From Methylococcaceae bacterium (GTDB taxonomy: Bacteria > Pseudomonadota > Gammaproteobacteria > Methylococcales > Methylomonadaceae), in the NCBI GenBank assembly GCA_037134135.1, contig JBAXMT010000001.1, positions 1 to 40,439 of the forward strand: a DNA stretch of 40,439 nucleotides. The letters run 5' to 3'. A program made the position numbers and the translations under genes. The notes beneath the pieces were generated by a model. That model saw only the letters and a program-made list of their open reading frames with translations, was not told the origin of the DNA and searched no databases. Shown piece by piece: positions 1 through 40,439 of this stretch (positions are counted from its first letter, which is position 1; every line of letters begins with the position of its first letter).

Positions 1-1397
1 AAAATTTGCAAGATTTCAACCCCTGCGGACAATGCGACATTTGCCGCGCCGTAGACGAAGGACGATTTTTAGACTTAATCGAAGTCGATGCTGCCTCGCG
101 TACAAAAGTCGAAGATACCCGCGACCTGCTCGATAACGCGCAATACGCGCCGAATCAAGGACGTTACAAAGTTTATCTCATCGATGAAGTTCACATGTTA
201 TCGGGGCATAGTTTTAATGCTTTGCTCAAAACCCTCGAAGAACCACCGCCGCACGTTAAATTTCTACTCGCCACCACCGACCCACACAAAATTCCCGTTA
301 CGGTTTTATCTCGCTGCTTACAACTCAATCTAAAACGCCTTTTGCCGAGCGAAATTTTCACCCAAATGGGTTTTATTTTAGGGCAGGAAAAAATTGCGTT
401 TGAACCCGAAGCGTTAAAATTGATTGCACGCGCCGCCGATGGCAGTATGCGCGATGGTTTGAGTTTGCTGGATCAAGCGATTGTGTACGGTAACGGTCAA
501 GTCAATAACGACGAAGTTCATGCGATGCTGGGTTCGATTGCTCAACAACCTGTCGAATCGATTTTGCAGGCTTTGGCACAAGCCGACGCGCCAGCGATTT
601 TGAATCAAATTGACGATTTAAGTCAGCTCAGTCCCGATTTCAGCGATTTATTACAGCAGCTTTTGCAATTTTTGCATCGCATCGCGTTGGTTCAACACAT
701 TCCAACCACGCTCACGCATGATTTAGATGTTGAAGTCGTGGCGTATTTGGCGAAAATGATGAGTCCCGAAGATGTGCAGCTTTATTATCAAATCGGTTTA
801 CTCGGACAAAAAGATTTAGAACTCGCGCCCGATCCACGCAGCGGCTTTGAAATGGTGATGTTGCGAATGTTGACGTTTCGACCTGTGAAAAGTGGCAATG
901 TGCAATCTGTTCAAATACAGCAACCTGTTCCGCAAACGCAAGTACGTCCACAAGCGCAAATTCAACCGCCACAAGTTGCTCAAATTCAGACGCGACCAGC
1001 CGCTCCTGTTCAAGAGATGCCCCGCATTACTGACAATTGGGAATCTATTGTTTCGGGTTTAAAAGGTATGACGAAACAATTTGCAAGTCGTTGTGTACTT
1101 GAACAATTGGACGAATCGCAGTGTCGTTTGAGTTTAGACCCCGAATTTCAAAGTTTGCTTGACCAAGATTCGGCAGCTAAACTCGAAAATGCGTTGCGTG
1201 ATTTGCTCGCAAAACCGCTAAAACTTTATATTGAAGTCAAAGCTCTTAAGACACATACGCCCGCGCAACAAATTGTGCAAGCGCAAGATAATCGTCAACA
1301 AGCGGCTGTTGACGCGATTCATCAAGATCCAAATGTCATTTATGCTAAAACGCATTTTGACGCGCAAGTTTTACCCGAAACGATTCAACCGTATTAA
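1..1397 (+). CDS. dnaX: DNA polymerase III subunit gamma/tau, 5'-truncated by the window edge
   Basis: The frame is open to the window edge. The translation has clamp-loader AAA+ motifs (YKVYLIDEVHML, FNALLKTLEEPP, VLSRC), a P/Q-rich linker and a tau-type C-terminal domain. It is followed by ybaB, as in the conserved cluster. Confidence 0.95.
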   Translation, partial: NLQDFNPCGQCDICRAVDEGRFLDLIEVDAASRTKVEDTRDLLDNAQYAPNQGRYKVYLIDEVHMLSGHSFNALLKTLEEPPPHVKFLLATTDPHKIPVTVLSRCLQLNLKRLLPSEIFTQMGFILGQEKIAFEPEALKLIARAADGSMRDGLSLLDQAIVYGNGQVNNDEVHAMLGSIAQQPVESILQALAQADAPAILNQIDDLSQLSPDFSDLLQQLLQFLHRIALVQHIPTTLTHDLDVEVVAYLAKMMSPEDVQLYYQIGLLGQKDLELAPDPRSGFEMVMLRMLTFRPVKSGNVQSVQIQQPVPQTQVRPQAQIQPPQVAQIQTRPAAPVQEMPRITDNWESIVSGLKGMTKQFASRCVLEQLDESQCRLSLDPEFQSLLDQDSAAKLENALRDLLAKPLKLYIEVKALKTHTPAQQIVQAQDNRQQAAVDAIHQDPNVIYAKTHFDAQVLPETIQPY

Positions 1398-1427
1398 CTT
1401 TATTAACTTTCAAAATAGGAAAAATAA

Positions 1428-1751
1428 ATGAAAAACGCATTAGGTAATTTGATGCAACAAGCTCAAAAAATGCAGGAAGATTTGAAATCAGTTCAAGACG
1501 AATTGGCGTTAATGCAAGTCGTTGGCGAATCAGGCGGTGGTTTAGTTAGCATCGTAATGACAGGGAAACGCGAAGCACGCAAAGTCACGATTGATCCATC
1601 ATTGGTTGGCGAAGATAGAGATATGCTTGAGGATTTAGTTGCCGCTGCAATTAACGATGCTGTTCATAAAGCCGACAAAATGAAAAAAGAAAAAATGTCG
1701 GCGATTACCGCTGGAATACCTTTGCCAGCAGGTTTTAGTTTGCCGTTTTAA
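1428..1751 (+). CDS. ybaB: YbaB/EbfC nucleoid-associated protein
   Basis: 107 aa. The sequence is typical of YbaB (NLMQQAQKMQEDL..., GGGLV...TG, LEDLVAAAINDA) and it lies directly after dnaX. Confidence 0.93.
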   Translation: MKNALGNLMQQAQKMQEDLKSVQDELALMQVVGESGGGLVSIVMTGKREARKVTIDPSLVGEDRDMLEDLVAAAINDAVHKADKMKKEKMSAITAGIPLPAGFSLPF

Positions 1752-1766
1752 TTTTGGAATTTGATT

Positions 1767-2105
1767 ATGAGTGATTGTCTATTTTGTAAAATGGTGGCGG
1801 GTGAAATCGTGCCAAATGTAATCTTTGAAGATGACGATGTTTTGGCTTTTCACGATATTGCGCCGCAAGCCCCGATTCATATTTTGATTATCCCGAAAAA
1901 ACATATTTCAACTTTGAATGATGCCGATGATGCGCTTTTGTTGGGTAAATTGATGCAAACTGCATCAAAACTCGCTAAAAATCTAGGCGTTGCCGAAGCG
2001 GGTTATCGTACCGTTATCAATTGCAATGAATTAGGTGGGCAAGCGGTCTATCATTTGCATATTCATTTATTGGCAGGACGACAAATGTTGTGGTCGCCAG
2101 GTTAA
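1767..2105 (+). CDS. hinT: HIT-family purine nucleoside phosphoramidase
   Basis: Histidine triad HLHIHLL, with near-colinear similarity to E. coli HinT (APQAPIHILIIPK..., GYR..IN). ATG 1767 is preferred over the TTG at 1761. Confidence 0.88.
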   Translation: MSDCLFCKMVAGEIVPNVIFEDDDVLAFHDIAPQAPIHILIIPKKHISTLNDADDALLLGKLMQTASKLAKNLGVAEAGYRTVINCNELGGQAVYHLHIHLLAGRQMLWSPG

Positions 2106-2112
2106 TTTGAAT

Positions 2113-2448
2113 ATGGAAAAAGAAATTCAATGGGTAGGCACAGCGTATGAAGATATTCTCAACTTTTCCGTTGATGCTAAAAAAGAAGCGGGTTTTCAAT
2201 TAGGCAAAATTCAAGCTGGTCTTGCTCCTGATGATTGGAAACCCTTTAATGCGATTGGTGCTGGTACAAATGAATTACGATTTCGTGATTCAACGGGGAT
2301 TTACCGTGTTATGTATGTCGCTAAATTTGAAGAAGCTATTTATGTGTTGCATTGTTTTCAAAAGAAAACACAGACAACAACAAAACAAGATAAAGCAATT
2401 GCCACAGAACGCTACAAAGCCGTTATTCAGCAAAGGGGAATGAAATGA
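2113..2448 (+). CDS. Type II toxin, RelE/ParE superfamily (phage Gp49-like, HigB-type toxin-first arrangement)
   Basis: The 111-aa product has the family signature ...YRVMYVAKFEEAIYVLHCFQKKTQ.... ATG 2113 follows the hinT stop. The stop overlaps the next ORF's start as ATGA (2445-2448). Confidence 0.85.
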   Translation: MEKEIQWVGTAYEDILNFSVDAKKEAGFQLGKIQAGLAPDDWKPFNAIGAGTNELRFRDSTGIYRVMYVAKFEEAIYVLHCFQKKTQTTTKQDKAIATERYKAVIQQRGMK

Positions 2449-2687
2449 TTGATACAAAAATTAACCACATTACAAAGTTTGGAGCGAACATCTTTTCAGA
2501 ATTAGGTTTTGATGCTGATGACGCAGAGCATTTGCAAAGCGAATTACAGCAAAAAATACAAAATGAAAAAGAATACCAAGGAAAATTAAAAATAATTGCC
2601 CCCAAAGTCATTCGCTTTAAACAACGTGGCGTTCAAATCCGCCAGCAACTCGCTCAAATGCGGCAAATGACGTGTTCGCCTGGTTGA
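2445..2687 (+). CDS. Chimeric or truncated antitoxin-like ORF: HigA/XRE-antitoxin N-terminus fused to a BrnA-type C-terminal peptide, with no HTH
   Basis: The N-terminus ITKFGANIFSELGFDADDAEHLQSEL matches the usual start of Gp49-partner XRE antitoxins, but the HTH core is absent. The C-terminal IRFKQRGVQIRQQLAQMRQM is encoded by a 63-bp copy of the brnA 3' end. Confidence 0.55.
   Translation: MIDTKINHITKFGANIFSELGFDADDAEHLQSELQQKIQNEKEYQGKLKIIAPKVIRFKQRGVQIRQQLAQMRQMTCSPG
2608..2670. repeat. 63-bp direct repeat, copy 1 (62/63 identical to 3174..3236)
   Basis: Base-by-base alignment shows a single mismatch (g2663 versus a3229). The repeat is read in the same codon phase in both host ORFs. 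Confidence 0.92.
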
Positions 2688-2736
2688 TATCTTCTAAGTT
2701 TGCCGTGAATGACGGTGGTAAAAATAGCCAGGCGGA

Positions 2737-3009
2737 TTGATACTTGAATGGAACGAAGAAAAACGCCAACTAACACTCGAAAAACGCAGCTTAGATTTTG
2801 CCGATGCGGCGCGAGTGTTTGACGGTGACGTGTTAGACATTGAAGACTCTCGCAAAGATTACGGCGAGTGTCGGATTGTGACATTCGGACATTTAAATGG
2901 TCGAATGATAACAATTACTTGGACTCAACGTGGCGATAAACGCCGAATAATTAGCATGAGAAAAGCAAATGAACGCGAAATTGAAAAATACAGCCCTTTT
3001 TTTAGATGA
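2737..3009 (+). CDS. brnT: BrnT-family toxin (DUF497)
   Basis: 90 aa. The profile is BrnT-like: FEWNEEK-type start (LEWNEEKRQLTLEKR), FADAARVFDG, R.ISMRKAN.RE. The start is probably the TTG at 2737. Confidence 0.8.
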   Translation: MILEWNEEKRQLTLEKRSLDFADAARVFDGDVLDIEDSRKDYGECRIVTFGHLNGRMITITWTQRGDKRRIISMRKANEREIEKYSPFFR

Positions 3010-3262
3010 TGACTGGATTGACGAAGATGATGCGCCTGAGTTTTCAGACGAGCAGCTTGAAACGTTGAATATGACATTTAAGCACCGTGACAAAGTGATT
3101 TGTGAAGCCAAAGGATTGAGTGCATTGCGTGAAAAAATGTGTGAACTCAATAACCAAAAACAAACCATCAAGCTCATTCGCTTTAAACAACGTGGCGTTC
3201 AAATCCGCCAGCAACTCGCTCAAATGCGACAAATGATGATGCAACGCCAACAGGTGGCTTGA
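2969..3262 (+). CDS. brnA: BrnA-like antitoxin (DUF4415-like)
   Basis: It sits immediately after, and overlaps, brnT. It has the acidic DDWIDEDDAPEFSDEQ segment typical of DUF4415/BrnA and a C-terminal FKQRGVQIRQQLAQMR resembling the BrnA G.GYQTRIN..LR helix. The exact start is uncertain (ATG 2969 or TTG 2981). Confidence 0.6.
   Translation: MNAKLKNTALFLDDDWIDEDDAPEFSDEQLETLNMTFKHRDKVICEAKGLSALREKMCELNNQKQTIKLIRFKQRGVQIRQQLAQMRQMMMQRQQVA
3174..3236. repeat. 63-bp direct repeat, copy 2 (3' end of brnA)
   Basis: See copy 1 at 2608..2670. Confidence 0.92.
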
Positions 3263-3315
3263 ATTCCCCACTCAACACAAAATTCTCTAATTCAAAAAAG
3301 TAGACGAGACAAACA

Positions 3316-5847
3316 ATGAACAACAAAAAATTATTATTCGCAGCCATTTTGTTGGCATTGGCAAAGTCTGCTTTGGGCATTGAAGTTGAACCGAATAATG
3401 ATTCAAGCAGAGCAAACAAACTTGGTAAAGAAAACGTCGGCAAACTCAATCGCGCAAGCGATGTTGATTTTTTCTCAATCGATTCGTGCGTGAAAGACGA
3501 TAAAAAACAATGCGTCAAATACACCGCCGATGATGAAAAATTAAATCCTTTAAACAAAGCGGGAACAGATAAACGCCGCGAAGAAGTATCGATTTCATTC
3601 ACTTGCAGCAATAAATCATCGGCAAGTCCCAGCGGTTGGTTTTTAGGTGTTCATGATTCAAACGGCGAATTGCAAGAAACCTATCCTGTCAAACCAGACG
3701 ATTGCATTATCAGTGACAAAACATCAGGCGCATTCAATTTTAAGTTCCCAAGTTTAGACAGCCCAAATTATTACGTTTCAGTCGTTGCCGATTGCCAAGT
3801 TCCAATTTATAACACCATCGCAGACCCAAAAGACCCAACAAAAACCATCGTCAGTATCAATAAATTTGTTGCGGCAGCGTTAACAACAATAAAAGATATT
3901 ACCGCTGCTAAAAAAGAAATTAGTAACGCGCAAACAGAAATTGAGAATTTTAAAACTAAGCTGCTCCCACCAACGTTATTTGAAGTTATCAGCTCAAATG
4001 CACATATCAAAAATTTAAATGACGCAATCACATTAGCCAATGACATTACAAGCGTTGCTTCACCGAATTTAACTGCCGCAACAAATATCACTGCCGCTAT
4101 ATCAACAGCAAAAGCAGTTAGCATTGCTGCGAAAGTTGAGAGTCATTACATCGAGAGATGGCAAATCGTTCTTGATGCAAAAGATGTAGCAAATAATCCA
4201 GCTATTCAAAAAGCCATTGAAGCAGCCGATGCAGCACTTGCAACTGCAACAACTAATGCTACTCAAGCTGCAACAGCTGCAACGGCTGCTGGTCAAGCAT
4301 TAACCAATGCTACCGCAGACCGTACTACTGCAAGAGCTAGAGAGCCACAAATTCCCGCAGATATTACTGCTGCAAATAATGCAATTGAAGCTGCAAATCT
4401 TGCAAAAACAGGTTTAGCTGATGGAACTGGTACAGCTGGGACAGATGGTGCAAAAATCACTGCTGACCTTGCAAAAACAAATGCTGAAAATGTAAAAAAA
4501 GCCGCTGATAATGTTAAAACCGTTGCTGATAAAGCAGTCACGGATGCACTCGCTGAGTTTAATACTGCAACAACTCGTCAAACCGAAGCCACTGCAGCTT
4601 TAGCCGATGCCGTTAAATTCTTAAATGACACGGTTAACGCCAACATTCTTGCGGCGAATACCGCTGAAAACTTCGGCAAACGGTTTGATTCGGCGTGCAA
4701 AGATAATTACAACGTTGGCATTTACACGATAAAAGATAATCCCGACAACGAAATTAAACGCCTTGAAGACATTACGTCGAAAGAACAAAAAAATCTCGGT
4801 TTAGAACAATCGGGGCAAATTAGTTCAATTGATGACATGGATATTTACGTTGTCGATAGCGACGGCACAACCGACGTGCCATTATTGTTTACTTGTTCAG
4901 CATTGGCAGCGCGACAAACGAACGATTGGAAAGTGAGCATTTACAACGACGCGAATGGCTTAGTCAGTTCAACATTAGTTAACGGCAGTTCATGTGGTTC
5001 GGTATTTATCGGCGACAAAGGCGGGCAAAGTGTCAAATTGCCCAAAGGTTCTCAACGTTATTATTTAGCCGTTGAATCAGCGTGCGCGTCCTCGACGAAA
5101 AAAGATTGTGTTGTTGATACGTCTGAATACAGCATTTTGCGTGACGTGGATAAAGTTTATTCGGGTAAATTAGCTAAAAAAACGATCGACGTAAAAACAA
5201 AAATTTCTGATTTAAAACTCACGAATTGTGGTTTGAACAATAACGCCGTCATTTCGATTCATACTGAAAATGTGAATTTAGTTGATGCCGTAAAATTACC
5301 GATTAACGTGCAAATCGGTAGCACCGCGTGTCGAATTTTAACGCCTGAATTATTAGCAAAAGATACGATTATCGGCAGTGTCGCCGATGCCTCTGAAATC
5401 ATCGATTCAACAGCGAAAACAAAAGACAGCGCAGCGATTACGCTTTCTGATTGTGGTAATGATGCTAAATCAAAAGTCACGCTGACTGGTTCACGATTAG
5501 ATTTAGTGAATTTAAATCCCAATGCTGAAACAGATTCGGTGGTTATTCCCATTAAAGTGAATATCGGTGATTTTAAATGTGAAACTCAAGAAGTGTTTTA
5601 TATCACACCCGATGCGAAAGGCACTGGCGCGGTTTATAGCAACCTTTCACCTGAAGACGTATCTCAGTTGCCGACGACTTCGACAACTTCGACAACGCCG
5701 ACAACACCGACAATTTCGACAATTTCGACAATTTCGACAAAACCGACGACTTCGACAACACCGACAACTTCGACAACTACAGCCCCTTGTTTTTACAGTA
5801 GTTGCGTAGAACCTTCGACAGATGCCCCCGTTTTTGGAGCGAAATAA
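3316..5847 (+). CDS. Large secreted Cys-rich protein: signal peptide, PPC-like module interrupted by an approximately 300-aa Ala/Thr-rich helical insert, second PPC-like module, shared beta-rich module, Thr/Ser/Pro linker, short Cys tail
   Basis: Signal peptide MNNKKLLFAAILLALAKSALG. EPNNDSSRANKLG...DVDFFSI matches the pre-peptidase C-terminal (PPC) motif EPN[ND]..A..l....D.D.f. The protein is paralogous to the next gene. Confidence 0.85.
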   Translation: MNNKKLLFAAILLALAKSALGIEVEPNNDSSRANKLGKENVGKLNRASDVDFFSIDSCVKDDKKQCVKYTADDEKLNPLNKAGTDKRREEVSISFTCSNKSSASPSGWFLGVHDSNGELQETYPVKPDDCIISDKTSGAFNFKFPSLDSPNYYVSVVADCQVPIYNTIADPKDPTKTIVSINKFVAAALTTIKDITAAKKEISNAQTEIENFKTKLLPPTLFEVISSNAHIKNLNDAITLANDITSVASPNLTAATNITAAISTAKAVSIAAKVESHYIERWQIVLDAKDVANNPAIQKAIEAADAALATATTNATQAATAATAAGQALTNATADRTTARAREPQIPADITAANNAIEAANLAKTGLADGTGTAGTDGAKITADLAKTNAENVKKAADNVKTVADKAVTDALAEFNTATTRQTEATAALADAVKFLNDTVNANILAANTAENFGKRFDSACKDNYNVGIYTIKDNPDNEIKRLEDITSKEQKNLGLEQSGQISSIDDMDIYVVDSDGTTDVPLLFTCSALAARQTNDWKVSIYNDANGLVSSTLVNGSSCGSVFIGDKGGQSVKLPKGSQRYYLAVESACASSTKKDCVVDTSEYSILRDVDKVYSGKLAKKTIDVKTKISDLKLTNCGLNNNAVISIHTENVNLVDAVKLPINVQIGSTACRILTPELLAKDTIIGSVADASEIIDSTAKTKDSAAITLSDCGNDAKSKVTLTGSRLDLVNLNPNAETDSVVIPIKVNIGDFKCETQEVFYITPDAKGTGAVYSNLSPEDVSQLPTTSTTSTTPTTPTISTISTISTKPTTSTTPTTSTTTAPCFYSSCVEPSTDAPVFGAK
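5671..5778 (+). repeat. Twelve tandem 9-bp units ([tc]cgac[ag]a[act][tgca]) encoding (P/S)T(T/I/K) triplets
   Basis: Read directly from the sequence: ccgacgact tcgacaact tcgacaacg ccgacaaca ccgacaatt (tcgacaatt x2) tcgacaaaa ccgacgact tcgacaaca ccgacaact tcgacaact. The units are in frame in the 3316..5847 CDS. Confidence 0.95.
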
Positions 5848-5848
5848 T

Positions 5849-8470
5849 ATGAAAAATTATCAGTTTTTATTGGCGGTTGTTTTGTTGAGTTTGATGCAGG
5901 TTGCTGTTGGTGAAACAGATTACAAAGGCACAGCGTATGAGGACATCCAAAGCCATTCACCAAAAGTATTGCAAGAAAATACCAGTCGAACAGGTCAGAT
6001 TGGCGAGATGTCGGAAGTTGATTTTTTTGAAATAAAAAATAGCTATGCAAATCTTGCGTCACCATTTCCAATTTCCGAAGTTGAAGTTGTTTTTTCATGT
6101 CCGCAGGCTGAATCGGGAGAAGCGTATTTTGGTTGGTATGTAAGCGTCTGGAAACATTATGCCAATTATTCAAAACCAGATTCAAAACTTAAAGGATATG
6201 ATCGAGTTTCAAAGCAAAAGTGTTCTGGTAGTTTTACGTTTTCTATTGACCAGAACGATGATACAGAAGACAAAGTTGAATCCTATTACATTGGTGTCCA
6301 GTCCGCTTGTGCAAAATTTCCAAAGATGGAACTCCAAAAGTACAATCAAGGTTCTACATATCAATCACAAATAAACTCTAATAACGGAACTACCCAATCA
6401 ACCAGCAATTTTGCTGGCTCAGGCGATTTTGACCAACAATGTGACTCGTCTGATTACAAATTAAAACTAGGTTTGATTCCGAAAGAAATTTTTGCTGATA
6501 CAAATACGCTAAAAGTTGATGAACTAAAAACTGCTATTCCACTTGGTGCAATCAAAACGGGGCGACTAGCAAAAGAAGAAAAGACAACTGATGAATTAGG
6601 TAAAGAAATCACGATTTATCCTCCAGCACAAATTTACTCAGTCGAAACCTATTCAACAACAGACACCGCAGGCACAAACGAAGTGCCGTTGCTGTTTTCT
6701 TGCACAGCGGCTGCTGCTCGTTACACCAATGACTGGAAATTAACCGTTTATGATGACAAAAATACCGTCGTCACAGGTTATCCGCGTTACATCAATGGCA
6801 GTGATTGTGGTTCTGGACTTGTTGATGACAAAGGCGGTTTTAAATTTACCTTACCAAAAGATTCACCGCGTTATTTTGTGTCAATTCAATCGGCGTGTGA
6901 TTCGCAATCGAAAAAAAAATGCACCGTTGAAACCTCGCAATACAACATTACGCGTGACGTAACCAAAATTTATACGGGCAGTTTTTCTGCTATAAAAAAT
7001 AACATTACGCCGACAAACTCAACATTTAAAGTTGCCCGCTGTGGTTTGAATGCTAATTCAATAGTTTTAGTGAAAGTTGAAAACGCAAATTTAAGCGAAA
7101 TGTTTGCGATAGAAAAAAATACAGTTAAAGCTAAAAAACCTATAAAAATTCAAATCGGCATGATGGCTTGCCAAATTTTAACGCCCGATTCTTTTTCACC
7201 AGCAGAATTGATGCTTGGCAGCATTACGGGAAATGCTGCAATTATCGACGCTGCATTAACCGCAAAAGACAGCGTGAGTATGACATTGGGCGAATGCGCT
7301 CCTAACAACAAACCTGAAAATGAAAAAGCTATCAAAGTTACCTTAACGGGAACAAAATTAGACTTAGAAAATTTAAATCCTGTGGCGACAGCAGCAACAA
7401 CAGCCGCATCTTCAAATAATTCTGTGGTTATTCCTGTAAAAGTGGATATTGGTGATTTTCATTGTGAGGGTAAAGACGCTTTTTATATCAGTGCGGATAA
7501 ACCCAAAGTAGGCGACACAACCTACAGCAATAATTTACCCACCGACATTGAAGATTTAACGCCCGCTATCAATCTTGAAGCATCAAAAACTGGCAAAATC
7601 GAAACCGCTACCGATATGCAGTTGTATTATGTCGATAGCAGCATTAACGGCGATACCGTTATGAATTTTTCTTGCGATGATTCAAAACGATTCAATAATG
7701 ATTGGAAGGTTTTGGTTTATAACAGCAATAAAACGTTAAACGGTACTCCACATGTTATTAACGGTAGTGATTGTGGTATGAGTGAAGATGGTGACAATGG
7801 CGCGTATAAAATCACGATTCCAAAGGAAACGAGTTCGGTACGTTATTACGTTGCAGTGAAATCGGCGTGTGATGTGGACGACAGTTCTTGCATTGTTGAT
7901 AAATCGGCTTACATTTTAAGTCGTGAAATTGAGTCTATTCTCCCACCTCCAGTAATCGATACACCTGTACCCGTTGATTCTAATGCTTTTAATTCCGCTT
8001 GGTTCACAACAAAAAAGAATCTTGGCGCAACGTTGCAAAGTGGACAAATCAGTTCACCAACTGATACGCAAATTTATCAAGTTGATACAGGAACGGAAGA
8101 CGCAAATTTAACATTTAGTTGTAACAATGCGGTGCGTTATCAAAATGATTGGAAAATGTTAATTTACGACAGTGCAAAAAACTTGAAATCGACCACAATG
8201 ATTAACGGTAGTTCATGTGGAATGGGACAAGTGGGTGATTCTGGAGCTTACGCTATTCCTTTAATGAAAGATTCATCAACCTATTATTTGGTTGTAAAAT
8301 CGGCGTGCGAAATTGATGATAAAACCTGTGTAATTGATAAATCGCAATACCAACTTAAACGGGTAACTGCAACGCAAGCTGTGACAAATGCAGCGGCAAA
8401 ACCCTGTTTTGGAACAGGCTGTACAACGACGAAACCTGTTGTTAAACCGTTTTTCACTAGCCCAAAATAA
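5849..8470 (+). CDS. Large secreted Cys-rich protein with four PPC-like modules, one shared beta-rich module and a short Cys tail (paralog of 3316..5847)
   Basis: ATG 5849 gives the signal peptide MKNYQFLLAVVLLSLMQVAVG. A module recurs with conserved D.Q.Y.VD, L.FSC, NDWK..(I/V)Y, INGS.CG, YY..V.SAC and C.VD.S.Y. The start lies 1 nt after the upstream stop. Confidence 0.85.
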   Translation: MKNYQFLLAVVLLSLMQVAVGETDYKGTAYEDIQSHSPKVLQENTSRTGQIGEMSEVDFFEIKNSYANLASPFPISEVEVVFSCPQAESGEAYFGWYVSVWKHYANYSKPDSKLKGYDRVSKQKCSGSFTFSIDQNDDTEDKVESYYIGVQSACAKFPKMELQKYNQGSTYQSQINSNNGTTQSTSNFAGSGDFDQQCDSSDYKLKLGLIPKEIFADTNTLKVDELKTAIPLGAIKTGRLAKEEKTTDELGKEITIYPPAQIYSVETYSTTDTAGTNEVPLLFSCTAAAARYTNDWKLTVYDDKNTVVTGYPRYINGSDCGSGLVDDKGGFKFTLPKDSPRYFVSIQSACDSQSKKKCTVETSQYNITRDVTKIYTGSFSAIKNNITPTNSTFKVARCGLNANSIVLVKVENANLSEMFAIEKNTVKAKKPIKIQIGMMACQILTPDSFSPAELMLGSITGNAAIIDAALTAKDSVSMTLGECAPNNKPENEKAIKVTLTGTKLDLENLNPVATAATTAASSNNSVVIPVKVDIGDFHCEGKDAFYISADKPKVGDTTYSNNLPTDIEDLTPAINLEASKTGKIETATDMQLYYVDSSINGDTVMNFSCDDSKRFNNDWKVLVYNSNKTLNGTPHVINGSDCGMSEDGDNGAYKITIPKETSSVRYYVAVKSACDVDDSSCIVDKSAYILSREIESILPPPVIDTPVPVDSNAFNSAWFTTKKNLGATLQSGQISSPTDTQIYQVDTGTEDANLTFSCNNAVRYQNDWKMLIYDSAKNLKSTTMINGSSCGMGQVGDSGAYAIPLMKDSSTYYLVVKSACEIDDKTCVIDKSQYQLKRVTATQAVTNAAAKPCFGTGCTTTKPVVKPFFTSPK

Positions 8471-9171
8471 TGAAACGTATCGTAGTGTTTGGTTATAGCG
8501 TGATGTCGTTGGAGGCGATGAGCCGATTGCCGAAAGATGATTGCAGTATTTTATTTATTGCGGCAAATGAAGTTGAAGCGGCATCTGTTTCTGAGAAAGG
8601 TTTTGAAACACAAATAATTGATTTCAAAAATGATGATGATTTGTCTTTAGTGGGTATTGGTACAAATGTTGACATCATTTTTTGTTTTTATCCGACAGAT
8701 TCTGATAATGTATTTTTGACTATTTCAGCGCGTGCGATGGATAAAGATTTAATTATTATCGCCATCGTGGACGATTCGGAATCCGAAGGAAAATTATTAG
8801 CCGCTGGTGCCAACAAAATTATTGATCCGTATGAAATTTGTGGGCGAAAAGTACACGAAATGCTGACGAAGCCAGATATTAGCGATATTCTTGACCATAC
8901 TGTTTTTGGGCGGCACGATTTAAACATCGCACAAATTGAAATTCCTGCCGAATCTTTTTTAGAAGGCGTGATGGTGAGCGAATTAGATTTAGACAACGAG
9001 CAATATAATTTGATTTTGATTGGCGTAGTAGATAAAGAATTAGGCGATCAGTTACATTTTACCAATGGCGAAACAGATCATGAACTCAATGCTGGCGATG
9101 TATTAGTGGTGATGGGACCCAGTCGCGGCTGTCGATTATTTAGAGATGAGGTTGAACATCAATGCAATTGA
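8470..9171 (+). CDS. Soluble RCK protein (TrkA-N plus TrkA-C domains) with a degenerate dinucleotide-binding loop
   Basis: Colinear with the TrkA-N/TrkA-C pattern (IIAIVDDSE...LLAAGANKIIDPYE...; GDVLVVMG). The GxGxxG position reads FGYSVMS. The start overlaps the upstream stop (TAATG). Confidence 0.8.
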   Translation: MKRIVVFGYSVMSLEAMSRLPKDDCSILFIAANEVEAASVSEKGFETQIIDFKNDDDLSLVGIGTNVDIIFCFYPTDSDNVFLTISARAMDKDLIIIAIVDDSESEGKLLAAGANKIIDPYEICGRKVHEMLTKPDISDILDHTVFGRHDLNIAQIEIPAESFLEGVMVSELDLDNEQYNLILIGVVDKELGDQLHFTNGETDHELNAGDVLVVMGPSRGCRLFRDEVEHQCN

Positions 9172-9671
9172 TTCAAAAATTAAAAATTATAAGACCTAGA
9201 TTTTGGTTTTTATTGGGAAGTTTAGGCTGTGTTTTTTTACTTAGTATGGGCGCGTATTTTCAATTCAATCAAGGTTTAGAACCTTGTCCGTTGTGCATTT
9301 CACAACGCATTGCGATTTTTCTGACGGGCTTAGTTTTCATGCTTGCAGTTGTGCATAATCCTGTTCAAAAAGACGTTAAACGTTACGCAATTTTTGGCGC
9401 ATTGATGGCGTTGGGCGGAGCATCAATTTCGACACGCCACATTTGGATTCAAAATTTGCCACCTGATAAAGTGCCAGAATGCAGCCCCGCGTTAGAATAT
9501 ATGCTGGAAAATTTTCCGCTTATCGACACACTAAAATTGATGCTTTCTGGCACAGGTGATTGTGCAAAAGTTGATTGGACGATGTTGGGATTCAGTATGC
9601 CAGTTTGGACGTTGTTGGCGTTTTTAATGTTGGCAACGTTGAGTTTGGTACAAATTTGGAATCATGACTGA
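9162..9671 (+). CDS. dsbB: Disulfide bond formation protein B
   Basis: Four predicted TM segments, CPLC (CxxC) in the first periplasmic loop and a second Cys pair (PECSP ... GDCAKVDW), colinear with E. coli DsbB. Confidence 0.9.
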   Translation: MQLIQKLKIIRPRFWFLLGSLGCVFLLSMGAYFQFNQGLEPCPLCISQRIAIFLTGLVFMLAVVHNPVQKDVKRYAIFGALMALGGASISTRHIWIQNLPPDKVPECSPALEYMLENFPLIDTLKLMLSGTGDCAKVDWTMLGFSMPVWTLLAFLMLATLSLVQIWNHD

Positions 9672-11664
9672 ACCACTTATTTTAAAAGTCGCTATTCCCG
9701 CCGTTCCTTTTTTTCAACACTTTGAATACCTCGCCCCCGAAGATTCGCAAAATCTACAGGCGGGGATTCGCCTCGAAGTGCCGTTTGGCAAAACTTCAAA
9801 AATCGGTTTTTTAATTGCCACCAGTTTTGAAAGCAACTACCCAATTGAAAAATTAAAATCCATTACACGCATTATTGACGACGTGCCTTTACTGGCAGAA
9901 ACAGATTTGAAATTGTTGCATTGGGTGGCGGGTTATTATCATCACCCGATTGGCGAAGTGATGAGCGCGGCATTTCCTGTGGCATTGCGACAAGGCAAAG
10001 AAGCGGTGATTAAAAAACTGCCTAAAATTTCTGAATCCGAAATCAAAACCGCTCAACTCATTTGCAATGAAGCTCAACAAAACGCGATTGATAAAATCAC
10101 TGCGACATTGGACGAATTCAACGTTTTTGTCCTCGATGGTGTGACGGGCAGCGGCAAAACTGAAGTTTATATGCAGTTGATTCAAAACGTTTTAGATCGA
10201 AAGCAGCAAGTTCTTGTCCTCGTGCCAGAAATTACTTTAACGCCGCAATTACAACAACGTTTTCAAGCGCGTTTCAGTACACATATTGCCATTTCACATT
10301 CCAAACTCACCGACATTCAACGCAAAAATGCGTGGATTTTAATGCAAAGAGGCGCGTGTTCATTGTTGCTCGGTACTCGTTCTGCGTTGTTCACGCCGTT
10401 GCCAAAACTCGGGCTAATTATTCTCGATGAAGAACACGACAGTTCGTTTAAACAACAGGAAGGCTTTCGATTTTCAGCGCGAGATGTCGCGGTCATGCGT
10501 GGGAAATTAGCGAGTGTGCCAGTCGTTTTAGGTTCCGCTACGCCATCGTTAGAAAGTTTATATAACGTGAAAAATCAGCGTTATCAGCATTTGCAATTAC
10601 CAGATCGTGCGGGGAATGCGTTGCCTCCGTTGGTTCAAATTCTCGATATTCGGCAGCAAAAATTGCAAGGCGGTTTATCGGTAAAATTACTCGAAGAAAT
10701 CACCGTGACTTTGGAAAAAAACGAGCAAGTTTTATTGTTTTTAAATCGGCGAGGTTTTGCGCCTACCTTGATTTGTGACGATTGCGGTTGGGTGGCGCGT
10801 TGTATTCATTGCGATGCCAATTTAGTGATTCACCGAAACAAAAACTTGTTGCGTTGTCACCATTGCGGCACAGAACATCGATTGATTTCAACTTGTCCAG
10901 CCTGTCAATCGTCCGATTTAACGTCATTGGGTTTGGGGACGGAAAGACTAGAATCGATTTTGACGCGCTTGTTTACCGATAAAATTGTATTGCGTTTAGA
11001 CCGTGATTCGACCCAGAAAAAAGGCGCGTTGGATAATTTTCTGGTGCAAATTCATAATGGTGAAGCGGATATTATTTTGGGAACACAGTTGTTGGCGAAA
11101 GGACATCACTTTCCAAACGTCACATTGGTTGCAATTTTGGATGTGGACAGCGGATTGTTTAGTACCGATTTTCATTCGGGTGAAAAGTTGGCGCAATTGA
11201 TTGTGCAGGTTTCGGGACGAGCGGGACGCGAACTTAAACAAGGCAAAGTGCTGTTGCAAACACGCCAACCTGAACATCCACTTTTGACCGAATTATTGCG
11301 TGATGGTTATGCAAAATTTGCCGCATTAGCATTGGCAGAACGTAAAATGGCTTGCTTGCCGCCGTTTAGTTATCAGGCATTACTTCGCGCTCACCATGAA
11401 GATGAAACGTTGCCACAAACGTTTTTGCAATCGGTCGCGGAGTTAGCGCAAAGTTTAAATTCGCAGAATGTGCAAGTTTTAGGGGCAATTCCTGCACCGA
11501 TGGCGCGAAGGGCTGGACAATATCGTTTTCAATTACTCTTTCAACACGAAAATCGTGCCGCGTTACATCATTTATTACGTCAACTTGTACCACAAATTTC
11601 AACGCTAAAATTGGCGGCAAAAGTACGTTGGTCGCTTGATGTTGATCCTGTGGATTTGTATTGA
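9664..11664 (+). CDS. priA: Primosomal protein N' (replication restart helicase)
   Basis: Walker A GVTGSGKTEVY, DEEHD box, and the Cys-rich zinc region CDDCGW..C.HCD...CHHCG...CPAC. Confidence 0.95.
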   Translation: MTEPLILKVAIPAVPFFQHFEYLAPEDSQNLQAGIRLEVPFGKTSKIGFLIATSFESNYPIEKLKSITRIIDDVPLLAETDLKLLHWVAGYYHHPIGEVMSAAFPVALRQGKEAVIKKLPKISESEIKTAQLICNEAQQNAIDKITATLDEFNVFVLDGVTGSGKTEVYMQLIQNVLDRKQQVLVLVPEITLTPQLQQRFQARFSTHIAISHSKLTDIQRKNAWILMQRGACSLLLGTRSALFTPLPKLGLIILDEEHDSSFKQQEGFRFSARDVAVMRGKLASVPVVLGSATPSLESLYNVKNQRYQHLQLPDRAGNALPPLVQILDIRQQKLQGGLSVKLLEEITVTLEKNEQVLLFLNRRGFAPTLICDDCGWVARCIHCDANLVIHRNKNLLRCHHCGTEHRLISTCPACQSSDLTSLGLGTERLESILTRLFTDKIVLRLDRDSTQKKGALDNFLVQIHNGEADIILGTQLLAKGHHFPNVTLVAILDVDSGLFSTDFHSGEKLAQLIVQVSGRAGRELKQGKVLLQTRQPEHPLLTELLRDGYAKFAALALAERKMACLPPFSYQALLRAHHEDETLPQTFLQSVAELAQSLNSQNVQVLGAIPAPMARRAGQYRFQLLFQHENRAALHHLLRQLVPQISTLKLAAKVRWSLDVDPVDLY

Positions 11665-11763
11665 TAGCGTGTGAATTTAACTTGAATGCGTGCAACTTCT
11701 GACCTAAACTCGAAACCAACCGCGATAGTTTGTCGCACTTTTTGTTTCGTATGAGGAAATTTT

Positions 11764-13443
11764 ATGACTACGTTTAATGAATCACGCCGCCGTTTTTTAG
11801 GGCAATCAAGTTTAGGTTTGTTGGGACTGACTGCGGTACCAAACTTAGCACGCGCGATGGAAGGTATGGGAATGCACAATCGGCATACGGACGAAATGAT
11901 GATGCCAAAAATAACGCCGAATAAAGCCTCGCCCAATTTTCATGCTGATGTTGAGTTGGATTTATTTTGTAAACCGAATGCCATTCAGATTTTAGATGGC
12001 AGCAAAACCAATATGCTGCAATACACGGCGCGTTTAATTAAAGGTCCAAAAGATACGTTGACCAGTCTGCCAAATTCTTATTTGGGTGACATTATTCGCT
12101 TCCAAAAAGGACAAAAAGTTCGTATTAACTTACATAACGGATTGTCACAACCTAGCGTCACGCATTGGCACGGATTACACGTTCCGCAAGTGATGGACGG
12201 GCATCCAATGTATTTCATTGATCCAGGTGAAACGCTCGTTTATGAATTTGAAGTCGTGAATCGTGCGGGCATGAACATTTATCATCCACATCAACACGGC
12301 GTGACAGGTAAACAGGTTTATTTCGGATTGGCTGGCGCGTTAATCATTAACGACGAAGAGGAAGCTGCGTTAGATTTACCTTCAGGTGAGTTTGAAATTC
12401 CGCTTGTGATTCAGGATAAACAGTTCGACAGCGATAATCAGCTGATTTATACGTCGATGATGCACAGCAAAATGACAGGATTCACGGGCGATAAAATTTT
12501 GATAAATGGTCGCCCAAACGCGCATTTCGATGTAGCGAGTCGCGCTTATCGTTTGCGCGTTATGAATGGTTCAACGTCACGCATTTACAAATTAGCGTGG
12601 GATGACGGAATGCCCGTTACGGTAATTGGCGTAGACGGCGGTTTGCTTGAACAACCCGAAGTGAAACCGTATGTGATGCTTGCGCCAGGCGAACGTTTGG
12701 ACATTTGGGCGGATTTCAGCGGACGAAATGAAGGCTCAGAATTAACATTGAAAAGTTTGGTATTTGCGGGCGTGTTGCCAAAAATGGGCATGGGAATGCA
12801 CAAAGGTCTGATTCCTGTTGGAAGTGAATATCCGATTTGCACGATTCGCGTGACGAAAAAAGTCAGCGAAACGCATAAATTACCGATGCAATTGTCGAAA
12901 TTTAAACATTACGAAATTAGCGACACCGCGAATCCAAATAATCCGATTCCGATTGGAATTTCTGAAGCTCCAATGTCGATGTTGCTTAATGGTGCGCCGT
13001 ATTCGTTTAATAATCCGTTGCCTTTTGAAAGAGTAAAAGTTGGCAGTATTCAACAGATTGAAATTTTCCACGCACATGGGGCGGGGGGAATGAAAATGGA
13101 CGATAGTGCGAAACACGAAAGTGGCGAAATGAAACGTGGCGGCATGGGCATGAATAGGGGAATGGGTGGTGGCATGATGGATTTATCAATGGCGCACCCG
13201 ATTCATTTACACGGTCAACAATTTCAAACGGTAAGTCGTAGTTTTAGTGGCGATTCGACCGCTTACGATACAGTGCGTGAAGGTTTTATCGACAGCGGTT
13301 TAAAAGATGTCGTTCTTGTCATGCCAATGGAACGAGTAAAAATTATTAAGCCGTTTCAAGATTTTAAAGGTTTATTTTTGTATCATTGCCACAATTTAGA
13401 ACACGAAGATATGGGCATGATGCGGGAGTTTTCTGTTGAATAA
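11764..13443 (+). CDS. Tat-exported multicopper oxidase (CueO/CopA-like) with Met-rich inserts
   Basis: Twin-arginine signal SRRRFLGQS...ARA. Copper ligand motifs HWHGLH, HPHQHG, HPIHLHG and HCHNLEHEDMGMM. There is a methionine-rich segment GGMKMDD...GGMGMNRGMGGGMM. Confidence 0.9.
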   Translation: MTTFNESRRRFLGQSSLGLLGLTAVPNLARAMEGMGMHNRHTDEMMMPKITPNKASPNFHADVELDLFCKPNAIQILDGSKTNMLQYTARLIKGPKDTLTSLPNSYLGDIIRFQKGQKVRINLHNGLSQPSVTHWHGLHVPQVMDGHPMYFIDPGETLVYEFEVVNRAGMNIYHPHQHGVTGKQVYFGLAGALIINDEEEAALDLPSGEFEIPLVIQDKQFDSDNQLIYTSMMHSKMTGFTGDKILINGRPNAHFDVASRAYRLRVMNGSTSRIYKLAWDDGMPVTVIGVDGGLLEQPEVKPYVMLAPGERLDIWADFSGRNEGSELTLKSLVFAGVLPKMGMGMHKGLIPVGSEYPICTIRVTKKVSETHKLPMQLSKFKHYEISDTANPNNPIPIGISEAPMSMLLNGAPYSFNNPLPFERVKVGSIQQIEIFHAHGAGGMKMDDSAKHESGEMKRGGMGMNRGMGGGMMDLSMAHPIHLHGQQFQTVSRSFSGDSTAYDTVREGFIDSGLKDVVLVMPMERVKIIKPFQDFKGLFLYHCHNLEHEDMGMMREFSVE

Positions 13444-14017
13444 ACCGAATCAAAACGCATCTTCAAAACGAGGCGCATTAAAAATTATTGGCGGACAATG
13501 GCGCAGTCGGCAAATCGACGTTCTTGATGCCGACGGTTTGCGTCCAACACCTAATCGCGTGCGCGAAACGCTTTTTAATTGGCTGCAAGCGGATGTTTTC
13601 AATAGTCGATGCTTGGATTTATTTGCAGGTAGTGGTGCGTTAAGTTTTGAAGCCGCGTCGCGTGGTGCAAAAAATGTCGTACAAATCGAAAATAATTTGG
13701 CGGCTTGTGTTGCATTGAAAGCGAATGCGGAAAAATTAGATGCAACGCAAGTTCACACGATTCAAGCTGATGCACTCGCATATTTGACAAAACCTCCACC
13801 ACACCAGTTTGATGTGATTTTTATTGATCCACCATTCGGTTTAGATTTAGTTTTGCAAAGTTGTGAATTACTTGAAAAGAATTTGTGGCTTGCACCTTAT
13901 GCGAAAATTTACATTGAAACCGAAACAACTTTAAAATTTAATTTGCCTGAAAGTTGGCAGCTATTGAAAAGTAAAGTCGCGGGTGAAGTGGCTTATAGCT
14001 TATTCATGGTGCGCTAG
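13436..14017 (+). CDS. rsmD: 16S rRNA (guanine966-N2)-methyltransferase
   Basis: LKIIGGQWRSR..., DLFAGSGALSFEAASRGA (SAM site) and the DPPF motif. The TTG start overlaps the oxidase stop, and the start position is uncertain. Confidence 0.85.
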   Translation: MNKPNQNASSKRGALKIIGGQWRSRQIDVLDADGLRPTPNRVRETLFNWLQADVFNSRCLDLFAGSGALSFEAASRGAKNVVQIENNLAACVALKANAEKLDATQVHTIQADALAYLTKPPPHQFDVIFIDPPFGLDLVLQSCELLEKNLWLAPYAKIYIETETTLKFNLPESWQLLKSKVAGEVAYSLFMVR

Positions 14018-14036
14018 AAATTATCAATCACATCTA

Positions 14037-14074
14037 AAATCCATCAGCGTAACCAATTTTGCACTGATGGATTT
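14037..14074 (+). terminator. Hairpin after rsmD (11-bp stem aaatccatcag/ctgatggattt, 16-nt loop) with a weak U tract
   Basis: The inverted repeat was read directly. Only ttt follows the stem, so terminator function is uncertain. Confidence 0.3.
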
Positions 14075-14261
14075 CATTCCAAAAATGCCACTCATCGGCA
14101 TAAACAAATATCGCATGTTTCCAATGGCTGCTTGTATTATTTTGTCATCAAACAGTCATAAAACGGTTGTTAGAATGATTTATACCAGCAATCAACATTT
14201 GCGCTTTTAATTTTGTATTTATTTGGATGAGTTATGTCGCTAACTAAAGTGATAATTTAAC

Positions 14262-16466
14262 ATGAAAGCTAACAGAATCAGCTTCAAATCAAAAATTGTA
14301 TTAGGTTTCTTTGCAATCATCGGTTTAATGGTAATTCTAATTATCTCTACACTGGTCAACTACGCCCGCACTGAACAAGATTTGCAAAAAATTAAAGATG
14401 TTTTTTTGCCAAACGCATTATTGTCAGGGCAAATGGCGCGTGACATCGTGCAAGTTCAGCAATTTTTAAACAATGTTTCAGCCACTCACGATCCAGCTGC
14501 TTATGTTGATGCAGATCGCTCGCGTGAAGATTTCAAGCATGGGTTAGAACAATATAGACAATTTGCCATAAACGATACGGTCAAATTAAAAGCGATTGAT
14601 ACACTTGAAATGAGTTTTGACGCATTTTATGTCGATGGTAAACGCATGACAGAAGCCTATTTGAACGAAGGTTCAGAAGCAGGTAATCAAATTATGGGCG
14701 ATTTTGATCACGCCGCCAGCAAGTTATCATCGCAAATGATTCGACTTAGAAATAGTGAATCTAACGGTGCAAAAGCCAGCATTCAAAACATTTTTGATGA
14801 CACGCATAAAATGCGAAATACGTTGTGGCTAATGGCTTCGGTGATTATTAGTTTGGCGGTTACGATTGCGTTGTTACTTAGTTATTATTTGAGTAAACAA
14901 TTAGGTATTGATCCATATCACGCGAAAGGTATCGCCAAAGAAATCGCAGACGGTCATTTGTCTCGTGAAATTAACCTCCGTAAAGGCGATAAAGACAGTT
15001 TGTTGTATTCGATTAAAAATATGCAGGAAAAATTATTGGTTCGTCGAACCGAAGAAAGACAAGCTGCAGCTGAAATTTTGCGTATTAAAATTGGATTAGA
15101 TAACGCCAGCAAAGGAATTATGATGGCGGATAATAATCGAAATCTAGTTTATTTTAATGATGCTGCGAAGAAGATATTGCAGCAATACGCCACTGAAATT
15201 GAAGGCAAAGAACCGTATTTTGATGTTGAAAATTTGATTGGATTAAATATCGATCGGTTTCATCAAAATTCTGGACATCAAATGGGATTATTGAACTCAC
15301 TTACAGAAAGTATTTTTTCGTATGCGAAATTGGGTAGTCGAACCATGACAATTGTTGCCAGTCCGATATTAAATGACCGTGGTGAACGTTTAGGCACAGT
15401 TGCCGAATGGTACGATTGCACAGCGGAAACGGTTGTTGAGCAAGAAGTCGCTGAGATTGTTAAAGCGGCGAGTCGTGGCGATTTTTCACAACGTTTTAAT
15501 TTGGAAGGCAAAGAAGACTTTTTACTCGATTTAACACAAGGTTTAAATCAATTATTAAATACTTGTGAAGCGGGTTTGAACGATATTGCGGAAGTATTAT
15601 TTGCGATTTCACAAGGTGATTTAACCAAAACAATCGAAACCGAATATGAAGGAACGTTTGGGAAACTTAAAAACGACACCAACATGACGGTTGAAAAACT
15701 CAAAATAATGATTGAGCAAATCCGAAGCTCGACAGACAGTATTTACAGTGGTTCAAAAGAAATTGCATCTGGTAATAATGATTTATCGCATCGAACTGAA
15801 ATGCAGGCAGCACGTTTGCAAGAAACCGCTTCGAGTATGGAACAGCTCACGCAAGCTGTAAAAAATAATGTCGGTAATGCTAAACAAGCAAATGAGCTGG
15901 TGACTAATTCTGTGAGTATCGCAATGGAAGGCGGTAAAGTCGTTGAAAATGTGATTGAAATGATGGAAGGCATCAATCAATCGTCACGACGCATTGAAGA
16001 CATTATTGCGGTGATTGACGATATTGCTTTTCAAACTAACATTTTGGCGTTGAACGCGGCGGTTGAAGCGGCTCGCGCTGGCGAACAAGGCAATGGTTTT
16101 GCGGTCGTTGCAGTCGAAGTTCGTAATTTAGCTCAACGCGCTGCATTAGCAGCAGCTGAAATTAAAAAATTGATTGCCGATTCTGTGACGCAAGTAAATA
16201 ACGGTGGTCAATTAGTTGAACAAGCAGGGCAAACCATGAATAAAATCATTGATTCGATTCAAGGTGTCACACAGATAATGAGCGAAATTAGTGACGCATC
16301 TGCGGAACAAAATTCGGACATTATTCAAGTCAATCAAGCGATAAACCAAATGGATAACGTCACACAACAAAACGCGGCATTAGTTGAACAATCAGCGGCA
16401 GCCGCTGAATCACTCGAAGAACAATCTCAGAATTTAGCCGTTGTGATTCACAATTTCAAAATATAA
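14262..16466 (+). CDS. Methyl-accepting chemotaxis protein (periplasmic helical sensor, HAMP, PAS, extra HAMP-like repeats, MA domain)
   Basis: Two TM segments and the highly conserved signalling hairpin IAFQTNILALNAAVEAARAGEQGNGFAVVA.EVRNLA. A PAS-like segment lies around LDNASKGIMMADNNRNLVYFNDAA. Confidence 0.92.
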   Translation: MKANRISFKSKIVLGFFAIIGLMVILIISTLVNYARTEQDLQKIKDVFLPNALLSGQMARDIVQVQQFLNNVSATHDPAAYVDADRSREDFKHGLEQYRQFAINDTVKLKAIDTLEMSFDAFYVDGKRMTEAYLNEGSEAGNQIMGDFDHAASKLSSQMIRLRNSESNGAKASIQNIFDDTHKMRNTLWLMASVIISLAVTIALLLSYYLSKQLGIDPYHAKGIAKEIADGHLSREINLRKGDKDSLLYSIKNMQEKLLVRRTEERQAAAEILRIKIGLDNASKGIMMADNNRNLVYFNDAAKKILQQYATEIEGKEPYFDVENLIGLNIDRFHQNSGHQMGLLNSLTESIFSYAKLGSRTMTIVASPILNDRGERLGTVAEWYDCTAETVVEQEVAEIVKAASRGDFSQRFNLEGKEDFLLDLTQGLNQLLNTCEAGLNDIAEVLFAISQGDLTKTIETEYEGTFGKLKNDTNMTVEKLKIMIEQIRSSTDSIYSGSKEIASGNNDLSHRTEMQAARLQETASSMEQLTQAVKNNVGNAKQANELVTNSVSIAMEGGKVVENVIEMMEGINQSSRRIEDIIAVIDDIAFQTNILALNAAVEAARAGEQGNGFAVVAVEVRNLAQRAALAAAEIKKLIADSVTQVNNGGQLVEQAGQTMNKIIDSIQGVTQIMSEISDASAEQNSDIIQVNQAINQMDNVTQQNAALVEQSAAAAESLEEQSQNLAVVIHNFKI

Positions 16467-16514
16467 AAACGGTTTTGAAATTTTTATTTTTATTCTTATT
16501 TTTAACTTTTAAAT

Positions 16515-17207
16515 ATGCCCAATTTTATAATTCTCGTTGTTGAAGACGAAGATGCCATCAGAGAAATGTTAGTCGTTGTATTAGAGCAAGCTGGTTTTGT
16601 TGTGAAAGCAGCATCGAACACCGAAGACGCGCAACGCTTTTTGAATGACACGTTACCCGATTTAATTTTATTGGATTGGATGTTACCAAATGTTAGCGGT
16701 GTGGAATGGGCGCGACGTTTGCGTAAAGAACCAATTTATCAAGAATTGCCGATTATTTTGCTGACCGCACGCGGAGAAGAAGAAGACAAAATTCGTGGAT
16801 TTGGCTGTGGTGTTGACGATTACATGACTAAACCATTTTCACCGCGTGAATTGGTGGCGCGATTACGCGCAGTGCTTCGCCGCAGCAGCAAACATCAATG
16901 GTCGCCACAAATTATTGTGGGTGATTTAATTCTTGATACTGAACAGCATCGTCTTACAATTGGCGATAAGTTAGTTGAAGTCAGTCCAACTGAATTTCGT
17001 TTGATGCAGTTTTTCATGACGCACCCTGATAAAGTATTCAATCGCACGCAATTACTCGACCAAGTTTGGGGGCGTAGCGTTTATATTGAAGAACGAACGG
17101 TTGATGTTCATATTCGCCGTTTACGCAAAATTTTAGAAATTTATGGACGTGAAGAATTAGTCCAAACTGTACGCGGTTTTGGCTATCGGTTTTCTGTCAC
17201 GCAGTAA
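16515..17207 (+). CDS. phoB: Phosphate regulon response regulator
   Basis: Strong colinearity with E. coli PhoB (ILVVEDEDAIREM..., DLILLDWMLP, LTARGEEEDK, DDYMTKPFSPRELVAR) with a winged-helix C-terminus. Confidence 0.93.
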   Translation: MPNFIILVVEDEDAIREMLVVVLEQAGFVVKAASNTEDAQRFLNDTLPDLILLDWMLPNVSGVEWARRLRKEPIYQELPIILLTARGEEEDKIRGFGCGVDDYMTKPFSPRELVARLRAVLRRSSKHQWSPQIIVGDLILDTEQHRLTIGDKLVEVSPTEFRLMQFFMTHPDKVFNRTQLLDQVWGRSVYIEERTVDVHIRRLRKILEIYGREELVQTVRGFGYRFSVTQ

Positions 17208-17219
17208 CGGAGTTAACGA

Positions 17220-18494
17220 ATGGCAATTTGGCAACGCGAAATTATTACTTTCATATTGTTGTTTTTTGCAGTTTGTGTGATTGGTTTATTTACAAAATTA
17301 TTTTTACCGCTGCTTTTAGTATTGATGATTTTTTTGTTGTGTCGCCATTTGTATCAAATTCATCGCTTTGAAAAGTGGTTGCGTATGGGCGGGCAAAATA
17401 TCTACCCAAAAACAACAGGTGTGTGGGAAGAAATTTATTATCACGTTTATCGTATCAAAAAAAATAATAAACGCCGTAAAAAGAAACTCAGCAAAATGGT
17501 CGATCAATTTCGACAATCGACCGAAGCCTTACCCGATGCTGCGGTGGTATTAAACGCCACCGATGAAATTGAATGGGCAAATAAAGCTGCTCGTGATGTT
17601 TTAGGTTTAAAGCAATCCGATAAAGGGCAGCGCATTCCAAATTTAATTCGTTTTCCCGAATTTATTCAGTATTTAAAATCCAAGCAATACGACGACCCCG
17701 TTATTTTACCGTCGCCGATAAATAATAAAATCACTTTAGCCGTTAGAATTATCAATTACGGCGCGGGTTTAAGATTGTTATTGGCACAAGATGTGACGCA
17801 ATTAAAACAAATGGAACGGATGCGAAAAGATTTTGTGGCAAATGTGTCGCACGAACTTCGCACGCCTTTGACTGTTATTAAAGGCTATTTGGAGACGTTG
17901 CAAGATGTTGATGAGGGAATGTCATCACTACTTACAAATTCACTCAAAAATATGCTGGGACAGACCGACAGAATGCAGTATTTAGTCGATGATTTGTTGT
18001 TATTGGCACATTTGGAAACCAAAAGTAGAAAACATGAAGTTGTTAATGTTCCTGCTTTACTCACGCAAATTTGTCATGAAAATGAGGAATTGCTTGGCGA
18101 GGGACGAATTGAACTCACGTTAGATTCCGATGCTAAATTAGTGGGTGAAGAGCATGAATTACGCAGTGCATTTACGAATTTATTGGGTAATGCGTTGAAG
18201 TATTCACCTGAAAATACTCTCGTGAAAATTCATTGGCATCAAACCTCGGACACGATTCTTCTTGATGTAATTGATCAAGGTGAAGGGATTTCAGCAGCAG
18301 ATATTTCGCGTGTCACAGAGCGTTTTTATCGTGTTGAAAACAAACGTGACAAAAAAGTAAATGGCACAGGCTTAGGGTTAGCGATTGTGAAACACGTTTT
18401 AATGCGGCATGATGCACACCTCATTATTCGTAGTGAATTAGGGAAGGGCAGTTGTTTCCAATGTACTTTTCCAATTCAGCGTTTAGGCGAATGA
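17220..18494 (+). CDS. phoR: Phosphate regulon sensor histidine kinase
   Basis: N-terminal TM pair, a PAS-like linker, the H-box FVANVSHELRTPLT and the N/G boxes (LLGNALKYS, DQGEGI, GTGLGLAIVKH). It lies directly after phoB. Confidence 0.92.
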   Translation: MAIWQREIITFILLFFAVCVIGLFTKLFLPLLLVLMIFLLCRHLYQIHRFEKWLRMGGQNIYPKTTGVWEEIYYHVYRIKKNNKRRKKKLSKMVDQFRQSTEALPDAAVVLNATDEIEWANKAARDVLGLKQSDKGQRIPNLIRFPEFIQYLKSKQYDDPVILPSPINNKITLAVRIINYGAGLRLLLAQDVTQLKQMERMRKDFVANVSHELRTPLTVIKGYLETLQDVDEGMSSLLTNSLKNMLGQTDRMQYLVDDLLLLAHLETKSRKHEVVNVPALLTQICHENEELLGEGRIELTLDSDAKLVGEEHELRSAFTNLLGNALKYSPENTLVKIHWHQTSDTILLDVIDQGEGISAADISRVTERFYRVENKRDKKVNGTGLGLAIVKHVLMRHDAHLIIRSELGKGSCFQCTFPIQRLGE

Positions 18495-18529
18495 TGTTAT
18501 TTCACGTCACTATGAGGAAGGATAGCGTT

Positions 18530-19120
18530 ATGAAAGAAAAAATAAAAAAACTCTTTAACAATTTTTTAATCGGAATTTTTGCGGTTATTCCGATTGCACT
18601 TGTGATTAAAATTCTGTTTTTCACAAAAGATTTGCTCGCAGATATGGTGCGTTTTGTTTATAGCTACGCAGACAATACGATTTACACGATTTTGTTTTTA
18701 ACTTTGAGTTTTGTGGTTTTAGTTTCAATTGGAAATAAATTAGCCGCTGAAGGGCGTGTCTGGTTTATCACGTTGATTGATACCGCGATTGAAAAGATTC
18801 CATTTTTAAACACGATTTATCGCGTACTTAAAAAAGTAATCAATATGTTTTCGAGCAGCGATAAACAGTTTGCCAAAGAAGTTGTTTACGTTGAATATCC
18901 CAAAGAAGGTATTTGGGTTCCAGCGTATGTGACTAATCGTTTTGAAGGTAAATATGTGTTGTTTATTCCTACGTCACCAAACCCAACATCTGGTTTCACT
19001 GTGATTGTGGATAAAAGCAGAGTAATTAAATCACAAATGAACATCGAAGAAGCGAGTAGTTTTATCGTCAGTATCGGTGTGGATTATGACAAAGTTTCGG
19101 AATTGAATCAGTTGCCTTAA
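18530..19120 (+). CDS. DUF502 family membrane protein
   Basis: ATG 18530 (MKEKIKKL...) is preferred over the ORF-track start, which overlaps phoR. There are two TM segments and the family motif IPTSPNPTSGF. Confidence 0.8.
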   Translation: MKEKIKKLFNNFLIGIFAVIPIALVIKILFFTKDLLADMVRFVYSYADNTIYTILFLTLSFVVLVSIGNKLAAEGRVWFITLIDTAIEKIPFLNTIYRVLKKVINMFSSSDKQFAKEVVYVEYPKEGIWVPAYVTNRFEGKYVLFIPTSPNPTSGFTVIVDKSRVIKSQMNIEEASSFIVSIGVDYDKVSELNQLP

Positions 19121-19134
19121 AAAATTCAGGCAAT

Positions 19135-19173
19135 AAAAAAGGCGCAAGGTAAATTTACCTTGCGCCTTTTTTT
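19135..19173. terminator. Bidirectional rho-independent terminator between convergent genes
   Basis: A6, then stem ggcgcaaggt / accttgcgcc (10 bp, GC-rich) with loop aaattt, then T7. It is usable from both strands. Confidence 0.8.
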
Positions 19174-19183
19174 CGAGCGAAAA

Positions 19184-20311
19184 TTATTTAATCAAACTCA
19201 ATAACACACCCGCTGCAACCGCTGAACCAATAACACCCGCGACATTGGGTCCCATTGCGTGCATCAACAAGAAGTTATGCGGATTACTTTCTAAACCGAC
19301 TTTATTGGCAACACGCGCCGACATCGGAACAGCTGATACGCCCGCTGCACCAATCAACGGGTTAATTGGTGTATCGCTAAAACGATTCATCAATTTTGCC
19401 ATCATCACACCCGATGCGGTACCAATAGCAAACGCTACCGCGCCTAACGATAAAATCCCCAGCGTTTTAACTTGCAAGAATGCCTCGGCACTGAGTTTTG
19501 AACCTACCGCCAGCCCTAAGAAAATCGTGACAATGTTAATCAGTTCATTTTGTGCCGTTTGACTTAAACGATCAACAACGCCCGACGTATTCATCAAATT
19601 ACCAAAGGCAAACGCGCCCACTAATGGCGTGGCAGAAGGTAATAACAAAATAGACAACACCAATAACATTAACGGGAAAATCACTTTTTCCGTTTTGCTA
19701 ACATGGCGGAGTTGCTGCATTTCAATTCTGCGTTCCGCTTCAGTGGTCAATGCTCGCATAATCGGCGGCTGAATCAATGGCACTAACGCCATATATGAAT
19801 ACGCTGCAACGGCAATCGCCCCTAATAAATCAGGTGCCAGTTTCGATGCTACATAAATTGCGGTTGGTCCATCTGCACCGCCGATAATGCCAATCGCGGC
19901 GGCTTCTTTTAACGAAAACTCTAAACCTGGAATAGCATTCAACGCTAATGCGCCAAGCAATGCTGCAAAAATACCGACTTGTGCAGCGGCTCCCAGTAAC
20001 AACGTTTTTGGATTCGCCAACATGGGGCCAAAATCGGTCATTGCGCCAACGCCCATAAAAATCAGCAATGGGAACAAGCCAAGTTTAATACCGAAATAAA
20101 GGTAATAAAGCAAACCGCCTTCTTCTGCAATGCCAGCAACAGGTATGTTACTTAAAATTGCTCCAAAACCAATTGGCAAAAGTAACAACGGTTCAAAACC
20201 TTTTTTTATCGCTAAATATAACAACAAAAATCCGACCAGCATCATGAATGCTTGACCGATAGTGAAGTTATAAAGACCAGTGCTTTGCCATAAAGCGGTT
20301 AAATTTTCCAT
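19184..20311 (-). CDS. oadB: Oxaloacetate decarboxylase (Na+-translocating) beta subunit
   Basis: A polytopic membrane protein with the typical OadB/GcdB sequence ([45 protein letters not shown]). Confidence 0.93.
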
Positions 20312-20322
20312 AAAACCTTCCT

Positions 20323-22098
20323 TTACAACGACACTAAAATAGAACCACCTGTGACGGCAGCACCTTCTTTGACATGAATTGCGCTAACTACGCCTGCGAA
20401 TTTTGAACGAATTTCAGTTTCCATTTTCATGGCTTCCATTAACACCACTACGTCACCTTCTTTCACTTCGCTACCCGCGTGAACCAACACTTTTAAAATG
20501 TTGCCCGCCATTGGCGCGTCAATCGTCGCGCCACTTCCCGCTACAGCGGCTAATGGTGAAGCGGTTGAAATTATAGGTTGAATGTTTAATTCTGTTCCCC
20601 CTACAGCAACAGCTACATTGAAGTTTTTGCCATCAACATTAACGGTATATGTTTCGATACCAGAATCTTTTTTCGGTGAATTTGACGCTGCAAACGCCGC
20701 TGCATCAGGTTTTGGTTCAAACGCGCTTGGATTATTACGATTCGCCAAAAATTTCCAACCAATTTGTGCAAACAAACCGTTAATTAAAGCGTCTTCTTCA
20801 ACATTTTTACCAAGTGTGACGTTTTCAGCTTTGGCTTTTTCTTGTACGTCAGCAATCAATTTATCCATTTCCGCATCGATTAAATCGGCGGGGCGACAAG
20901 TAATCGGTTGCGAACCGTTTAAAACCTTCGCCTGCAATTCAGCATTCACGGGCGCAGGAGTCACTCCGTATTCGCCTCTTAAAACAGCAGCGGTTTCTTT
21001 AGTAATCGATTTATAACGTTCGCCATTCATGACATTCATCACGGCTTGCGTGCCAACGATTTGCGAAGTCGGCGTGACCAATGGAATGAAACCTAAATCT
21101 TCACGCACACGCGGAATTTCTTTCATCACTTCGTCGAATTTATCTGCCGCGCCTTGCTCTTTCAGCTGACTTTCCATATTTGTCAACATTCCACCAGGCA
21201 CTTGTGACACCAAAATACGTCCGTCAACGCCTTTCAAACCACCTTCATATTGGGCATATTTTTTACGAATATCTCGGAAATAATGCGCGATGTCTTCCAG
21301 TTTCACCAAATCCAAACCTGTGGCGCGTTTTTCACCTTCTAAACTTGCAACAATCGTTTCTGTGGGACTGTGACCATAAGTCATACTGAGTGAAGAAATC
21401 GCGGTATCAACATTATCAACGCCTGCTTCAATCGCTTTGATTAACGTTGCAACGCTTAAACCTGTTGTGGCGTGTGAATGTAAATGAATCGGAATCGACG
21501 TGCTTTTTTTCAATCTCGACACAAGTTCAAAGGCTTCATACGGTTTCAACAAACCCGCCATATCTTTGATACAAATTGAATCTGCACCCATGTCTTCGAT
21601 GGTTTTCGCTAAATCCAACCATGTTTTTAATGTATGAACAGGACTTGTAGTGTAAGAAATCGTACCTTGCGCGTGTTTGCCTGAATTCTTAACTGCTTTA
21701 ATCGAATGTTCAATGTTACGCATATCGTTCATTGCATCGAAAATACGGAACACATCAATCCCGTTTATTGCACAACGTTCGATAAATTTATCTACCACGT
21801 CATCAGCATAATGACGATAACCGAGCAAATTTTGACCGCGCAACAGCATTTGTTGTGGCGTTTTCGGCATCGCTGCTTTTAAAGTACGCAATCTTTCCCA
21901 AGGATCTTCGCCCAAATATCGAATGCACGCATCAAATGTCGCACCGCCCCATGATTCAATTGACCAATAGCCTATGTCGTCTAATTGAGCGCAAATCGGC
22001 AACATATCTTCAGTGCGAATGCGTGTGGCTAAAATAGATTGATGTGCATCACGCAAAACAACTTCAGTAATGCCTAATTTTTTGGTGTTAATAGCCAT
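20323..22098 (-). CDS. oadA: Oxaloacetate decarboxylase alpha subunit (carboxyltransferase plus biotinyl domain)
   Basis: The N-terminus has the HMGL-like/pyruvate carboxylase 5S fold ([23 protein letters not shown]). The C-terminus has the biotin attachment motif EAMKMETEI. Confidence 0.95.
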
Positions 22099-22185
22099 TC
22101 TTATATCTCTCCTATTTTGCTATGTAGTTATTATTTTAAATAACTTGTTCAGCGTTTGATTGGCAGGGTTGAAAAGTGGATTAAT

Positions 22186-22422
22186 TTAATGCGTACTACG
22201 ATATTGGTGTATTGCAGCGGTAATCGCGGCGATGTGGCTTTTATCCGTCGCACTATTTTGGACAACAGGAATGCTGATATTTGCTACAGGCTCCTCGGGA
22301 AAATAACGCTGTATCAATTTCGACATTACGTTAATCACGATAACCAACATGGTCAAAAATAAAAACACGATGCCCATGCCTGCAAACATCAATTCTATGC
22401 CACTGCTCATAAGTTCTGTCAT
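22186..22422 (-). CDS. oadG: Oxaloacetate decarboxylase gamma subunit
   Basis: 78 aa with a single N-terminal TM (GIELMFAGMGIVFLFLTMLVIVI), placed upstream of oadA-oadB. Confidence 0.8.
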   Translation of the reverse strand: MTELMSSGIELMFAGMGIVFLFLTMLVIVINVMSKLIQRYFPEEPVANISIPVVQNSATDKSHIAAITAAIHQYRSTH

Positions 22423-22777
22423 GATTGCTCACTCGGTAAAAATTGTAATCAGTGCATTGTATTATAGTTTTTAATTGTGCGTGTATCGGTTAGCGTAATT
22501 TTTTGCGGTTAATGCAGTTAGGAATAAAACAAATGTATAAGAATTCAGTTAAAAATAACTGATCCGTTAACAGTAATTAGGATAAAAAAGTTAAGCCACG
22601 TTTTGAAAGATTTCAAAGTTAGCGGGTGACATTAATGCCCAACTCTGAATCGTCGAAACCTAACATTAGCAGCGACTTAATGATAATTGCTGCTAATCTG
22701 TAAAAAACACCTTGAGCGAACATGGGATAGATTATAATCCTCAGAATATTTTCCCCTTTTTTAATTGTTACTAATTC

Positions 22778-25381
22778 ATGAATTCCCCCCGTTTTCCATC
22801 GCGTTTCTTACATTGGTGCGAACAACAAATTGTTCACTTTCCTTGGGTTATTGTTTTAACTGCTATATTTCTTTGCATTGGCACCAGTTATTACGTTTTT
22901 AATAATTTAACCGTTAATACAAATAGTGCAGAAATGTTGTCACCTGATTTACCATTTCAGCAAAATCAACGACGTATTGATAAAGCCTTTCCACAAGATG
23001 CCTACACAACATTGTTTGTTATAGATGCTAATTCTCCTGAAGAAGCCAGTCAAAGTGCGACGAAATTAGTCGATGTAATTCGTACTCAAACAGATCGTTT
23101 TGATTCGGTTTATATTCCAACGGACAGCGATTTTTTTCGTCAGCAAGCATTGTTGTATTTGGATACGCCTGATTTAGAACTGGTAGCAAAACAATTGACG
23201 GACGCACAACCATTCATCGGTCATTTAGCCCAAAATTATTCGCTCGATGGTTTATTCGACATCATTCAACAAGCATTAAACGAAAAAGAAAATGCGTTAC
23301 CGATGGATTTAAATCCGTTATTACTGGCGGTGGATAAAACTATTTCTACACAACTAGACGGTAAATCGAATTCACTTTCGTGGCAAAATTTATTGGCGAA
23401 TAATAAATTTTCTCAAGATGCGAATCGTGTTTTAGTCATTGCGAAACCAAAATTACATTTTGACGAAATGTTGCCAGCGGAAGTTGCACAAGCATCGGCA
23501 AGGGATGTTGCACAAAAAATCATGCAAGAAAATCCTAGCGTACGGGTTCGGATTACAGGTGAAGCGGCGTTAGAACATGAAGAATTGGAAAGTGTCAGTG
23601 CGGGAGCTGAAATTTCAGGTGTCGTGTCATTTATTCTCGTTTTTGGCGCACAATGGATTGGCGTACGTTCATTACGATTAGTGGTGATTACTTACGTTGT
23701 ATTAGTCATGGGGTTAATTTTAACCGCAGGTTTTGCAGCGATTACTGTCGGACATTTAAACGTCATTTCAATCGCCTTTGCGACGTTATATATTGGTTTA
23801 GGTGTGGATTATGCGGTGCATATTTGTTTGTATTATCGTGAACGAAAAGTTCGGGGTTACTCAAATTTAGATGCAATTCATCATAGTATCAGTGGCGTGG
23901 GTTCGTCATTATTTTTGTGTGCGCTAACTACCGCATTAGGTTTTCTAGCATTTATTCCTACAGATTATTCGGGTGTTTCAGAATTAGGAATTATTTCAGG
24001 TGGTGGTATTTTTATCGGCTTATTGATTTCATTAACCGTTTTACCTGCATTATTTTGTATTTTTCCTGTTAATAATCCGCAAGCAATTCGCTCTAAATTT
24101 GCGCCACAATTTATTGTGACATTTCCATTTCATTTCAATAAATCGATTCGTGTGATTTCAATTTTATTGATGTTTGGCGCAATTGGCGTGTTGATGAATT
24201 TAACCTTTGACGCAAATCCGATTAACTTACGCGATCCGCAAAGTGAATCTGTTTCGACGATTAAGGAATTATTGCAATCAAAAAATGATTCGCCATTTTC
24301 GGTAACGGGTTTGGCAAATAATTTAGATGACGCGCAAGCCTTAGCAGAAAAAATGAAGAAATTGTCTGCGGTTCATGAAGTCATTACGCTGGCAAGTTTA
24401 GTGGCTGAAAACCAAGATGAAAAATTAGCGATTATTGAAGATTTAAATTTAATGCTCGGAAATCAACTCGAAAATTTCAATGTTAAATTGCCAGAAAATC
24501 ATGAGCAACGCACCGCATTAGTGAAATTTAATGAGCAATTAAAACGTGCGATTGCAGATAAAACACTGAATGCGCCCATTGAAACGCTTGAAAAACTACA
24601 AAATCACGTTGAGATTTTTTTACACGCACACAGTTCTGAACCTGAAATTTATACACAATTAGAAAAAAATATATTGGGTTTATTGCCTTATACACTTGAT
24701 TGTTTACGAATCAGTTTAAGCGCGAAAGCATTTGGACTAAATGATATTTCTAGCGATATTCGTTCACGTTGGGTGAGCCAAGATGGTTTTTATAAAGTGT
24801 TGATTACGCCAGAAAAAAATCAAAATATCGACGCAAATATGAAAGAATTTGTCGCTCAAATTAACAGTGTAGACAATACGGTTTCGGGCTTGCCGATTGC
24901 GAATGAAGCGGGTGGTGATGCGGTGGTTGAAGCATTTGTGCAAGCGTTTGGTGGTGCGTTTATTGCGATTACACTTTTGCTTTTAGTCATTTATCGCAAT
25001 TTCAAACATACTGCATTAGTGATTGCACCGCTCATGTTGGCGGCGTTATTAACAGGCGCGACTAACGTGTTACTTGATAATCCATTCAATTTTGCAAATG
25101 TAATTGCGTTACCATTGTTGTTAGGAATGGGGATTGATAGCAGTATTTTAATTATGCACCGCTTACATTTTAATAAAAACGAAGACGAAAATTTGTTGCA
25201 CAGCAGTACGACACGCGGAATTATTTTTAGTTCTATTACGACGCTGTGTAGTTTTTCGAGTTTGTCATTTACACATCATCAAGGCATGGCGAGTATGGGG
25301 TTATTGTTGTCGATTGGTTTGTTTTTCACGGTGATTTGTTCGTTAATCGTGTTGCCCGCGTGGAGTGGAAAGAGAATTTGA
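22778..25381 (+). CDS. MMPL/RND-superfamily transporter (HpnN-like)
   Basis: 867 aa with two blocks of about 6 TM helices, each preceded by a large soluble loop. The N-terminus and SSD-like TM region resemble hopanoid-associated HpnN-type exporters. Confidence 0.78.
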   Translation: MNSPRFPSRFLHWCEQQIVHFPWVIVLTAIFLCIGTSYYVFNNLTVNTNSAEMLSPDLPFQQNQRRIDKAFPQDAYTTLFVIDANSPEEASQSATKLVDVIRTQTDRFDSVYIPTDSDFFRQQALLYLDTPDLELVAKQLTDAQPFIGHLAQNYSLDGLFDIIQQALNEKENALPMDLNPLLLAVDKTISTQLDGKSNSLSWQNLLANNKFSQDANRVLVIAKPKLHFDEMLPAEVAQASARDVAQKIMQENPSVRVRITGEAALEHEELESVSAGAEISGVVSFILVFGAQWIGVRSLRLVVITYVVLVMGLILTAGFAAITVGHLNVISIAFATLYIGLGVDYAVHICLYYRERKVRGYSNLDAIHHSISGVGSSLFLCALTTALGFLAFIPTDYSGVSELGIISGGGIFIGLLISLTVLPALFCIFPVNNPQAIRSKFAPQFIVTFPFHFNKSIRVISILLMFGAIGVLMNLTFDANPINLRDPQSESVSTIKELLQSKNDSPFSVTGLANNLDDAQALAEKMKKLSAVHEVITLASLVAENQDEKLAIIEDLNLMLGNQLENFNVKLPENHEQRTALVKFNEQLKRAIADKTLNAPIETLEKLQNHVEIFLHAHSSEPEIYTQLEKNILGLLPYTLDCLRISLSAKAFGLNDISSDIRSRWVSQDGFYKVLITPEKNQNIDANMKEFVAQINSVDNTVSGLPIANEAGGDAVVEAFVQAFGGAFIAITLLLLVIYRNFKHTALVIAPLMLAALLTGATNVLLDNPFNFANVIALPLLLGMGIDSSILIMHRLHFNKNEDENLLHSSTTRGIIFSSITTLCSFSSLSFTHHQGMASMGLLLSIGLFFTVICSLIVLPAWSGKRI

Positions 25382-25513
25382 TTCCAACCATCGATATAGG
25401 CGAAAATAATTTTCTGACTTTAATTTTTGATAACGTTAAATGACTTGTGGTTAACTACTTAAATATAAAGTAGATTGTAAAATAATTGAATTTTTATCAA
25501 TAGGAAAATACTC

Positions 25514-25966
25514 ATGAAAAAAAGAGATATAGCACTGATGTTATTAAGCACATTATCTTTAGCTGGTGTGCCTGCACTTTCAAAAGCAGATTCTTGTTCA
25601 GAGATAAAAGAACAGTATTGGGATTGTGTTCGTGATGCGATGAATGGCGGTTCATGTAATAGTAACATTTCAATTCCACCAGAATGTTTAACAGCGGGTT
25701 CCGCCCCAAGTGGCGGCAGCTCTGGTTCGTCATCTTCCTACTCGCCACCACCACGCGCAAGTTTTTTTAAAAAGAAAGAAAAGCCCTTTGTTTATCAAGC
25801 CGATCTTCCCGCTAAAAAACAAGTCAAAGTAATCGACATCAAACCTGCCAATGGCAAAATCTATCTCGAAACGGAAGAGGAGGTTGATGAATACCTCACG
25901 AGAATTAGAGATGATTTGACGGAAGCAATTAACGACGGCAAACGAGTTCGTCTGCAATTTCAGTGA
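25514..25966 (+). CDS. Hypothetical secreted protein (signal peptide, 4-Cys segment, Gly/Ser-rich linker, charged C-terminal domain)
   Basis: Signal peptide MKKRDIALMLLSTLSLAGVPALSKA. I did not recognise any family. Confidence 0.6.
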   Translation: MKKRDIALMLLSTLSLAGVPALSKADSCSEIKEQYWDCVRDAMNGGSCNSNISIPPECLTAGSAPSGGSSGSSSSYSPPPRASFFKKKEKPFVYQADLPAKKQVKVIDIKPANGKIYLETEEEVDEYLTRIRDDLTEAINDGKRVRLQFQ

Positions 25967-26038
25967 AAAGATGCGTAAAAAACCAAAACTGCAACCACCA
26001 CTACCATTTTCTTTTAACCCTTTTTACAGGCGAGCTTT

Positions 26039-26704
26039 ATGACTTTAGCAATTTTTGATTTAGACAATACGTTAATTTCAGATGATAGTGATTATTTATG
26101 GGGGCAGTTTTTGGTTGATCAGGGAATTGTCGATCGCACGATTTATAAACAAGTTAACGCTCAATTTTACGAAGATTATCAACAAGGTTCGTTAGATATG
26201 ATGGCGTTTTTACGGTTTGCTTTGAAGCCACTTGCCGATCATCCTATTGATCAATTACACCTTTGGCGCGAACAGTTTTTAAACGAAATTATTTCGCCGA
26301 TTTTATTGAAAGCGGCGACTGAATTAGTTGAAAAACATCGCGCATTAGGTCACACGTTATTAGTGATTACAGCAACCAATCGTTTTATTACGGCACCGAT
26401 TGTTGAAATGTATGGTATTGAACATCTACTCGCGACAACTCCAGAATTAGTTAATGAACAATACACAGGAGAAATTGTTGGTATCCCGTGTTTTCAAGAA
26501 GGGAAAGTGACAATGTTGAATGAGTGGTTGGAAAAAAATAGCGAATCTTTAACGGGAAGTTATTTTTATAGTGATTCACACAATGATTTGCCACTTTTAA
26601 AATTGGTTGATAATCCGATTGCCGTAAATCCCGATGATAAATTACGCCATTTTTCAGAAACAGAAGGTTGGCAAATTATAGATTTACGCAGCGAAAGTAT
26701 CTGA
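26039..26704 (+). CDS. HAD-IB family hydrolase
   Basis: Motif I FDLDNTL, motif II VITATN, and motif III/IV K...YSDSHNDLPLL. Confidence 0.85.
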   Translation: MTLAIFDLDNTLISDDSDYLWGQFLVDQGIVDRTIYKQVNAQFYEDYQQGSLDMMAFLRFALKPLADHPIDQLHLWREQFLNEIISPILLKAATELVEKHRALGHTLLVITATNRFITAPIVEMYGIEHLLATTPELVNEQYTGEIVGIPCFQEGKVTMLNEWLEKNSESLTGSYFYSDSHNDLPLLKLVDNPIAVNPDDKLRHFSETEGWQIIDLRSESI

Positions 26705-26803
26705 ATAAAAATCAAGATGAATCAAGTACCTTCGCCATTTTTTATTCCTGAAAATGATCGCAATTCTACAGTGGTGACTAATTTTAATTAAGTTGAGTTT
26801 TAA

Positions 26804-27685
26804 ATGAAAAACATTATTAGCAATGGAAAATTATTAACTTTTGATTATTTAATCAATTCTGTTTTTAACGCATTAGCTTTTCTTGGTGGTTCTGGTTCAA
26901 TCGAGGAAATATACGAAACAGTTATTGAAATGGAAAAGTTTGATGAATCAGTAATATCAATACGTCAAAATCCAGAAAAAAGTAATCAAACTGTTCTTGA
27001 TTATGAATTAGGTTGGGCAAGAAGCTATTTAAAAAAATGCGGATTGTTTGAAAATTCTAGTCGTGGCGTTTGGAGTTTGACACCTTTAGCAAAAGAGCAA
27101 AAAAGCATCGATGCTTTAGAAGTTATAAAAACTGTTCGGAAAATGAGCAGAGCAACATCAAAACAAAATCAAAACGAAGATGACATTGAAATTCAATCTG
27201 TAGATACACCAGAAGAAATTGCTGATTGGAAAGATGAATTATATTTACTATTAACAAAACAAATCAGCCCTGATGCTTTTGAGCGATTAACCCAACGATT
27301 ACTGCGTGAATGCGGATTTGTTCAAGTCGAAGTCACAGGAAAAACGGGCGATGGCGGCATTGATGGTAAAGGTATTGCGCGAATCAACGGATTGATGAGT
27401 TTTCACGTTATTTTTCAATGCAAAAAATATCAAGGTTCAGTTTCTGCTAGTGAAATGAGAGATTTTCGCGGTGCAATGGTTGGACGCGCTGATAAAGGTT
27501 TGTTTATCACGACGGGAACTTTCACTCCTTCTGCAATTAAAGAAGCCACACGCGATGGCGCACCGCCGATTGATTTAATTGATGGCGAACATTTAGCCGA
27601 AAAATTAAAAGAACTACAACTTGGCGTAAAAACTGAAATGGTCGAAAAAGTGACCATCAACAGCGAGTGGTTTTTAAGCCTCTAA
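26804..27685 (+). CDS. mrr: Mrr-family type IV restriction endonuclease
   Basis: The N-terminus has a winged-helix Mrr_N-like region. The C-terminus has the Mrr catalytic core (GDGGIDGKG...FQCKKY..., FITTGTFT). Confidence 0.85.
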   Translation: MKNIISNGKLLTFDYLINSVFNALAFLGGSGSIEEIYETVIEMEKFDESVISIRQNPEKSNQTVLDYELGWARSYLKKCGLFENSSRGVWSLTPLAKEQKSIDALEVIKTVRKMSRATSKQNQNEDDIEIQSVDTPEEIADWKDELYLLLTKQISPDAFERLTQRLLRECGFVQVEVTGKTGDGGIDGKGIARINGLMSFHVIFQCKKYQGSVSASEMRDFRGAMVGRADKGLFITTGTFTPSAIKEATRDGAPPIDLIDGEHLAEKLKELQLGVKTEMVEKVTINSEWFLSL

Positions 27686-27721
27686 CCCACATTTTTATTT
27701 ACAATTTCAACTGAAAATCAC

Positions 27722-29101
27722 ATGACCTTTTGCATCGAAACTCTCTTAAACGAACACAGCAACGACAAATTTGAGTTGCACGAACAATTTTTAAACAACC
27801 AAATGGTGCGCGTTTTAAAAACCATTGGTTACGACCGCCATTACAAAAAAGCGGTCGGACAATATCTTTACGACCAAGAAGGCACGGAATATCTCGATTT
27901 ATTGAGTGGTTTTGGTGTGTTTGCGATTGGGCGAAATCACCCGACCGTTATTGCCGCTTTGAAAGAAACGCTTTCGTTAGAATTGCCGAATTTAGTGCAA
28001 CTCGACGTGTCGATTTTGAGCGGTTTGTTGGCAAAAGAAATTCTCAAAACCACGCCTGAAAATTTAACCAAAATGTTTTTCTGTAATTCGGGAACAGAAG
28101 CCGTTGAAGCAGCGATTAAATTTGCTCGTTTCACGACCAAGCGCGACAAAATTGTTTTCTGCGAACATGGTTATCACGGTTTAACGATGGGCGCGTTGTC
28201 GTTGAACGGCGAAAACATTTTCCGCGAAGGTTTTGGAACTTTATTGCCAAACTGTGAAGCGATTCCGTTTAACGATTTGGTTGCACTCGAAAAAGCCTTG
28301 AGTAGCAAAGATGTGGCAGCGTTTATCGTCGAACCAATTCAAGGAAAAGGCGTAAATTTACCTGACGATAATTATTTGCCCGAAGTTCAACGTTTATGCC
28401 AAAAATACGGCACGCTCTTTGTCGCTGATGAAGTGCAAACTGGTTTAGGACGCACGGGCAAGTTTTGGGCGGTCGAACATTGGAACGTGCAGCCCGACAT
28501 GATTTGTATGGCGAAAGCGTTATCAGGCGGTTTTGTGCCAGTTGGTGGCGTGGCGATTACCACAAAAATTATGGACACCGTTTATAACCGAATGGATAGA
28601 GCAGTCGTTCACGGTTCGACGTTTGCAAAAAATAATATGGCAATGGCGGCTGGTTTGGCGACGTTAGAAGTTATGAAAAATGAAAACTTGGTCGAAAACA
28701 GCCTAAAAGTCGGTACGGAAATCATCAATAATTTGAACGCCATGACCGACCGTTACGAATTACTCAAAGAAGCTCGCGGCAAAGGCATGATGATTGCCAT
28801 TGAATTCCAATCGCCAAAAAGTTTAAAACTCAAAGCAGGCTGGGCAATGCTTGAAGCCGCGAATAAAGGCTTGTTTTGTCAAATGGTGACAATTCCATTA
28901 TTCAAAGAACATCACATTTTGACGCAAGTTGCGGGGCATGGAATGAACGTTGTCAAACTTTTGCCGCCGCTCAATTTGACCAAAAAAGACCACGACACGA
29001 TTATCAGCGCGTTCGATTCAACCATTGGTGAAACGCATAAAATGGGCGGTGCGATTTGGGATTTGGGTAAAAATTTGGCAGGTCATGCGTTGAAGAAATA
29101 G
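27722..29101 (+). CDS. Class-III PLP-dependent aminotransferase (acetylornithine/putrescine aminotransferase family)
   Basis: NSGTEAVEAAIKFAR, DEVQTGLGRTG and the Lys region MAKALSGG. Substrate cannot be assigned from sequence alone. Confidence 0.88.
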   Translation: MTFCIETLLNEHSNDKFELHEQFLNNQMVRVLKTIGYDRHYKKAVGQYLYDQEGTEYLDLLSGFGVFAIGRNHPTVIAALKETLSLELPNLVQLDVSILSGLLAKEILKTTPENLTKMFFCNSGTEAVEAAIKFARFTTKRDKIVFCEHGYHGLTMGALSLNGENIFREGFGTLLPNCEAIPFNDLVALEKALSSKDVAAFIVEPIQGKGVNLPDDNYLPEVQRLCQKYGTLFVADEVQTGLGRTGKFWAVEHWNVQPDMICMAKALSGGFVPVGGVAITTKIMDTVYNRMDRAVVHGSTFAKNNMAMAAGLATLEVMKNENLVENSLKVGTEIINNLNAMTDRYELLKEARGKGMMIAIEFQSPKSLKLKAGWAMLEAANKGLFCQMVTIPLFKEHHILTQVAGHGMNVVKLLPPLNLTKKDHDTIISAFDSTIGETHKMGGAIWDLGKNLAGHALKK

Positions 29102-29179
29102 AGAGTTCCTGCAATAACAATTTATGTTTTAAATTTTTAAGCCATATTCTTTTTTACTCAAAAATCCAAGGTCAAAAAT

Positions 29180-30379
29180 ATGAAATTAGGTTCCGCGTTA
29201 ACGCCTTCAGCAACAAAAGCGATGTTACTTGGCAGTGGAGAATTAGGTAAAGAATTAGTGATTTCGTTACAGCGTTTAGGCGTGGAAGTTATTGCTGTTG
29301 ATCGCTACGAAAATGCACCCGCACACGCCGTTGCTCATCGTTCTTATGTGATTGATATGACGGATGGCGAAGCATTAAAAGCCTTAATCGCCAAAGAACG
29401 TCCACATTTTATTATTCCTGAAATTGAAGCTCTCGCTACAGACGCATTGGCAGAAATTGAAGCACAAGGTAATTGCACGGTCGTTCCAAACGCTCGCGCC
29501 ATTCAATTGACGATGAATCGAGAAGGTATTCGCACATTAGCCGCTGAAACATTATCTGTACCGACTTCGCCGTATGCGTTTGCCGACTCGTTTGAAGAAT
29601 TGAAAACAGCAGTTGAAAATGGTATCGGTTATCCATGTTTTGTTAAACCGACGATGTCGTCATCAGGCAAAGGGCAATCTATGGTGAAAACACCAGAAGA
29701 ATTATCTACCGCATGGGATTACGCTAAAAATAGTGGACGTGTTGATACGGGAAAAGTGATTGTTGAAGGCAAAATTGATTTTGATTTTGAAATCACATTA
29801 TTAACGGTTCGGGCTTTGAATTCAGACGGTGAAGTTGTTACACATTTTTGTGAACCGATTGGACACATTCAGGAAAACGGTGATTACCGTGAAAGTTGGC
29901 AACCGCAAGCCATGACTGAGCAAGCGATTAAAAATTCTCAACAAATTGCAAAAAAAATCACTGATGCGATGGGGGGATTGGGGTTATTTGGTGTGGAATT
30001 ATTTATTTGTGGTGACGACGTTTGGTTTAGTGAAGTCAGTCCACGTCCACATGATACGGGTATGGTTACATTACTCACGCAAGTACAAACTGAATTTGAT
30101 TTACACGCTCGCGCCATTTTAGGTTTACCTGTAAATACGCAATTAAAAATTGCGGGAGCAAGTGCAGTAATTTTAAGTCCCATCGACGCGCAAGGTTTGA
30201 TTTATCAAGGTTTAGAAAACGCTTTAAGCATCCCTCATACCGACGTGCGCTTATTTGGAAAGCCCGAAGCATTTGTTAATCGTCGCATGGGAGTGGCTTT
30301 AGCAATTGCCAATTCTGCCGATACAGCTCGCAGGAATGCGGTACAAGCCGCAAATTTAGTGGTGATAAAGACGAGTTAA
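29180..30379 (+). CDS. purT: Formate-dependent phosphoribosylglycinamide formyltransferase (GAR transformylase 2)
   Basis: Near-colinear with E. coli PurT from the N-terminus (LGSGELGKE...[29 protein letters not shown]). Confidence 0.95.
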
Positions 30380-30389
30380 AGGTATTGGT

Positions 30390-31130
30390 ATGCGTAACGG
30401 TGTGGTGATTTTTTTGATGATAGGATGTTGTGGTGAAGCAACCGCTGATATTTATAAAAAAGTAGTTGGAAGTAATGGTGTAATTACTTATACCAACAAA
30501 TCTGTCGTACCGACGGAAAAACCAATTATAAAAACAGCTGCACCGCGACCAGCCACACCAACAGTAGGCTATTTTTACAAATATCAGGATACTGAAAAGC
30601 ACGTTATTTACACAGATAAACCGCGTACTGACGTGGCATTATTAAGTAAAATGAAAGTGACGGTGCCAGCGAAAAATGCGCCACCACTTTTTTTCAATGC
30701 CCCTTATCCACCTACAGTCACTTCGTTTTACAGTAATCCGAATAAAGCTAAATTTAACACTTTAATTGCTCAAGCGGCAGAACGTCACCAAGTCGATGCA
30801 AAATTGGTTCACGCCGTTATCCAAGCAGAATCCGCTTATCGTCCCGATGCCATTTCATCGGCAGGGGCGGTGGGATTAATGCAATTGATGCCAGCGACAG
30901 CGATTCGTTTTGGTGTCACAGATAGTAATAATCCAGAGCAAAATATCAACGGGGGAACTCGTTATTTGCGACATTTAATGGATTTATTTCCTAATAGTTT
31001 AGATCTTGCCGTTGCGGCATATAACGCTGGGGAGAATTCAGTATTACGCCATAATAATTCGATTCCACCGTACCCAGAAACACAAAATTACGTCAAACAA
31101 GTCATGGCGTTATATAACCAAAAATCGTAA
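30390..31130 (+). CDS. Lytic transglycosylase domain protein with N-terminal DUF4124-like repeats
   Basis: Signal peptide, followed by the SLT catalytic region VIQAESAYRPDAISSAGAVGLMQLMP and AYNAGE. Confidence 0.85.
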   Translation: MRNGVVIFLMIGCCGEATADIYKKVVGSNGVITYTNKSVVPTEKPIIKTAAPRPATPTVGYFYKYQDTEKHVIYTDKPRTDVALLSKMKVTVPAKNAPPLFFNAPYPPTVTSFYSNPNKAKFNTLIAQAAERHQVDAKLVHAVIQAESAYRPDAISSAGAVGLMQLMPATAIRFGVTDSNNPEQNINGGTRYLRHLMDLFPNSLDLAVAAYNAGENSVLRHNNSIPPYPETQNYVKQVMALYNQKS

Positions 31131-31132
31131 AT

Positions 31133-31166
31133 AAAAAATCCGCTCATAAAGCGGATTTTTTGTTTT
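31133..31166. terminator. Bidirectional rho-independent terminator
   Basis: An A-run, then stem atccgct / agcggat with loop cataa, then tttttgtttt. It lies between convergent genes. Confidence 0.75.
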
Positions 31167-31180
31167 GAAAATTAGAAAAA

Positions 31181-31504
31181 TTATCTTTCTAGTAACGCCA
31201 ATTTACCTTCTTTACCGTTCCATTCATCCGCGTCTGGCATTGCATCTTGAACGTCAGTAATGATAGGCCAAATTTTTGATAATTCAGCATTCAACGCTGC
31301 GAATTGTTCTTGACCTTCTGGTAATTCATCTTCAGCGTGAATGGCATTTGCAGGACATTCTGGTTCACACAAAGTACAGTCAATACACTCGTCAGGATCA
31401 ATGACTAAGAAGTTTGGACCAACATGGAAGCAATCAACAGGACATACATCGACACAATCGGTAAATTTACATTTAATGCAATTTTCAGTAACAACAAAAG
31501 CCAT
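31181..31504 (-). CDS. fdxA: 7Fe ferredoxin (Azotobacter FdI type, [3Fe-4S][4Fe-4S])
   Basis: [24 protein letters not shown] ... CIDC..CEPECP cysteine pattern in a 107-aa product. Confidence 0.93.
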
Positions 31505-31567
31505 AATTCTGGTCTCTAAAAAGGATAAAAGGGAAAATTATTTGAACTCGAACATTTTAACAGAAAG

Positions 31568-31996
31568 TTACTGCTTACCAAATAAATGCGCGGCTTGAGG
31601 TGGTGCTTTTTGCTGTAAACAATGATACGCCGCGTTTTCATATTTAATCGTTAACGATTGAGCATTTTCATGTTCTGTTAAAAATTTCTCTGCTTCAATC
31701 GCGGTTAAATCTTTCATCATAAATGTTGAAATACATTCACAGGCTTTGCTAACTCTTGATTTATCATTATCAGGATTAGCTGAATTTTTTAACTCACGTT
31801 GTACACATTGATTTTCAAATGTTTTTTCAAATTTTTGCTTGTCGTCGTCACTTACCTTTGCACCAAGTAACGTGTGACTAATCGGTGTTTTTTGAGCTAC
31901 TTTATTTGTTGCAGGTGCTTTTTCATCGGAACAGCCGACAATCAATGCAAGGCTTAAAACAGCAACGTACATTTTTTTAATAGGATATTTTTTCAT
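31568..31996 (-). CDS. Hypothetical lipoprotein
   Basis: Lipobox LIVGC after a hydrophobic signal segment. I did not recognise any family. Confidence 0.6.
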   Translation of the reverse strand: MKKYPIKKMYVAVLSLALIVGCSDEKAPATNKVAQKTPISHTLLGAKVSDDDKQKFEKTFENQCVQRELKNSANPDNDKSRVSKACECISTFMMKDLTAIEAEKFLTEHENAQSLTIKYENAAYHCLQQKAPPQAAHLFGKQ

Positions 31997-32092
31997 AGAA
32001 AGTCACAGAAAATAGGTAAAATAGCATTATGCTAGAACCACAAAAAAAAGCAACGCGCCGTATTATTTCCGTTTCCAGAGTCGCTCTCCATT

Positions 32093-32873
32093 ATGAAATC
32101 TGTTTATAGTCACTTACCTTATCAAGAATCTCTCACCGCCTTCCTCACATTCTGTCATCAAAAAAAATACCCGAGCAAAGTGGACATTATTAGAATTGGG
32201 GATGTTGGTGATCGGTTATTTTTTATCATTGAAGGCTCCGTCGCTATTCTTGCTGAAGATGAAGATGGTGAAGTCGGTCATGAGTTAGTTTTAACCTATT
32301 TGAACAAACATGAATTTATTGGTGAAATTGGAATTTTCAAAGGTTTAGAAACTCGCAAAGTCAATGTGCGAACCCGTGAGCCGTGTGTGTTAGCTGAAAT
32401 CAGTTATGTTCGATTTAAAGAGCTTTTGCGTAAAGAATTACTCTACTGTGCACCCGATATTTTATATTTAATCGGCGAACAATTATCAGGAAGATTGTTG
32501 GCAACTAGTACACCAAACTGTTAAAGATAGGGATTATAAAAAGCTGGTTTAGACTTTTAATCCTCAGTGATTTCAGCAAATCATGCCGCAAACTTAATCC
32601 CGTTTGTTTTCGGTTTGATGTACTAGTCGAAAATTATGTGAATTAGCATTTATCGATGTTGAAGGACGGATTGCTGGTGCATTACTGGATTTGTGTAAAT
32701 CCCCCGATGCCATTACACATCCCGATGGAATGCAGTTACATATTTCACGACAAGAACTTGGGCGGATTGTCGGGTGTTCGCGTGAAATGGCAGGGCGCGT
32801 ATTGAAAGAACTCGAACTCAAAGGCGCAATTGCATCTCATGGTAAAACGATTGTTGTCTACGGTACGCGCTAA
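32093..32873 (+). pseudogene. crp: CRP/Vfr-family cAMP receptor protein gene interrupted by a 118-bp insertion
   Basis: 32093..32509 encodes the cNMP-binding domain, colinear with E. coli CRP up to ...RLLATS. 32628..32873 encodes [33 protein letters not shown]...GCSRE..GR.LK.L...[13 protein letters not shown]. Removing 32510..32627 restores one in-frame ORF of about 220 aa. Confidence 0.87.
32510..32621. mobile_element. MITE-like non-autonomous element (112 bp) with 27-bp imperfect terminal inverted repeats, flanked by duplicated ACTAGT
   Basis: The left end ACACCAAACTGTTAAAGATAGGGATTA aligns with the reverse complement of the right end, ACATCAAACCGAAAACAAACGGGATTA, at 19/27 positions without gaps. 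Flanking ACTAGT lies at 32504-32509 and 32622-32627. The element has no coding capacity. Confidence 0.75.
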
Positions 32874-32903
32874 TTTTTTCATTCAAATTTTTAGGTAACA
32901 AAC

Positions 32904-33758
32904 ATGACTTTTTCCACCGCTAAACAAGATGCGGACTATCACACTGCGCGATTGAAACACAATTCACAAATGCAATCGTCGGCTTATCGGTTGGCATATC
33001 ACGATTTTGATTTCATGATTCGCGATGAATTGCGTCCCGTGCGTTTGCAATTAGAATTATTGAAACCTGAACTTGCTTTTACTGAACATGGGATTGAATC
33101 AACGATTGTGATTTTCGGTAGTGCGCGAACACCTTCAGCCGAATCTGCACAGAATCAATTAAATTTGGCTCAACAAAATATCACTGCAAATCCAACAGAT
33201 ATTGAAAATCAGCAAGCCTTGAAACGCGCTGAACATGAAATGCAGAAAAGTTATTATTATGAACAAGCCCGCGAATTAGGTGTGTTGATTACTGAGAATA
33301 ATTTGAACGATAAGCAGTCTGTTTTTGTCATAACGGGTGGCGGAGCAGGTATTATGGAAGCCGCAAATCGTGGCGCATCGGAAGCGGGCGGTAAAAGTAT
33401 TGGTTTGAATATCGTGTTGCCGCATGAACAAATGCCTAATTCATACATTACGCCCGACTTGTGTTTTCAATTTCATTATTTTCCAATTCGCAAAATGCAC
33501 TTCATGATGCGAGCAAAAGCATTAATCGCGTTTCCTGGTGGTTTCGGAACATTGGACGAATTATTTGAAGCCTTAACGCTAATTCAATCAAAAAAAATGC
33601 ACCGTATTCCGATTATTTTATTTGGACAGCGTTATTGGAATCGAATTGTAAATTTTGATGCGTTAGTTGAAGAGGGCGTAATTTCATCTGCTGATTTGGA
33701 TTTGATTCAATATGCCGAAACGGCTGAACAAGCGTGGACGTTAATAAAAAATGTTTGA
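32904..33758 (+). CDS. LOG-family / TIGR00730 Rossmann-fold nucleotide-binding protein
   Basis: GGGAGIMEAANRGA and PGGFGTLDELFE motifs. Confidence 0.85.
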   Translation: MTFSTAKQDADYHTARLKHNSQMQSSAYRLAYHDFDFMIRDELRPVRLQLELLKPELAFTEHGIESTIVIFGSARTPSAESAQNQLNLAQQNITANPTDIENQQALKRAEHEMQKSYYYEQARELGVLITENNLNDKQSVFVITGGGAGIMEAANRGASEAGGKSIGLNIVLPHEQMPNSYITPDLCFQFHYFPIRKMHFMMRAKALIAFPGGFGTLDELFEALTLIQSKKMHRIPIILFGQRYWNRIVNFDALVEEGVISSADLDLIQYAETAEQAWTLIKNV

Positions 33759-33768
33759 AAGGCATATT

Positions 33769-36700
33769 ATGAATCGGTTTTTGCTGCGATTTTTTGTTTT
33801 ATTTTTAGTTTCAACCATCAGTTTTGGTGCAACTGCATTAACACAAATTGAAACTGTGACCTCCGAGTTTATTCAAAGCAAAATTGATGCGCTAAATGCC
33901 CGACAGGGTTTAGATGAGGCGGTAAAAAAAGCGGTTTTGCAACAATATCAAGCAGCTCAAGATAATTTAACAGCAAACACACAAGCTCTGGCGCAAATCA
34001 CTACATTTACAGCCGCGATTCATCAAGCCCCTATTGAAACTAAAGCTCTGCAAAAAGAAATTGAGCAAATACCTGTCAAACTTAACAAGCAAAAAATCGA
34101 AGATTTTCGCCAAATTCCCATCGAAGAATTAGAGCAACGACTTATCATCGAAAAAGGAAAAATTAGCCAACTTGATGAACAATTAAAAAAAATCGAAACA
34201 GATTTATTGTTACAAAATAATCGCCCGACTTTAATTCACGAAGAAACTATTGCGGCACAACAAACGATTGAAGATACTCGTAAAAAACTTGAATTACCTG
34301 TTGCTCCAACCGATTCAAAACTCGAATACGAAGCCCAACAAATTTATTTCAAAACGCTAATTGAAACCCATGCTACCGAATTAAAACGTCTTGATGCTGA
34401 AGCAATTAGTCAACCAGCGCGACTTGAATTACTCAAAAATAGACAGCAATTGTTAAATCTCCAAAAAAATGCGCTTGAACCAATCGTTGCCACAATTGAA
34501 AATTTAGCGTTCGATTTACGGTCACAAGAAGCCAAAAAAATGGAGGATGCACTTAGTCAAACGGAAAGAGAAATTGAAGGCAAGCACCCGCTAATTCAAA
34601 AACGTACCCGAGAAAACATTCAATACAGCCGTGAATTACAAGTCGTGATGGCGAAAATTGAACATATTAGTGAGCAAAAAACGCAAGTCGAAAATCAAAC
34701 GACAGATATTGAAAACGACTTTAAAAGTGCGGATAAAAAAATCAGTTTAGCGAGTTTAAGTCCTGCGTTAGGGAAAATTTTGCGTGAGCAACGACGTAGT
34801 TTAGCGGGGCAAAATGAAATCGCGGCGGAATCGCGCAAGCTGGAAAATGAAACCGCCTTAACAAGTTTGGCACAATTCAAAATTGAAGATTACCAAAAAA
34901 CATTGCTGAATGTAGATGACGCGCTGAAACAGATGATGATTTCAGACGTTGAACCGATGTTGCCATTTGAACAGCGAATGATGATTCAAGCGGAATTGCG
35001 CGTTTTGTTAAATTCTCAAAAAGAGTTGTTAAACAAACTTGCGTTAGCAGACACGACTTATTTGCGAATGTTAGGAGATTTGGATTTTGCTCGCCAACAG
35101 ATGTTCGCGCAATCCATAAAATTCGCCGTATATTTAGATGAACGTTTGTTATGGGTGATGAGTTCGGAACCTATCAATGCGGCTGCATTAACTGGACTTT
35201 TTCATGCGACACAGTGGTTATTTTCACCAACAAACTGGTTTGACTTGTTCCGTGAAACAGTCAGTATTTTAGGTGAGAATCTATTGTTAACCAATGCAGC
35301 ACTTGGTTTTTTATGGGTGTTAAATTGGTTAAAAATTTGGACAAAAAGTACATCACCACGCCATGAAATAGAGTTATATCGTTGGCACACTGACCATTTT
35401 TATTACACTTTGCGCGTGTTACTGAATCAAATTTTATGTGTTGCGCCAATTCCAGTCATCGGCTATTTGTGGGGTTGTTTTTTAACGCACAACAGTACGA
35501 TTGATTTTAATTTTGCAATTGGTGTGGGGCTTCAAAAAGTTGCGATTTCGATGCTTATTATCAAATTTTTTATCATGTTTTTTTCAGCGGAAGGTGTGGC
35601 GCGACGACATTTTCAATGGCAAAAAAACACCGTGATATTATTGCTTCGTCAATTTTTGTGGATGAGATTTATTGTTTTACCTGCTACGTTTTTAATTCAT
35701 GCAGCGAATTCGTCGAAATTCTCAGAATACGGTGATTCGCTTGGACGCTTTTCATTGATTGCGATGTTAATTGCCGTGGCGATTTTTATGGAGAAATTGC
35801 TGCATCCAAATCGTGGTTTAAATACCGAAAAATGGCACGGATTTTTGCGTTATTCCGCTTATGCGTTAGTTATTATTGTGCCATTGGTGATTATCGGTTT
35901 TGCCGTCACAGGTTATTATTCGAGTGCGTTAGAATTACAAGAAAAGTTAATCAGTACATTGCGTGTGTTTATGTTGGCTGTAATTTTGCATGAGATTTTT
36001 TTACGTTGGTTGACGTTAATAAATCGACAATTAGCTTTAAAAAATGCGGCTCAAAAACGCGAATCAAATGAAAAGCATACGCCGATTTCCGAAGATGAAT
36101 TGCAGCTCGATATTCCAAAAATAAACGCTCAAACTCGAAAAATGTTGCACGTCACATTAACATTAGCAGTGGCGTTAGGGTTTTGGTTGATTTGGAAAAA
36201 TATATTGCCAGCGTTTTCATTTTTAGATCATATTGTTCTTTGGCAACATAAAACGATTATTGATAACCAAGAAAGTTATGAACCGATTACGCTAACCAAT
36301 TTGCTATTTGCAGGGCTATATTTATTCATGGCGATTGTATCGGTACGAAATTTTTACGGCGTGTTGGAATTATTAGTTTTTCGACGCTGGGACATTGAAA
36401 CAGGCAGTCGTTACGCGATTAATCAGTTGGCAAAATACGTTTTTATCACGATTGCATTTATCACGATTGCCAATGAACTTGGCGGCAGTTGGTCACAAGT
36501 TCAGTTTTTGGTTGCCGCATTGGGCGTAGGTTTGGGATTTGGACTTCAAGAAATTTTTGCCAACTTAGTATCGGGAATTATTTTGTTATTTGAACGCCCG
36601 ATTCGTGTTGGTGATGTGGTAACTATTGGTAACGTCACGGGAACAGTTTGCAAAATTCAAATGCGAGCCACAACGCTGCTTGATAATGATCAAAAAGAAT

Positions 36701-37059
36701 TGATTGTGCCAAATAAAACATTTATTACCAGTCAGCTTACAAATTGGACATTGAGTGATGCGACAACGCGCATTATGCTTCCGATTGGCATTGCTTTTGG
36801 TTCGGAAGTAGAATTTGCACACGAATTAATTTTAAAAACAGTAAAAGAAACGCCGTTGATTTTAGAAGAACCCGAAGCGTTTGTAGTTTTTGTGGGTTTT
36901 GGTGATAGTATGCTGAACTTTTCAATTCGTGCCTTTGTGAGTGAACCAATTAATCGCTGGCGCGTAATTCATGATTTAAATATGCGGTTAGAAAAAGTGT
37001 TGCGGGAAAATAAAATAGAGATTCCGTATCCGCAGCATGACGTTCATATAAAAACATAA
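33769..37059 (+). CDS. mscK: Large mechanosensitive channel, MscK/KefA (MscS-family) type
   Basis: Signal peptide, a long periplasmic coiled-coil region and multiple TM helices. The C-terminus has the MscS core (GLGFGLQEIFANLVSGIILLFERPIRVGD...G.V..I..R.T). ATG 33769 is preferred over 33751. Confidence 0.87.
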   Translation: MNRFLLRFFVLFLVSTISFGATALTQIETVTSEFIQSKIDALNARQGLDEAVKKAVLQQYQAAQDNLTANTQALAQITTFTAAIHQAPIETKALQKEIEQIPVKLNKQKIEDFRQIPIEELEQRLIIEKGKISQLDEQLKKIETDLLLQNNRPTLIHEETIAAQQTIEDTRKKLELPVAPTDSKLEYEAQQIYFKTLIETHATELKRLDAEAISQPARLELLKNRQQLLNLQKNALEPIVATIENLAFDLRSQEAKKMEDALSQTEREIEGKHPLIQKRTRENIQYSRELQVVMAKIEHISEQKTQVENQTTDIENDFKSADKKISLASLSPALGKILREQRRSLAGQNEIAAESRKLENETALTSLAQFKIEDYQKTLLNVDDALKQMMISDVEPMLPFEQRMMIQAELRVLLNSQKELLNKLALADTTYLRMLGDLDFARQQMFAQSIKFAVYLDERLLWVMSSEPINAAALTGLFHATQWLFSPTNWFDLFRETVSILGENLLLTNAALGFLWVLNWLKIWTKSTSPRHEIELYRWHTDHFYYTLRVLLNQILCVAPIPVIGYLWGCFLTHNSTIDFNFAIGVGLQKVAISMLIIKFFIMFFSAEGVARRHFQWQKNTVILLLRQFLWMRFIVLPATFLIHAANSSKFSEYGDSLGRFSLIAMLIAVAIFMEKLLHPNRGLNTEKWHGFLRYSAYALVIIVPLVIIGFAVTGYYSSALELQEKLISTLRVFMLAVILHEIFLRWLTLINRQLALKNAAQKRESNEKHTPISEDELQLDIPKINAQTRKMLHVTLTLAVALGFWLIWKNILPAFSFLDHIVLWQHKTIIDNQESYEPITLTNLLFAGLYLFMAIVSVRNFYGVLELLVFRRWDIETGSRYAINQLAKYVFITIAFITIANELGGSWSQVQFLVAALGVGLGFGLQEIFANLVSGIILLFERPIRVGDVVTIGNVTGTVCKIQMRATTLLDNDQKELIVPNKTFITSQLTNWTLSDATTRIMLPIGIAFGSEVEFAHELILKTVKETPLILEEPEAFVVFVGFGDSMLNFSIRAFVSEPINRWRVIHDLNMRLEKVLRENKIEIPYPQHDVHIKT

Positions 37060-37085
37060 GCTATTGTTGTTTTTACAATAATAGC
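37060..37085 (+). terminator. Stem-loop immediately after the mscK stop (10-bp stem with one G-U, loop ttttta), no U tract
   Basis: gctattgttg / caataatagc pairing was read directly. Function is uncertain. Confidence 0.3.
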
Positions 37086-37133
37086 CTCACAGATTTACAA
37101 AAATTTATCATTTAGTTATATAAAGGAAAAACA

Positions 37134-37475
37134 ATGAGTAACTTACCAAAATGTCCAAAATGCAGTTCAGAATTCACTTATGAAGACGGTGAAATGTTCA
37201 TCTGCCCCGAATGTGGACATGAATGGGACAAAAATGCCGCCACTGAAACTGATGATGTAAAAGTTGTCAAAGACGCAAACGGCAACGTTTTAAACGATGG
37301 CGACATGATTACCGTGATTAAAGATTTAAAAATCAAAGGTTCATCCAACGTTGTCAAAGTCGGCACAAAAGTAAAAATCATCCGTTTGGTCGATGGTGAC
37401 CACGATATTGATTGCCGCATCGAAGGCATTGGCGCGATGCAATTGAAATCCGAATTCGTCAAAAAAGTAGTGTAG
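37134..37475 (+). CDS. yjdM: Zinc-ribbon protein YjdM (PhnA family)
   Basis: CPKC...CPECGHEW zinc ribbon plus the conserved C-terminal SH3-like part (DANGN.L.DGD...IKDLK.KG). Confidence 0.9.
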
Positions 37476-37504
37476 AAAATTTTAGATTAGAGAGTTCAAA
37501 AGAA

Positions 37505-38722
37505 ATGGCACTTTATGTTTATAAATTTGGTGGCACGTCGGTGGGTTCAATCGAACGCATCAAAGCCGTCGCCGAACGTGTTAAAAAAGTCCGCGAGACA
37601 GGCGACGATTTAGTTGTGGTGCTTTCGGCAATGAGCGGCGAAACCAATCGTTTAATCGGTTTAGCGAAAGAAATGCAAGATGAACCGAATGAGCGCGAAC
37701 TCGATGCGATGGTTTCGACGGGCGAACAAATCACGGTTGCATTGTTGAGTATGCGTTTGAATGAAATCGGTTGCCCCGCGTGTTCGTACACAGGAACGCA
37801 AGTTCGGATTTTAACAGACAGCAGTTTTACCAAAGCGCGAATCAAAGAAATCGACGATGCAAAAATTCGTTCTGATTTAGCGGACGGAAAAGTGGTTGTC
37901 GTCGCAGGTTTTCAAGGCGTTGACGAAGACGGCAATATCACGACGCTGGGTCGTGGCGGTTCTGATACAACCGCTGTGGCATTAGCGGCGGCGTTGAAAG
38001 CCGATGAATGTCATATTTACACCGACGTGGACGGTGTTTATACGACAGACCCGCGCGTTGAACCGAAAGCGCGTCGCTTAGATAGAATTACCTTTGAAGA
38101 AATGCTCGAAATGGCGAGTTTGGGTTCAAAAATTTTGCAAATTCGCTCTGTGGAATTTGCGGGAAAATACAATGTTGCATTGCGCGTGTTGTCTTCATTT
38201 GAAGAAGGTAACGGCACGTTAATTACTTATGAGGAATCACAAATGGAAAGTGCGTTAATTTCAGGTATTGCTTTTAATCGTGACGAAGCGAAATTAACCA
38301 TTACGGGCGTGCCAGATTTGCCTGGTATTGCTTATAAAATTTTAGGGCCGATTGCCGATGCGAACATCGAAGTCGATATGATTGTCCAAAATATCGCCGA
38401 CGATGCGACAACGGATTTTACTTTTACGGTTCATCGTAACGATTTTCAACGGGCAAAAACGATTTTAGAAACGATTTGCACCGACTTGGGAGCGCGTCAT
38501 GTGACGGGCGATAACGATATTGTGAAAGTGTCGATTGTTGGCGTTGGAATGCGTTCACACGCTGGAATTGCTAGCATGATGTTTAAAACGTTAGCCGACG
38601 AAGGTATTAACATTCGGATGATTGCAACGTCAGAAATTAAAATTTCGGTCGTGGTTGATGAAAAGTATTTAGAGTTGGCCGTTCGTGCTTTGCATAGTGC
38701 ATTTGGTTTAGAATACGCATAA
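37505..38722 (+). CDS. lysC: Aspartate kinase (with ACT domains)
   Basis: ATG 37505 gives MALYVYKFGGTSVGS. Also VVVLSAMSGETN, GRGGSDTTAVALAAAL and two ACT regions. The ORF-track start at 37412 overlaps yjdM and is rejected. Confidence 0.93.
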   Translation: MALYVYKFGGTSVGSIERIKAVAERVKKVRETGDDLVVVLSAMSGETNRLIGLAKEMQDEPNERELDAMVSTGEQITVALLSMRLNEIGCPACSYTGTQVRILTDSSFTKARIKEIDDAKIRSDLADGKVVVVAGFQGVDEDGNITTLGRGGSDTTAVALAAALKADECHIYTDVDGVYTTDPRVEPKARRLDRITFEEMLEMASLGSKILQIRSVEFAGKYNVALRVLSSFEEGNGTLITYEESQMESALISGIAFNRDEAKLTITGVPDLPGIAYKILGPIADANIEVDMIVQNIADDATTDFTFTVHRNDFQRAKTILETICTDLGARHVTGDNDIVKVSIVGVGMRSHAGIASMMFKTLADEGINIRMIATSEIKISVVVDEKYLELAVRALHSAFGLEYA

Positions 38723-38754
38723 ATGTGATTTGAGCTTTATTATTTTTCAAAATT

Positions 38755-38763
38755 TGTTATAAT
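38755..38763 (+). promoter_or_regulatory. Candidate extended -10 promoter element (TGtTATAAT) for csrA
   Basis: A perfect TGnTATAAT lies 68 nt upstream of the csrA ATG. I found no good -35, which is acceptable for extended -10 promoters. Confidence 0.35.
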
Positions 38764-38780
38764 TTTAAGTCTTGATTGTT

Positions 38781-38803
38781 CTTCGCTGTATCGCACAGCG
38801 AAG
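38781..38803 (+). promoter_or_regulatory. Perfect 9-bp hairpin (cttcgctgt-atcgc-acagcgaag) in the lysC-csrA spacer or csrA leader
   Basis: The inverted repeat was read directly. No U tract follows, so it may be a leader structure rather than a terminator. Confidence 0.4.
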
Positions 38804-38830
38804 AGTTCAAATTATTAAAAGGAGTTAGTT

Positions 38831-39022
38831 ATGCTTATCTTGACTCGTAGAGTAGGAGAAACGCTAATGATTGGTGATGAAGTTACAGTCACTGTTTTAG
38901 GCGTAAAAGGCAATCAAGTTCGCATTGGTGTAAATGCCCCGCAAGAGGTGTCTGTACACAGAGAAGAAATATACGATAAGATTAAAAAAGAGCAATCTGA
39001 TTTATCTAAAGTAGAAGATTAG
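38831..39022 (+). CDS. csrA: Carbon storage regulator (RNA-binding global regulator)
   Basis: [43 protein letters not shown] is nearly invariant CsrA sequence. A strong SD (aaggag) lies upstream. Confidence 0.96.
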
Positions 39023-39035
39023 TTATACAAGTTCC

Positions 39036-39127
39036 GGAGAGTTGGCCGAGCGGCTGAAGGCGCTCCCCTGCTAAGGGAGTATGGGCTTTAACTCCCATCG
39101 AGGGTTCGAACCCCTCACTCTCCGCCA
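39036..39127 (+). tRNA. serV: tRNA-Ser (anticodon GCU), class II with long variable arm, CCA encoded
   Basis: Folded by hand: acceptor stem ggagagt/actctcc, 3-bp D stem, anticodon stem ctccc/gggag with loop cTGCTaa, long variable arm, and T arm gaggg-ttcgaac-ccctc. Its position after csrA matches the enterobacterial and pseudomonad arrangement. Confidence 0.95.
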
Positions 39128-40169
39128 CTATTGAAAGCCACTAATGCCAAACAAAATCCAAACAATGCCGCTTTTGGATAACCCAAAGTATTGATTTCGG
39201 AGTTAAAATGCCCCTCTATGCGCTGAAAAGCGGTTTCAATTCCCCAACGTTCCCGATACATTTCCGCGATTTTCAATGCGTCAGCAACAGTTTTGTCCAG
39301 ATTAGTCAAAATACGGATTTCATCATCCCCATTGCGCGTGTTCTCCTTCAATTTAACGACAATACGTCGTGCTATGTATTCAAAACCCATAGCAGATTTG
39401 AGCATTACCGATTGTTCAAAAACATCGCCTGTTTCGCTAAACCCAACAAATACAGGGTCGTAAAGCTCTACCACAGGTATTTGTTGATGCTCACGAACAA
39501 CGCCCCCCCCCGTTCTTGAATACCAAACAAAAAATCTTGCGTACAAAACAACTGTCTGCAATCCACAAATCCTTGTGCATGACGGTCAGCAACACTTTGT
39601 CGAGCAAGCTGCGTTCTTGGGCGTGTCCGTCTTCACACGGAAAAACGTCAATCGCCAGTTCCAATTGCGGATCAAACACCACCAGTGATTTTCCTGGCAA
39701 GGCACCTGATTTCGTGTCGCGCAATACTTTCAAGCGATGATGGCTCGCTTCGATGCAATTACCATCTAATAACTTTGTACGATAGCCTGGCAAAATAGCA
39801 GGTAATTCGCCCTTCATCTCCCGAATGATGGCTTCCGATTCTTGGGCGACGTAACGCACTAATGCTGCCGACGTTTCTATCTTCATCCCATTTAATTTGT
39901 TGTACAACGATGTTACCGAAACACTGATGTTTTTCTGAATTTCGATAGGCGACATGAACGCTTTCTCGTATCTGACAAACTACCTCCAGCATCAATGCGA
40001 CTACTGTTGAAAATAGCAGCTCGCTTGTATATTGCCGTCCTCGGTTTGCTTCAAACCAAATGTCCAATTTTTCTTCGTTTAATATCTGTTCAAGTAAGCC
40101 CTGAACCATCACTGTTACTGGACTTCTATGGATGAATTTTTGTAACACATTGCTGAATTCGTTAGTCAT
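39128..40169 (-). pseudogene. IS4-family DDE transposase remnant: two frameshifts and a 3' truncation at the tRNA-Ser boundary
   Basis: Three consecutive minus-strand ORFs (40169-39759, 39955-39491, 39561-39115) together read like one IS4-type transposase (LLDGNCIEA..., LWIAD, YRERWGIETAFQRIE.HFNSEINTLGYP). The last four codons (SGGE) are read out of the tRNA 3' end, and no terminal inverted repeat follows. Confidence 0.8.
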
Positions 40170-40439
40170 TGATATTTAAATTGCCCATTGTCCTCTAAAA
40201 ACACCTTGAAAGAGCTGCCTTTTACACTCGAATTATGAAATACTTTAACCTCGTTTCTTTTTTAAAAATACTGCCGCGCCGCCACAGAATGGTTCGACGC
40301 AACGGATAAACGAAGCTGCTGCCATTGCAACCAGCAATTCTCATTATGAAAACCGCTCGTGCTGTATAAAGGAAAACCGAGTGAAAAAAATGAAGATAAG
40401 CGATGGCATCACCATTTGAATCGAACAAAATATCAGCCC

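What the first reader, a model, noticed from the sequence alone, without database searches (positions are those of the whole stretch)
32093..32873. The global regulator CRP/Vfr is split by a 118-bp insertion, leaving a stand-alone cNMP-binding domain ORF
The upstream part (139 codons) is colinear with the E. coli CRP cAMP-binding domain and C-helix up to RLLATS. It then runs into the insert and stops after four codons (TPNC-stop at 32522-32524). The downstream part resumes exactly where CRP should continue, with [36 protein letters not shown] and the whole HTH through to [10 protein letters not shown], but in the +1 frame. Deleting 32510-32627 restores one uninterrupted ORF of about 220 codons, and both halves look undegraded, so the event is recent. 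There are three possible consequences: loss of cAMP-CRP control in this strain, a reversible on/off switch if the element excises precisely, or production of an effector-binding domain without DNA binding.
Basis: partly seen in the sequence, partly recalled or inferred. Interest (0 to 1): 0.7.

Follow-up and report, generated by a model that had tools for sequence, protein, structure and literature searches.

The report
Small transposon splits methanotroph crp gene
The cAMP-receptor regulator gene (crp/vfr) of an uncultured methane-oxidising bacterium is cut in two by a recently inserted 114-bp non-coding transposon (a MITE); this is an ordinary kind of gene knock-out, made a little more interesting because close relatives carry two other, unrelated mobile elements in the same gene.

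Summary
An ORF at 32093-32524 encodes CRP residues 1-139 plus TPNC-stop, and the rest of CRP follows in the +1 frame up to 32873. Removing 118 bp restores a 220-aa CRP. That protein is 100% identical to P0123, which intact genes encode in at least 7 other metagenome contigs of the same species (98.5-99.7% nt identity). All of those contigs have the empty site GCAACTAGTCGA.

The insert is a 114-bp MITE (32509-32622). It has imperfect terminal inverted repeats and a 4-bp target duplication, CTAG (32505-08 and 32623-26). Eight further full-length copies and one partial copy lie at unrelated loci, with duplications CTAG, GTAG or CTAC. Two of these, in metagenome SESD01, match the window's copy essentially exactly (100% and 99.2% aligned identity). 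The other six full copies and the partial one are in a Methylococcales MAG.

The locus is the syntenic crp orthologue (fdx, lipoprotein, crp, LOG). Both halves differ from the intact alleles only by 3-6 synonymous changes, so the insertion is very recent and polymorphic.

The most likely consequence is a null allele for DNA binding, possibly leaving a 143-aa cAMP-binding fragment. Nothing supports a dedicated reversible switch. The MITE family appears undescribed, and its parent IS was not found.

In sister lineages crp is also hit by an ISKra4-family IS and by an IS200/IS605-like element.

The parts
32093..32524 (+). 5' part of crp. It encodes CRP residues 1-139 (cNMP-binding domain and C-helix up to Thr-Ser), then 4 element-encoded codons (TPNC) and TAA.
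   Evidence: (PF00027 only)
32505..32508 (.). Left copy of the 4-bp target-site duplication, CTAG.
   Evidence: Empty sites in conspecific contigs have a single ACTAGT.
32509..32622 (.). 114-bp MITE, TACACCAAACTG...CGGTTTGATGTA, with no coding capacity. It folds into a long hairpin (-35.3 kcal/mol, z = -5.5).
   Evidence: Eight other full copies and one partial copy were found elsewhere. The two SESD01 copies match at 100% and 99.2% aligned identity, and the MAG copies at 84-90%.
32509..32536. Left terminal inverted repeat. It matches the right arm at 20 of 28 positions (my count from the arms), and at 10 of 12 for the terminal bases.
   Evidence: arms 32504-32536 and 32595-32627, 76% complementary including the palindromic ACTAGT
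32595..32622 (.). Right terminal inverted repeat. TTAATCCCGTTTGTTTTCGGTTTGATGTA is invariant in all copies.
32623..32626 (.). Right copy of the 4-bp target-site duplication, CTAG.
32627..32873 (+). 3' part of crp (residues 139/140-220: the rest of the C-helix, the hinge and the HTH), now in the +1 frame. There is no canonical start codon before TTG at 32691.
31568..31996 (-). Divergent 142-aa putative lipoprotein gene. Together with fdx (31181-31504, minus strand), it is the conserved upstream neighbour of crp in all relatives.
32904..33758 (+). LOG/TIGR00730-family gene, 30 nt downstream of crp and conserved there in relatives. It is possibly co-transcribed and so exposed to polar effects (inference).

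Best explanation
A non-autonomous DDE-type transposon (a MITE of 114 bp) was mobilised in trans by an unidentified transposase. It inserted into the only CTAG tetranucleotide of the chromosomal crp/vfr orthologue of an uncultured Methylococcales methanotroph and duplicated that CTAG.

The insertion sits exactly at the Thr-Ser codons of the C-helix, between the cAMP-binding and DNA-binding domains. Translation therefore ends after 139 CRP residues plus TPNC. The HTH domain is out of frame and has no usable start, so this allele cannot make a DNA-binding CRP. At most it yields a 143-aa cAMP-binding fragment.

The event is very recent and is a minority polymorphism: other members of the same species carry the intact gene and the empty site.

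Shown: the anatomy of the element, the target duplication, the other copies, the empty sites, orthology and recency. Inferred: loss of CRP function, the fate of the fragment, possible polar or RNA-processing effects of the hairpin, and an IS5-like transposase as the mobiliser.

(2) The repaired protein equals P0123. Loci L092-L098, which carry it, are 98.5-99.7% identical to the window. Their alignments break exactly at 32509 and 32622 with a 6-nt ACTAGT overlap:

(3) Nine full-length copies with perfectly duplicated 4-mers (CTAG x3, GTAG/CTAC x6) at unrelated, mostly intergenic sites, and 29 invariant bases at the right end:

(5) Recency. There are 3-6 nt differences from the intact alleles and all are synonymous. 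dN/dS is 0.03-0.05 in both halves against L001 and L002.

(7) There is no start codon for the C-terminal part before TTG at 32691.

(8) CTAG is about 7-fold depleted in the window (20 found against 145 expected). The only CTAG in crp is the one that was hit. Sister lineages have ACGAGT or ACCAGC at that position.

(9) CTAG is the classical 4-bp duplication of IS5 (PMC10379815).
Against: - The autonomous parent IS was not found. The pattern scan of genome contigs found only MITE copies. Plasmids and phages gave nothing. The viral scans gave only chance hits.
- Read-level support for the occupied allele cannot be inspected.
- The 143-aa product is on record for only one contig, the window itself, so the allele is rare and could be a minority variant in the sampled population.
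- Loss of function is inferred from the sequence, not measured.
- A second crp-like gene elsewhere in the genome cannot be excluded. None is present in the window.
Confidence: 0.9

Rival explanations
1. Adaptive loss. Inactivation of crp is favoured in this methanotroph clade, and mobile elements are merely the commonest mutational route. On this view the MITE allele is one of several independently selected crp knock-outs rather than a neutral or deleterious accident.
For: The same 90% protein cluster contains two more insertion alleles.
- An ISKra4-family IS sits at codon ~70 with a 9-bp duplication ATTTGAACA. The left junction is on 8 contigs and the right junction on 4.
- An IS200/IS605-like element sits just 3' of TTAC at codon 217, on 6+1 contigs.

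Two controls point the same way. Ten neighbouring genes (2,634 codons) show only contig-edge or alternative-start truncations. Ten sister CRP clusters, with 56 members, are almost all 218-220 aa.
Against: - The counts are contigs, not independent populations, and many come from the same sample series.
- The comparison is post hoc.
- The codon-217 insertion replaces only the last 3 residues and may leave CRP functional.
- Intact alleles remain the majority, with strong purifying selection (dN/dS 0.03-0.05).
- An IS-rich genome with a non-essential target would give the same picture.
Confidence: 0.25
2. Programmed reversible switch. The element excises precisely and so toggles crp ON and OFF, as a form of phase variation.
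For: Deleting the element plus one CTAG restores the gene exactly. The 4-bp direct repeats lie at the base of a strong hairpin, a geometry that favours slippage-type precise excision. Occupied and empty alleles coexist within the species.
Against: - The element encodes nothing.
- Its other copies are ordinary, mostly intergenic insertions.
- Every outgroup and every other conspecific contig is empty, which a single recent insertion explains most simply.
- No footprint alleles were seen.
- Precise excision of bacterial IS and MITE elements is generally rare (my own knowledge).
Confidence: 0.04
3. Assembly artefact. The 118 bp was spliced into crp by the metagenome assembler.
For: The window is a metagenome-type contig. 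The occupied allele is recorded only once. Repeats are a common cause of mis-assembly.
Against: A mis-join would not place one complete element, with both ends, flanked by a perfect CTAG duplication at a pre-existing CTAG while leaving the flanks colinear to the base.
Confidence: 0.03
4. Full-length CRP is still made, either by ribosomal bypassing from the first ACT-AGT to the second 118 nt downstream, or by RNA-level removal of the hairpin.
For: Identical ACTAGT hexamers lie at take-off and landing positions at the base of a stable stem.
Against: The gap is more than twice that of any bypass known to me (about 50 nt in T4 gene 60; my own knowledge). No stop codon directly follows the take-off site, and no intron-like family matches. 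The hexamer repeat is fully explained by the CTAG duplication plus the element's T...A termini.
Confidence: 0.01

Closest known systems
Bacterial MITEs (for example MITEAba12 of Acinetobacter, Correia/CREE elements of Neisseria, RUP of Streptococcus pneumoniae, ERIC)
   Same: About 100-150 bp and non-coding, with terminal inverted repeats, a target-site duplication, many dispersed copies, a hairpin-forming transcript, and the ability to disrupt genes.
   Different: No sequence similarity to any annotated record searched and none to any Rfam family. The duplication is 4 bp, (C/G)TA(G/C), rather than TA (Correia) or 9 bp (MITEAba12; my own knowledge). The host clade is Methylococcales, for which the paper library holds no MITE description.
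IS5 (IS5 family, IS5 group)
   Same: A 4-bp target duplication at CTAG-type sites (PMC10379815).
   Different: No transposase gene with matching ends was found, and the ends (TACACCAAAC...) were not compared with ISfinder entries. The link is by mechanism and analogy only.
E. coli CRP, P. aeruginosa Vfr and Xanthomonas CLP
   Same: The restored 220-aa protein is colinear with them at E about 1e-63, with a cNMP-binding domain and a C-terminal HTH ending [10 protein letters not shown].
   Different: Here the gene is interrupted at the C-helix Thr-Ser codons. The regulon and effector in methanotrophs are unknown.
IS-mediated inactivation of global regulators in natural or evolving populations (for example spontaneous vfr, rpoS or lasR loss-of-function variants; my own knowledge)
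   Same: A pleiotropic regulator is knocked out as a within-species polymorphism, and here three different elements hit the same gene.
   Different: No phenotype or fitness data exist, and the evidence comes from metagenome contigs only.

Membership tests
CRP/Vfr (cAMP receptor protein, CRP-FNR superfamily) | N-terminal cyclic-nucleotide-binding domain | tested here: met
   PF00027, E = 1e-15, in both the restored ORF and the 143-aa ORF
CRP/Vfr (cAMP receptor protein, CRP-FNR superfamily) | C-terminal Crp-type HTH, colinear over the full length with characterised CRP/Vfr | tested here: met
   PF13545 and PF00325 are present only after the 118 bp is removed. Full-length matches to Vfr, CRP and CLP structures have E about 1e-63.
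CRP/Vfr (cAMP receptor protein, CRP-FNR superfamily) | Orthologous locus, not a paralogue or decayed duplicate | tested here: met
   The order fdx, 142-aa gene, crp, LOG, mscK is the same as around intact 220-aa genes in relatives. No second copy lies in the window. The rest of the genome is not available.
CRP/Vfr (cAMP receptor protein, CRP-FNR superfamily) | cAMP-dependent DNA binding and transcription activation | not testable with these tools
   This needs biochemistry. It is predicted to be lost in this allele because the HTH is out of frame.
MITE (non-autonomous DDE-transposon derivative) | Short, non-coding element with terminal inverted repeats | tested here: met
   The element is 114 bp. 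Its arms match at 20 of 28 positions, and at 10 of 12 for the terminal bases (my count from the arms).
MITE (non-autonomous DDE-transposon derivative) | Target-site duplication of fixed length at every copy | tested here: met
   A 4-bp duplication is perfect in 9 of 9 full copies, with three different 4-mers.
MITE (non-autonomous DDE-transposon derivative) | Multiple copies at unrelated loci, with empty sites available | tested here: met
   There are 9 full copies and 1 partial copy across the window, metagenome SESD01 and MAG CAZLGN01. Empty crp sites occur in at least 11 contigs.
MITE (non-autonomous DDE-transposon derivative) | An autonomous IS with the same ends that supplies the transposase | tested here: inconclusive
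   None was found in the genome, metagenome, viral, plasmid or phage searches. The window's own genome beyond this contig could not be searched.
IS5-family derivative | 4-bp duplication at a CTAG-like target | tested here: met
   Duplications are CTAG, GTAG or CTAC. IS5 duplicates CTAG (PMC10379815).
IS5-family derivative | Ends homologous to those of an IS5-family member, or a linked DDE transposase | not tested
   No ISfinder-type library was available and no parent element was recovered.

The most novel reading that the evidence does not exclude
crp is a recurrent target of insertional inactivation in one clade of uncultured lake-type Methylococcales. Three unrelated mobile elements interrupt the same gene in closely related lineages: the 114-bp MITE, an ISKra4-family IS and an IS200/IS605-like element. 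Neighbouring genes and the crp genes of sister clades are clean. This would point to repeated natural selection for switching off the cAMP-CRP regulon in wild methanotroph populations, or for a mixed ON/OFF population.
Probability: 0.2. Interest if true: 0.55.

Novelty: new member of a known kind. Interest (0 to 1): 0.3.

Why it matters
The finding gives a clean, fully resolved example of a MITE transposing recently in an uncultured methanotroph, with occupied and empty alleles, the target duplication and identical sister copies all in hand. It also defines a MITE family that seems not to be described.

It flags that this contig's organism probably lacks functional cAMP-CRP control. That matters for anyone inferring regulation or motility, pili or carbon-response traits from this MAG.

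If the recurrence of independent insertions in crp proves to be selected, it would be a natural-population example of adaptive loss of a global regulator in an environmentally important methane oxidiser. That can be tested directly by mapping reads in the existing metagenome series.

Tried and rejected
(1) Parent IS.
- A degenerate TIR pattern in genome contigs found only 7 MITE loci in one MAG.
- The invariant right end in metagenome contigs found only two more MITE copies.
- Two viral-contig scans gave 78 chance 16-mer hits and nothing for the left end. The best extended hit, L073, is coding sequence without a partner repeat.
- BLAST of the element against plasmids and phages gave nothing usable.

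(2) Known RNA or intron families. Rfam gave no match at gathering or E-value thresholds.

(3) A promoter or terminator carried by the element. There is no terminator-like site. There is one promoter-like hexamer pair on the minus strand (32560 to 32533, 10 of 12), which is no more than the shuffles give, so it is not taken as functional.

(4) Re-initiation of the HTH half. The first start codon in frame is TTG at 32691, without an obvious ribosome-binding site, so this was rejected as a route to functional protein.

(5) Ribosomal bypass or splicing was considered and rejected (see rival explanations).

(6) A 2-bp TA duplication of the IS630/Tc1 type was rejected. The bases flanking TA co-vary on the two sides in 9 of 9 copies.

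(7) Literature. The held library has no paper on MITEs in Methylococcales.

(8) An exact look-up of the 143-aa product returned nothing, although the cluster listing later showed it on the window's own contig.

Full report
**Observation**

- An ATG-initiated ORF at 32093-32524 encodes 139 residues of a CRP-type protein ending ...GEQLSGRLLATS, then TPNC and TAA.
- From 32628 the +1 frame reads [17 protein letters not shown]...[10 protein letters not shown] to 32873.
- Deleting 118 bp in any register from 32504-32621 to 32511-32628 gives one 220-aa ORF. The register is free because the hexamer ACTAGT is present on both sides.
- The restored protein has a cNMP-binding domain (PF00027) and Crp-type HTH domains (PF13545, PF00325). 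The 143-aa ORF keeps only the former.
- The restored protein matches solved Vfr, E. coli CRP and Xanthomonas CLP over its full length at E about 1e-63.
- It aligns without a gap across the junction to 220-aa CRPs of Methylococcales.

**What the insert is**

One search reports inverted-repeat arms at 32504-32536 and 32595-32627. A degenerate pattern built from the two arms found seven loci in a single Methylococcales-type MAG, CAZLGN01, which its record labels 'uncultured Methylomagnum sp.'. The invariant right end found two more loci in metagenome SESD01.

BLAST and alignment show full-length copies. The MAG copies are 84-90% identical to the window's. The two SESD01 copies align at 100% and 99.2% identity and show no differences within the element.

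In all nine full copies the four bases outside TACACCAAAC...GGTTTGATGTA are the same on both sides, and they differ between copies:
- CTAG in the window, L013 and L006;
- GTAG in L012, L009, L005, L011 and L007;
- CTAC in L010.

This fixes the element at window 32509-32622 (114 bp) with a 4-bp target-site duplication at 32505-32508 and 32623-32626. It also rules out a 2-bp TA duplication. The element has no coding capacity. As a single strand it folds into a long hairpin (-35.3 kcal/mol, z = -5.5). Its other copies are mostly intergenic.

It is therefore a MITE. A 4-bp duplication at CTAG-like sites is what IS5 does (PMC10379815). However, no autonomous element with these ends was found, so the family assignment is an analogy and not a tested membership. 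No Rfam family matches. The paper library holds nothing on MITEs in Methylococcales.

**Is this the real crp, and is the insertion real and recent?**

The window is a complete public contig of 40,439 bp. The gene order fdx (107 aa), 142-aa gene, crp, LOG-family gene, mscK-type channel is identical around intact 220-aa crp genes in relatives. So this is the orthologous locus and not a decayed duplicate. No second crp lies in the window. The rest of the genome is not available.

The 90% cluster of the closest homologue contains P0123, which is 100% identical to the restored protein. Seven contigs carrying it, from four JGI and three Logan samples (L092-L098), are 98.5-99.7% identical to the window in the flanks. 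Their alignments break exactly at 32509 and 32622 with a 6-nt overlap, so they have the empty site GCAACTAGTCGA.

Within crp the window differs from these alleles by 3-6 nucleotides, all synonymous. Against the next lineage (L001 and L002, 90-91% nt identity), dN/dS is 0.03-0.05 in both halves.

A complete element with a perfect duplication of a pre-existing CTAG is not what an assembly error produces. The insertion is therefore genuine, very recent and polymorphic within the species. The occupied allele is on record only for this contig.

**Target**

CTAG is strongly depleted in the window, with 20 occurrences against about 145 expected. crp contains exactly one, and it is the one that was hit. 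The site exists because this species uses ACT-AGT for the Thr-Ser pair, where sister lineages use ACG-AGT or ACC-AGC.

**Consequence (inferred)**

The break lies at the C-helix Thr-Ser pair, between the effector-binding and DNA-binding domains. The HTH half has no in-frame canonical start before TTG at 32691 and no obvious ribosome-binding site. This allele therefore cannot make a DNA-binding CRP.

A 143-aa cAMP-binding fragment may be produced. From my own knowledge, proteolytic N-terminal cores of E. coli CRP are stable and bind cAMP. Whether the fragment accumulates here is unknown.

The hairpin might affect mRNA stability or the expression of the LOG gene 30 nt downstream. No terminator-like site was found, and only one promoter-like match on the opposite strand, which is no more than chance gives.

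A dedicated reversible switch is not supported. Precise excision between the CTAG repeats is possible in principle, but a single recent insertion explains the data.

**Beyond the finding**

The same protein cluster holds other interrupted alleles.

(a) P0129 and P0131. In a lineage about 91-95% identical in DNA, a 1.4-kb IS interrupts crp at codons 69-71.
- It encodes a 436-aa ISKra4-family transposase (NF033572, E = 8e-61).
- Its 27-bp ends begin GGGTGCGATTAAAAGTGTGGGG.
- It is flanked by a 9-bp duplication, ATTTGAACA.
- Joining the two junctions restores ...TYLNKHEF....

(b) P0130 and P0132. In a lineage 96.7% identical to the window, foreign DNA follows ...GTT-TAC at codon 217.
- It carries a hairpin.
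- On the other strand it encodes the peptide GGAPLSVLKQYIEQQ. Its only matches in the PDB are the C-terminus of the ISHp608 (IS200/IS605) transposase (E = 1.2e-3).
- Intact alleles of that lineage have GTTTAC|GG at the site, so the insertion is just 3' of TTAC. From my own knowledge, TTAC is the IS608 target.
- Only one junction is available.

(c) P0134 may be a fourth case, but no DNA could be fetched.

As crude controls, the clusters of ten neighbouring genes show only edge or alternative-start truncations. Ten sister CRP clusters are almost uniformly 218-220 aa. This suggests that crp of this particular clade is hit unusually often. But the counts are contigs from overlapping sample series, the comparison is post hoc, and the codon-217 allele may still be functional.

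**Verdict**

The mechanism is an ordinary one: a MITE insertion creating a null allele of a global regulator. The element is a new member of a known kind. The only angle with wider interest is the possible recurrent inactivation of crp in wild methanotroph populations, which read mapping could test.

Noticed in passing
L099:4215-5621 and L100:4215-5621 (left junction at 4214/4215); L101:1-137 (right end): In a sister lineage, crp is interrupted at codons 69-71 by an ISKra4-family IS of about 1.4 kb. It encodes a 436-aa transposase, has 27-bp inverted ends GGGTGCGATTAAAAGTGTGGGG... and a 9-bp duplication ATTTGAACA. Downstream of the IS the contigs diverge, so the assemblies are probably chimeric across IS copies.
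   Followed up: yes
L102:1612-1748: In a lineage 96.7% identical to the window, crp is interrupted after codon 217, just 3' of TTAC. The inserted element has a terminal hairpin. Its reverse strand encodes the C-terminus of an IS200/IS605 (ISHp608-like) TnpA. The last 3 residues of CRP are replaced by 22 foreign ones, and only one junction is available.
   Followed up: partly
protein P0134 (109 aa; contig of 1,807 bp in ERZ1426712, no DNA held): A crp fragment starts at residue 112, and its gene is called 107 nt into the contig, not at the contig edge. This suggests yet another interruption or a frameshift upstream. It could not be checked.
   Followed up: partly
window, whole: CTAG is about 7-fold under-represented (20 found against about 145 expected from composition). 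(C/G)TA(G/C) is about 3-fold under-represented (179 against 580). The MITE's target is therefore rare in this genome.
   Followed up: partly
window:3316-5847 and window:5822-8470 (+): Two adjacent, overlapping large ORFs (843 and 882 aa) have no Pfam match at E <= 1e-5. They lie between a HigB/Gp49-like toxin gene region and trkA.
   Followed up: no
window:2035-2448 (+): An ORF for a Gp49/HigB-like toxin domain (PF05973) lies next to short unassigned ORFs (2737-3262). This may be a toxin-antitoxin pair downstream of dnaX, ybaB and a HIT gene.
   Followed up: no
window:39036-39127 (+) and 39115-40439: tRNA-Ser(GCT) is followed to the contig end by short minus-strand ORFs with no Pfam match. The contig ending just after a tRNA may mark an integration hotspot or a repeat.
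   Followed up: no
L012:4082-5765 (-): An IS607-type pair, a 190-aa serine-recombinase-like TnpA and a 377-aa TnpB-like ORF, lies about 1 kb from a MITE copy in the SESD01 contig. The assignment is by eye from the translations and was not run against a profile library.
   Followed up: no
L013:196-309: The MITE copy that is 100% identical to the window's lies at the 3' end region of a long minus-strand ORF. Whether it truncates that gene was not checked.
   Followed up: no
L101:721-3294: In the ISKra4-bearing lineage the gene after crp is clpB rather than the LOG-family gene, so the downstream synteny differs there, or the contig is rearranged at the IS.
   Followed up: no
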